NCBI GenBank assembly: GCA_013265495.1
Contig: MU057947.1
Coordinates: forward strand, 1,064,048 to 1,128,047
Direction of reading: 5' to 3'
Length of the DNA stretch: 64,000 bases
Source: Vicugna vicugna
Taxonomy: Eukaryota
Under the pieces are notes generated by a model. It worked only from the letters and a program-made list of their open reading frames with translations. It was not told where the DNA came from and made no database searches. Below are positions 1 through 64,000 of this stretch, in pieces; position 1 is the first letter of the stretch, and the number at the start of each line of letters is the position of its first letter. The position numbers and the translations under genes were made by a program.

Positions 1-149
1 CTCAGCGACGTTTGTCATACAAGGGCACGGCTACTGATTTTCACCAGATTGGGAAGCAATTCAACAGTCATCAGTCGAGGAGCAGAAAGGACCCTGCCTT
101 CCTGCCTCAGCCCCTGAGTGTCCTCCTCGGCGTCAGCACAGTCCCTGGC

Positions 150-570
150 TCCTCGGGTGTCCTTCTAGACACGTGCTGGCATGTTAAAGCACGTGCATTT
201 ACGCATGTGCTTCCCCTAACGAAACCCTGCACGTGTCCACCCCCTTCCACCCACTGTGTCTTGGAAAGTGTTCCGTGTTTGTCTTTGGAGATCCAGCCCG
301 TTCTCTTAACAGCCCGCCTAGAGTCGCAGTCAGTGGCTGTCCCATCGTTTGTTTAACAGTCCCTTGGTGGTGGGTTTCAAACCACCGTCCATTCCACGTG
401 GTGGTACCTGTGTCGTGGTGCCCAGAGGTAGCATTTCCATGGTCTCAGCCCTAGAATGGAAGTTGCCGGGTCAGAGGGCAGAAGCTCTTAAAATATTGGT
501 GGAAGTTGCCAAAATGCACTGTGAAGTCTGTCTGTGTGCGTGTCACTGTCCCACCCGTGTGCCACCAGTG
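150..570 (-). mobile_element. Ancient L1 (L1ME-like) 3' remnant
   Basis: tagaatggaagttgccgggtcagaggg...gttgccaaaatgc resembles old L1 3' ends; heavily diverged. Confidence 0.45.
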
Positions 571-974
571 GCCAACAAGGACGGCTGGTCCCCAGAGCCT
601 CACATTAGGACTTCAAGAATTATTTGATGCTTTCGGTGATGTTTGGAACAGTGAGTTTTTAGAATGGTTTGTCTCTAGAAATTCAAATCACTTCACACTA
701 CTGGTGTTTTGTGCATTGTGTGACATTTCAAATGAAGTAACAGGTCAAGCCCATGGCCGCTGACCAGCATGTGTTAAGTATTCAGGAAGTGTTGCTCCTT
801 TTCTCTGGAAGGATAGCTGTCTGTGGCTGTTTTCCAGAAAGAGGAAAAATTCAACTGAGGATATGTTGGAAAGGGGGTAGGAGCTGGCCGAGCTCCTACT
901 TGTGGGGGCGCCACATCCTTCGTCCAGGCAACCTCCAGCAGCCCTCGGAGCGGGTGGTGTTAACCTGCACCTAC

Positions 975-1065
975 CGATGAGCTGCTGGGGCCCAGGGAGG
1001 TCAGGTGCCTCCTCGGGGTCACACTGTCAGTGAACCACGGAACCAGATTAGACCCCAAAGCCTGC
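975..1065 (-). mobile_element. MIR fragment
   Basis: gatgagctgctggggcccagggaggtcagg...ggtcacactg...ggaaccagattagacccc. Confidence 0.55.
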
Positions 1066-1927
1066 GCACTTTGTCCCCCTCAAGCGATTGTCAGCTTCGC
1101 CCATGGGAGTGGCGAGCTTCTGTGTGATGCTCTGTGGCCGAGTGTCTGGAAGCCTCTTCTCTGGGCGTCTGTCGAGCTGTCTACCTGTAGCTGCGGAGCA
1201 ATCAGTCCGCCCCTGGGGACCGATGGCAGAGATGTGCCTGGATCTCACGTAAGCCCCTGCTCACATGTCTCTCCTTAAGTTCTAGCCAAAAGGTCTCAGT
1301 GTTATTCCCAAATTATTCAAGTTAAGAAACAAAACCGGAAGGAAAGTCATGTACATGCCTGGTGCATTATTAATAAGGCAGAGAAAAGCCTCCCCCCCAA
1401 AAGCAGTGAGATCTTCGGGAAAAATAATTTTAACGTTCAAGTGGTCACACAGAGTTTAGAGGGGAAAGGGTCATTTTATACCAAGTTCCCTAAGCCTCCG
1501 AACGAGGCAGAGAGATTTATAATGAAGCCCACAGGAGATAATTCTGACAGGCACAAACCTGTATTTTCTCCATTATTAAGTGCATGTCTTCCTGAAGAAT
1601 AGAATATTTGGTTAAGATATTTTTCTGGTAAGTGTTCTCGGCAGCATGGGGAATTGCTGAGTGACAGCTCGGAGTCAGGCCCTTTCTGAAGAGCCGGACA
1701 GGGTGGGCCTGGGGTCTGGGACCAGCAGTCATTTCCATCCTCAGGAGGAGGAAGGCCGGCTCGCCTGCAAGCCCCCGCTGCCCCCAGGTCCCGGGGACGG
1801 ATGTGCTCAGTCTGTTCCTGAAAGTGCTTGGCTTTCAAGACGCCCACTTTTATGGAACAGTTAATGGTGTGCTGGCTTTAATGTAGATCAAGTGACAGTT
1901 TCATCCAAGCCATGCTGAAGGGGCCAG

Positions 1928-2347
1928 TGTCCTGGGTTTGCCTTAACAAATCACCACACACTGGGGGACTCAGAACGACAGATACTAATTTTCTCACAGC
2001 TCTAGGGGCCTGAAGTCCAAAGTCAAGGTGCCGGCAGGGCAGTGCTCCCTTTGGGAGCCGCAGGGGAGGTTCCTTCCTGCCTCTTCCAGCTCCTGGAAGC
2101 TCCTGATGTTTCTTGACTTGTGGCCACATCCCTCTGATCTCTGCCTCTCTTGTCACATGGCCTCCTTCCCTACGTGTCCCTCCTCTCTTTACAGGGACAC
2201 CAGCCATTGGGTGGAAGACCCACCCTGACTCCTTATGACCTCGTCCTAACTGATGACACCTGCAGGGACCCTGTTTCCACATCAGGTCACACTCTGGAAT
2301 TCCAGTGGGACATGAATTTTGGCGGGGGACACTATTCAATCCACACA
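1928..2347 (-). mobile_element. MaLR solo LTR (MLT1-type)
   Basis: acaaatcaccacacactgg...ttctcacagctctagg...aagtcaaggtg...ggggacactattcaatcc hallmark. Confidence 0.85.
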
Positions 2348-3739
2348 CTCAACAAATAAATACAATATTTAGCTTAAGAATAGATAAGCTAGGAAAGATA
2401 CCTTATACACAAAATTTCTCAAAATAAGGGATTTGAGTGTCTTGAACAGGGACACCTGGCAGCTAACCGGGGCACTGTGATGCGGGATCCAGAAGACCTG
2501 GTGGAGTGAAGACCTCAGACACCTGTGGGGGTCGCAGCGCAGAGTCACGTATCCCAGCTTCTCTGGTCCTTGGACGCTGCGGGGCTTCCCGCCAGTGGGC
2601 AGGGTTGTAGGGCCTCGGACGCTGGCCCCACGGGACTCTGTCCTCACCTTGTTTTTCCCTGCTTTTAGCAAGTTTCAGGGATAACCCACTTGGATTCACT
2701 GTGGTGGTGGAGACCCTGCAGGAGCGTGTTTGCTAACAGGGTGGGGCTGGCGGGTGAGTTGGCACCTGGGCGTGGCTCCCGCCCTGCCGGGCTGCTCTGA
2801 GCGGCTGGGGGCGACAGCTCCCCGTGCTCGTCCTGCTGGTACAGGCGCTCAGATTCGAATCCCCTGAAGCCGAAGCTCAGGTTCTTCCTGCCGTTTCCCT
2901 TTCGCTGCCTCTTCCCAGGAGGGTTTTGCTTGTTTGTTTTATAACCAACTGGGCTTTTCTTCAGCCAGAGTTTAATAACGCAGAATGATAAAGGTGGGAA
3001 TAATACGGAATTCTACATGCCCTACAGCTTACAGAAATAAAAGCTACTTTTATGAAGACAAGGCGGGCAAGAAACTGGGTTGGATTTAAAGCTTCAAGGT
3101 CAGAGCAGGGAGGAGACAGAAACAGTGGCATTAGGTCACGTGGGAGCGGGCCGGCTTCCCAGCATGTCCCTCCAGCTCTGCTCGCGGGCGTCTGCCTCCC
3201 TGGGGTCACCCTCTTCCCCCCGAAGGCAGGACAGTGGTGCGCGTGCCTCTCGTCCCCCCAAGTCAGCGTGTTGGGTGGCCCTGATTTCACACCGTCAGAC
3301 GAAGTCCCTCGGGGCTGAGAGTTTGGGGAGCTTTGCTCCTGGGGTCTGTGAGCCAGAGCATTCCATTTGTCTGGTGGCTCCCCTGGAATTTTTCAAATGA
3401 TATGTCAACAGTGTGTGAGGTGAGTTAAAACCACAGTGTGTCGTTTCTGTCCGTACACACACATGCACACACCAGAAAAAGGCTCGTTCTTAGGAGGGGA
3501 AAGGGGGCTTAAGGTTCACCGGTAATGTTTCATTGTTTTTTTTCAGTGATTTTTTTCTTTTTACGTGAAAGTAGAAACGTGTGTGGTGTAAAAGCCCCGT
3601 CGCACTGCTGGGCTGGTAACCAGAGTGGCAGTCGCCTCTCCCCGCCTCTCTCTCTTTATGTTCTTGCCCCTTTTAGGTCTTAGCTCTCTTTAGCTCTTTC
3701 ATTTGACATTTGATTCTGTGTATCGAACACGGGCTTGCA

Positions 3740-4400
3740 CGGGTGCTTGTGGTTGCTCTATTTAGAACGTTACTTGTTGCCTTTCTCTTGACTCTACTGT
3801 TTGATCATTTCTGCTTCGTTTTTTCTGTCCTCACCTTCTGGGACTCTGATGTTCGAATGTTGGACCTTCTTGGGGAATCACCCAATTCCTAATTTTTCGG
3901 TCTCTTATTTTCTATCGCTGTCTCTCTGTTCAGCTTTCTGGAATATGTCCTCAGTGTTATCTTTCAAACTTTTCAAAGAATTTTCCTCAGTTCTGCTCTC
4001 CTTTCAATTTGGAGCACTCTCTCCTGCCACTTGAATGCACCTGTCTTATGCGCAGGCGTGTTGTGGGGGCACCGTTTGCTACCTCCCTGAGGATTCTGGT
4101 CCCAGGTTTTCCCCATGACGTGTCTGTTCAGATTCCTGCATTGTGTCTGCTGCCTGTGAATTTCCCTTGTTTTGTTGGATTGGTTTCTTGCACAGAGCCG
4201 TTTCTCCCTGGCCTGGTGATTCATGGCAGCTCACCAGTACTTGAGGGAGAGGCCCCAAGATGCCGGCTGAAGCTTTGTGCAGGTGACACTTCCCGACTTG
4301 TGGTTCCTTGGGGTTGATCGTTCCTTGAGGACCTGCTCATTTTACTGCAAGTCTCTTGTCAGCGTCTGTAGGTTTTTCCTCCTGGGCAGATGTTTTTCCT
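3740..4400 (-). mobile_element. Old L1 ORF1/5' remnant
   Basis: tcctcaccttctgggactctgatgttcgaatgttggacc is homologous to the IIGVPEG region of ORF1. Confidence 0.55.
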
Positions 4401-4432
4401 GGAGAGGAACCCTCCACTGCCCGCTTGTGGGG

Positions 4433-4756
4433 TGTGTCCAGTTGCTGAGGGTGCCATACCATAATGGCACAGATGGGTTAGCTGTTTAACAGTAGACGTT
4501 TGTGTCCTCCCAGGCTGGAGGCCGGCAGCCGGAAGTGCAAGGTCAAGGTGTTGGCAGGGTTGGGTCTCTTGGCTGTGTCCTCACGTGGTCTTTGTGCCCG
4601 TGTGCTGCATCCCTGGCGTTTCTTCCTCTTCTGATAAGGACGCTGGTCCTGTCCATCAGGACTCACCTCCTTAAAGGTCCTGTCTCCAGACACAGTCATA
4701 CTTGGGGCTAGGGCTTCCACATGTGAATTTTGGGGGGACACAGTTGAATCCATGAT
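4433..4756 (-). mobile_element. MaLR solo LTR (MLT1A/B-like)
   Basis: ggtcaaggtgttggcaggg...gggcttccacatgtgaattttggggggacacagttgaatccat. Confidence 0.8.
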
Positions 4757-6734
4757 GTAGGGTGTAAGCTGGCTGTCAGTGTCCTGTGAGCCCAGGTTGG
4801 GGGCTGGGAGCCTTGAATGGAAACAGACTTTCACTCAGTGCCCTTGTTTTCGGTGCCTCCTTCCACTTCCATCTTCAGCCAGAACCAGTCTGGTTCCTCC
4901 TCCCAAAGGTGCCTCTTGTCTCCTTGCGGGCTGGGGGGCATCTCGTGGTCCTGGGCTGGTGGCTGGGACACCTTTCACCACAGCGCCGGGCTGCAGGCTC
5001 ACTGGCTCGCCCTCAGGGGAGCTGGTGCCCCTGTTCCCTCTCTGGGAATCCTGAGCTCTGCAGACCGCGCCCCAACCCCCAGGCTTCGATAAGCTCGGCT
5101 TCCCTGCTCCACAGCCGGCACCCCTCAGGTCCGGCGGCCAGCGCTCTGACCTCGCTGGTCAGCAGCACTTTCTTTCTCCTCTTTGTCCTCGGGGGACTCT
5201 CCCTTTTTGTTCCTATATTGCCGTTTCCACAGTGGGTCTGGGCAGGAAAGGAGGAGAGTGACGTTCGGTGGGCCACATCTAATCAGAAGTCTGTGGTGCC
5301 CGAGAATGGTGAGCTCGCACAAGGTGGCCACGGGGACTCCTCACTCCACCCTTTTAACCTCTGTGACCTGAGACAGTGGTGTCGCAGGCGTGTGGCTTCA
5401 TCACAGCACAGAATTCACGGGAGAACCTGTATACATTCCATTTTTTGGCAGAAAATCTTGATGGTTTGTCTCCCAGGATGAGAGTTAAAGTTCATATCGC
5501 ATTTGTGGGTTCATGTCCTCTGAATCCAGTGAAGGTATTTGGTAGAAGCTAGTGCCCCTGAGAGGTAAGGACTCGTCAGTGTTGGCACAGCAGCGTCAGC
5601 TTTATTTCGGAATGAATGGCTCCCAGAAAGAGTGACGGATCTTGTCTTCCCATCTTCTGTAGTTTTTGAGACTCAAGTCAGAAGTCTTTCCCCCTCTTCA
5701 CCTGTATTTCCACGTTTGTCTTTATCCAACGGGAAATTCATCACCGGTGCTTCAAGCTGAGGGTCTGTTCTGCCTAAAACTCAGCGACACCCACCTCTCC
5801 CTGCTCCTTTCTCTTGTTTCAACTACTATTTTGACCTTAATACTGTGTCTTATCAACTATTAAATAATAAAGGAACCCAAGCGGGAATCTGCCTAATTAC
5901 TTCCCTCAGCTTTTATGGGGAGCGCGTGTGAATGGAGCAGAGCCCCCCGGGGTGGGTAGCCCTCCTGGTTTTATGTGCTCCGTCCTGTGATGGGCGTAAT
6001 TAATGCCCGAGTCCATAAAGAGCCACGCTGTGCACCTCATAAAACTTGGAGGAGGCGTAAAAGCCCCCTCGTGCTGCTGGTCGTCATGGTTACCATTTGG
6101 GGAGCACTTTATTATGGATTCCCAGCCCCGTCCTTTCCTTACCAGGTGATCAGCAAAGATTTCTGGTCACTGTGTGCCCCTCTTCTCCCTGTTGGATGCC
6201 TGGGCCTGGCTGGAGGTCGGACGTGGGGACTTGGGGTAGTTTGATGCATGGTCACGGGGACGTCGGGCGAATCAGGCCAGATGAGTTAATGACAACCAGT
6301 ATTAGATCCCAGGTTGGTGACAAACCAGAACTGGCCGATGGTGGTAGACACTGGGTGGAGGCTGTGGGGCTGCGGGAGGTGAAGGTGCGCCCTGCACTGC
6401 AGTGCCTGAAGGGCCTTCCCTCAGAGACCGATGGCCCTGGTGGACCCCCAGCCAGGGCAAAGGGAAGCCAGTGTCCCCCGCACCAGGAAGCTGTTTCTAA
6501 CTGCCCGAGATTCCCTGTGAGGGGACAGTCTCCTGTGCAGGGAAGAGGGCTGGGCCCAGTGCACTTCTGGGAATGCCAGGGAGGCGCTCTCAGGCCTGGG
6601 GGGAGACCTCACCCCTCCCACCTCCTGGAAATCCTGACCCTCTGGTGTCTCCCCCGCACCATCCGATCTCCTCCCTTTCCCTCACTCACCTCCACCTGCT
6701 CTCTCTGCCAGCCTCCTCCCCGGGTCTCTCCAGT

Positions 6735-7158
6735 GGGTTAAAACAACACGTATTGATCTCTTACAGTTCTGGAGGCCAGCAGTCTGCAGGCGGCTTTACT
6801 GGGCTGACACCAGTGCTGGCAGGCCCTCCCCCCAGAGGCGCGAGGGGGGAACCTGCTCCCAGCCTCAGGGGCGCGTTCCCTGTGGCTCGCCTTGTCTCGG
6901 GGTCCCTTCCTCCCTCTTCACAACAGGGGGCTCCAGTCAGTCATGTGCCTTCCTCCTTTGTCTCAATCTCCCCCTGCTGCCCTCTTGTAAGGACGCTTGT
7001 GATGGCATTTAGGGCCACCTCATCATCCAGAATGACCTCCCCACCTGGAGATCCTTAACTTAGTCACACCTGCAGAGTCTCTCTTGCCATGTAAGGAAAT
7101 AGTCCCGGGACACAGAGATTAGGACCTGGCCATCTCTGGGGGCCATCATTCAGCTGTA
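6735..7158 (-). mobile_element. MaLR solo LTR (MLT1-type)
   Basis: ttaaaacaacac...tcttacagttctggaggcc...gatccttaacttagtcacacctgcagagtc. Confidence 0.85.
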
Positions 7159-7186
7159 AAAAGAGCCCCCGCTGGGCGGTTTAGAG

Positions 7187-7600
7187 TGTCAGTTAAGCGC
7201 TGTGTTCTGCATAACGAAGCACCCGAACACGTGGTCACTGAGAACACCTGCACCTACAGGCCAGCTGTGGGCCAGGCGGGCTCGCTCGTGTGTCTGGGGT
7301 CTGCTGGGTGGGTTGGTCTAGTAGGATGGGCTCAGCTGGGATGGCCTGCCCCTCCTCTGACTGTATCTGACGCCCCTCAGCTTGCTCGGCCCCACGTCCC
7401 CATGTCCTTGGTCTCATGGTGACTGCGGAGAAGCAGGGAGGAAGCAGTAACGCACGAGCCCTTCCAGAGCCTCTTCCTGATACCGAGTTTGCTCCATCAA
7501 AGCGAGTCCCATGGCTGAGACTCAGCCGTGGAGGAGACCCCAGGGGTGCAGGGCAAAGTGGGGCTGCAGGGAGGCTCTGAATTGGGGTCATCAGTCTAAC
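7187..7600 (-). mobile_element. Old MaLR LTR remnant (MLT1H/I-like)
   Basis: tgtcagttaag...gcataacgaagcaccc...ggctcagctggg; diverged. Confidence 0.45.
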
Positions 7601-7639
7601 TGGCCTTCCGCAGTGGACACTGGATTGGGGGCGTGGCTG

Positions 7640-7706
7640 TGCGTGGCTCCCTGTGTGACTGTGGGCAAGCTCCTGTCCTCTCTGAGTCTCCGTGTCCTCA
7701 TTTCTT
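7640..7706 (+). mobile_element. MIR SINE, left half (split by L1 insertions)
   Basis: ctgtgtgactgtgggcaagctcc...tctctgagtctccgtgtcctcattt matches the MIR core up to ...cctcatct. Confidence 0.75.
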
Positions 7707-7871
7707 TATTTTTTCTTTTTTTTGTGTGTATATATTTCCCTGTGCTATACAGTGTAATCTTGTTTATCTATTCTACAATTTTGAAATCCCAGTCTATCCC
7801 TTCCCACCCTCTACCCCCCTGGTAACCACAAGTCTATATTCTCTGTCCATGAGTCTATTTCTGTCCTGTAT

Positions 7872-10800
7872 TTATGCTTTGTTTTTGTTTGTTTGTTTGT
7901 TTTTGTTTTTTAGATTCCACATATGAGCGATCTCATATGGTATTTTTCTTTCTCTTTCTTCACTTAGAATGACATTCTCCAGGAGCATCCATGTTGCTGC
8001 AAATGGCATTATGTTGTTGGTTTTTATGGCTGAGTAGTATTCCATTGTATAAATATACCACCTCTTCTTTATCCAGTCACCTATTGATGGACATTTAGGC
8101 TGTTTCCATGTTTTGGCTATTGTAAATAGTGCTGCTATGAACATTGGAGTGCAGGTGTCATCCTGAAGTAGATTTCCTTCTGGATACAAGCCCAGGAGTG
8201 GGATTCCTGGGTCATATGGTAAGTCTATTCCTAGTCTTTTGAGGAATCTCCACACTGTTTTCCATAGTGGCTGCACCAAACTGCATTCCCACCAGCAGTG
8301 TAGGAGGGTTCCCCTTTCTCCACAGCCTCTCCAGCATTTGTCATTTTTGGATTTTTGAATGACGGCCATTCTGACTGGTGTGAAGTGATACCTCATTGTA
8401 GTTTTGATTTGCATTTCTCTGATAATTAGTGATATTGAGCATTTTTTCATGTGCTTTTTGATCATTTGTATGTCTTCCTTGGAGAATTGCTTGTTTAGGT
8501 CTTCTGCCCATTTTTGGATTGGGTTGTTTATTTTTTTCTTATTGAGTCGTATGAGCTGCTTATATATTTTGGAGATCAAGCCTTTGTCGGTTTCACTTGC
8601 AAAAATTTTCTCCCATTCCGTAGGTTTTCTTCTTGTTTTATTTCTGGTTTCCTTTGCTCTGCAGAAGCTTGTAAGTTTCATTAGGTCCCATTTGTTTATT
8701 CTTGCTTTTATTTCTTCTAGGAGAAAATTTTTGAAATGTATGTCAGATAATGTTTTGCCTATGTTTTCCTCTAGGAGGTTTATTGTATCTTGTCTTATGT
8801 TTAAGTCTTTAATCCATTTTGAGTTGATTTTTGTATATGGTGTAAGGGTGTGTTCTAGCTTCATTGTTTTACATGCTGCTGTCCAGTTTTCCCAACACCA
8901 TTTGCTGAAGAGACTGTCTTTATTCCATTGTATATTCTTGCCTCCTTTGTCGAAGATGAGTTGACCAAAAGTTTGTGGGTTCATTTCTGGGCTCTCTATT
9001 CTGTTCCATTGGTCTATATGTCTGTTTTGGTACCAATACCATGCTGTCTTGATGACTGTAGCTCTATAGTATTGTCTGAAGTCTGGGAGAGTTATTCCTC
9101 CAGCCTCTTTCTTTCTCTTCAGTAATGCTTTAGCAATTCTAGGTCTTTGATGGTTCCATATAAATTTTATTATGATTTGTTCTAGTTCTGTGAAATATGT
9201 CCTGGGTAATTGGATAGGGATTGCATTAAATCTGTAGATTGCCTTGGGCAGTGTGACCATTTTAACAATATTGATTCTTCCAATCCAAGAGCATGGAATA
9301 TCTTTCCATTTTTTAAAGTCTTCTTTAATTTCCTTCATCAATGGTTTATAGTTTTCTGTGTATAATTCTTTCACCTCCTTGGTTAGATTTATTCCCAGAT
9401 ATTTTATTACTTTGGGTGCTATTTTAAAGGGGATTGTTTCTTTACTTTCTTTTTCTGTTGATTTATCGTTAGTGTAAAGAAAGGCAACTGATTTTTGAAC
9501 ATTAATTTTGTAACCTGCTACCTTGCTGAATTCTTCGATCAGCTCTAGTAGCTTTTTTGTGGACCTTTTAGGGTTTTCTATATATAGTAACATGTCGTCA
9601 GCATATAATGACACTTTTACCTCTTCTTTTCCAATTTGGATCCCTTTTATTTCTTTCTCTTGCCTGATTGCTGTGGCTAGGACTTCCAGGACTATATTGA
9701 ATAGGAGTGGTGATAGTGGGCATCCTTGTCTTGTCCCAGATTTTAGTGGGAAGCTTTTGAGTTTTTCACCGTTGAGAACTATGCTGGCTATAGGTTTGTC
9801 ATATATAGCTTTTATTATGTTGAGATATGTTCCCTCTATACCCACTTTGGCGAGAGTTTTTATCATAAATGGGTGTTGAATTTTATCAAATGCTTTTTCT
9901 GCATCGATTGAGATGATCATGTGGTTTTTGTCCTTTCTCTTGTTGATGTGATGTATTACATTGATTGATTTGCGTATGTTGAACCAGCCTTGTGTCCCTG
10001 GGATGAACCCCACTTGGTCATGATGTATAATCTTTTTTATGTGTTGTTGGATTCTATTTGCTAAAATTTTGGTGAGGATTTTGGCGTCTATGTTCATCAG
10101 TGATATTGGCCTATAATTCTCTTTTTTTGTAGTGTCTTTGCCTGGTTTTGGTATCAGGGTGATGGTGGCTTCATAGAATGAGTTTGGGAGTATTCCCTCC
10201 TTTTCAATCGTCTGGAAGAGTTTGAGAAGGACTGGTATGAGTTCTTCTTTGTATGTTTGGTAGAATTCCCCGGTGAAGCCGTCCGGTCCTGGACTTTTAT
10301 TTGTAGGGAGGTTTTTAATTGCTATTTCTATTTCCTTTCTAGTGATCGGATTGTTCAAGTGTTCAGTTTCTTCTTGATTCAGTTTTGGTGGACAGTATGT
10401 TTCCAGAAACTTGTCCATCTCCTCTAGGTTATCCAGTTTGGTTCCATATAGTTTTTCATAATATTCTCGTATGATATTCTGTATTTCTATTTTGTTTGTT
10501 GTAATTTCTCCATTTTCCTTTCTTATTTTGCTAATTTGTGCTCTCTCTTTTTTCTTCTTTGTGAGTTTGGCCAGAGGTTTGTCGATTTTATTTACTTTTT
10601 CAAAAAACCAGCTTTTGGTTTGGTTGATTTTTTCTATGGTCTTGTTAATCTCTATTGTATTTAATTCCTCTCTGATCTTTATTATTTCCTTCCTTCTGCT
10701 GCTTTTTGGGGCTTTTTGTTCTTCTTTTTCTAATTGATTCAGGTGGTGGGTTAACTTGTTTATTTGAGATTGTTCTTCTTTTTTGAGGAAGGCCTGTATC

Positions 10801-11699
10801 GCTATAAACTTCCCTCTTAGCACTGCCTTTGCTGTGTCCCATAGGTTTTGAGTGGTTGTGCTTTCATTATCATTTGTCTCAAGGTATTTTTTAATTTCAG
10901 CTTTGATTTCCTCATTGATCCATTGTTTTTTCAATAACATATTGTTTAATCTCCATGCTTTTCTTTTTTTCTCCTTTGTTTCTCTGTTGTTGATTTCCAG
11001 TTTCATGGCATTGTGGTCAGTAAAGATGCTTGAGATAATTTCTATCTTCTTAAATTTGTTGAGGTTTCTTTTGTGTCCAAGTACATGATCGATCCTGGAA
11101 AATGTTCCATGTGCACTTGAAAAGAATGTATATTCTATTTTTTGGGGGTGTAATGCTCTGAAAATATCCACCAAATCTAGTTTTTCTATTGTAGTATTTA
11201 ATTTCTCTGTTGCCTTGTTTATTTTCTGTCTGGAAGATCTGTCTAGTGATGTTAATGCAGTGTTAAAATCTCCAACTATGATTGTATTCCCATCAATATC
11301 CCCCTTTATCTCTGTTAGTAATTCTTGTATGTACTTAGGTGCTCCTATATTGGGTGCATATATATTAACGAGTGTAATATCTTCATCTTGTATCACTCCT
11401 TTAATCATTATAAAATGTCCTTCTTTATCTTTCTTTATGGCCTTTGTTTTAAAGTCTATTTTGTCTGAAATCAGTACTGCAACACCTGCTTTTTTGGCTT
11501 TTCCATTTGCATGGAATATCCTTTTCCATCCTTTCACTCTCAATCTATATGTGTCCTTCTCCCTAAAGTGGGTCTCTTGTATGCAGCATATTGAAGGTTC
11601 TTGCTTTATTATCCAGTCTGCCACTCTATGTCTTTTGACTGGAGCATTTAGTCCATTAACATTTACAGTAATTAATGATAGATGTGTGTTTATTGCCAT
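7872..11699 (-). CDS. LINE-1 ORF2p (APE endonuclease, reverse transcriptase, CCHC domain), 1275 aa, altered C-terminus
   Basis: EN motifs NVNGLN, QETH, IYAPN, GDFN, RIDH, TDHN; RT motifs YRPISL, QGCPLSP, YADD, YLG; C-terminal [18 protein letters not shown]. Confidence 0.97.
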
Positions 11700-12096
11700 T
11701 TTGAACTTATCTTTGCAGTTGAATTGGTATATCCTCTTTGTTCCTTTCTTCTTCCTTTTGTGGTTTGGTAATTTTCCTTTGTATTATCATGGATTTTATT
11801 TAATTTTTGTGACTCCCTTGTAAATTTTTGACTTGTGGTTACCCTTTTTTGTAAATCTATTAACCTATACCCGTTTTTAATAAACTGATAATAACATGAT
11901 CTCAAACCCATCCTACTGTTAAAAAAATTTAAAAAAGAAAGAAAAAAAATTCTATATTTCCCTGCCTCCCTCTCCCACTCTCAGTGATTTGTATGTCTTC
12001 TTTTATAATTTCGTGTTTTCTTTATTTGTAATTCATGAGTTATCACCTTTCCAGTTGTACGTTTCTCATTTCTGTAGCATCCTGCTGCTTTTCTAT

Positions 12097-12995
12097 TTAG
12101 AATAGCCCTTTCAATATTTCTTTTAGCATGGGTTTAGTGTTGCTAAACTCCTGCAGCTTTTTTTTGTCTGTGAAACTCTTTATTTCTCCTTCTATCCTAA
12201 AGGATAGCCTTGCTGGATAAAGTATCCTAGGCTGCATCTTTTTTTCATTCAGGGCTTTGAATATATCTTGCCACTCCCTTCTGGCCTGTAGTGTTTGTGT
12301 AGAGAAATCAGCTGAGAGCCTTATGGGGGTTCCCTTGTAGTTCACTCTTTGCTTTTCTCTTGCTGCCTTTAGAATCATTTCTTTATCCTTGACTCTGGCC
12401 ATCTTGATTATGATATGTCTTGGTGTGGGTCTATTTGGGTTCTTCCTGTTTGGGACCCTCTGAGCTTCCTGTACTTGGATATCTGATTCCTTCTTTAAGT
12501 TTGGGAAGTTTTCAGTCATGATTTCTTCAAAAACCTTTTCAATCCCCTTTGATCCTTCTTCCCCTTCTGGGACCCCTATTATGCGAAGATTGGGACGCTT
12601 TATATTATCCCATAGGTCCCTTATGCTATTATCATTATTTTTTATTTGCTTATCTTGTAGTTCTTCTGAATGGGTGCTTTCTGTTGCCCTGTCTTCTAGA
12701 TCACTAATTCGTTCCTCTGCATTAACTAGTCGGCTTTGCACAGCTGTTAGATCATTCCTCATCTCTGTCANNNNNNNNNNNNNNNNNNNNNNNNNNNNNN
12801 NNNNNNNNNNNNNNNNNNNNNNNNNNNNNNNNNNNNNNNNNNNNNNNNNNNNNNNNNNNNNNNNNNNNNNNNNNNNNNNNNNNNNNNNNNNNNNNNNNNN
12901 NNNNNNNNNNNNNNNNNNNNNNNNNNNNNTCTTTCAGGGGATTCCTCTTGTTCTTTTAATTGGGAAAGGTTTCTCTGCTTCTTCATCTTGCTCAT
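12097..12995 (-). CDS. LINE-1 ORF1p (coiled coil, RRM, CTD), interrupted by an assembly gap
   Basis: N-terminus MSKMKKQRNLSQLKEQEE (ATG 12995). After the gap: ERISDLED, LWDNIKRPNLRIIGVPEGEE, ENFPNL, TPRHII, ILKAAREK, PIRLSADFS, ARREW, YPARLSF. Frame across the N-run cannot be verified. Confidence 0.9.
12771..12929. other. Assembly gap (159 N) inside L1 ORF1
   Basis: Run of n characters. Confidence 1.
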
Positions 12996-14738
12996 ACCTC
13001 TCTGGCACTGTGGTTTATGGAGTATCAGTTGTCTATTTTGGATCTTAAGGATTTTATCTATCTAATGCCTATTTAGGAATAGAACTTAGGGAAAAAAAAA
13101 GAAAAAAAAAAAGAAAAAAAAGAAAATAAGAGAGAGAAAGATTTTTAAAAGAAGGGAGAAAGAGGGTTTGAAAACAGTGTATAATAATAGAAGAGCGGGT
13201 TGAAGCAGAGTATTAATCAGGTTGAGACGTCCTTTTAAAACATTTAAAAAAAAACAAAAGAAAAAAAAAGGGGTGGGGAGATGAATAGATGTATTTGAAG
13301 CCTGTGTCTAATCAATAACAGGACATCAAAACCCAAGAGAAATAGAAATGAATTAAGAAGTAAAAATTAAGAGAGTAATTGAAAATAGAACAGGTAAAAA
13401 CAGATTTAAAAAACAAACAAAAAACAAAAACAAAAAACAAAACAAAAAAAAGGGGTTGTCAGTGTTCTCCTGGAGTGTGTGTGCTTTTAATGTGAAATCC
13501 TTCTGTCTTCGTCCTGTTTTGGAAGCTCAGCTTGTTTTCATAGGCCTTCCGTTGGCGCCCTCTTCTGTGCTGCTCCCAGCACCTGTCGGCAAGCAGATCG
13601 AGCCTCCTCCCAACAGGGGGTCAGATGCAGCTCTCCTCTGCTGCGGGCGGGCGGGTCACTGCCCTTCCGGATGCCTCAGTCAGATGTTGCAGACTGGCCA
13701 GGCAGGAGGGCTGGTCGTGCCGCCTCCCAGCACCGCGGTCAGGGGCTGTGTTCCTGCCCGACAGGCGGGGGCCGCTCTCCCTCTGCCTGCGCCGCCGGTA
13801 GCTCCGCTGCTCTGTGCGGCTGCGCGCTCCGCCCTGGTCGGCGCTCCGCCCTGGCCGCGCTCCGCGGGTGGGCTCGGGGAAGACCAAGGGGCAGCCTCGT
13901 CCCTGCTCCAGCCAAGACCCAGCTCCTTGTTTGTCTTTGTGGAGCAAGTTCTCTGAGGGACCAGGATGGAAGGATCCTATCTGCCCTGGGCTGTAGGCCC
14001 GTCTCAGTCTGGCCTTTGAGGCTGCTGAGCGCTTCGGTGTGGATGCAGGTTTCGCCCCTGCCCCCGCCTGGGTGCTAAGCGCCGGAGAATATGGCGGCTG
14101 TGCCTGGGCCCCGCCTCTCTTCCCCTGAAAAGTTTCCGCGGGTTTTCAGAGATGGGGGTATGCACCCTTCCCCCGAGAGCACATCAACCTTGCTGTTTTA
14201 TGGAGGGCCCAGGTTGTTCTGTCCTGTACACCCACAGCCCCGGCGCCCAGCCCCTTGCAGTCCCCCGGAGCTGCCTCCGTGCAGCCGCCCCCGTCCTCCG
14301 CCCGGCTTGTGCAGCCTGGCCCTGCCCGCCGCTGCCGGCCCGCGTCTCAGGCTGGGTGTCGGGGGGACGCTCTGTGCCCGTTTAACTTAGTTCTGTCAGA
14401 CAAGGGCTGCTCTGTACAGATCCGAGCCTCGGAGGCTCCCCCTCCGTCCCGCTGGCCTCTCAATTGGAGAGGGGAGACCCAGCGAGCAAGCGCCAGTCCT
14501 CCTTTGCCGCTCCCTCCCCGCGGGACCCGTCCCGCGCTGCTTTGCCTTTTGTTCTTTCTTTTTTCCTTTTCTCCTACCAGATTTTTGGCGTCTTTATCTT
14601 TTGAAGAGGGTGATGATCTGTTGGAGTTCCGCAGGTGCTCTGGTTGGCTGAGTGGGTCTGTAGATGTGGGTCTTGGTGTATTTGTGGGAGAGGGTGACTT
14701 ACGAGTGTTCTTCTACTCCACCATCTTGCCTCTTCCTC
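12996..14738 (-). promoter_or_regulatory. L1 5'UTR / internal Pol II promoter, CpG-rich core ~13600-14540
   Basis: Lies upstream of ORF1; dense CpG; YY1-like CAAGATGG near the 5' end; A/T-run block at 13090-13450. Confidence 0.85.
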
Positions 14739-14746
14739 TATTTTTT

Positions 14747-14825
14747 ATTTTTTATTGAAGTATTGCCAGTTACAATGTGTTCGTTTCCCGTGTACAGCAT
14801 AGTGATTCAGTCATTCATGTACATA
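14747..14825 (-). mobile_element. Very short, older L1 3'-terminal fragment
   Basis: tttattgaagtattgccagttacaatgtg...tgtacagcatagtgattcagtc matches the L1 termini at ~42690 and ~57955. Candidate TSD cgtgtcctcatttcttt (7691-7707) / cgtgtcttcattcttt (14826-14841), followed by aaa. Confidence 0.75.
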
Positions 14826-14841
14826 CGTGTCTTCATTCTTT

Positions 14842-14961
14842 AAACGGGACTCTCAGTCTGTGTGACTGGGGACTTGTGAGGATAATGTGAAGTAATGCAG
14901 AGAATGCTCAGCGAAATGCTGGAAACACGGGCAAAGGCAAATCAGTATTAGCTACTATTAT
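14842..14961 (+). mobile_element. MIR SINE, right half
   Basis: aaacggga...ttgtgaggataatgtgaagtaatgca...gctcagc...tattagctactattatt continues the MIR consensus to its 3' end. Confidence 0.75.
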
Positions 14962-15392
14962 TGTGAAGGAAAAGCCCAGCTGGGCTAACAAGCTAAGTCA
15001 CAAATCTAAATGTAACAAGTGTCGGATTACTGATCTGAGTTCTGCTGGGCTAACTTGTAAATCTGAGTTAATTATTGCTGGTTTGCTGATTCCCTGTTCA
15101 TGTTTTTTTGCTAGCCAGCTGGATTTTCAAAGAGACATATCTGACCTTGAAATGTTGGTTTGCTGCCTCCCTGCCTCTACTTTTGTGATAATGATGTTGC
15201 TAAAGCTGTTCCATGCCTATTGGCCAAATACCCCAAGTTTGTAATTAACCCTATAAAACCTCATGCACACGTCTTGGAGGTGCTCAGAGCTTCGGAGCAG
15301 AAGCCCCTCTGAGCCCGCCGGCGTCATAAATCTGAGTACTCCAACCCTCCGAGTGGTGCTTGTTTCTTGGCTGGCCTGTCATTTCTGTAACA
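14962..15392 (+). mobile_element. Solo ERV LTR (class I/ERV1-like, 4-bp TSD), copy A
   Basis: TG...CA ends; TSD TTAT (14958-14961 / 15393-15396); ATTGG (inverted CCAAT); TATAAAA 15252-15258; CATAAA 15325-15330 at the polyA-signal position; homologous to 51830-52236. Confidence 0.88.
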
Positions 15393-16109
15393 TTATCTCC
15401 CTAAGTGGTTGTTGCTGTTTTTATTCGCGGTCCCCATCGAAGCCGCCCCGCCGTCCCAGCTCCTCGTGGTGGCAGAGGGCACATCAGAGCCAGCACTCGG
15501 GAAGCGTTTGCCTGGAAACTTCCACGCGACCCAAACTCGAGCAGAAGGGAAGGACGGGTAGCCCACGGGGCTGTTTAGATGTGTTTGTGCAGCTCTGAAG
15601 AGGCATGCGTGTGCTTTGTCTTTAAATTGAAATTTAATTTTGTTCTTTATGCTTCAAAGGGGAATTAGTGTGATTTTAATAGCAAATTTGTAATTGGCTT
15701 TAACTATTATTTATCGAAAGTGATTACGTTTCATGTTGACATCCAAAGTGGAAAGGCGTGAAGCCACTCGGTGGCAGAGCCGTGGTGCTTCAGCTGCCTT
15801 CCTGATCCTGCGCAAGCCGGTGTCACTTAGAGAAAACGGAGGGAGGTGTTATTAAGTTGGAAGCTGCCCAGAGTTTAAATGCACAGAACAAAAACCTGTG
15901 AATAATGAAGGTTTTTGAACTTTAATTTAGCATTAAATTACTGTGATGAAATATCCAAAATAAAGAGGCTTTTTGAATTCTGTTGTCTCTACACTCAGAG
16001 AAAAGTAGAATGAATATGCATGAAGCTGATGAGGGGGAGCCATGTAAGGCTTTTTAATTCCAAACTGCTAAGTGTTTTCAAAATAATGTTTCTGGAAAGT
16101 GATTTCAGT

Positions 16110-16251
16110 TGAATGGTATTGCTGCTTTAAAGGCAGGAGCGGCCGCAGTGTGGACTTGCCTGTGGAGTCAGCTGGCCCTGTGAATGGTATTGCTGCTTTA
16201 AAGGCAGGAGCGGCCGCAGTGTGGACTTGCCTGTGGAGTCAGCTGGCCCTG
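16110..16251. repeat. Perfect tandem duplication, 2 x 71 bp
   Basis: 16110-16180 is identical to 16181-16251. Confidence 0.97.
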
Positions 16252-16865
16252 ATGTGTTGCTGAGGAGAAACTTCTGCCTTCTCTTCCTCTCCCCCCATCG
16301 AGGGTCCTCCAGGCTTCCTAGAGAAAGCCTGAGGGTACTTGTTGATAACAAGTCATGTTTGTTTCTGTGACATATGGGCTTTTGATGGTTTCCCAGAGAA
16401 ATGCTTGAAAATACAAGTGCTTTCCCCAAATCCTCCAAATCCAGGTTTTCCCATGTTTTTGTAGCCAAACGACAGTACACGGATGCTCATGGTCTCAGAC
16501 ACTGGGGTTCACGGCTCTTGGGCTGATCCCTGGAGAAACAGGAGTCCTAATGTCAAGATGCTTTATTTTTAAGAAATGTTAAGTGTTGGCTATTTTTAAT
16601 ACAGTTACTTAGATTGTTTAAGTCTGGCCCGTGGCTGACACTTCACGTTGAACTCGGATACGCTGGTGTAAAGCCCACCTGGGATGGGCTGCTTCCATTT
16701 TCCCCTAGTTTTTTTTTTTTTTTTTTGGAATGTAATTGACGTGTAACATTGTGTAAGTTTCAGGTGCACAGCCCGCTGATCTGACGCGCTCACACAGTGC
16801 AAAGATGATTGCCACCCTAGCTTTAGCTAGCACCTCCGTAATGTCACATAATTGCCACTTCTTTC

Positions 16866-17046
16866 TCTCTTTTTTTTTTATAAAAGCCTTGTTGTTTCTC
16901 TTTAAAAAATTTTTTTTGCTAACTTTTTTTTTGGGGGGAGGAGATAATTAGGCTCATTTATTTACTTTAATGGACGTACTGGGGTTGATGGCAGGACCTC
17001 AGGCATGCAAAGCACGTGTTCTACCCGTGAGCTGTACCCTCCCCCC
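16866..17046 (-). mobile_element. tRNA-derived SINE, camelid Vic-1-like
   Basis: Minus strand reads ggggggagggtacagctcacgggtagaacacgtgctttgcatgcctgaggtcctgccatcaaccccagtac...aataaatgagcctaattatctcctcccccc followed by an A-rich tail; imperfect TSD gccacttcttt / accatttcttt. Confidence 0.8.
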
Positions 17047-17120
17047 ACCATTTCTTTTTGATGGTGAGAACGTTTAAGACCTACTTTCTCAGCAGCTTTC
17101 AAGTATGTAACACAGTATCG

Positions 17121-17220
17121 CTAACTGCGTTACCGTGCTGAGCATCAGCTCCCCAGCACTTACTCAGAGGCTAACTGCGTTACCGTGCTGAGCATCAGCT
17201 CCCCAGCACTTACTCAGAGG
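17121..17220. repeat. Perfect tandem duplication, 2 x 50 bp, inside an L1 3'UTR fragment
   Basis: 17121-17170 is identical to 17171-17220. Confidence 0.97.
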
Positions 17221-20200
17221 TCTTACAACTGGAAGTTTGTCCCCTTTGACTGACCTACTCCGTTCCTCCCCTGCGCCCCTCCAGCTCTGCTGACCACCAT
17301 TTCACTGTTTCCATGAATCTGGCTTTTCTTAGGTTTCACACATAAGTGGTGTTATCCAGTGTTTGTCTTTCCCTGTCCGACTTATCATGGGCTGTTCCTT
17401 AACCTCTGAGCCTTGGTCTTTCCAACTGAGAAGTGGGAGGATGGTGCGCACCCCCGGGGTGTGCGCGGGCTGCTGCACAGAGGCTAGTCTGTGGGCGGAG
17501 CTCTGATCAAGGGTGCCTGGCCTGGAGGCGCTTGGGAAATGCAGGTTCACCGTGTTCTCTTCTCGGTCGGTCGCTGGATACTTGATTTTAGTTGACAGAT
17601 GACGCCAATTCTACGTCAAATCCAACAACCCAGTCGGATTTTCATTTTTTAACTTTAAACTCATTTTAAATGAAAGCAGAATGCATCTATTTTTCTAATG
17701 TTGAATACATAAAATCTCGTTTTCTAATAGATTAAGTAAAATGTTTTTGAACATGTTTTATGCATGTATATGCCTTATAAGGGCAACTGTTCCGTTAATT
17801 TAGTTGAAGCAAATTTAATCGGAGCCAACGGCACAATTTGTTGGAGCCCCTGCCCCTCGAGTCCCCCCAGGTGCATCTCACACTACTTGGCTGTTTGCAC
17901 GTGGGTTCCTCTCCCAGATCCTGACTGTGTCTTGTCTCTCTGTGTCTAACACAGTTTCTGTCACATAGAAATTACTGAGTACATGTTTTCTGAAAAAGAA
18001 GCTGAAAATCTAATCCTTGAATGATGTGAGTTAACCACCCGGACCCAGTCCGTCAGGCCATGCTTCCAGTATGGCGCACGTTCCAGAGGGACTGTGTTCA
18101 GGTTGCGTTTTCCTGACCTGAATGCTAAGGCGGAGTTTCAGGTGCAGGAAAGGGGAAGGAAGCAGGACTGGGCAGAGGGAACTGACCTGCAGGCTGAGCC
18201 TTCCGGGCCGGGAGCTCTGGACGAACACCGCCCATCAGACCTGTCCTGCCCGGGGCCGACGTGGGGCTTTTACACCCCCGCCTGCTCCGTCGCTGGATAC
18301 CAGCTTTTCCAGGAAGGGCAAGCTGGTAAATGTTAACAGTGGGCTCTGTGGGGGAAAAGCTATGACTTGTAGCATTTGCCATTTTCCGTGGTGTAAATAC
18401 TCCTGCCAGGGAAGTAATTTATAGCTGCTACCGTGGCTGTCACGGAACACAGGTTTGGGAAGAGATGCATGCAGTTGGTTCTCATGAGCCAGAACTCAGG
18501 CTGTGCGCCAGGGGATGGCAGGCCCTCAGGTGGGGTGGCCCCCTGCGGCAGGCGGGCTCTGGTGGGCGGGCAGCTACACCTCCGTCTCCGCCCTGGGTCG
18601 GCCAGCCCTCCTCTGGAGGCAGGTCAGGTGCCACATCTCGCAGCTCCACAATTTACCTTTTGTGTAGCTTGGATTCCAGGAAGGATGAGTGGAGCAGGGT
18701 CAGGGGCTGATGGTGGCCGATCCGTTTCAGTCAGCCCCCAGGACAAGGCTTCTTGGTGCCGTTTGAAGATTTCCAGAACCAGCCAGTGCACTGAAACGTG
18801 AGAAACTGCTTAGAAATCCAACCCGCTTGCCATTTGCAGTGACGTGCCTGCTGGCCCGTGATGCTGACGGCTGGTGGCATCTCTTGTCCGCACGCCCCAT
18901 CCAGAAGCCCAAGGAACCCCAGAAGCCCAGCACCCCTCCCCAACCAGGCCTGCCACCCCTCCCCCAGTCAGGACCATCACTTACAGTCCCACCCGGGCCA
19001 GAAGTGTGGGTCACGGGGACCCCCACAGAGGGACCCGAAGTGGAGAGGTTCAGGAGGGATCTGTGAGGTGTGGACAGTTGATACCTAACGAAGGCTACGC
19101 AGAGTGAATGCACTTGATAGAGACTCGCGTTTCATACCAAGTGGTGAAAATGATTTGTTTTGTACTTGGACTTGAAAAATAACTAAACATTAGCAAATTT
19201 TAAGCTTATATTAAACAAAATTTAAGTTATGATTGCAACCATTTGCTAGGGCTTAGAATCAAAAATCATTTACTATTATCTCTGGTAAAATTTTTCCAGT
19301 AGAATTTTTGATAACACACGCGGGAATCCTTTACTTCGCACATGATGTGTGAAACACTCAGAGAGAGGCTCATTTTTGCACAAACACAAGGGCTTCCTCA
19401 CTCCCAAAGCTAAGTCAGAGATTTACGTAGGCGACAGGTATAAACCTGTCCAGAGAAATGAGTTCCCTATTTGTTTATCTGAATGTGTGCTTCCGTTGAT
19501 TTCCTATAATATTTTGTTTTTAGTGGTGATGACTTAGAGCATGAAGCCACCTGGTGGCCCCAGGACGTGACGCGGGCTTGCTGAGATGGGGAGATTTTGG
19601 TGCCTATCCTGAGAGTGGTTGAGGGGAGGCAGGGCCAGAAGGGAGTGACCACCTTGAGCTGATGTGGTCCCTCTCTGGGCTGTGTGGCCAAGCTTGATGG
19701 GGGCTCTTCTTGCCCCCCTTGGGTTCTCAGGGCTGATTTGGGTTCTGGGTGGTGGAAGCAGCCGTGGCCTCATTTACTGTCACACGATGAGGCAGACTCT
19801 GCAGGAGTCTGGCTGGAAGCCCTCACCACGTGCCTTTCATGCCCCAAACTCCAGTTATGAGACCTGCATCCCTTGACCTGAGGGCTTTCTCTGCAGCCTG
19901 AGCCCACTTGGCCTGGGTCCAAGCCCCATCCCAGGGAAGCTCTCAGCCAGCCACTGACCTGCGGGACGTGGTGGATAAAACCGCAGGTCCCTCCCCTGCC
20001 AGGTGGGCTACTCTGAGCTCCGTGTTCTGCGTGGTCCTGGGCTCCCTCGTGGGACTAAGCACCGTCTGCCCACAGTGTCACTTGCTCAGCAACACGTTCC
20101 TGTTTGTCTTCCCTCTCATTCCCAGGTTCCCATCCCACTCCCCCACCCCCAGCCAGTGCTTCCTGGGGTCACGTCCCACATAAACTGCTGGCATTCAGAT

Positions 20201-22410
20201 CTCTGCTGGCTTCTGGGTAAACCCAAACTAATCCATGGCGAGCCGTCCGTGTTTTAGGAGGGGCTGGCGCCAATTCAGAATGAGCCGTTTCATTTGTCAG
20301 GGAGAAACCCATCTGTTACACTTGAGACCAAAGCATCCCTCTGGAAAACTGCACCGCCAAGCCCTTCTGCATCTTTGGCTAAGCCGGTGAGGAGAGCTGC
20401 CCCGACGCCGGGATAGTCCTGGAGTCCACGCCGTGCCCGCTGGAGGCCTGGGGGTGGTTCTCCATCGCGGAGGGGATGAGGGGTTGGGAGAGGCTGAGTG
20501 TCCTCGTGGGGCTGAGCATGAGGGGCCCTTGCTCATCCCCTGTCAGTGTGGAAATTCAGTGTCAAGATCCCCAACCCCACCAAAGCTGTGGCACCATGTG
20601 CTCTTTTGGTTACAACCCGCCTGGAGCACGTGGCCCAATGTCAGTGATCCGTCCTTTCATTCACCCCTCTCGCGCATTGTTGCTGGCCACTGGAGACTGT
20701 CCCCCAATCTCCAGGTAGTTTATCCTCCAAACTTGAAGATTTTCTACCAGTTCAAAATAATTTCTTATATGTTCTTGAAAACAGCTGGCAAAGAGTTTTT
20801 CCCAATAATGGAATAAAAATAGATCCGTATTTAGGAAACCGTGCATCTTTGGATGTGAAAATTTGATCCATCTGGTGAGACACCAGTCACATTGTCTAGA
20901 ATCACACCTCGATGTGACTTTTTTCTTTCAAAGGAGGCTGTTGGGGACAACACTGAATTTTCTCAAGAAACTTGGTTTTTTTCTCCCTATGAGCTTGGAA
21001 ATACAAAAGAGCTTTTTTTTTTTTTTTGTATTTGGCAATAAATAAATAAATAAATAGCCTTCTCCATCCTGTAGAGGAAGGAAAAAAACCCACCACTTAC
21101 AAAATCTCTGGAAAAAGATTGAACTCAAGAAATCAGAATTCCAGGAAAAAGATTCTCCACACACGACCTGCCTACAAGGGTGTGTTGAACTTTTAAATGC
21201 AAATGTGCCAGAATCAATAGTTTTTTGAAAATGTACAGTGTGGTGGGTGAGTGCTGCCAATACAGCATAATTACCCGGCCCCCGGGAGCAGGAAGCCTTT
21301 TGATGAGAACCGACTTTGCCCTGATGAAAGGGGGCCCAGCTGCGAAGGGTTCACAGGGAGGAGGCTGCCAGGCTTGCCTGATGCCAGTGATCTTTCAACC
21401 AAAGGGCCCAGAAATCTTCTCCCTAGTAACCACAGAAAGTGGGCCATTACTAACCCGAAGAGTCATATCGATTTTAATTAATTTTACTCTCACTAGACTA
21501 AGCTTGAGAGTGGTTTGGGCTCAAGTATGTTTCTTTGCTGTTGATGGATCATTTGGATGGTCATTTGAAAGATGCATGTTTTCATGGGGGAAGCAGTGTT
21601 ATTTTTCGATAACTCCAATTCTGCAGAACTTGAATGGCATAAAGAGATGTTAGTGAACTTGAGTCTTTGGGAGCTCATGATCAACTGCTTTGCGTTCTGT
21701 GTCTCATTCCCTTGAAGGAAGGGTTCAGGGGAACCCTTGGTGTCTCTGTAGATACTCCGGCCGGTGGAGGTGGAAGTTCAGACTCCTGGGAATGGTTTTC
21801 CCAACGTGATGTCTAATATCCCTTGGTCCTCGATGGACCGGGCTGACCCCTGGCTTCATGGCCGGCTGTGACACTGCTGTGAGTCCACCACCCCACTCGG
21901 CGTGGCCCTTGGTGTGCGTGGATTTTGTGTGCTGTTATCGTCTCCTGTTTCCTGGGAACAAACATACATTCCTTTTTGCACAGAGAAAAGTACTCCCTGG
22001 CTTCCTTGCTCTCCCCTTTCTCACATGACCTCTCGGCGATGGGTGGGCGAGAAGCATCTCAAAGACATTCCTCTTGCCGCTGCGTCCCCGAGCCCAGCTG
22101 TTTACCCACAACTTTCTGTCCTCTGAGCCTTCAAGCTCTTCTCTACTTTCATTTTAGTTACTAGAAAAGGGATTTTTACCGAACATGCTCTTTTTTCTCT
22201 AAATCCTGGGACTTTCAGTTCAGTAGCTCCTTGTCTGTAACTTAGCCAGCTCTTGATGAAAAGAGATCAAATCACAGAGCCACAGAACTCCATCTTTTAG
22301 TCGGTAACAGAGTCCACATGTCTGGGTTTCTCCAGATTCCCCAAGGGAATCGTTTAAAGGCATTTCTTTGGAGCATTTTCCCAGAAATTAGATCTGGGAG
22401 CCACAGCTCC

Positions 22411-22852
22411 TGTGGGCGTTTCCTGGAGCTGCTGTGACTGATCCCTGCACACGGGGTCGCCTAAAACAACAGAAACGTGTTCTGTTACAGTTCAGGAGGC
22501 CGGACGTCCAAAGTCAAGGTGTCAGCGTGCTGTGCGCCACAGAGGCTGTAAGCGGGGTGGGGTCCTGGCCGCGTCTTCCAGCTTCTGGGGCATCTTCTGA
22601 CTCGCAGGTGCATTGTTGTAGCTCTGCCTTCCCTGCTCACGTGGCCTTCTTCCCTCTGTGCCTGGGTCGCCGCTGTGTCTCGTAGAGCGGCACCTACCCT
22701 GGGTTATGGCCGCCCTAAATCCAGGGTGATCTCACCTTGAGATCCTTAATTCTTTACCTCCGCCAAGATCCTTTTTCTGGATGAGGTCACATCCCCAGGT
22801 CCCAGGGTTTAGGACATGGGTACCTCTTCTTGGGGCCACAGTTCGACCCTCG
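22411..22852 (-). mobile_element. MaLR solo LTR (MLT1-type)
   Basis: aaaacaacagaaacg...aagtcaaggtgtcagc...gatctcaccttgagatccttaat...ggggccacagttcgaccc. Confidence 0.85.
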
Positions 22853-25800
22853 CTACCTCTTTCGTGTTTTAGGACCGCAGCATACAAAGTGAACACTTCC
22901 TCTGGTGTCGCGGGCTACCCTGCAGCTTCCTTGGTCTATAACTGCTCCGGACTGGAATTTAGTGCTTTTGGGGGAATTGACCTTAAACTGGGTTTCTCAT
23001 GCAACTGTTTGCTCTGCTCAAGCCCTCTCCTCCATTTCATAAACAAGGCTTTTAATCTCTGGTCCGTATTTAATAGACTAATTTTGTTTTTAAAGTAGAC
23101 CTTCTCCAAACTTGAAAGTAACCCACACACGAAGGCGGGACAGCACGCAACACCTCTACCGATATGTTCCAGCTGACCTTGCAAATATTTGAACAGAGAA
23201 ACAAAGACAGCTAGAAAGTGTCTGGATTAGAACTAGAAATATGAGTTTGAACATTGAGATGAAATTCCTTTTATAGGTGGGAAGCTAACATTTACCTTAA
23301 GTGGCAAGGATGAGTGAACCATGAGGAATGTTCACTCGGGCTTGATGAGGGGCTGGGCATTGGCCTTCCTCCTTCTGGGGACACGTTCTTCTGTTGGTCC
23401 TAACTTCGGGATTCAGACAGGGACTGCTTTCTCCTGCTCTGTGAAGGGCAGACCCCCAGCCTAGTGGGGCGAGTCCTTGACCCCGTCCAGCCAGCAGAGA
23501 GCCGGGACGCACGCCCGGGTACTGGCGCCCCTGCACCTTCCCGAGACACAGCACCCGTGGCGGAGGGCTCTGCGCGCAGACGTGGGCGGTGAGCTGTCCG
23601 CGCTCCCCGGTCTGGCCAGACTGTCGATGGGTGCGTGGTGGGGGCCGCCTTTGGCTCTCATCCCCTGAACTGGGCTGGGGGCAGAGAGAGCCTCTGTTCA
23701 GCCTCAGAGAGGGGAGGGTGGTGGGCCAAGCTCTGGACCTGGAGAAATTGGCTGCCTGGAAAGACAATCTGATTTAAATTCAGAGGTTCTCCCAGTTTAC
23801 GCTCATTAAGAAGAAGTGCAACTCCGCACAGGACTGCTTGGTAAATTAGCACGGGAAGCGCTGGGAAGACAAGCCAGCTAGATTATAACCCTTTGAAAGC
23901 CCCTAAATACCCGCCGGCAGGTGCACTGCCCCCGGCTGAGCCCCAGCTGCATCCTGACAGCCGGGCCGCTGCTCGCCCGCCCGGGACTCAGGTCTGAGAG
24001 GAGGCTGGCTGCCTTCCCGGCCTGTCCCCACGTTCCCTGCAGCCCTGCCAGCGGGGAGGGCGGGCTGGGCTTGAAGGGATGACGAAACAGAGGAAACTTA
24101 GCAGCGCTCCTCGAGGCCACGTCTCCAAGGCCAGCGCGTCCCTGGGGTCCGGCCCAAGGCCTGGGGCTGCCTGACCCACAGTGGCTCTGGCTGTGAGAGG
24201 GACAGGCCAGTCCACCCGGCGGCCCCGCCGTCTGTCAGGCAGCCATGTGGAGCGGGGCTGTGGCAGGGCCGCCCTCTGGCCCTGCCCTCGGGGACACTGA
24301 CTAGCGCCGGGGGAGGAGCAGCGGCCCTCAGACCCCTCCTCTTGCCTCTGAAGTGACACTGGCGCGCTGGCAGTGGGGCCTTGGGCAGAACCTGCTGCGG
24401 GCCGTGTCCGCAGGCGGCTCGTATGGTGCCGGAGGGGAGCCATGCTGTCACGTGGGCTCACCCTGGAAGGGCTTGCGGGTGGGGCTCAGGGACCCTGGCT
24501 CTCCCTTCACAGCACAGCGCAGGCCTGAGCTCGGCCCCCCTCCCGCGCAGCACCGGGGCTCCTGGGCACAGCTGAGACCACAGACCTGCGCTCACCTCCG
24601 CGGGGCGGAGGAGCGGCCTCAGGGTTTCCATCTGAGCCAGGCTGACAGGACGTGGCTCAGTGGTGGGGACGTCAGAAAACTCTGGGGCCCGGGCTGTGTC
24701 TGCCACCCACAGATGGAGGCAGAAATGAGCTACTTTCTAGGTACCTTGGCGAAGAGAGGAAATGTTCTGAGCTGATTCTGGCGCCTGGAAGATGGGTGAT
24801 TCATGAGTCAGTCAGGCATCAGTAGGGTTGTGTGAAGGGTGAGATGAGTGGGACCCCGAAAGCCAAGCTCAGTTTCTGACATGAAATTTCTCTGTTGAAA
24901 CCAACACAAGAGACAAGATCAGAGTCTGGCGGGCAGTCACTCTGCCGAGAAATGCGTGGGCTTCCCTGCCCCATCTGGACGTTGTCTGCTCTAGGTGACT
25001 GGCGAGCTCACTCAGACCAGCAGTGGGGGAGCTGCCGAGGCTCGGGTGTGGCGCGGCCCCAGGGACCAGGCTGCGGTGGCCCACTTGTGGCCCTCTCCTG
25101 GCCTGGCCACCTTTCTAGGTCCCTTCTCAGGCGAGAAGGGACATGCTCTGGCCACTTCCTCTTGCTCATCTTGCCTCCGGGGACAGGTCATGGAATTGGG
25201 TCTCCTGGGCCATGATCAGCCTGTCCTGTGTCCTGGGCTGATCCCTAACCCGGTTCCCGTGACCAGAGGAATGGGCTGCCCTGGTCGACGCCGCTCCGGA
25301 AGCTGGGTGGTCAGAGGGGTGCAGGCTGGGCGGGGGACAGCGGTGGGTCAGTCCTCTCCTCGTCCCACTGTGTCACCTGCCTTTCAGAATTCCTTTAACT
25401 CTATCTTTCTAGGTCCCTCTTCTTTTCTCTAAAATCAGTACATTTTCATTTCTGAAATTTCTGAATATTGTCATTTACAGTGTCATGGCTTACAGCTGTA
25501 ATTGCCAAAAGGGCTGCGGGCAAACGAGGATTTTTTTGGCTCGTGTAACTGAACACGTGGAGTGAGAATGTCCATGGCGAGTGCAGTGCCGTCCTGCTGT
25601 GGGGACCAGTGGCCCTGTCGCTGCTGTTTTGGGTGTGGAAGACTCTTTGCCCTGCACAGTCCTCACTCCCAGCTGCCCGATCGTGACCCTTTTCCTCCCC
25701 CAGTGTCCCGGGGGGAGTCACTGGGACCAGGGCCGAGGGAAGGGTGTGCTGAGCCTCGGCGAGGACCCTCCTCCCTGGGGAGGGTTTGGAGGTGTACCCC

Positions 25801-26339
25801 CACTGGTCAGAAAGCAGCCAGGGCCAGCACTCACTGGCCATGGCAAACGGGAATGGCCCACTGCTCAGCGGTTCTGGGCCGAGCTCCTTGCTTGGTCACC
25901 GTTCCCGAAGGCCTAAGGGATCCGGAACCTGTCTGTGGTTTTCTGTGGCATCAGTTTCCTTTAAAGAAGGCGGTGGTGTCAGCAGGCATCCTGGCAGTTT
26001 TGGACATAACCTTCACGTCTAGTGACCATCCTTCTATTCAGTGAGCGCTGCCCTAAAACGAAACCATGTAGAGCAGGATGGGCAGAGTGATGAAGAATCA
26101 TCTTCCCAGAATCAGCGAGCTGTTGGTCTTGTATCCTTTCCAGGTCCCTGGGGCTGGAGCCAGGAGGACTTTGGGGGCACTCAGAATCCTGGGGGAGCTC
26201 TGTGTCTGAAACCTGGATGCAGGGGTTTTCAGAAGAGGCTGGTGCTGTGTAGGATGGCTGCTGGCTCGACCAACAGCCCCCCGAGCGGCAAAGGTACTCT
26301 CCCGTGTCTTCTTCTCACAGCTGTTTTCTTCAAGCTTTT

Positions 26340-29300
26340 ATGATTGGGATGCATTTTGAATTAATTTTTGTGTACGGCGAGTGCCAAGGGTGGAGGGCTT
26401 TAGTTCCGTACGACTGGTTGTTCCAGCACCGTGTGTGGTGAAGATGCTCCTTGTCCCGTGAGATCGCGTCTGTGCCTTTGCGGAGCCTGCTCTGGCTCCC
26501 TCTGTCCTGCTCCGTGGCTGTGTTCGTTGCTATTTTACGCCGTTGTCACGCTGCCTTGACTACTCTTGCTCTGTAGTAAGCACTGGAGTTGGGTAGTAGG
26601 CGTGCCAGCATCATTCTTCGTTTCTAAGATCGTTCTGGCATTTTCAGGCACTTTGCATTTCCATACAAATTTTAGAACCAGCTTGTGAATTTCTGCCTAA
26701 AAGCCAGCTGTGCCTTTTGATTGGGATTATGTTAAATTTACAGAGAAATTTTGGGGCAGTTGACATTCTTAACAAGACTGAGTCTTCAGAGCCATGAACG
26801 CAGGATGTCTTTTCATTTGGTTAGGTCTTTTTTAATGTGTCTCGGTAATGCTCTGTGGTCTGTAGTGATGTATTGCTTGTAGTTAGTGCATTTATCACTA
26901 AGTCTTTTGCTTTTTGATGCTATTGCGAAAGGAATTAAAAAAATTTCATTTTCCAGTTGTTTGTTGCTAGGATATAAAATTATAGCCTGTTGTTGAATTT
27001 TAAATATGTGTTCTGTGACCTTGCTGATTCATTTACTGGTTCTAAGAGTGTCATACATTCCTTAGATTTCCTGTGTAAGCAGTGGGGTTTTATGCACATG
27101 GGCGGTTTCACTTCTCCTTTTCTAATCCCTGTGCTGTTTATTTGCTTCTTCTTGTCTGATTACAAAGGCCGGGACATTAGCATAATACTGAGTGTCAATA
27201 CCCAGAGCAGACGTCATTGCGTTGTTCCTTCCGCTGGCGAGAAGCATTCAGTCTTTCAACATTCAGTGTGACTTCGGCTTTTTTTTTGTTTTTTGATAGA
27301 TCCTTTAGCAGGCTGAACATGCTCCTTTCTAGTCCTCCTTTGCTGAGATTTTAAAAATGGTTGTAGAATTTTGTCAAATGATGAAATGCTTTTGTCTGTG
27401 TCTGTTGAAATAATCGTACGATTTTCTTTTATTCTATTAATAACGTGACGTATTTATTGCTTTTCTAACGTTAAACCCCCCGTGCATCCCTGGGGTAACT
27501 CTCGCCTGCTCGTGTGGTGCTATCCTCTTCATGTTTGCTAGCACTTTGTTAGGGACGCACGCACGTCCCATGAGGTGTGCGTTTCTGGCACTACCTTGGC
27601 TGCAGTGCGCTCTCCGGGTTACTGTGCTAGAGCCCTGCTGGCCTCGCGTGGTGGAGTGGCGGACGTCCCCTCCCCCTCCGCCTCGATCGTCTGGAGGAGT
27701 TTTTGCAAGGATGGTGTTGTTCTCTTTTTTTTAACATGTGTTGGGCCATTCCAATTTTCCGATTTATCCATGTCGAAGTTGGCAAGCTGCGCGTTTTTCG
27801 TGGAATCTGTCCATTTCATCCAAGTTGCCAGGCTTGTCGGCAAACAGCTTTCAGCTACTCCTGTGTTTCCCTTTTGAGATCTGCAGGTTCTCCACAACTG
27901 CTCTGCCTTCATCCCTGACACTGACGCTTCGTCTTTCCTCTCTTTTCAGCTGGGACAGCGGGGGATTTAAGGATGTTGTGGATCCTGTTTTCTGTTTCAC
28001 TGATTCGTCGTGTCTTTATTATTTCCTTCCTTCTGTTTACCGTGGTTTTACTTTGCTCTTCCTTTGCTAGGTTCTTGGGTTGCACACTCTTTCATGAATT
28101 TTTCAGCTGCTTTTTCTAGTGTAAACATTTGAAGTTACAAACTGCTCTCTCAGCACATTCCACAAATTGTATTACTTGTCTCTTCATCATCACTCAGTGT
28201 GAATATTTTCTAAATGTCCCTCGTGTTCATGTCTTCTACGTGACAGGGGTTCTTTAGGAGTACGTTGTTTAATTTTTACACATTATCGGCTTTTCGACGT
28301 GTCTCATCATTGTTACTTTCCACTTTAATTCCACTTTGGTCAGAGAACACACCATACGATCTCACTCCTTTTATATTCAAGAAGTCTTGTTTTCCTGGCC
28401 TGCCTGGTGTGCCCTGGTGAACGTGCTTGGAGCACTTGCACAGTGTGTGTGTTTCGCCGTCTTTGGTTGTCATAGAGAGTGAATCTATAGCTTTGCTCAT
28501 TTTAAATTTATTCTGTGAATCCATGAGAGCAGGACGTTAAACTCTTCAACAGCGCCTGTGGAATTGTCTGTCCTGTTAATTCTGTCCGTCGTTGCCGCGT
28601 GGAGTGTGACATCCTGTTAGGCACCTGCATGTTCATGATTGTTTTGCGTTTCCTGTTTCTTCATATATCTTGCAGGTTTGAGTTATGTGCTATCCCTTGT
28701 GAGTGAGAGGGCGCTGAGACTCTGGACTGTGTCCTGTGCCTCCAGAGAGGACTCGCTTTCTTTGTCAGGCAGGCGGTATATGTGGCTGCGTTCACACCTC
28801 CAGTCCCGTCTCTGGTGGTGGGAGCAGCTCGTGCCCAGGCTCCATCCCTGCCCCTCAGCGGGTCTGCGCCGTTCGGCCGTCAGCCGGAGGTTCGGTGGAG
28901 CTTGTGCACACAACCCGGTCCCCCTGCCCGTCTCCTCTCCAGCGTTTCCGTTCATTCCCCGGTGGGTGTGGTTGCCCCACACTCTTTCCTCTGGTTCTTT
29001 AAGCCGGAAAGAGGGAGGATTCCTTCTTGACGTTTAGCTGCCCTGAATGCCGCAGATTTGAACCTGCTCTTAGACTAAAAATCATAAAAATGGGAGCCTC
29101 ACCCCTTGCTGGTTCCTTTTTCCAAACGTCTACTCTCCACTAGGGTTTACCTGCTTTTTATCTCTTCACGGCCTTCAGATTTAAAAATAATCTGGTCCGA
29201 AGTTTTTAGTTGTTGTGTGTGGGAGAATTGGTCCAATAGGAGGTGTCTGTCTGGAACCAGAAGTAGAATCATCCGTTTTCTTTTTATTTTCCAAAATTTT

Positions 29301-29470
29301 GTCGCTGTTGACATCTGTACTTAGATTCTGTCTGTAGGAACTTAGGTTGTTTTTCTCCTTTTGCTATGATTTTAATTTTATTTTTGGTAGCAGCTATAAA
29401 TGCATTCATTCAAGCTTCCACGTCTAGAATCTAGAGTATTTTCTCTTCTGAACAATTTCCAGAAACACCC
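26340..29470 (-). mobile_element. Old, internally deleted L1 (ORF2 and 5' remnants)
   Basis: Blocks homologous to ORF2 of the young L1 (cattttgaattaatttttgtgta; ttgattgggattatgttaaattta; ttccactttggtcagagaa), with many stops. Confidence 0.8.
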
Positions 29471-30769
29471 TGGGCCACAGGGCGTACACGCTCCGCGGCC
29501 TGTGGGGGGTGTTCACTTGTCCTCGGTTTCGTTTTCACCCCTGCGCGCCCTCCAGCAGTGAGGACCTGTCTGCAGAGGGGCTGGGCTCGCTTTCCCTCAC
29601 TCTCCCCGGTAGGGGGAGGGCTCACGGTTCCGCCCAGTCTGCACCGGGCCCAGAGAGTGCCTGGCAGAACGCCCGGAAGGAGGGCTCTGCCAGCCTGAGA
29701 CACAGGGTAGAGTCCCCGCCTTTCTTGGTTGATCTGAGCCTCACTGGGCTGCGTTTGCATTTTTATCATCTCTGCCTCTGCTCCTGTGATCAGCTTGCCC
29801 CGAGTTAGGGCTGTGGGTTTATCGTGCAGTTAATTCCCGGCCAGTCAGAGAATGAAGTAGTTGAGAGGCAGGAAAGCACTGGAAGGCCTCATACCAGGTG
29901 CTGTTTGAATCGACCTGGAGACCCCCTGGAGCAGTCAGGTCGGTTCTCAGGGGAGAACATGAACCAGCGGCTCCTGGGTTGATCTGGGGAGAAGCTGGCG
30001 GCCTGATGACGTCACTGACCTCGCTGTGCCCCCGCTCGCCCGGGCTCCCCCTCGGTAAGCGCATCGGAACCCCTCAGGGCCCAGTCACTGCCTTCTTCTT
30101 CCCTTGTTTGCCCTTCGGCTGCCCTGTGACACTCCTGTGGACGTGATGTCTCAGCTGCCCTCGAGATGCCGAACTGCGGGAAGCGGACGCCCAGAACACA
30201 AGGTGCCCTGGAGGGAACGTCAGTGCTGACCCGGCAGGGAACAGCCACGATCCTGGGAGGGCTCCCCTGGCTGGCGGAAGGCTGAGGCTTCAAGAAGGGA
30301 GGCACCTGAGACTTGAGTTTTGATTTCAAGGGGGAGGGTCCTCCTTCCTGCTCTCTGACTCGGGGTGGTCAGGACACACAGGTCTTCCTCCACTTACAGT
30401 GGGGTCACCTCCTGATAAACTCATCGGAAGATGAAAGGCCCCTAAATCGAAAAGCATGTAACGTACCTGCCCTACGGAACATCACAGCTCAGCCAGCCTC
30501 CCTTAAGCGTGCTCAGAACACTTACGTTAGCTGGGCGAGACGCAGCCTCTCTTAGGACAAGGTGTGGACTGTCTCAGTAGTTTATCGGGTGCTGTACTGA
30601 GAGTGGGAAACACAGCGGCGCTCTGGGTGGAGCTTGGTTGGAAGTGTGTTGGGGGTTCACCCTTGTGATCGCGGGGCTGACGGGGCTCTGTGGCTGCTGC
30701 CCCTCCCAGCATCCCGAGAGGATGGGACCCTGTGCCGCTGGCCCCTGGGAAGATCTAATTCAACACTGA

Positions 30770-30858
30770 AAGTGAAGTTCCTGCTGTATGCAGGTCATTT
30801 CCACACCATCGTAAAGTTGGAAAATCAGCAGTCAAACCCCCGTAAGTCGGGGACCGTC
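30770..30858 (-). mobile_element. Tigger5/MER47-type DNA transposon terminus
   Basis: caccatcgtaaagttggaaaatc...gtaagtcggggaccgtc is the reverse complement of the CAGATGGTCCCCGACTTACG... terminus. Confidence 0.65.
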
Positions 30859-31566
30859 GTGGATGGAGCTGAGCTCCCGGAGAGAACAGCATGTTCATCT
30901 GCTGGCGTTACTGTCTTCATGGGAGGGTGAAAGTCTTGCTCAGACTTTTGTGCTTCGTTAAGGAGGTGGTTTAGAATCCATCTAGGTCTAACTTTCACTT
31001 TGATCTCGCAAGGGCTGTCTTATCTGACAGCGCAGGGCTGGCAGGGTGGCCTTGCCCCGCCTGCACTCAGCGCTGTCACCATGGAGTGGACGGCGGGGCA
31101 TCCCGTGGGCCTTGCCCTCCAGGCTGAGATGTCTGAGCTGACGGCACTGCCTCCCAGGGCGCTGTGATCACGTTGGATCTGAGGGCCTCTGAGACCCACA
31201 TCATTTTCTTGATTTCTTTGCTGGTGTGACAAAGGTGAAGCTCATTTTGGGGAAAGTTGGAGGCAGGCAGAGCTGAGTGGTGAGACACAATTAAAAGCCA
31301 TTTATAATTTTCGTTGAGTATCAAATTTCAGAGATGGTGTGGTCCTGGCTGAGTCCCAGGCAGAGCGTCCCCCCACGCTGGTTTTCCACGGGCCTCCCCT
31401 GTCTCTGGGCCCCGTTTCCCAGTTACGTGATGGACTAGAAAAAACTCTCGGTGGGAGGGTGGGCTTTCTTTTCCAGGCGAAGCTTGGGAACGTGGGCTGC
31501 AGGAGGAGCTTCTGCTCCTGCAAGTGCAGAGACGGGGAGGATTTTGAAGGCGAAGATGACGCTTAC

Positions 31567-31963
31567 TGTAGTGGGGTGAAAAGTGTCCCCCAGAGGCTTT
31601 TCCAGGCCCTGACCCCGGTACCTGGGAATTTGACCTTATTTGGAAATACGGTCTTTGCAGATGTGATCATGGTGAGGACCTCAAGGTGAGATCACCCTGG
31701 ATTAGGGGTGTCTAAACCCAGCGTTGGGTGTCCTTAGATGGGACAGAAATGGAAAGGGCACACAGAGACATAAGGGGAAGCCACGTGAAGGCAGAAACAG
31801 AGATTGGGGTGATGCGGTCACCTGGGGCTACCAGGAGCTGGACGCGGGCTTCTTGAGCCCCTGGACAGTGTGCAGCCCTGCCGACACCTTGATTCCAGAC
31901 TTCTGGCCTCCAGAACCGTGAGAATATGTTTCTGTTAAGTCACCCAGTTTGTCGTAAACTCAC
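31567..31963 (+). mobile_element. MaLR solo LTR (MLT1C-like)
   Basis: tgtagtggggtgaa...gaccttatttggaaatacggtctttgcagatgt...ccttgattccagacttctggcctccagaac. Confidence 0.85.
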
Positions 31964-32389
31964 ACCCGCCCCACACCTCCTCCAGATGTCACCCTCCGCC
32001 CTCTGCAGTGATTTCTCCTACCGGCCTTACTCTGCCCTGCTGGCCTGTGGTCCCCTGGCTGGTCTTTTCAGCTGTCCTTACGGCTATAGTCCCAACTTTT
32101 CAGATGTTTCCTCCGTGTTCACTAGTGGAGAGAGTGTGTTTACTACCAAGGTGTCAAGTCTTTGCCAAGTGCCCAGCAGTTGGCCTTGCTCCTTTGACAT
32201 TTTTACAGCCCTTACTCCTAAGGAACTGGGTACCAGTCACCCTCTGCAGTTTGGGTCAGAAGGAGGCCAGCAGCCACAGCCGAAGGCCACCCTCCACCCT
32301 GAATGCCAGAGTGGGCTCGGGCCTGATGTTCTGCCTCAAGGAGAGAGCCTAGCTGAGATGGACATTGGTGGCTTTTGCTGCCCTGTGTC

Positions 32390-32918
32390 TGGTCCATAGT
32401 TCGTCTGTGGGAGAAGGACCCCTTCCCAGCCCCCATCCGTGTAGCTGAGCCCAGGCACCTGGGTGAGGTTGGCAACCAGCCAGTGGGATGAAATTCTGAC
32501 GCTTCTATTTGAGCTGCTGGGGAAGGGGACTCTCTTCTTTCTGTAGAACCAAATGTAGAAGTACAGAGGGCGGGGTACCGCAGCCATTCTGTCATCATGA
32601 GGGGAAAGCCTCCTTAAGAATGGAGACGACACCTGGGCTGGGACTAGGGAGAGGCCAGCGAGGCACAAGGGTGCAGAATTTAAGGAGGTGTCACTCTCAG
32701 GGTGGTGCAAGTGCAGGTTGGCCCTGGACAGCACCATTGAAAGCAGAGCTGAGAGAGAGGAATACAAGAATTCCTGGTGACATTGTCTGAGCTCCTGGAT
32801 CCAACTGTGCCTGAAGCTGTTGACCCCCAAGTTATTCAGTGTGTGAGCCAGGACGTTTTCTTGTGCTCAAGCCAGTTTGACTTGGATTTTCTATCTCTTG
32901 CAGTCTCGCCCTTGTAAC
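32390..32918 (+). mobile_element. Old MaLR LTR (MLT1J/K-like)
   Basis: gcagccattctgtcatcatgagggga...ctcctggatccaactgtgcctgaagc...caagccagtttgacttggattttct. Confidence 0.65.
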
Positions 32919-33698
32919 ATACGTGCCCCTGTGTTATTCCCCGCTGAGGTTGGGAGGGTGCTGTGGACCCCTCCCCAGAGTCTGCCTGAGAATCTTAATG
33001 TGGAAGTCCCAGCGTCAGATGTGAGTCTCCAAGGCCTCGGTCTCAGTGCTGTTCCTCCCTAAGGCCACTTCGTTTCCTGAAGCGGGCCTCCTGCTCGCCT
33101 TTGAAACCCCTGAACGCAAGGCGGGGACTATCCTGTGAGCTGGGCGTATCCCAGGACCCTCGCCCTCCAGGAACAGTCAGTGGAAAGAACCTGGAGGTCA
33201 CAGAGACAAGGCATCTGGTCCAGGGGTGCTGGTTTCATCCCAGAGATGCCTAAGGCGGACGTGACGACTGGTGGTTTCTAGGGAAATGTGTGTGATGATC
33301 TCAAGTCTGAGCCGGGCAGAAGGTCTGTGGTTACAAAATGAAATTCAGTTTTCAGAGAGCTGAGGAGGCTCCCTGCACCCACCGTCATGAGTCTGCGCGG
33401 GAATCCAGGCGAGGACGCAGGGGCCCCGGCGCTGGTGCCCTGCTCACCCGGCCTCACTGCCTTCCTTGCTGTGAGCCTCTGGCCTCAGGCACCCCGCCCA
33501 GATCATGCCAGGACTGGGTGGCCTCCGTGGGGACATTGTTTATAGTTTGTCCCTTCTCTTGCGCCCCTGTCCCCAAGACAGGCTTGCTTCTGAGCTCACA
33601 GCCCGTATATTTAAAATAAAAGGTTATGATGGGATAAACATGCAAGGACATTGATGAGCTGTCCTGGATTGGAGAACTACAGAGAAAACCAGAATTCC

Positions 33699-34124
33699 CT
33701 GTGGTAGACGCAGTAACCCCTAAGGATGTCCGCATCTCGATCCCCAAAACCTATGGGGACCTTACATGGCAAAGGGGACTGCAAGTTTGACTAAATTAAG
33801 GCACTTGAGATGGGGAGATTATCCTGGGTTTTCTGGATGGGTCCAGTGTCCTCACAAGGGTCCTTATGAGAAGGAAGCAGGACACAGAGTTTGGTGGTGA
33901 GCAGAGGTCAGAGTGATGTTGGGCAGAGCCCAGGAACCAAGAAGGCAGGTGGCTTCTGGAAGCTGGAAGGCCCAGGACATGGAATTTCCCCCAAAGCCTC
34001 CAGAAGATATGAGCTAATGGCTTGAGTTTAGGACTTCTGGCATCCAGAACTGTAAAAGAGTAAATCTGAGTTGTTTTAAGCCACTAGTTTCTATTCTGTT
34101 ACAGCAGCCATGAGAGGCTCATAC
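33699..34124 (+). mobile_element. MaLR solo LTR (MLT1D-like)
   Basis: tgtggtagac...ttgagatggggagattatcctgg...gttgttttaagccactagttt...ttacagcagccat...cataca. Confidence 0.85.
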
Positions 34125-35459
34125 ATTTGCCTCTGCCAGTTAGTGGGGATCCTGCGTTTGCCTGATAAATGCACCCTGGGCACCAGAGGTAACACGCGAT
34201 GCCCGCGGCACCAGGCTGGGCAGTGAGGTGCCTGCGATCCCCACCACAGTGTGACCTTGGAAGGCCACTGGGGATGACTTGCTGAAGGGGCCATGTGGGT
34301 CCCCAGGAGGAGGTCTCCACAGCCTGGCTCCTCCTCTGGGCTGGAGGTGTCCACACCAGCAGCATCTCCCTCTCTGGATAAAGTGATCTCTGATGTTTGG
34401 CGAGGTGTTGCTGGATACGATATGACATTGCAGTCCAAGTGATTTCTGGGGCAGGTTAAAAATAAGACAGGGAATCCCGGAGTGCAGTTGGAAACACCAA
34501 GGGCGGCGTCCCAGCCTTTATGGTGTGAAATTCCACTTTCTCGCCTTGAGACTCGCCCCACCTGCACCGACTTAAACTGGTACGAGTTACTTCTCTGTTG
34601 CACCCGCCTCCCTGAAAAGGAGGCCTCCTCTGCTGACACTCTTCCCCACCCCATATTCGTGGAAATCACAATAAACAGATTTTGTGCAATCTATTTATAC
34701 AAAGCACTGAGTTTATTGCTCCCTGAGATTGAAACCTCCAGCGAGCACTTGCTTTGCTGGTCTGCTGAGTAGCACGTGGGGAAGATGTGTATTTAATGAT
34801 ACGGTGTGAACCAGGGAGCTCACTTCCCATAATCGTTTTGTTATGGTCAATCAAAGCCTAATATCCTTTTTCACAGTATTTTCTGCTGTCCTAAATCTTC
34901 CCCCTGAAAAGCAATAATGGGAAGGCCATCAGTGGGGCTCGTGAGGAAATGATGGTGCTTAGAGCGGCACCGATGATGGGCCAGCAGCACTGCTGCCTCT
35001 TGGGGACACCGTGGACGTTGGAATGCCCTGGGCAGCAGCCCGGCGTCGGTCCCTGCCCGGCGTGTTATTAATAGTAAGATCAGCAATTTGGCTGCAGAGT
35101 AGGGCCGGCCGGCTCTGACAATCAGCCCTCGGACCTACACGCTTTCCTGGACTCTGGAACCATCTGCAGGACGGCATCTCGGTGGGGAGAGGAGAAGGGG
35201 GGCGAAGTGCTGACTGCAGGGGTTCTTCTTGGAGGGTGTGAGCATCACCCCTGGGGCTGCACCCTCCCCAATCATGGGGGATCCCCAGATCCACAGGGTG
35301 TGGTGTTCACTTTCCTGCCATGAGAAGCCGAGGTTTGAGCGTCTGCACTTTGTTCCTTTCTTGCAGACATTGTGTGGAAAAGGGAATTTCTAGGCATTGG
35401 CTTGGATAAGCTTGGAAGACTGGCAACATCACAAAGGACAGAGGTCACATTGGTCCCCT

Positions 35460-35848
35460 GCATAAGTCATCCAGGGTTGTCAGGGGACCACAGATTGAGT
35501 GGATGAAACAGTAGAAATATACTTCCTCAGAGTTCTAAAGGTTGGAGGCCTGAGGTCCAGGGGTCGTGGGGTTGATTCCTTGTGGGGCCTCCCTCCCTGG
35601 TGTGTGGATGACTGTCTTCTTCTGTGTCATCACGTGTCTGTCCTGTGTGCACGGCCTCCCTGGTGTCTGTCCACATTTCCTCTTTTTCTAAGGACATTGG
35701 TTGGATTGGATCAGGGCCTACCCTATTCAGCCTCATTTTACCATAATTACATTTTGAAAGGCACTGTGTCCAAATACAGTCCCACTCTACATGCAGGGGG
35801 ATAGGACTTCCACACACAGGTCTTGGGAGACATGGTTCAGCCCTTTGC
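35460..35848 (-). mobile_element. MaLR solo LTR (MLT1A-like)
   Basis: ggacattggttggattggatcagggcc...ccaaatacagtcccactct...gggagacatggttcagccc. Confidence 0.8.
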
Positions 35849-37269
35849 ATCCATGTGTCTGTGGCTCTATCCTGGTAACATTGGGAAACACACCAGCTCG
35901 AGGCACTGTCTAGCATTTATTCCTCATTCTGATGCCTGCTGGATGTGGTACCAGCCTGTGGGTGGGCTGGTTTGGGGCTGCAGGCCAGGCTCAGCTCTGC
36001 CCCATGTGTCTCATCATTTTGGGATCAGTGACCGCTCGGATTCTGGTCAGAGCCTAGGCTGCACCAGCCTGTCTCGGTCACCTCCACCAGTTTCCGTCGG
36101 CCAAAGCCTGGCTCATGCCAAGAGTGTAGGATCTTTTTCAGAGTTACATATGCATATATAAACTGTGATCTTTTCATTTCTACTCTTTTTTTTCATCCTT
36201 TCTTAATTCAAATTTCTGCTAATCACTGGTCCCATTTTCTAGTTGGCCTGTTGTATTTTTCACTGAAATGCTCCCTTTTTATGGTCCCTGATGTTACTCC
36301 CAGGGTGTGTGCTGTCATATGAGGGGCCTGCAGCAGCTCCAGCCTGTTTCACCGCCACACGTTTGTCTTCCGGGTGATGTGATGTGTCTCACCTTCCCTC
36401 TTAGCTGGTGTAATTCTCTAGGTGTAACAGACAAGTGATTATTGACGAGATGAAACATATGAGCTGAAGCTGTCATTCACAGCGGCCGACTCCTCAGTTG
36501 TCATTAAAGGCTACAAAGTACATGATGGTGGATTTGAATTTTGTCGGCACTGTGGGATTAGTACTCTGGGGGAGTTCAGGACTTGGGCTGCAGACATGTG
36601 CCAACAATTACACTTTTGTCGGTAACAGAAATGAATCTGTTCTATTTTCAAGGGATGCAAGCTTTCTGCTCTATCCTCCTTCAGATTTAAGAATAAATCT
36701 TACGCTGTGTGGTTTGTCATGTATTTCACGAGCCAGTGTCTGTTCTTCCTGAGAAAGCCTGGGTATTCAGATATCTTCTGGCTACTCAGTCGGAGTCACA
36801 GCTACTGGAATTTCATGGGTATTTGAGTCAATGGGACCAAGGTCATCCCTGCGGTGCCCAAGGAGTGATCCCAGCCAGTGGCTTTGCTCATCTGCAGAAC
36901 CAAGGCAGTGGAATGGCTCACTTAGCCTCGGAACCGTGGTGGGGTGTGCAGGCGAGGAGCTGAGTCACAGCCGTACCCGCGGTGGAGTGTCTCCCAGCCG
37001 CGTCTGACCAGTGGGGCTGGTGGAGCATCTGAAAGCTGTGTGGCCCAGCCATGCTGTGTCCTCATGTGAAGTGAGCGGGCAGAGCTGAGCACATCCAGAG
37101 CAAAGCCAGCTCCCGGTGTGGAGGGTTCCGAGCTATGCATAGGCAGGGGATTAATTCATAGCCAAAATGGGGAGCCTGTTTGGGAGACTGAGGGTTACCC
37201 AGGGCGGCCCCTCCCTTTCCTGCCAGGCAGGGGAGATGGGATGGAGGTCTGTGCTCCCGCCGTGGCTCT

Positions 37270-39570
37270 GGGTGCTGTCTGAGCAGAGGCGGAAGGTGTG
37301 CAGCCCGGCGGTGTTTCAGCAGAGAGAAGGGCAGGGAGCACTGGTAGTTTGCAGAGAAAAGCCAGTGGGCCTGTTCTGCCCAGGGACTTGGGAACCTAAC
37401 CAGAGCACACGGGAAACTAGCCCATCCAACAGCCCTGCTTACAGTGGCCTTTGAACAGAAAGCACGGCCGTGGCTTCACCCAACCAGGAAATTCAGTGCC
37501 TACCCTTGTCTGCCTGGGGCCCCAAACAATACCTGTCTGGACTCGGGTCCCGTCCTGCTGCCCTGGAAGGGCAGGGAAGCTGATTCATTGCCAATTTATG
37601 GCTGGATCTAGTCCCTAGTCCCGGCCATCTAGGAAGCCTGACTGAAGAACTCAGGCACCCTCAGAGCCCTCCTACAGCCTCACTCACACTGGAAGCAAGA
37701 CAGCAGTTCTGTCCAGCTGTTCCCAGTCAGTGAGACACCCACCGTCCCCATCCTCAGGGCTCCAACAGTTGCCTTGCTCCCAGAACAGACCATCACAGCA
37801 GACGTTACACAGCGCCACCCGCACAAGTTATAAGCAGACACACCCAGAAACCCGGACTGGGCTGATGAGCGGAGTGAAGAACTGTCTCTGCCAGAGCAAC
37901 CTGCAAGTCGGGAAGAGAGACTGATGATGCAGGTAACAACAAAAGGAATCAAGGGCCACGAAAAGCCAGGTAACTGTGACACCACCACAGGAAACGGATA
38001 AAGCTCCCATAACTGACCGTAAGGAAATGGGGATCTATGAACTGCGCAAGACTTCGGAGTAGTCCTCTTAACAAAGTTTGGTGGACTGAAAGAACACACA
38101 GACAACTGCACAAAATAAGGAAAACAGTTCACAAACAAAACAAGAAGATTGACATAGCAATAGAAACCACAAAAACGAACGAACGAACGAACTGAAATCC
38201 TAGAGGTGAAAAATGATGGTAACTGACCTGGAGAATTCAATAGAGAGTTTCAGAGGAGGAATAAAGACTTTCGCAAATAAACAAAAGCTGAGGGAGTTTA
38301 TTACCACTAGGATTGCCTTATGAGAAACGGTGAAGGGAGTTCTTTGAGTGGAAGAAAAGTATGCTGATTAAAAACATAGGCAACAGAAGACTCACTGGTA
38401 GTGCTAAATCTGTAGTCAAAATTGGATTCTGTAATTTGGTGATGGTAGTACATAATTCACTTACAACTCTAGTTTAAAAGTTAAAAAAGTGAATGTAGTG
38501 AACAGAACCACATTAAAAACAATCTGTTACTAGTTACACAGGGTAAAAAATGTAAGTTGTAGCAGCAGTAACCTAAAATGTGAGCAGGAGAAGTCAAAGT
38601 GTAAAGGCTTGGAATTCTGTTGAAGTTGACTGTTGTCAGCTTGAAATGGGGGTTATCATTTTAAGGCATTGTATGTAAGCCTCATGGTAGCCACACAGGA
38701 AAAGCCTGTAGCAGTTACACAAAAGAACATGATAAAGAAGTCAGTGCATGCTGACATCAGCAGAGATCAAAACATGAAAAAAGGCAGGAGGCTGGGAAAC
38801 AGGAAACAACAGATTCACAAAAGAACCAGAAAACAGTGAGCAAAAGGGCAGTAATAGGCCCTGATCTATCAGTAATTACTTAAACAAACATAGTAAATTC
38901 TTCAATCCGAAGGCATGGAATGGCCAAATGGATTAAAAACGGAGATCGAATGCTATGCTGCCTACAACAGACTCACTTCAGCCTTAAGGACACACACAGA
39001 CTGAGAGTGAGGGGATGGAAAAAGCATTTCAAGCAAATGATTACATATATATATATACACACACATATACATATACATACAAACTAATAGACACACACAC
39101 ACACACAGAACTGTAAATATTTATGCTCCCGACTTTGGAGCACCTGATTATATAAAGCAAAGTCTCACAGAGCAAAAAGGAGAAACCAACAGTAACACAA
39201 TAATAGCTGGGGACTCCAATACCCCACTGGTAACAGTGGGTCGATCATCCAGACAGAAAATGAGTAAGGGAAGAGTGGATGTGGATGACATGGTAAACCA
39301 GTAGGTCTAAGAGGCGTGTTCAGAACATTCTGTCCAGCAGTGGCAGAATGCACATTCGCCTCGAGTGCGCTGGGACGTTTTTTAAGATAGGCCATATATG
39401 AGGCCACAAAGCAAGTCTTAGCAAATTCAAGAAGATTGAAATCATCCCTTGGTCTTCCCTGACTGCAATGACATGAAGCTGGAAATCACTGAGAGATGGA
39501 AAATTCACGAACACGTGGAAATTGTGCAACACTCTTCTGAACAACCAATAGATCAAAAAAAGAAATTGAA
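37270..39570 (+). mobile_element. Old L1 5' half (5'UTR, ORF1 remnant, long spacer, EN region)
   Basis: gaaatcctagaggtgaaaaat; aaagctgagggagtttattaccactag; tgctgcctacaacagactcacttc; aaattcaagaagattgaaatcat. Confidence 0.8.
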
Positions 39571-39574
39571 TCAA

Positions 39575-40110
39575 TTGACAGTGGCCAATGGTTTCATTAA
39601 TTGTGCCTGTGGAAGCCTCCATGAAAACCCAGTAGGACAGGGGTTCAGAGAGCTCCCAGGCTGGTGGTCACATGGAGATCTGGGGAGAGTGGTGTCAGGA
39701 GAGGGCATGGAAGCTCCTTTTCCTCTTTCCAGACCTGGCCCTGTGCGTCTCTTCCATGTGGCTGTTCCTGGGTTGTTCCCTTTTATATTAAGCCAGTGAT
39801 AAAATATTTGACTTCTGTGAGCTGCTTTAGCAAATGAATTGAACCCCAGGAGTAGGGTAGTGGGGACTTCTGCTCCTCTGTAGCCAGTGAATCAGAAGCA
39901 CAGGGGCAGCTTGCACCTGCTGTTGGTGTCTGAAGTGGCAGCTGGGTGGGAGGGCAGTCTTGTAGGACTGAGTCCTTAACCTGTGAGATCTGGTAGCGTC
40001 AGAAGTGAGTTGAATTGTAGGACGCCCAGTTGGTTTCATGGAGAATTGCCTGAATGTGTGGGGAAAACTCCCCGCCCCCTGCAACACTTTGGAATTGGGG
40101 GTCCAGAGCA
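39575..40110 (+). mobile_element. MER21-type ERVL LTR fragment
   Basis: ggccaatgg...gaagcctccatgaaaaccc...gagggcatggaagctcc...gaattgtaggacgcccagttgg; inverse homologue at 52760-53440. Confidence 0.8.
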
Positions 40111-40119
40111 CTTTTGCTT

Positions 40120-40820
40120 GCAGAACTAAACATACTCTGACCATAGGACCTAGCAATCACACTCCTTAGTATTTACATAATCACACTATTTGTTTATGTC
40201 CAGAAAAACCTACATGTGGATGTTTATAGCAGCGTTAGTGTAATGGCCAAAACTTGGAAGCAACCAACATGTCCTTCAGTAGGTGAATGGATTAATAAAC
40301 TTGGTCCATCCAGACAATGGAATATTATTCAGTAATAAAAAGAGATGAGTTTTCAAATGGTGAGGAAATATAAATGCACGTTACTAGGTGAAAAAAAAGT
40401 CCATCTGAAAAGGCTACATATTGTGTGATTCTGACTGTTGGATGGTCTGGAAAAGGCAAAACTGGAGACAGCATACGGGTCAGTGGGGCTGAGGATGGCG
40501 AGTGGGAAGAGTGGGTGGAGCACAGAGGGTTTTTAGGGCAGTGATGAGACCGTGTCTGACACTGTAACGATGGGTATGTGCCATTAGGCATTTGCCCAAA
40601 CCCATAGAAGGTGCAACGCTGAGAGTGGCCGCTGATGTAAAAGGTGGATAGTGGGTGACGGTGACGTGTCTGTGCAGGTTTTTCGGCTGCAGCATGTATA
40701 CCACCTGGAGAGGGTTTGATAGTGGGGGCGGATGGGCGTGTGTAGAGGCAGGGAAATCTCTATGCCTTCCATTCGACTCTGCTATGAACCCCAAACTCTT
40801 AAAAACAAAGTTAATTACAA
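40120..40820 (+). mobile_element. L1 (L1MC-like) 3' end
   Basis: tgtttatagcagcg...ttggaagcaaccaacatgtccttcagtaggtgaatggat...ggaaaaggcaaaact. Confidence 0.8.
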
Positions 40821-40833
40821 AAATTAAAGTCAG

Positions 40834-41252
40834 TTGTGTTAGTTTGGGTGCTGCAGAGGAAGAGTCAATAGGACGTGTGTGTGTTCACATAGAGAGGGAG
40901 AGAGGACGAGAGAAAGAGACAGTTATTTCAAGGAACTTGCTGGTGTGGCGTTGGAGGTGGGCGAGTCTGAAATCTAGAGGGTCGGCCGGCAGGCTGGGGA
41001 CCTGGGGAGAGAGGATGCTGCAGCTCAGGTCTGGAGGCCGTCTCGGGCAGGATTCCCTCTTCCTCAGGGAACCTCAGTCTTTTTCTCTCAAGGCCTTCAA
41101 CTGATTGGATGAGGCCCACCACGCAAAGGAGATTGATCTGATCTACTCAGAGTCTACTGATTTAAATGTTAGTGTCTTCTTAAAAACACCTTCGCAGGGG
41201 CTCAGGTTGGTGTTTGACCTACTACCTGGGTACTCTTGCCTAGCCATGTCGA
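40834..41252 (-). mobile_element. ERVL LTR (MLT2-type)
   Basis: ccttcaactgattggatgaggcccacc...gtctactgatttaaatgtta...aaaaacaccttc. Confidence 0.85.
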
Positions 41253-42679
41253 CCGCTGGAGCAGTCCTCAAATATGGCGTCATCTCCCAGTTGTGGCTTG
41301 AGTTCAGAAGCAAGGAAGTTACCTATGCATATTTTTCCAAGTGAGAACTTCATTTTTCTGATCATAAAAATACACCCTCATGTATTTAACTGAAACTCAG
41401 TAAAGAACAGAGAGGGAAGAGAAGGAAAGAGCCTCTCTCATACCTCTGTCTGGAAGAGCCACTGTGCACACCTCTTCTGAGCAAACGGTCACACCTGTGT
41501 GCACGCCCCCACCCCAGCACTTCTATAGAAACAAGGTGATGTTGCAGGAGCTGCCTCCTCTGTTTACTCGGCAGCATCCCCAGCCTGCGGAACGGGTGTT
41601 GGTATGTATCATTCTTACTAATGGCTGCGTCGGTTTCCACTGAGTCAATGTATCATCACTGACGTAGCCACCCACGTAATTATGGGTGTTTAGGTTGCTT
41701 CACTGAGGTTTGAATATTTATTTTGCACAGTTGTCTAATGACCTGCGTGGAACAAATTCCCCGGAAAGGATCATCTGTGTGCAAGGGTCAGTGTGTTAGA
41801 TTCGGACTCCTGTTGCGCCGCTGGCCTGGGGTGTGGTTGCCTTGACTTACAGTCCGGCCGGCAGCGGACTTTAAATGTTTGCCAGTATGATACACGGGGA
41901 AGGGCAGCCATGATTGTTCTTGGACTGGAGGCTTTGAAATACATCTGTCGTTTCCTCGTGATTCTGGACCCACCTCCTCTGTCCTACAGACTGTCATGAG
42001 TAGAACAGAAGAGAGACGAATGACGCTCCTTTCTTAGGATAAAGGAAGGGGGCCCATCACGTACTCACTGTTTTACGTCCAGAAGCACGTGGTGACGTGG
42101 GTCCCGGGAAGGGAGGTGTAGAGAAAACCACGGGGTCGGCATCTTTAATTGTCACACCAAGGTGCTGGAAATTGCCGCGGAAGTAAACGCCGGATGATTT
42201 AACACTCCCTCTCCGATCCAGACTGCGTCTGCGAAATGGAGCGAAGGGGTATGAAGAGCGGCCAGCAGTGGATCGTGGTGAAAAATGGGTGGAAGAGATA
42301 CGCGCTTGCTCAGTCCCGGGAGCACGGGGAGGCCGTGGATGGAAAGGGCTGAAAGGCGTTTAATTTAAAAAGAAGTCTCCTTGCCAGTTGCCGAGCCCCC
42401 GTAAGGAGGGAGCGTGTCGTGCACCAGACGGAGGGCTGCTGTCCAGGTGCGAACCTCGTGTTGGCACATTTCCTTCCTCTGATCCTCCCGGCCTGCGTCC
42501 TCGTGGGCGCGGCCCCTCTGCAGTGAGGAGGAGTTGGGGGAGGCCTGCCGGGGCCACGCTGCCAGCCCCACACGGGCCTGGGTCACCTGGCCCCACCGCT
42601 CCCTGACCGGTGCAGAGGGACCTCGCAAAACCCCGAGGCCTCGCTCACCCCTTGCCCTCGGTGCTTGATTTTAATTTTA

Positions 42680-43740
42680 ATTTTTTATCTTTATTGAGGT
42701 ATAGTGATGTACAATATTATATAAGTTACAAGTGTACAACATGGAGTTTCACAATTTTTAAAGGTTATACACCATTCATAGTTATTATAAGGTGTTGGCC
42801 GTGTCCCTGTGCTGTGCAGGGTGCTCTTGTAGCTTGTTTTATACACAGCAGTTTGCACCTCTAAGTCCCATACCCCTGTCTCCCCCTGCCCCTTCCCTCT
42901 GCCCACTGGTAACCACAGTTTGTTCTGTGTATCTGTATCTGTTTCCTTCTTGTTATAGTCGCTAATTTGCTTTATTTTTAAAACTCCACATATAAGCAAT
43001 ATCATACAGTATTTGTCCTTTTCTGTCTGACTTGCTTCACTAAGCCTAATACCCTCCAAGTCTATTCATGTTGTTGCAGATGGCAAAATTTTGTTCTTCT
43101 TTTTAATGGCTGAGTAGTATTCCATTGTATAAATACACCACCTCTTCTATGTCCAGTCATCTGTGGATGGACACTTAAGTTGACTCCATATCTTGGCGAT
43201 TGTAAATAATGCTGCTGTGAACATTGGGGTGCGTGTATCTTTTTGAATTAGTGTTTTGGGGTTTTTTTTTTTTGGGTGTATGCCCAGGAGTGGAATTGCT
43301 GGGTCATACGGTAGTTCTATTTTTAGCCTTTTGAGGAACCTTCATACTGTTTTCCACAGTGGCTGCTCCAGTTTACATTCCCACCAGCCATGTACGAGGG
43401 CTCCCTCTTCCCCACACCCTCGCCAACATTTGCTGGTTGTGATCTATTTGATGATAGCCGTTCTGACAGGTGTGAAGTGATACCTCACTGTGGTTTTAAT
43501 TTGCTTTTCTCTGGTGATTAACGATGCTGAGCCTCTTCCCACGTGCCTGATGGCCATCTGTATGTCTGCTGCAGAAAAATGTTTACTGAAGTCTTCAGCC
43601 CGTTTTTTAATCAGGTTGTTTGACTTTCTGATGTTGAGTTGTTTGAGCTGTTTATGTATTTTGGGTATGAACCCCGTATCAGTCATAGCTTTAGCAAACG
43701 TCTTCTCCCGTTTCATAGGTCGTCTGCCCTCGGTGCTTTT
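42680..43740 (-). mobile_element. 5'-truncated L1 (3'UTR plus ORF2 C-terminus)
   Basis: Remnant translations LSEASQTEKDKYCMILLICG and [13 protein letters not shown]; terminus tttattgaggtatag. Confidence 0.9.
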
Positions 43741-44939
43741 CTCTCTTATCCCGCCCTTCCTCCAGGCGAGCTGCATCCTGCTGGGGCAGGGGAAGCAGCG
43801 GCTGCCCCTCCTGGAGACTTGCCCTCAAGAGGTGCTGAGGGCACTTTGCCCGACAGGTGGATGGGGTCTTCTCTCACTGGTGGGCGTGACGTTGAGTGAT
43901 TGTCCATTCGGACAGCATGCGAACCCCTGACTGTCGGTGAACAGTGTACAATGCAGGGGCTGCCAGCTTTTGTCCCAAGTTCTAGGGGAAGGGCCTGCCC
44001 CTGACCAGCCCTGGAGAGGCCCCACAGACAAGCCTGAGTCAGAGGCACCCCTCTGAGTGGGCAGGACTCCCAGGGTGCTGGGTTTCCACTCCGCCCTTTC
44101 AGGGGTCTCACAGAATGGACAGCATCTCTCCACATCTATGCTTCCAACCCCCAGACACTCCAAAGAATGAACCCCAAGAGGGCACCCTGACCAGGCCTGG
44201 CCCGCCACCCCTTGCCCACCCCGGGGAAAACTCAGGGACTGTCTGTCCCTCTTCTGTCTCGTGGCCCCTGGTTGTCAGGGTTGGCGCCTTCTCCCTGCCA
44301 TCACAGCGTCTGATCAGATGAGAAGGGGGTGTTTCCAGAAAGAGTCACCTGCAGTGCGTGTGCTGGGTGCAGTGGCCATCCGTCCTGCTCTGTTGGGACA
44401 AGCCTGGCCCTCGGTAATGGTCAATAGCTTTCCCTTTCACCCTCGCAACTGCCTCAGTTTGGGTGATGGATGACAGGGTCCCCTACTGTCAGGGCATCCG
44501 TTGATTGGATGGCAGCCAACGGGCCTCACCGGCTGGGGAGGGTCCTGGCCGGGTGGTGGGTCCAGCCCTTCAGGGAGCAGCCCTGGGCTTTCTAACCGGG
44601 TGGCTGGTCCTGCTGGGTGGGGGAACCTGCCCCGGTCTCCATTCGTCAGAGGACGGCACCCCCTCTCTGTTTGGCAGCCATATGCATGGAGGGAGGTGAA
44701 TACATACTGTCCTGCAAGCTCAGTGTCTGATAAAACTGGAGAATCGTCATTAAGTTCCGAGATGTGACCGTGACAGCCATGAAGGGCCATGCCCTTAGCC
44801 CTGGAAGCAGCTCTTGCGGTGGGTGGGCTGCCGGAAGGGGCGGCCTAGGTGTGACTGGGGCCGGCAGCTGCCCTCTGCTGTGCTTCCTCCTCTTTGTCCT
44901 CCAGCAACACCGGTCACCTTCGCTGCCTTCGCCTCGTGG

Positions 44940-45050
44940 GAACAGCAGAGGCTTTGGAATCGCGCAGACGGTTCAGATTCCGGCTCTGCCACGTGGCTGG
45001 GATGTGATCTGGGGCAGGGCACGCAGTCCCTCTGAGCCTCGGTTTCCTGG
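44940..45050 (+). mobile_element. MIR fragment
   Basis: ggctttggaatc...gttcagattccggctctgccac...ctctgagcctcggtttcc. Confidence 0.7.
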
Positions 45051-47479
45051 GTCTGGAGCTCAGTAAATGCGTGTTGAGTGGACTTGGTGGCCGGGAAATG
45101 CAGCGGTAGCCCCAGCCCCACCCGTCTCTCTCTGCCCCGAGGTTGGTGGTGATTACCGTTAGCCTGGGCGGAGCAGAGCAGAATTTCCACGTGCTGCCCG
45201 TCCTCACCCGTGGAGGCTCTGGGGCCCTGAATTTCAGTAAGCGAAGCTGGAGGAGGCCTGAGCCACAGCTGTTGCTTGTAAGCCAGTTGGCTGATGTAGA
45301 TTTAAGCCTTTTGGCTCGAGTGGGTACACTGGCCTGACGCATCGTCGCTGTAACACTGAGGACGCCCCTGTCTGATCATGGCCGTGGGATCACTGATGTT
45401 TGAGTCAGGGTTCTTGAAAGGTGCTTTCTGTTCTCCCACGCCCTGCAAAGACCCCTGGGTTCCTTCAGCTCCACCCACACTCACCACTGCCACTGCTGTT
45501 CCTGAGGGCGCCTCACTGCTCCCCCCATGTGCACCCCCATCCTCCTTCTCCTTGGGTCCCTTCCTTTAGGGCTTGGCCCAAAGGCCTCCTCCTCCATGCT
45601 GCCCTCCCAGATCACTGCACCCAGGCTTTCGGAGGCTCTGTCAGGTGTTTATCTGCTCCACGAGCCTTGGGGCAGGACCGGCCTCTTGTTCACCTTGCCC
45701 AGTGTTCCCAGCTGCTCCTGCAGAGCTTCCTGCATGTGCTCGCGCCCTGCTTCTTCTTTCTGCCTGGATGGTTGTGTTCAGAGCCTTGGAAACGCAGTGT
45801 ATGCAGCTCATCATTTTAATTCGTGCTTAAAACATGCTCTGAGCAGCGTGTTTCTGGGAGACCCTGGCGGGTGCATGGCGTCAACTCTGTGGTCGCCTCC
45901 CCGGGTCACTCATCTCCAGTTCCGTGCTTGTTCTCGGCGTCCTCGGAGCCTGGGCTTCCGCGTAGGCAGGACTGTGGCGGCTCAGTGCGCTGGTGGGCAG
46001 ACAGGTTTGTACTGTCGTTTTTTTTCTCGCAGAAGCACTTTTCACAGATGTATAGATTCTCACCTGATGCCGTTTCCCATGGTTGTGTGATGTCTTACCT
46101 CCTGGGTGTCCCGTGACTGAGCCCAGCCTTCCTTTTACGTCTGGGTATTGAACTTGTTTGAAACTTGCCACAAGCCCGCGGGGCGTCCTGGCGCCCGCGT
46201 GCGTCGTCCGTTTGTGGCCCTGGCTCCTCAGGAGAAAGTCACAGCGGAAAAATGACCGGGTCAAGTCCGAGGCTGTCGGCCCTTAGGGCAGAGGCACCGT
46301 CTGGAAGCGGAGCTGCTGACGCCGCTCCCGGCAGCGCGAGGCCGCGGGGGCCACCAGCGCATCACCGCAGCTGCGCCCCCGTTTCATCTCGTCAGCATCA
46401 CGACTGGGGAGCAGCGAGGGCTCAGGCAGCTGCTGGCTTTGCGCCTTGAATCAGCTTTTTAGCCGCCTTGTCCCAGCGTGGTCACTGGTGTAATGAAGGT
46501 CAGGGAGCAGGCCACCTGGCCTGGACCTCTGGACGCGAATCCCCCAGCATAGCCCTTCCTCAGGATGCCCTCCCCGACGTCCTGCAGGCGCTGCTCAGGC
46601 TGTTCGGGGCCCGCGACGCATCTGTTTTCTAGATGAACGAGTGACACGTGAGGCTCCCTGCCTCCCAGACTGGCAGGCCCCGACGTGAGTGCCATCTCGC
46701 GCTGGGCTGGTCGCTCCAGGCTGGTCACTGGGCTGCTCCCCTTGGCCTGTTCGTGCACCTGGGACCTTGTGTCTGGCCTGACTGGGTCGGGATCTGGCGG
46801 ATCCCCGCTCAGCCCTCACCCACAGCCCCGCCTCGGAGCAGGGTGCCTGGATCCAGGGGTCTGAGCCATTCTCTGAGCTGCACAGAGAGCCCCAGCACCT
46901 GCCCTTGGAGTGTGTGAGTACAGATCTGAGTGTGACTGTGTACTTGTGTGTGTGGGGTCTGTTGCAGTCTTTGTGTTCATGTGCAGCAGGTCAAGGGTCT
47001 GGCCTTTGGCCTGTCTGGGGCCCTGTACCTTGCCAGGCCTGGCTGGCCACAGCCCCCCAGGCCCATGGAGGTACGGATGGAAAGACCAGTGGGTCCAGCA
47101 TGGGCCTCATAGGAACCAGGTGGGTGGTGAGTCTGAGTGGGGCTGGGGTGTCTCAGAGAAGGAGGCCCGTGGGGAGCACACTGGAAGTCTCCCCTGTGGG
47201 TGTCAGTTATGCTAAAAAGCTTAGGTTCCTCTGATGCAGGAGAACTCCTCCTGCCCTCAGGACTTCCGGGGTGGGGGTGTCCACTGGCCTCCCTGGGGTC
47301 CCTGCCTGCGTAAGGGGGTTGGGAGTACACTGAGGGCAGAGGGAGGGGGCCCGGGCTGCTTCCGTCGTGATGTCCTGGATCCTGCGGTGGACACTCCCCT
47401 CGTGGTTTCCCATCTGTCAGGAGTTTACCCCAAATGCAGAGTCCTGTGTGAAGCCCCTCCCAGGGCCTTCTCTTGTGCT

Positions 47480-48175
47480 TGTGACCAAATCCAGGTTTGA
47501 AAGCCAATACTCGAGAGACAAGTGTTGGAAGCAACGGAAAGGTTGCTTTTTTCAAGAGGCCGGCCACCTGGGGATAAGGTGGGCTCGTGTCCAAGAACCA
47601 ACCTCCCACTGTCAGTCGGGGGAGCGAGCTTCTATAGGGGAGTTTCAGGGGTGCACAGTCGGGGTGAGGGGGCTACGCGCAGACCAGCACAGTCAGCTCT
47701 GACCGTCATGTTGAAACTGCACGTGGTGTCTGATCAGCAGCACCTTGATTGTTTCAAGCACAGTTAACCTTCAGTTCCAGGGTCAGTCTGTTCCCGTTTC
47801 CTTGAGGCCAGTTCTTGGGATTGCCGCCTCTTCCGTCCTGGCTCCGGTCTGGTCATCACCTAGTTAACTTCTTCCACCCGGTAAGGGTGCCAGTCTCTGC
47901 AAAGCAGCTCAGAGGGCAGGCTCGGAATATTATCTGCAGTCCTTGAGGAGGGCCTAGATAGAGGTCCTTGACTTTGTTTAATGGCTGGACCATTCTTATT
48001 TTGCCTCGTTTGACAATTTTCCTTTGTTTCTGCATTTTCTCATTTCTCTTATTAAATTTATTCTTTGGCACTCAGGGAAGGCTTAGGAAGCTCAAGTTTT
48101 CCTGCAGACAAGAGGCCGGCAGAGGGTGGGGCGGTGTCTGTCCAGGAAGGCCCTGGAGGGTCCTGCTCGGTTACA
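47480..48175 (-). mobile_element. Solo ERV1-like LTR (~700 bp)
   Basis: TG...CA ends with perfect 4-bp TSD TGCT (47476-47479 / 48176-48179). A TATA-like element on the minus strand at ~47630 suggests the orientation. Confidence 0.8.
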
Positions 48176-49125
48176 TGCTGCTTCGCCAGAAGTCATCTTG
48201 CGTTTTGATGATGGACTATTCCTTCAGGAACTTGGCCTTCCTTCTTGGCTGACTGAGTGTCACTGGTAGTTTTCTGAAAAACAGAAGATTTAAATGTGGT
48301 GTTAGATTTAGTTTTTCAACAAGGTGCCTGAGGTCTTGTTCACAGCCGTGTTTTGTTGCTGATTGAAAATATTGGCATCTTGAATTATCTCCTTTCTACT
48401 GACTGTACTATTCTGATTATCCTGGAAAATTTAGAGGAAATTCTTCTAAAGGGGGGGCTATTTTAGCATTTTTGTCAGGATGGCAGGGATGGGAGAGAGG
48501 GCGGGCTGTCACTGACGTCTTTCGATGGAACCGCATGTTGCGAGCCAGCCATGGTCAGCGTGCTGGTGTCTCCAAACCCGGGGTGCAGTCGGCCTGAGGG
48601 AGAAGCTGTAGAAGACGGGTTTCAGCAAGCCCATCTGGACTTCCCTTGGTGCAGTCCCCAGCAGTTCTGCTGCTGGGACACACGTGAACCTGGGCGGGAC
48701 GTGGAGAAGCAGCCATCAGCTGGACTGTCCAGGTGGAGCGGGGCGTGGAGTGGACTGTCATCTCCCATGAGCAGACCTGGGGCACACAGCACATCTGCGG
48801 GTCACCTACCTACCTGTGGGCTGCTGGCGCTGCCCGTGACCCGCAGAGGCTCTGCCGGGGAGGGTTCTGGAAGGCGTGGGAATGGGCTCCTGCGTGTGTC
48901 AAGACCGGGAAGGAGCCACATGACCCCCCTTGTTTCCTGCCACCCACGGAGCAGCGACGTCCCTGCTCACGTGGCACCACGAGCATCGTTTCCTAGACTT
49001 CCTAGAAACGGAGCACATTGGCCCAAGAGCACGCTAACAGGCCATGTCTTCTGTTTGCAGTAGCTCCAGCACGGCCCTTCCCAGAGGGGGAGGTCATTTT
49101 ACGGATGGTCCACAATTGAACCCTT

Positions 49126-49570
49126 TACTAGCTTCCCAAGGCCAACAGTGGAACAAGTGGCCCCAGCTGGGTGGCTCACAACAGCAGGAGTTCATTCCCC
49201 CACAGTCCTGGAGGCCAGAAGTCTGGACGCAAGGTGTCTGCGGGGTTGCTTCCTTCCTGAGGGAGAGTCCAGTCCACGGCCCTCCCCCAGCTTCTCGTGG
49301 CTCCGGGAGCCCTCGGCAGACCTCGGCTTGTGGATGCATCACTCCATCTCTGCCTCCCACTTCACGCGGCCTTCTCCCCTTGTGTCCGTGTGTCCAGCCT
49401 TTCTAAGGATGCCAGTTACTGGGTTTAGGGCCACCCAACGTCCAGGATGGTCTCACCTTGAGATCCTTAATTACGTCTGCAAAAACCCTACTTCCAAAGT
49501 AGCCCCCTTCACAGGTGCGGGGGTGAGGAATGGATACATACTTTGGGGTCCACCATTCACCCCACGACAC
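49126..49570 (-). mobile_element. MaLR solo LTR (MLT1-type)
   Basis: acaacagcaggagttcatt...cacagtcctggaggccagaagtc...caccttgagatccttaattac. Confidence 0.85.
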
Positions 49571-51829
49571 ACCCTTCACTTCTGCATCTTCCCTGGATTT
49601 GTTCTGTTTCCAAACTGGGAGCTGAACCCTTCCAGGTGGAAGGTGGGATGGTGGAGGCCCTGCCCTCAGTGTGGTATGTTCTGGGCAGGGACTCAGGCGG
49701 GCTGGCTCCCAGCTTTGTCTGCCTCTGGGGCCACTACTGGGCGAGCTGCTTGGTGGTGGATGGCTTGGGTGGTGGTTCCTCCAGCCGGTCAACTGAGGGG
49801 TCCAGCCCGGCTCTGGGCTGAGGCAGCCCTAGCCTCCTTGCCCGCATCCTGGCGGCCCTTCCCTCCGAGCCCTGCCGGCGGCGCTGTGGTCCTGGCTGTT
49901 GGCTGGAGTTCTGTCTGACTAGCTTGATCCTCAGGGATAGTTCTGTAAAGCCAGGAAGGGGGACAAACGCAGAACAACGGAACAGAGCCATTTCTCCCCT
50001 CTCCCTATTCCTAAATGTGACATTAGAAAAAGTAAGAAAAGTTAAGCTACAGCCTGCCTTGGGAGGGGAGCGGCGACAGTCCTTCCTGTGCCTCCAGGGC
50101 TGGAAATGATGGATTAGCTCTGCATCAAAGCTGAGGGAGGGCCACGCAGCCCCGGCGTCTGTCAGCGGAAGGACGAGTTCTCTACACGCAAAGTGCTTCT
50201 GCCAGCAGAGCACGCCGCTCCTCCACTAGGAGGCCCTCTGGCTTTGTGAACGTGGACAGTCAAGGTTCCCGGGCCTCCGCCGGGAATGCGGTTTAAGAGC
50301 ACGCGTCTCCAGGGACCTTTCTGCGGCATTCTCTTGGACGCAGCAGACATCCACAAGCCGCAGGGTTCCAGTGCCCAGCGTGTCCTCGCCAGAGCACCCC
50401 AGCACGGAGCTCGGGACAAGGCCAAACGCGGCCATTTGCTGACGGTTTGTCTCCAAGCCCCTCCTGGTCTCTGGGGGCTGCAGGATGGCTCAGGTGTTCC
50501 GGTTTTGGCTGTTTTGGGGTCAAATACTCTCTCATTGAACATGTCTGCGATGAGAATGGGGTGAACCGTGTGTTTCAGAGAAATGTGGGCTTTCTGCTTG
50601 AAGGTTGCCCATTCCCTGCAGGACTCTGTTCTGCCCCAAACCCCACACCCCTTCAGGCTACACGAATGGAGTTCTGTTGGAGTGGAAGGTCGGACAAAAT
50701 GAGGAGGTGCCTTTCAAGGAGGCAGATCTGAGTCTCTGTCGCTCCCCACCGCATCCCCCGCCCCTGCATGTGGGGTGCAGAAGAGAAGCTTTCCTGGGCT
50801 TCCTCCTGCTGGTGCTGCAAGAAGCCGGGACTCAGCGTGAAGCCGAGAGGAGGCAGGAGGTGGGGCTGAAGAGTTCGGATGGGGAAACGGAGACTGCACC
50901 TGCCCAGACTGGAGGTGTCCGCCAGAGTGACTGTGGTGCGTGTGTCTCCCTGAGGACAGCAGGGCGCCGAGAAGAGGATGAGCAGATCCCTCCCAACTCA
51001 GCTGGCCCCTCCCAGCTCAGGGGCCCATCCCTAAATACGGAGCACGCTCCCTCTCCTGTCCTCTCCCCCGGCGGCTGTAGCCATTATGTGGGAAGGGGGG
51101 GCAGGTAAAGTAACGCAGCTGAGAGCGCCTAGGACAATGATGGTCTCGTGCAGAATGGCCGGGCTGCTCCAGGTGCATACTCTGATGCTCACTGTTCACA
51201 GCCAGGCAGCCAGGTGACACTGGTGACAGTGAGCTCCATGTGTATTGCGAACACTGCAAGTCAGAACTACCTTCTACTTAGTGTAATGCGACGTGTGGCC
51301 GCTGGGCTTCCTCCTGCCTCAGTTTCGGCCTCGTTTCTGCCCTTCGTGCACCCCCCTGCTTCTCTCCTCCGAGGCTGATCTCTGCACAGTGGGGTGTGCG
51401 AAGGAAATGTTAGATTCTAGATCTCAGGTTATTACTCAAAGTGTTCTTATGTAATGATTTAACATTAAAAATAAGGAGTTCAGTTAACTTTTACCCGCGA
51501 GGATCAAGACGGACCCCATCCTGGTCTCTGAGTCAGTGACACTCACCCCCTCTCCCAGGGTGGGGGCCCCCGAGGCAGAGTGGGCTGGGAGGGACCCCAG
51601 CTGCGGTTTGCCCCTGCAGCCTGCGGAATTTGTGCTTGTTTATAGACTTACTGCTCACTTCACCAGGGCCAAGGAGGTCGACCCCTTCAAAACGTAGGTT
51701 GTAAGAGAGTCCTGAGAAGAAAATGTGGATTGAAGACGTTACTAATCACGCAAACACAAGCTGGTGACGGGGAGACTGATGAGACTCCCGTGACCGGACA
51801 AGCTCTTCGCCAGTTACATTAACTGGTTA

Positions 51830-52236
51830 TGTGAAGGAAAAGCTCAGCTGGGCTAACAAGATAACTCACAAATCTAAGTGTAACAAGTGTCGGATTACTG
51901 ATCTGAGTTCTGCTGTGCTAACTCATAAATCTGAAGTTTAGTGTCAGTATTGGGCTAACAAGCTAACTCATAAATCCAAGCTCAACAAGTGTCAGTAGCG
52001 TGATCTGTTCCAAATTGATAAGCTCCAGTGTACTGATTTCTTGCTTTTTGTTGTTTGAGCCTTATTGGCTAATAGCCCATACTTGTAATTACCCCTATAA
52101 AACATCATGTGTACGTCTTGGAGGTGCTCAGAGCTTCGGAGCAGAAGCCCCTCTGAGCCCGCTGGCGTAATAAATCTGAGTGCTCCAACCCTCCGAGTGG
52201 TGCTTGTTTCTTGGCTGGCCTGTCATTTCCGTAACA
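51830..52236 (+). mobile_element. Solo ERV LTR, copy B (same ends as copy A)
   Basis: TGTGAAGGAAAAGC...GTAACA; TATAAAA 52096-52102; AATAAA 52169-52174; no clear TSD (gtta / tttc). Confidence 0.85.
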
Positions 52237-52759
52237 TTTCAACAGCCAGTCAAATCGAAGAGCTTCTAATTGGGTTTGGCAAGGAGAAGTTGGGCGAAAA
52301 GATTCAAAGTTATTAAGAAGGCTACATGAGAAGTGGATTTACACTCCCTATTATCTTTGGAAAATTAATTGATCTGAGAAATAGTTTCTGTAGAATAAAC
52401 TGCATGCATTTTAATGGTCAGAGGATGTGTTTTGATGGAAGTGACCCCTGTGGTCACCACCAGGTCCAGGCGCAGAAGGAGTCCGCGGCCCTGGGGAGGC
52501 CCCTGCTTTCAGCCCCGGCAGACACGCACCTGCTCCCTGCTCCTGTGGGTGAATCTCATCTAGTGGAGTCATGCATCCTGTGCTCTGTAGTGTCTGGCCG
52601 CCTCTGCTCAGCATATTAATGTCCGTTCACGTTGTGTGTGTGTAAGTAGATTAATTCCTTTTTATTGCTAAGTCATGTTCTGGTGTTTGGCATTCCTGGG
52701 ATTGTTCACCTGCTCATCTGTGGATGCACATTTAGGTTGTGTCCATTTTTTTTTAAACA

Positions 52760-53440
52760 CCTCTGTTTTTCTCTATGGCAACACTGGACTTCATTTCTGA
52801 CACCAGAAGTGTGGGTTCTTCCCACACCAGGCAGTCCCCAGATGCCAGCCGGTGTCCTGCAGGAACTCAGTACTCATCTTGCCTCCCTGGAGATGGCATG
52901 GAGTCCCGCGGGTGAAGGGCTCAGTCTGACAGACCGCCCTCTCCTCAGACCCGCCCCAGAGTCGCCACCTCTGACGTCACCTCTGCTTTGACGACCTGCT
53001 GTAGATTAGCGGTCCCCGTGAGCCCCCTCCTTGGGTCCTGTAATTTGCCAGAGCGGCTCACAGAACTCAGAAAACAGCTTACTTACTAGATTACTGGCTT
53101 GTTAAAAAGAATACATCTTGGGGACAGCCAGGTGGGAGAGACGCCGGGGGCAAGGTGTGTGGAAGGGGCGGGGCGCTTCCAAGCCCTCTCCAGCTCCACA
53201 GACCTCCCAGCATCTCCGGACCTGTTCACCAGCCGGGAAGGTCTCTGAGCCCAGTCCTTTTGGGGTTTTATGGCAGCTTCATCATGATCGACCAAATCAT
53301 TGGCCACTGGTGATTGATTAATTGAACCCTCTGCCCTCCCTGGAGGGGAGGAGGGGTGGGGCTGCAAGTGTCAAACCTCTGATCCCTTGGCTGGTTCTCC
53401 TGGAAACCAGCCCCCAGCCATCTCATTAACACACAGAAAG
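52760..53440 (-). mobile_element. MER21-type ERVL LTR
   Basis: gagcggctcacagaactcag...ggggttttatggcagcttcat...attggccactggtgatt; inverse of 39575-40110. Confidence 0.8.
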
Positions 53441-53695
53441 GCTTCCGATGCTGGTGGCTTTCTGAAAAGGGAAGTTCTGTTTCTTCATATGTTGATAAAG
53501 TTCAGTTTTCATTTCTTGTACTTCCTGGTTGTTGCTTTCTGGGTCCTATCTCAGAGAACTTTGCCTATCCCAAGGTCTCAAAGATTCTATCTTAGATTTC
53601 CTTCTAGAAGTTTTATAATTCTGGCTTTTACATTTCAGACTATATTCTTTAAATTTCTTTCACTTTTTGAGGTTTATTAAAACATGAAGACCTAG

Positions 53696-54016
53696 ACCTA
53701 GAAAACAAACTTACTATTAAGGGGGTGGGAAAGGATAAATTGGGCGTTCACGATTTGCAGATACTACTCTATTTTAAATAAACAACTTTCTACTGTACAG
53801 CACAGGGAACTGTACTCAATATCTTGTAGTAACCTATATGGGAAAAGAATATGAAAAGGAATATATGTATGTATATGTATGATGGACATATTACACTATA
53901 CATCAGAAATTGAAACAACATTGTAAACTGGAAGCATTATGCTGTACCCCAGAGACTGATTCAACCTTGTGAACTGACTATACCTAAAAAAATACACACA
54001 CACACACACACACACA
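53696..54016 (+). mobile_element. Short L1 3' tail ending in A/(CA)n
   Basis: cagcacagggaactgtactcaatatcttgtag...; flanking repeat tgaagaccta at ~53685 and ~54020. Confidence 0.75.
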
Positions 54017-54409
54017 GCGTGAAGACCTATAAGGCAGAGACACAGAAATTCTGGAATATTTCGCATATTGGCATTAACTAAAGTAATGCTTTAATATAGA
54101 GAAGAGTAATAAGATTCTTCTGTTTTCAACATAATTACAGGATTTATAAAAAGGAAAAAAAACCCCTAAGTAATGGTTTGCTGCAGGCAGCGTAGATTGG
54201 GAAAGAGACACAAATGTAAATTATTCTCTGATCATCTACCAGTTCTGTTATTGTGTTCCTGACAGTGTGCATTACCTGAGGTATTGCTGAAACTCCACCA
54301 TGTGCAACAATAATTTACAATAATAACCATACTTTCCCCGCCCTCCTTTTTTTTTTTAAGGCGAAGGCTTTTTGTTTTCCTTCCCTGTCCCTGTTCTGTT
54401 TATAGGGGA

Positions 54410-56904
54410 AGAGGTTTTTGTTTTTTAAAATTACTTTCTTTCCTTTGAGGTCATTGCAGCTTCGCATGCAATTGCAGGAAATAATGCAGAGAGATCCAGG
54501 TTGGTCCCTCGTGCCCTTTGCCCAGTGGGAACATCTTGTAAAACTGTAGAGCAATATTGCATCCAGGATATTGTTACTGATCCAGTCAAGTATGAACATT
54601 CTATCACCACAAGGACCCCACATGGTGTCCCACCACCTGCCTCCTGCCCCGTCCCTCCTTAAACCCTGGCGACCACTAATCTGTTCTCCATTTCCATCGT
54701 TTTGTCATTTGAAGGGTATTGTATAGATGGAATCATACATTGTGAAACAGTTTGGGATTGGCTTTTTTCACTGAATGTAATTCTCTGGAGATTCATGTCA
54801 TTTATAGCACAGATCAGTAGATTGCTACTTTGTATTGCTCTGTAGTGTCCCACGTATGGATGGACCACAGTTTTTTTTTAACCATTCATCCACTGAAGGA
54901 CAATCTGAGTTGTTTCCAGTGTGTCTGTTATGAATAAAGATGCACAGATAGTCACACGCAGGTTTCTCTCTGAGCAGGTCTCCATGTCTCTGGGATGGTG
55001 GCCAGGAGCTTAACTGCTGGGTCATCTGTTTAGTGTTCATGGGCATTTAGTTTTCGTGAAAACTGCTGAAACGTGTGCCAGAGTGGCTGTACCATTTTAC
55101 AGTCATCTAGTTTCTCTGAATTCCTGCCAGCCTTTGGTGTTGTGACTATTTTAAAATTTACCCGATCCAGTAGGTATGTAGTGATAACAAATTGTGGTTT
55201 TAATTTGCATCCCTCTAGTGGCTAATGATGTTGAACATCTTTTCATGTGCTTGTTTGCCATCTGTGTCTCCTCTTTGGTAAAATGTGTCTTTATGTCTTT
55301 TGCTCATTTTCTAGTTAGATTGTTTGTTTTTTTTATTGTTGAGTCTGACAGTTCTCTGTGTGGTCTAGATATATTAGTCCTTTGTCAAATACGTGGTTTG
55401 CAGATATCTTCTCCTGTTTGTAACTTGTCTTTTCATCATGTCAACGGGATCTTTTGCAGAGCAGCAGTTTTAACTTTGATGAAGTCCAGTGTATCAGTTT
55501 TTCCTTTTATGATTGTGTTTTTTGATACCAAGTCTAAGAACTCTTTGCTGAGTCCTCGATCATGAAAACTTTCTCTTATGTTTTATTTTCTAAAACTTCT
55601 GTATATTTGCCTTTAAATCTGTAATCTGTTTGCAGTTAATTTTTGTATAAGTTGCAAGATATAGATTAAAGTCCTTCTCTTCTTCTTTTTTCTTTTTTTC
55701 TTTTGCCTTTGGATGTCCAGTTCATGTTCCAGCACCATTTGTTAAAAAGGCGATCTTCCCTTCATTGAATTGTTTTTGCATATTTGTGGAAAATCCGTCT
55801 GGGCTCTTTGTTCTGTCCCATTGTCTATATGTCCTTGTGCCAATACTGCAGTCTTGATTACTGTACCTATATAGTAAGTCTTGAAATCATGTAGGCTGAT
55901 CTGCCTTAATCTACTTTTTCAAAACTGTTCCAGTTATTCTAGTTCCTTTGCCTTCCCATACGCACTTCAGAGTAGTCTTGTCTACATTTATAAAGTCTCT
56001 TGCTGGGGTTTTGATAGAAATTACATTAAACCTGTAAAGTAGTTTGAGAAGCATTGACATCCTTATTATGTTGAGTCCTCCAATCCATGAACATGGTATA
56101 TCTTTACACTTACTTAAATCTCATTTGATTTACAATGTTGTGTACTTTTCATCATATAAATAAATCCTTGTATGTGTTTTGTTAGATTTACATCTAATTT
56201 TATTGTTTTGAGAAATTATAAGTGATTTGTGTTTTTAATTTTGGTGTCCACATATTTGTTGCTAGTATATAGAGATAAGCTGAATTTTGACTGTTTATTT
56301 TGCTGAACCCACTTATTAGTTCTGAGCGGTTTCCTTTCCGTGTATTCCCTGGGAATTTCTATGTAGACGGTCATGTCATCTGCAACTAGGGATAGTTTTG
56401 TTTCTTTTTCTTTTCAATCTGTATGCATTTCATTTCCTTTTCTAATCTTGTCACACTGGCTAAAGTTTCCAGCACTATGTTTGATGAGAGTGATGAGAAC
56501 AGACATCCTTGCCTGCTCCCCATCTTAGTGGGAAAGTGTTCAGACTTTCTTCACTGGGTATAATGTTAACTGTAGGCTTTTTGTAAATACTCTTTATCAG
56601 GTTAAGGGAATCCTCCTCTATTCCTATTTATCTGAGAGCTTTTTAAAAATTATAAATGGATGTTGAATTTTTATCAGGTTCTTTCTCTGTACTGATTGAT
56701 ACGATCATGAGAATTCTCTTCCTTAGCCTGTTAACATGGTGAATTACACTGATTGATTTTCAAATATTGAACCAGCCTGCTTCCCTCAGTAAACCCCGTT
56801 TGGTCATGGTGAATAATTGTTTTTATATATACTGAATTCTTTTTGATGATATATTTTGAAGAAGTTTTGTACTCATGCATGAGGGATAGTCATCTGTGGG
56901 TTCC

Positions 56905-56937
<33 letters not shown>

Positions 56938-57930
56938 TTTTTTTGGTCTGGTTTTGGTATCAGGGATAATGTTAGCTTCATAAAATGAAGTTTGAGATTT
57001 TCCTGTTTCTTGTTATAATGAAAGATTTTCTATTGAATTGTGGACATTTTGTTTTATGCTATGAGTCTTTGTGTCTTTTTAAACTTTCCATCTTAACAGT
57101 CTTTTAACTAAGGAGCCCCGCCCTGACGGGGCGAGAGAGGGTGCTGCCTTGTTACTACCTGGTGGGTGCAGAAGTCCAGGTCCAGCGCTTGGCTCTTTTG
57201 GCATCAGAGAGGTGGAAGTTACTGTGGTGGGGGTGGCCTCATGGCTGCTGGGGGTGGTGGGAGTCCTGACTCCCCGCTGAGCCTCCTGGGACCCCACCTC
57301 AGTGGGGAGAAGAAGGGACACCTCATTACTGCTCAGTGGGGGTGGAAGCCTAGGCTCCCACACAGTTTCCACCGACTCTGCAGGAATAGGGAGATGCCTC
57401 ATTTCCAGCGATAGGAATGAAAGTTCTGGCTCTGACACCACCTCAGGGAAGCTTTTGGGTGTCTTGTCATAGCATCACTGGGGTCGATGTCCAGGATCCC
57501 CATTTGGCCTTTGCTGGTGTATGTGAGGGTGGGGTCAAAGTTTTCCCTGTGGTGTTTGATTGGAGCAGAGCTGTTATTGTCTAGATTTTTCTGTCCTGTT
57601 CGGCTGCTCCTTTCTGGGTCCTTTGCATTGAGATAGTAGGCTTTTGTGGGGGCCTTTTCGGTCTGTACCCATGGCATTTCCCATTGCCCAGCTTTGCCAG
57701 CTTCAAGTCTGGGGTGTATGAGGCCAAAAGGAAACCCAGAGAACTCCCCACCATATCATTCCTTGGGTCCCAAGACCTCTGGCTGCTCTAAATTCTTCTT
57801 TCCAACTTTCAGAGTCTCTTATACTTGTTTTATACATAACATTCAGGGCTTTTGATCAGGGTTTTACTGTACTCAGTATGAGGAATAGGGAAAAACTGTA
57901 TCTCCCCCATTCTCCTGGAAGCAGCTATTT
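54410..57930 (-). mobile_element. Old L1 (L1MC-like): 3'UTR, ORF2 remnant and 5' region
   Basis: Long homology to the reverse complement of ORF2 (gtggttttaatttgcat; ccaatccatgaacatgg; gacatccttgcct); 5'-end-like ...cccattctcctggaagcag. Confidence 0.85.
56907..56935. repeat. (TG)n microsatellite
   Basis: Direct read. Confidence 0.95.
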
Positions 57931-57944
57931 CTTAGATAATTTTT

Positions 57945-58020
57945 AAAATTTTTATTTTTTATTGACGTGCAGTTGATTTACAATGTTAAGTTTCAGGTGT
58001 ACAGCACAGTGATTCAGTTA

Positions 58021-58052
<32 letters not shown>

Positions 58053-58725
58053 CATATATTTTCAGATTCTTTTCCATTATAGTTTATTACAAGAAATTGA
58101 AAATAACTCCCTGTGTTATATAGTAGGTCATTGCTGTTTATCTATTTTATATGTAGTAGTATGTATCTGTTAATCCCAAGCTCCTAATTTATCCCTTCCT
58201 CCTTTCCCCTTTGGTAACCATAGTTTGTTTTCTATGTCTGTGAGTCTATTTCTGGTTTATAAATAAAATTTGTATTTTTTTTTTTTAGATTCCACATATA
58301 AGTGATACCATATAGTGTTTGTCTTTCTCTGTCTGACTTACTTCACTTAATATGATAATCTCTAAGTCCATCCATGTTGCTAGAAATGGCATTATTTCAT
58401 TCTTCTTTATGGCTGAACAGTATTCCATTGTACAAATATACCACACCTTCTTTATCCAGTCATCTGTCATTGGACACTACAGTGGTTGCTTCCATGTCTT
58501 GGCTATTGTAAATAGTGCTGCTATGCACATGGGGGTGCAGGTGTCTTTTCAAATTAGAGTTCCCTCCGGATATATGCCCAGGAGAGGGATTGCTGGATCA
58601 TAGAGTAAGTCTATTTTTAGTTTTTTGAGGAATCTTCATACTGTTTTCCGTAACGGCTGCGCCAAACTGCATTCCCCCCAGTGGTGTAGGAGGGCTCCCT
58701 TTTCTCCACATCCTCTCCAGCATCT
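57945..58725 (-). mobile_element. 5'-truncated L1 with complete 3' terminus
   Basis: Remnant ...WMDLEIIILSEVSQTEKDKHYMVSLICGI* at 58285-58470; full 3'UTR to tttattgacgtgcag. Confidence 0.9.
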
Positions 58726-58729
58726 TTCT

Positions 58730-59900
58730 CTACTAAGTGCATCATCTGTGCCAATTCTGGGTCAGTTTTGATTGCTTCTTTTTTTATATTTTAAAATATA
58801 TATTTTCTGGAAATTAAGAACACGAAACTTTTCAACAATTTTTGGCATGTACAAAATTATCTAGGATTTTAATTGAAAATGTCTTTTTTTTTCCCTGTTC
58901 ATGTCGTTTTTCATTATAGGCTATTGCAAGGTACTGAATACAGTTGCCTGCGCTGCACAGTGGGACCTTGTTTATCTGTTTTATATACAGTGCTTGCTAC
59001 CTGCAAATCCCGAACCTCCAATTTATCCCTCTCCACCGCCTTTCCCCCAGTAACCACAAGTGTGTTTTCTGTGTCTGTGAGTCTGTTTCTGGAGTTTTGG
59101 TTGCTTCTTTCCCCCTCATTATGAGCTGTATTTTCCTCTGTCTTTGCATGCCTGGTAATTTTTGATTGGTTGCCAGACAGTGCACGTTTTAGCTCGCAGG
59201 CGGGGGGACATTTTTGTATCCCGTAAACACCTTTGAATCTTGTTCGTGGACCCAGGTAGTTGGCTTGTAAAGAGTCTGATCTTCCGAATCTTGCTGTTAA
59301 GCTTTGTTAGTTGAGGCTGGATCTGCATTTAGTCAGGATGCCTCTTAGTAACCAGTGCCTAGCCAAAGCCGAGGCCTCTTGAATTGTAAGGTTTTCAGAT
59401 CTCGCCGCTGGACGCAGGAGCCGCGCCCGACGCTGAGTGCGCCCTGGGTACCGTTCCCTCTGATCCTTCCGTGGGGTCTGCTGCCAGGCTCAGGTACGTC
59501 CTCACACACACGCTGGCCAGGATGCAGCTGAAGACTCCACGGGGACCCTCTGCCGTAAAGTTCTCTCTTTTTCAAATTCTCGCCTCTGTAATCCTTTGCC
59601 TCGTGAACTTGAGTGTTCAGTTTTCCAGGCTTTGAACTCCATGCCCTCAGTTCAGGGAGACCGCCTTGCTCTGACTGGGTTTCTTTTCCCTTTTCTGAGA
59701 CCTGGGAACTGCCTCCAGGAGGTGAGCCGGGCGGTCACAGGGCTTACCTCGTCTGCGTCTTGTCTCTGTGGGTCACTTTTCTCTGTTTGATGTCTGGTGT
59801 CTTGTGTGCCACTGTTTCATGTATTCTGTTTTTCTGAGGTTGTCTCAGGCAGGTGAGTAAATCCGGCCTCTGTTAGTCCGTCTTGACTTGAAGCACGGTC
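58730..59900 (-). mobile_element. Old L1 5'-region remnant with nested insert 58782-59092
   Basis: ctttgcatgcctggtaatttttgattggttgccagaca...gtaaatccggcctctgttagtccgtcttgacttgaagc is a typical L1M 5' end. Confidence 0.7.
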
Positions 59901-62391
59901 TTCTCTTAAGGAGTTCTGCGTCTACGTGTCATGGGTGACACCCATCCATCCATTTTCCCTTTTTTCTAGTATCTTTGTTTGGCTTTGGTATCAAAGTGGT
60001 GCTCATTTCACAAAATGGTTTGCGAAGTGGTCTCCTTTTCTATTTTCTCAAACTTTTTTTTTTTGGCAAGATTTGTGTTACTTTCCTCTACGTGTTTGAC
60101 AGCACTCATGAATGGAGGCATCTGGGGGGGGACAAGCCAAAGTTCGTTCTTTGTTGGCAAAGACTGTTGGAAGGTACGCAGAAGACACTGATTAAATATG
60201 TAAAGAAAGAGGAATTGGAACGAATGTAACCGTGTAGTTCAGGGGGCCTTGGCGTTGTTAGGTACTGGTTATTAAGAGGCATCTTGACTAAATGCAGATC
60301 TCATCCCAGATAACAAAGCTTAGTAGCAAGATTCAAAAGATCAAAATGACTCGTTTTGTGGGGGGTGTGCTGTGCAGGTGCATACACCTGGAGGATTCTT
60401 CTAGCTTGACACCATGTTTGCTGCAATTTGTTTTATTTTGGTGATGCATTCTCCTGAGTCACTTTTAGAAAGATGTTCAGGAGAAGGTATTCAGTCAGCA
60501 GCTTTTTAACAAAACTGTGTTTTCGGGAAATCAGTGTAAGTATAGCCACAGATGAAGGGGAAGGTTGGAGGAGAAATAAGCAGCAAAGGGTCTGTCCATC
60601 TCGGCATCGCTCCAAGGGAAGGCAGTGCAGCTCGAGAGCTGAGGCTAGAAGTGTACAAGGTGCCAGAGAAAATCAACTTTACGATTAATTTTATGCAGGT
60701 AAGAAGTTTGGAAAATATTAGTAACTTTCTAATACTTTGTAATGAAATGGGATTATGGAAATATTTTGTGATTAAAAGATTTGTCAAAGGTAAACGTAAT
60801 TTTCATTTTACAAAAGTGTACATTTTATTTTTATTATTTATTTTTATCATTATTCAAATGTGTTGAGTAACAGTATGCTCACACCATGACAGACACTTGA
60901 ATGGGAAAATGACAGAATTCTCCCGTTTTCAAATGATTTCGTTTTCAGCAGTATGTTTAGGTAATGTAACGATAATGAAGATTTTCCAAGCAGTGGCATC
61001 CACTCAAACACAGAAGACATGTGTGGGGAAAAGCCTCGGATTATTTGTTCTTAACATTTCCCAAATCTAAGATTACAGAAAATCTAAGCCTTTCTCTTCA
61101 AAGGTCTTCAGAGCTTTTTTTCCTGGTCTCACCATCAGTTTGTCTCATTTCCATTTTTTTTTGATTGTTAAATATAACAAAACACGCCTCAGTTGCCAAG
61201 AGGAGGAAACACCGAGGAAGTCAGTTAATTTAGGCTGTAAGTGACGGCAAAATAATTCTGGCTCTGTTGTGCTGTGCACACCTCCGTTTGTGGCTTTACG
61301 TCTCAGCAAAAGTCTGTATTTTAAATCTTCTGGCCTTTCCTGTGATGATGAGTGGGTCCCAGGGCCCCCACCTAGGATGTGTTTCTGAAAAAATACGTAC
61401 ATTTAATCTGAACCTTCACAGTGAAACTGCTGTCTAACCAGCAAGTGAGAAAGTACTTTTTGAAAAGAACTTGTGTAACGGAGGAGGCATCGAGATGCCA
61501 AAAGCTGATGTTTGCAGATGTTTTTCGGTCTTGTGGCTGACAGCTATAACATGCCTTTCTCTTATGTCTGTAGCTGCACATTTTGAATGTTTGGAAGTGG
61601 AATTTTCTGCCATAATGCAATTTTCCAAATGAAGATTCTGAGATGTTGTGAACACATTTGTGAAAAGCACAGAATGACACACGGAGCCTTCAGCTTGTGA
61701 GAGTAACTGGGTGATGTTAGGGAGCAGAAGTTCGTCCGTTCCTTCTGCTCAGAGTTGTTGGGTTGGGAGCCCCTACGTGGATGCTGGGAGGGGCCGGTTT
61801 GGCACAGGGCCCTGGTTTGGGGGTCTTGCTGGCCTGTTTGTTTGATGCACGTCAGGTCCCGTCCATCCGCTCAGTCCAGGTAAACGGTTCTTCAGTGGTT
61901 ACTCTGCAAGCACCTGGCCTGGGGGCCGGAGACACACGGGGAGGAGAATGTGGTCCTTCCCCGCAGGGAGTCACAGAGGAGGAAGACATCTGTGCAGGTG
62001 GTGGGATGCGGGCTCTGCAGAGGTGGTCGGGCTGCTGGGTGAGCAGAGGGGCTTCTCCTTCAGGAGGTGACCCTGGGGCCTGAGTGACAGGCCAGGTGTG
62101 CTGGGGGGAGCTGGGAGGCCTCAGATCAGGACACAGGGGTTGGGGTGGTGATGAGGCCGAGGAAGCCCCGGGGGAGGGCAGGGCCCACGGAGGCTTGTTT
62201 GCTGCACATGGGGTGCTTCCTTCTGGGCTGAGGCCAGGGGTGTGTGAAGCTGCATAAACGTGCCCCTGTTCTGGAAGGCCCGTTGCGCGTGGGTCACTGC
62301 TGTAGGCTGAGAGCAGCCGCGGGGCAGAGAGGGACAGGACGGGCTGAGACGTTCAGCAGGTGGATATAGTTGTGAGCCTTCAAAGATGTCA

Positions 62392-62725
62392 TTATGGGTG
62401 CATTGTGCCCCCCCAAAGATGTTGAAGTCCTGACCCTAGTCCCTGCGAATGTGACCTTACTGGGGAAGAGGGTCAAGTGAGGATGAGGTCATCGGGTGGG
62501 CCCTGACCCCTGAGACTCACGTCCTTAAGAAGAGGGGAAACGTGGACACAGAGAGAGATGTGCACAGAGGGAAGATGACGTGAAGGCACGGGGAGAAGAC
62601 AGCCAGCCACACACCAGGGACCCCGGAGGCCCCTAGAAGCCAGGAGAGAGGCCTGGGGCAGAGTCTCCCTCAGCCTCAGGAGGAACCCACCCCCTGACAT
62701 CTGGCTTTGGACCCCTGGCCTCTGG
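62392..62725 (+). mobile_element. MaLR solo LTR (MLT1B-like)
   Basis: aagatgttgaagtcctgaccc...gaatgtgaccttac...ccctcagcctcaggaggaaccc. Confidence 0.8.
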
Positions 62726-64000
62726 CGGGTGAGAGGGTCCATCCCAGCCCAGCCCTGCTGCACTGCCCAGTCTCTCCCACAGCCCCGGGGCCCGACCCTC
62801 CTCCAGGCACAGCCGCGGGAGCTTGCCTGCATCTGTGCCGGGAGGGCACTCGCCACATCCCCATGGACCACGTCCCAGTGGACCATGTCCCTCTGCTGCA
62901 TCCTGGCCTCGCCCACTGCCCCGTGTGGGGCTCATCACAGGCAGAGCAGCCCAGCGGTGCTGCAGCTGGAGAGCAACACACAGCCATGGAAGTAACAGTG
63001 CCTGAAAAATCATCTAAGGGAGGACCGTTCTCCAGCCGGCAGCTCTGAGGGAAGGAGGCACTGAGTTAGGCAGGAGGGCTGAGGGCTGAAGGGAGCCGGT
63101 CCTCGGGCCCGGGGGCCACTCTGTCAGGGAGGAACAAAGCTCTCCTGCCGAGACTGGACCAGGCCGTCCGCCCTCTCCACCGCTTGCTCCCCGGCGGCCG
63201 TTCGGGCTGGATCAGTGCAGGTGCTGGGCCCCATTCCCCGGCTTTGTGCAGCTTCTGTGCCTTTCTGGCCTAGCCGTGACCTGCATCTCTTTGGGTTTTC
63301 TGTTTCCAGAACTGGCCTTCCCCATCTTTACGGGGCTGCCTTTCCCCTCCCAGCTGGCCGACGTCTCCTTCGGGTGGTGGTCCTTGTGGGTAACTAACAA
63401 AACTCATTTACCGATTTCTCTTTCATATGTTGATGGCAGAGCTTAAACAAAACGTATTGAGTATTAATATTTTGATCTGAAACACCAAAGCGTTTTCCTG
63501 GATAAATATTATGGCAGTGAAAAAAATCTATTTTAAAAGCATTTTAAAAACTCTTTTTTCAACTGAAGATTAACTTATAATTAAAACATTTTTGGCAAAC
63601 ATTTTTATCTTACTCGGGGGTGAACAAAGAGTTAGGTGCAAATGGTTATTGATTTGGGGCTCCTGTGATCACCTTACTGTTTTGATTAAATAATGAATGC
63701 CATGAACTTTAAAACCTGATCTATCGATTTCTGCCTTGTTTTGGGTTCTGAAAACATTTTCACAATCAATAGGTCGACAGGAACTCTGGAAACTTAGATC
63801 TTCATGTTCCAGTGGAAATTGTGGTACGTGGCCATAGTCCTTCAGTCACTCCAGGATTTGGGAGAAACCGTTTTAGTTTATGAAGAGTATAGATTCTAAT
63901 TAATTGAAGGCCCCAGCGCTGTATTTGTTTTAATTAATATTAATGCAGGTTGGTCATTAATATGTGATTGGAATACAGTGGAACGTGTGTTACTTAGACA

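Follow-up and report, generated by a model that had tools for sequence, protein, structure and literature searches.

Reinitiation of translation after a long ORF generally requires a nearby stop. PMC5972666 describes such reinitiation as inefficient without special elements, and in the SART1 and calicivirus TURBS systems (PMC5972666, PMC3894237) the upstream stop lies a few bases from the next start, the upstream ORF encodes a genuine protein, and coupling depends on an RNA element. In human L1, whose spacer is 63 nt and dispensable, translation of ORF2 requires a completed upstream ORF of any identity, a role filled by ORF1 (Alisch et al. 2006, as cited in PMC4091050, PMC5972666 and PMC4072516). 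Long spacers and small spacer ORFs that aid ORF2 are already in print (PMC4072516, PMC5381506, PMC5872511, PMC6501411). Reinitiation across the long spacer is called inefficient and an IRES is proposed (PMC5381506), reinitiation across such a spacer is held to be improbable (PMC3894237), and the persistence of long spacers is described as hard to explain (PMC4072516). The megabat L1, reconstructed with a 445-nt spacer (Yang et al. 2014, PMC4072516), contains sense AUGs in this spacer, and their removal lowers retrotransposition ∼3.3-fold. Loss of the 3' third of the spacer causes a ∼6.9-fold drop and shuffling a ∼8.8-fold drop. The long spacer inhibits overall by 26- to 40-fold; the long spacer of pig L1 is also reported to be inhibitory in assays. 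Close upstream termination was proposed to aid ORF2 reinitiation in the megabat element, with all AUGs pooled as small ORFs, and the available text of that paper mentions neither one long frame nor an overlap with ORF2 nor conservation among mammals. Two other known features of L1 are relevant here. Primates carry ORF0, a third short L1 ORF of 71 aa that is antisense, lies in the 5' UTR, is primate-specific, and yields a peptide product (cited in PMC5203782 and PMC9252281), and human L1 produces a spliced ORF2-only RNA, SpORF2, in which splicing links a donor near the 5' end with an acceptor ahead of ORF2 (PMC2896524). Our literature search of openly accessible text, which included passages of PMC5203782, PMC9252281, PMC3894237, and PMC5972666, turned up no description of one conserved spacer frame.

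The window analyzed here, 64,000 nucleotides of Vicugna vicugna DNA, contains an L1 with a long spacer, all features of which lie on the minus strand:

7705..14780 (-), near full-length L1 retrotransposon copy with approximate ends, recognized by ORF1, ORF2, a GC-rich 5' part, and A-rich ends
12097..12995 (-), ORF1, broken by an assembly gap of N at 12771-12929; its stop ends at 12097
7872..11699 (-), ORF2, 1,275 codons open; tblastn aligns it with the ORF2 of related loci
11700..12096 (-), inter-ORF spacer, 397 nt, 45.8% A and 23.7% T by base count
11690..11911 (-), spacer ORF, 73 codons, in the -1 frame of ORF2; the frame is open for 96 codons
12022..12080 (-), three tiny ATG ORFs of 4, 8, and 4 codons in the 5' spacer, from an ORF scan
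11707..11790 (-), nested 27-codon ATG ORF in the +1 frame, which stops 10 nt before the ORF2 ATG
11916..11949 (-), acceptor-like U-rich tract (11949-11921) that runs into CAG; another AG follows 3 nt later
14697..14702 (-), donor-like GTAAGT site, the only GTRAG between the L1 5' end and ORF2

The element is a mammalian L1 with ORF1 domains and a ∼1,275-codon ORF2 downstream of ORF1. ORF1 scores above the Pfam cut-offs for PF02994, PF17490, and PF17489 (Transposase_22/RRM, dsRBD/CTD, trimer), its C-terminal 221 aa are 96% identical to protein P0005, and the closest named proteins are those of pig, bat, and horse at 60-70% identity. The final codons of ORF2 look frameshifted in the present copy (7872-7960, -), where the open frame continues into an A/C-rich tail and what we take to be the L1-like C-terminal peptide is found in another frame. 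A putative, A-rich target-site duplication (14736-14753 / 7704-7721, -) matches weakly, at 16 of 18 positions. The window also contains truncated older L1 fragments (39113-39488, 40220-40341, 42971-43720, and 55173-59091) with 64-77% identity to ORF2 and the 3' part; all are without a spacer, and no second spacer copy is present in the 64 kb.

An earlier note on this DNA had placed ORF1 and ORF2 ∼400 bp apart, which agrees with the 397 nt counted here, and had described a 73-codon ORF, a U-rich tract, an AG at 11917-11916, and a strong Kozak context, all of which are present as described. The spacer ORF starts 4 nt past the AG with an ATG at 11911, flanked by A at -3 and G at +4, and the first base of its stop lies 7 nt beyond the A of the ORF2 ATG. 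Only one further stop occurs in the -1 frame across the whole 397-nt spacer, which contains five additional ATG ORFs (4, 8, 4, 6, and 27 codons). Three nulls of 5,000 dinucleotide shuffles each produced an ATG ORF of at least 73 codons in 0.7-1.4% of trials, and in 0.3-0.7% such an ORF got as far as ORF2 as well; the 73-codon spacer ORF thus exceeds chance (shuffle p 0.003-0.014). Some ATG ORF of any length reached the ORF2 start in 29-35% of shuffles. Three properties that the earlier note had offered as support lose their force. Lys, Arg, and Thr make up 34% of the spacer ORF versus 32% in base shuffles (p 0.32), so this richness carries no weight because base composition accounts for it. 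The position of the stop over the ORF2 start carries no weight by itself because the first codons of ORF2 supply it: the -1 frame stops 4 or 7 nt inside ORF2 in 14 of 16 sequences, including five of seven short-spacer L1s without the long frame. The strong Kozak context is likewise not shared, with G, A, or T at -3 and C, T, or A at +4 in pig lineages.

As judged from protein matches, the spacer frame is not private to the present copy. One other protein cluster matches the spacer ORF, with three 75-aa members (P0002-P0004) that are 89-92% identical and differ from it by an in-frame 2-residue insertion; since protein matches are selected for being open, these members show only that the frame is not private. 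In a phmmer search of 1.84 billion representatives, the spacer peptide recovered itself alone, the ESM Atlas held no usable match to it, and the exact spacer pattern had 0 matches in metagenome contigs. A single ORF1 query against viral and genome contigs and an ORF1 profile against viral contigs gave no confirmed match. Six RNA runs contain 48-59% of the sampled words as contigs, which is not evidence of expression.

More distant L1 lineages were reached by an ORF1 profile search that returned 43 loci, of which 22 span the end of ORF1 to ORF2; the other 21 were dropped before any counts because one spacer end or the ORF2 match was absent. Several hits from the searches (L041, L042, L043, P0271, and P0032) are mammalian L1 pieces within bacterial genome assemblies or under bacterial protein names, most likely host contamination. 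Spacers are 46-81 nt long in ten of the 22 loci, 177 nt in one (L031, which has an internal deletion and was excluded from the long-spacer count), and 323-511 nt in 11, the last representing six distinct copies once L025/26/33/34/35 and L029/30 are each counted once. The -1 frame is open for 72-104 codons in four of the six distinct copies, and an ATG ORF of 76-93 codons is present in two: L002 has a 93-codon ORF with the same end point as the 73-codon spacer ORF, and L003 a 76-codon ORF whose stop lies 11 nt before ORF2. In the remaining two copies, L001 and L017, the frame is broken. By ORF1 identity (96-99%), L001/L002 fall in one pig cluster and L003/L004 in another, and the two clusters are ∼65% identical to each other. 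Over its ORF part, the Vicugna spacer is 65-74% identical (about 68%) to the pig-type long spacers.

Across seven sequences, the ORF region contains three stops in 451 codons in frame versus 40/460 and 18/452 in the other phases, and the 5' spacer has no comparable bias (17/338, 23/329, and 12/339); the phase was projected from the codons of the present copy, and the seven sequences are related rather than independent. A second phase is stop-free too in L001 and L002 (0/66 and 0/65), so T-poor sequence readily stays open. In a rough neutral simulation, in which the present spacer evolved over the observed distance under an HKY-like model with indel lengths taken from the 5' spacer (4,000 runs per setting), the frame stayed free of stops over 65 codons in 0.9-5.5% of runs, and 0.3-1.6% retained an ATG ORF of 60 codons. 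At half the distance these values rose to 4-22% and 1-19%.

A profile built from five peptides found 839 protein clusters. Among the 118 new clusters listed, 96 end in KWQ, mean pairwise identity is 78%, and 117 belong to one pig-type lineage, that of L003. The longest form in this lineage has 120 codons and spans most of a 385-nt spacer, and an internal Met in it aligns with the spacer ORF ATG. Pairwise alignments that pass through A-runs contain many indels whose length is not divisible by 3, and the net frame alone is kept; individual indel lengths therefore lend no support. With the exceptions given here, the ATG position and the net frame are retained across the L1 lineages compared.

Published consensus spacers, read by eye as far as the ORF2 junction, extend the frame beyond pig. 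In the elephant, hyrax, pig, and opossum consensuses of supplement 4 of PMC5381506, 88 codons are open in the -1 frame of the 458-nt elephant spacer, from an ATG at 196 to the ORF2 junction, and 85 codons in that of the 422-nt hyrax spacer, from an ATG at 169 to the junction. From nt 181 onward, none of 21 stop triplets in elephant and none of 17 in hyrax fall in the -1 frame. The pig consensus of the same supplement stops after 48 codons, and no long frame was seen in that of opossum. The further pig consensuses come from supplement 1 of PMC6501411, and one sequence is common to both sets. Among the matches listed in these (14 of 45 places), the frame reaches ORF2 in six of 13 long-spacer consensuses and fails in seven. 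Among the 21 consensuses of the L001/L002 lineage, it reaches ORF2 in 14, meets an early stop in six, and forms an in-frame fusion with ORF2 in one. Every break in the PMC6501411 consensuses is a change in A-run length or 1-2 missing bases; these consensuses also lose bases within ORF2, and the breaks may be consensus errors or real. The junction between spacer and ORF2 is one base shorter in 15 of the 21. Termination then falls on the ORF2 start in two ways, at a +1-frame stop positioned 11 nt inside ORF2 and at the end of a -1-frame ORF of 15 codons. This +1-frame stop is present in the whole L001/L002 lineage (L001:2400-2440), keeping termination on the ORF2 start. With the shorter junction, random A-run lengths would reach the ORF2 start in 4 of 9 cases versus an observed 10 of 15, a weak difference.

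The amino acids of the spacer ORF evolve differently from those of ORF1. The dN/dS of the spacer ORF is 0.68-1.19 (eight pairs) versus 0.14-0.21 for ORF1 (three pairs, one of them saturated), and purifying selection on the spacer ORF amino acids was not detected by dN/dS in the eight pairs. A dN/dS near 1 indicates that the frame is kept and not the peptide, and the frame likely makes no useful peptide. Between the present copy and L001/L002, dN and dS are both ∼0.5 over the spacer ORF region (11700-11911) and ORF1 silent sites are at ∼0.9. This lower divergence hints either that the RNA sequence is itself constrained or that the region has had another history.

We consider it moderately probable that the spacer frame is a translation relay that enables termination-reinitiation of ORF2 across the long spacer. 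Ribosomes finishing ORF1 would reinitiate at the spacer ORF AUG, 185 nt on and past the three tiny ORFs, and would translate the spacer frame as far as the ORF2 start, where termination would feed reinitiation on ORF2. What counts in this scheme would be that translation happens and where it ends, and not the peptide. Translation is the best explanation for the phase-specific avoidance of stops, and from this avoidance, the dN/dS near 1, the end on the ORF2 start, and the human and megabat L1 data we infer that ribosomes coming from ORF1 translate the frame and that their termination at its end supplies ORF2. The earlier note had suggested that the small ORF could relay ribosomes to ORF2, and this part of its proposal gains from an ATG position and frame kept across distant L1 lineages, a drifting peptide, and the lower retrotransposition of megabat L1 after AUG removal. 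Points against it are the broken frame in two of the six fetched long-spacer copies, the breaks in pig consensuses, the opossum consensus without the frame, the second stop-free phase in L001 and L002, the selection of protein matches for openness, the overall inhibition by long spacers in megabat and pig, the inefficiency of reinitiation after long ORFs, and the many lineages that have deleted the spacer (ten of 22 loci at 46-81 nt). Whereas human L1 uses ORF1 as the upstream ORF, the Vicugna L1 would use a dedicated intermediate frame, with the same reliance of ORF2 on upstream translation of irrelevant identity. As in SART1 and the caliciviruses, the upstream stop lies a few bases from the next start, but the Vicugna L1 has neither a nearby UGGGA nor a conserved fold: no TURBS-type UGGGA occurs within 250 nt of the ORF2 start, and the only copy is at 11977, 278 nt upstream.

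The sequence data would be fitted equally well by the opposite effect on ORF2, namely that a translated overlapping upstream ORF draws ribosomes past the ORF2 AUG and holds toxic ORF2p low. The out-of-frame overlap with the ORF2 start and the strong start context in the present copy are as expected for such damping, which accounts for frame conservation and a dN/dS near 1 as well as a relay does, and in megabat and pig assays long spacers inhibit retrotransposition. Removing all megabat spacer AUGs, in contrast, lowered activity 3.3-fold rather than raising it (PMC4072516), and this result is the only observation to oppose damping. Self-damping would presumably also be of little benefit to the element unless host toxicity selects for it, and we regard this explanation as unlikely.

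Splicing is also an unlikely explanation. The U tract and AG would serve as an acceptor and, with the donor-like site at 14702, produce an ORF1-less RNA in which the spacer ORF is a leader before ORF2, resembling human SpORF2 (PMC2896524) except that the putative Vicugna acceptor is not conserved. Of the 267 AG sites upstream of ORF2, the one at 11917-11916, with 17 pyrimidines in 20 positions, ranks second by pyrimidine content and is the best YAG; the sole upstream GTRAG is a perfect GTAAGT. The AG is shared with L001 and present in 13 of 21 L001/L002-lineage pig consensuses, but it is missing in the other eight and in L002, L017, and L025, and among the matches listed (14 of 45 places) it is present in only three of ten pig consensuses with a U tract, although the ATG immediately follows the tract in all ten. 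The L003/L029 lineage has the frame with no U tract. Since the AG is often missing and this lineage lacks the tract, splicing cannot explain retention of the frame. A second long U tract, ending in AAG (13085-13120, -; 20 of 20 pyrimidines), lies ∼90 nt before the ORF1 ATG, so that ORF1 and the spacer ORF are each preceded by a U tract. Splicing and a relay can coexist, and in the putative spliced RNA the spacer ORF would be near the cap with ORF2 still dependent on reinitiation. Support for the earlier suggestion of a splice acceptor and an ORF1-less mRNA is weak: acceptor and donor consensus are present, but relatives do not conserve the AG, and splicing would not free ORF2 from reinitiation.

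That the frame encodes a working third L1 peptide, short, basic, nucleic-acid-binding, and loosely constrained, is very unlikely. Lineages share the ATG position, the frame, and a length of 73-120 codons, the indel between the present copy and P0002-P0004 is in frame and two residues long, and some columns are invariant across five sequences, yet the N-terminus and length are variable, composition tracks base content, a Pfam scan placed no family above its cut-off, and single-sequence searches returned no relative beyond 89% identity. The dN/dS near 1 argues against a third protein, as the description of a third ORF might be read. Unlike primate ORF0, with which it shares only its shortness and its rank as a third ORF, the spacer frame is sense, lies in the spacer, and is older.

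Equally improbable, in our view, is a functionless relic, open by chance in an ancestor and passively preserved by change that is slow and A-biased. Stops are scarce in T-poor sequence, as the second open phase in pig copies illustrates, survival of the open frame at half distance is 4-22% per branch, and some pig copies and consensuses are broken. Over the full path, though, survival drops to 1-6% per lineage, and the frame is nevertheless found in two pig lineages, elephant, and hyrax, with a phase-specific avoidance of stops that is missing from the 5' spacer. The most improbable explanation is that an IRES-like RNA element occupies the 3' spacer or that this region directs a -1 frameshift to an N-terminally extended ORF2p: programs flagged long mammalian spacers as IRES-like (PMC5381506), the region diverges less than ORF1 silent sites between the present copy and pig (dS ∼0.5 versus ∼0.9), and the ORF2 frame is open for 28 codons upstream in the present copy, but the region folds worse than shuffles (z +1.6), the consensus fold of six sequences reaches only -0.96 kcal/mol (computed without pseudoknots), upstream openness of the ORF2 frame varies from 8 to 68 codons, and structure cannot account for phase-specific stop avoidance.

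A conserved relay frame would be one answer to the problem of translating L1 ORF2 despite 400-500 nt of spacer, and it would reduce that problem to two point mutations in a reporter. Such a frame would also recast the history of the spacer and provide an example of a reading frame that is maintained because it is translated. The pig spacer has been regarded as an independent gain (PMC5381506), but it shares the frame and a motif with the Vicugna element and elephant, which points toward inheritance with repeated loss. Evenly balanced, in our judgment, is the wider proposal that the ancestral placental L1 was functionally tricistronic, with a bridging ORF of 75-120 codons open since before the split of Afrotheria and Laurasiatheria, whose translation, and not its product, delivers ribosomes to the reverse-transcriptase gene; the short spacers of human and mouse would then be repeated deletions.
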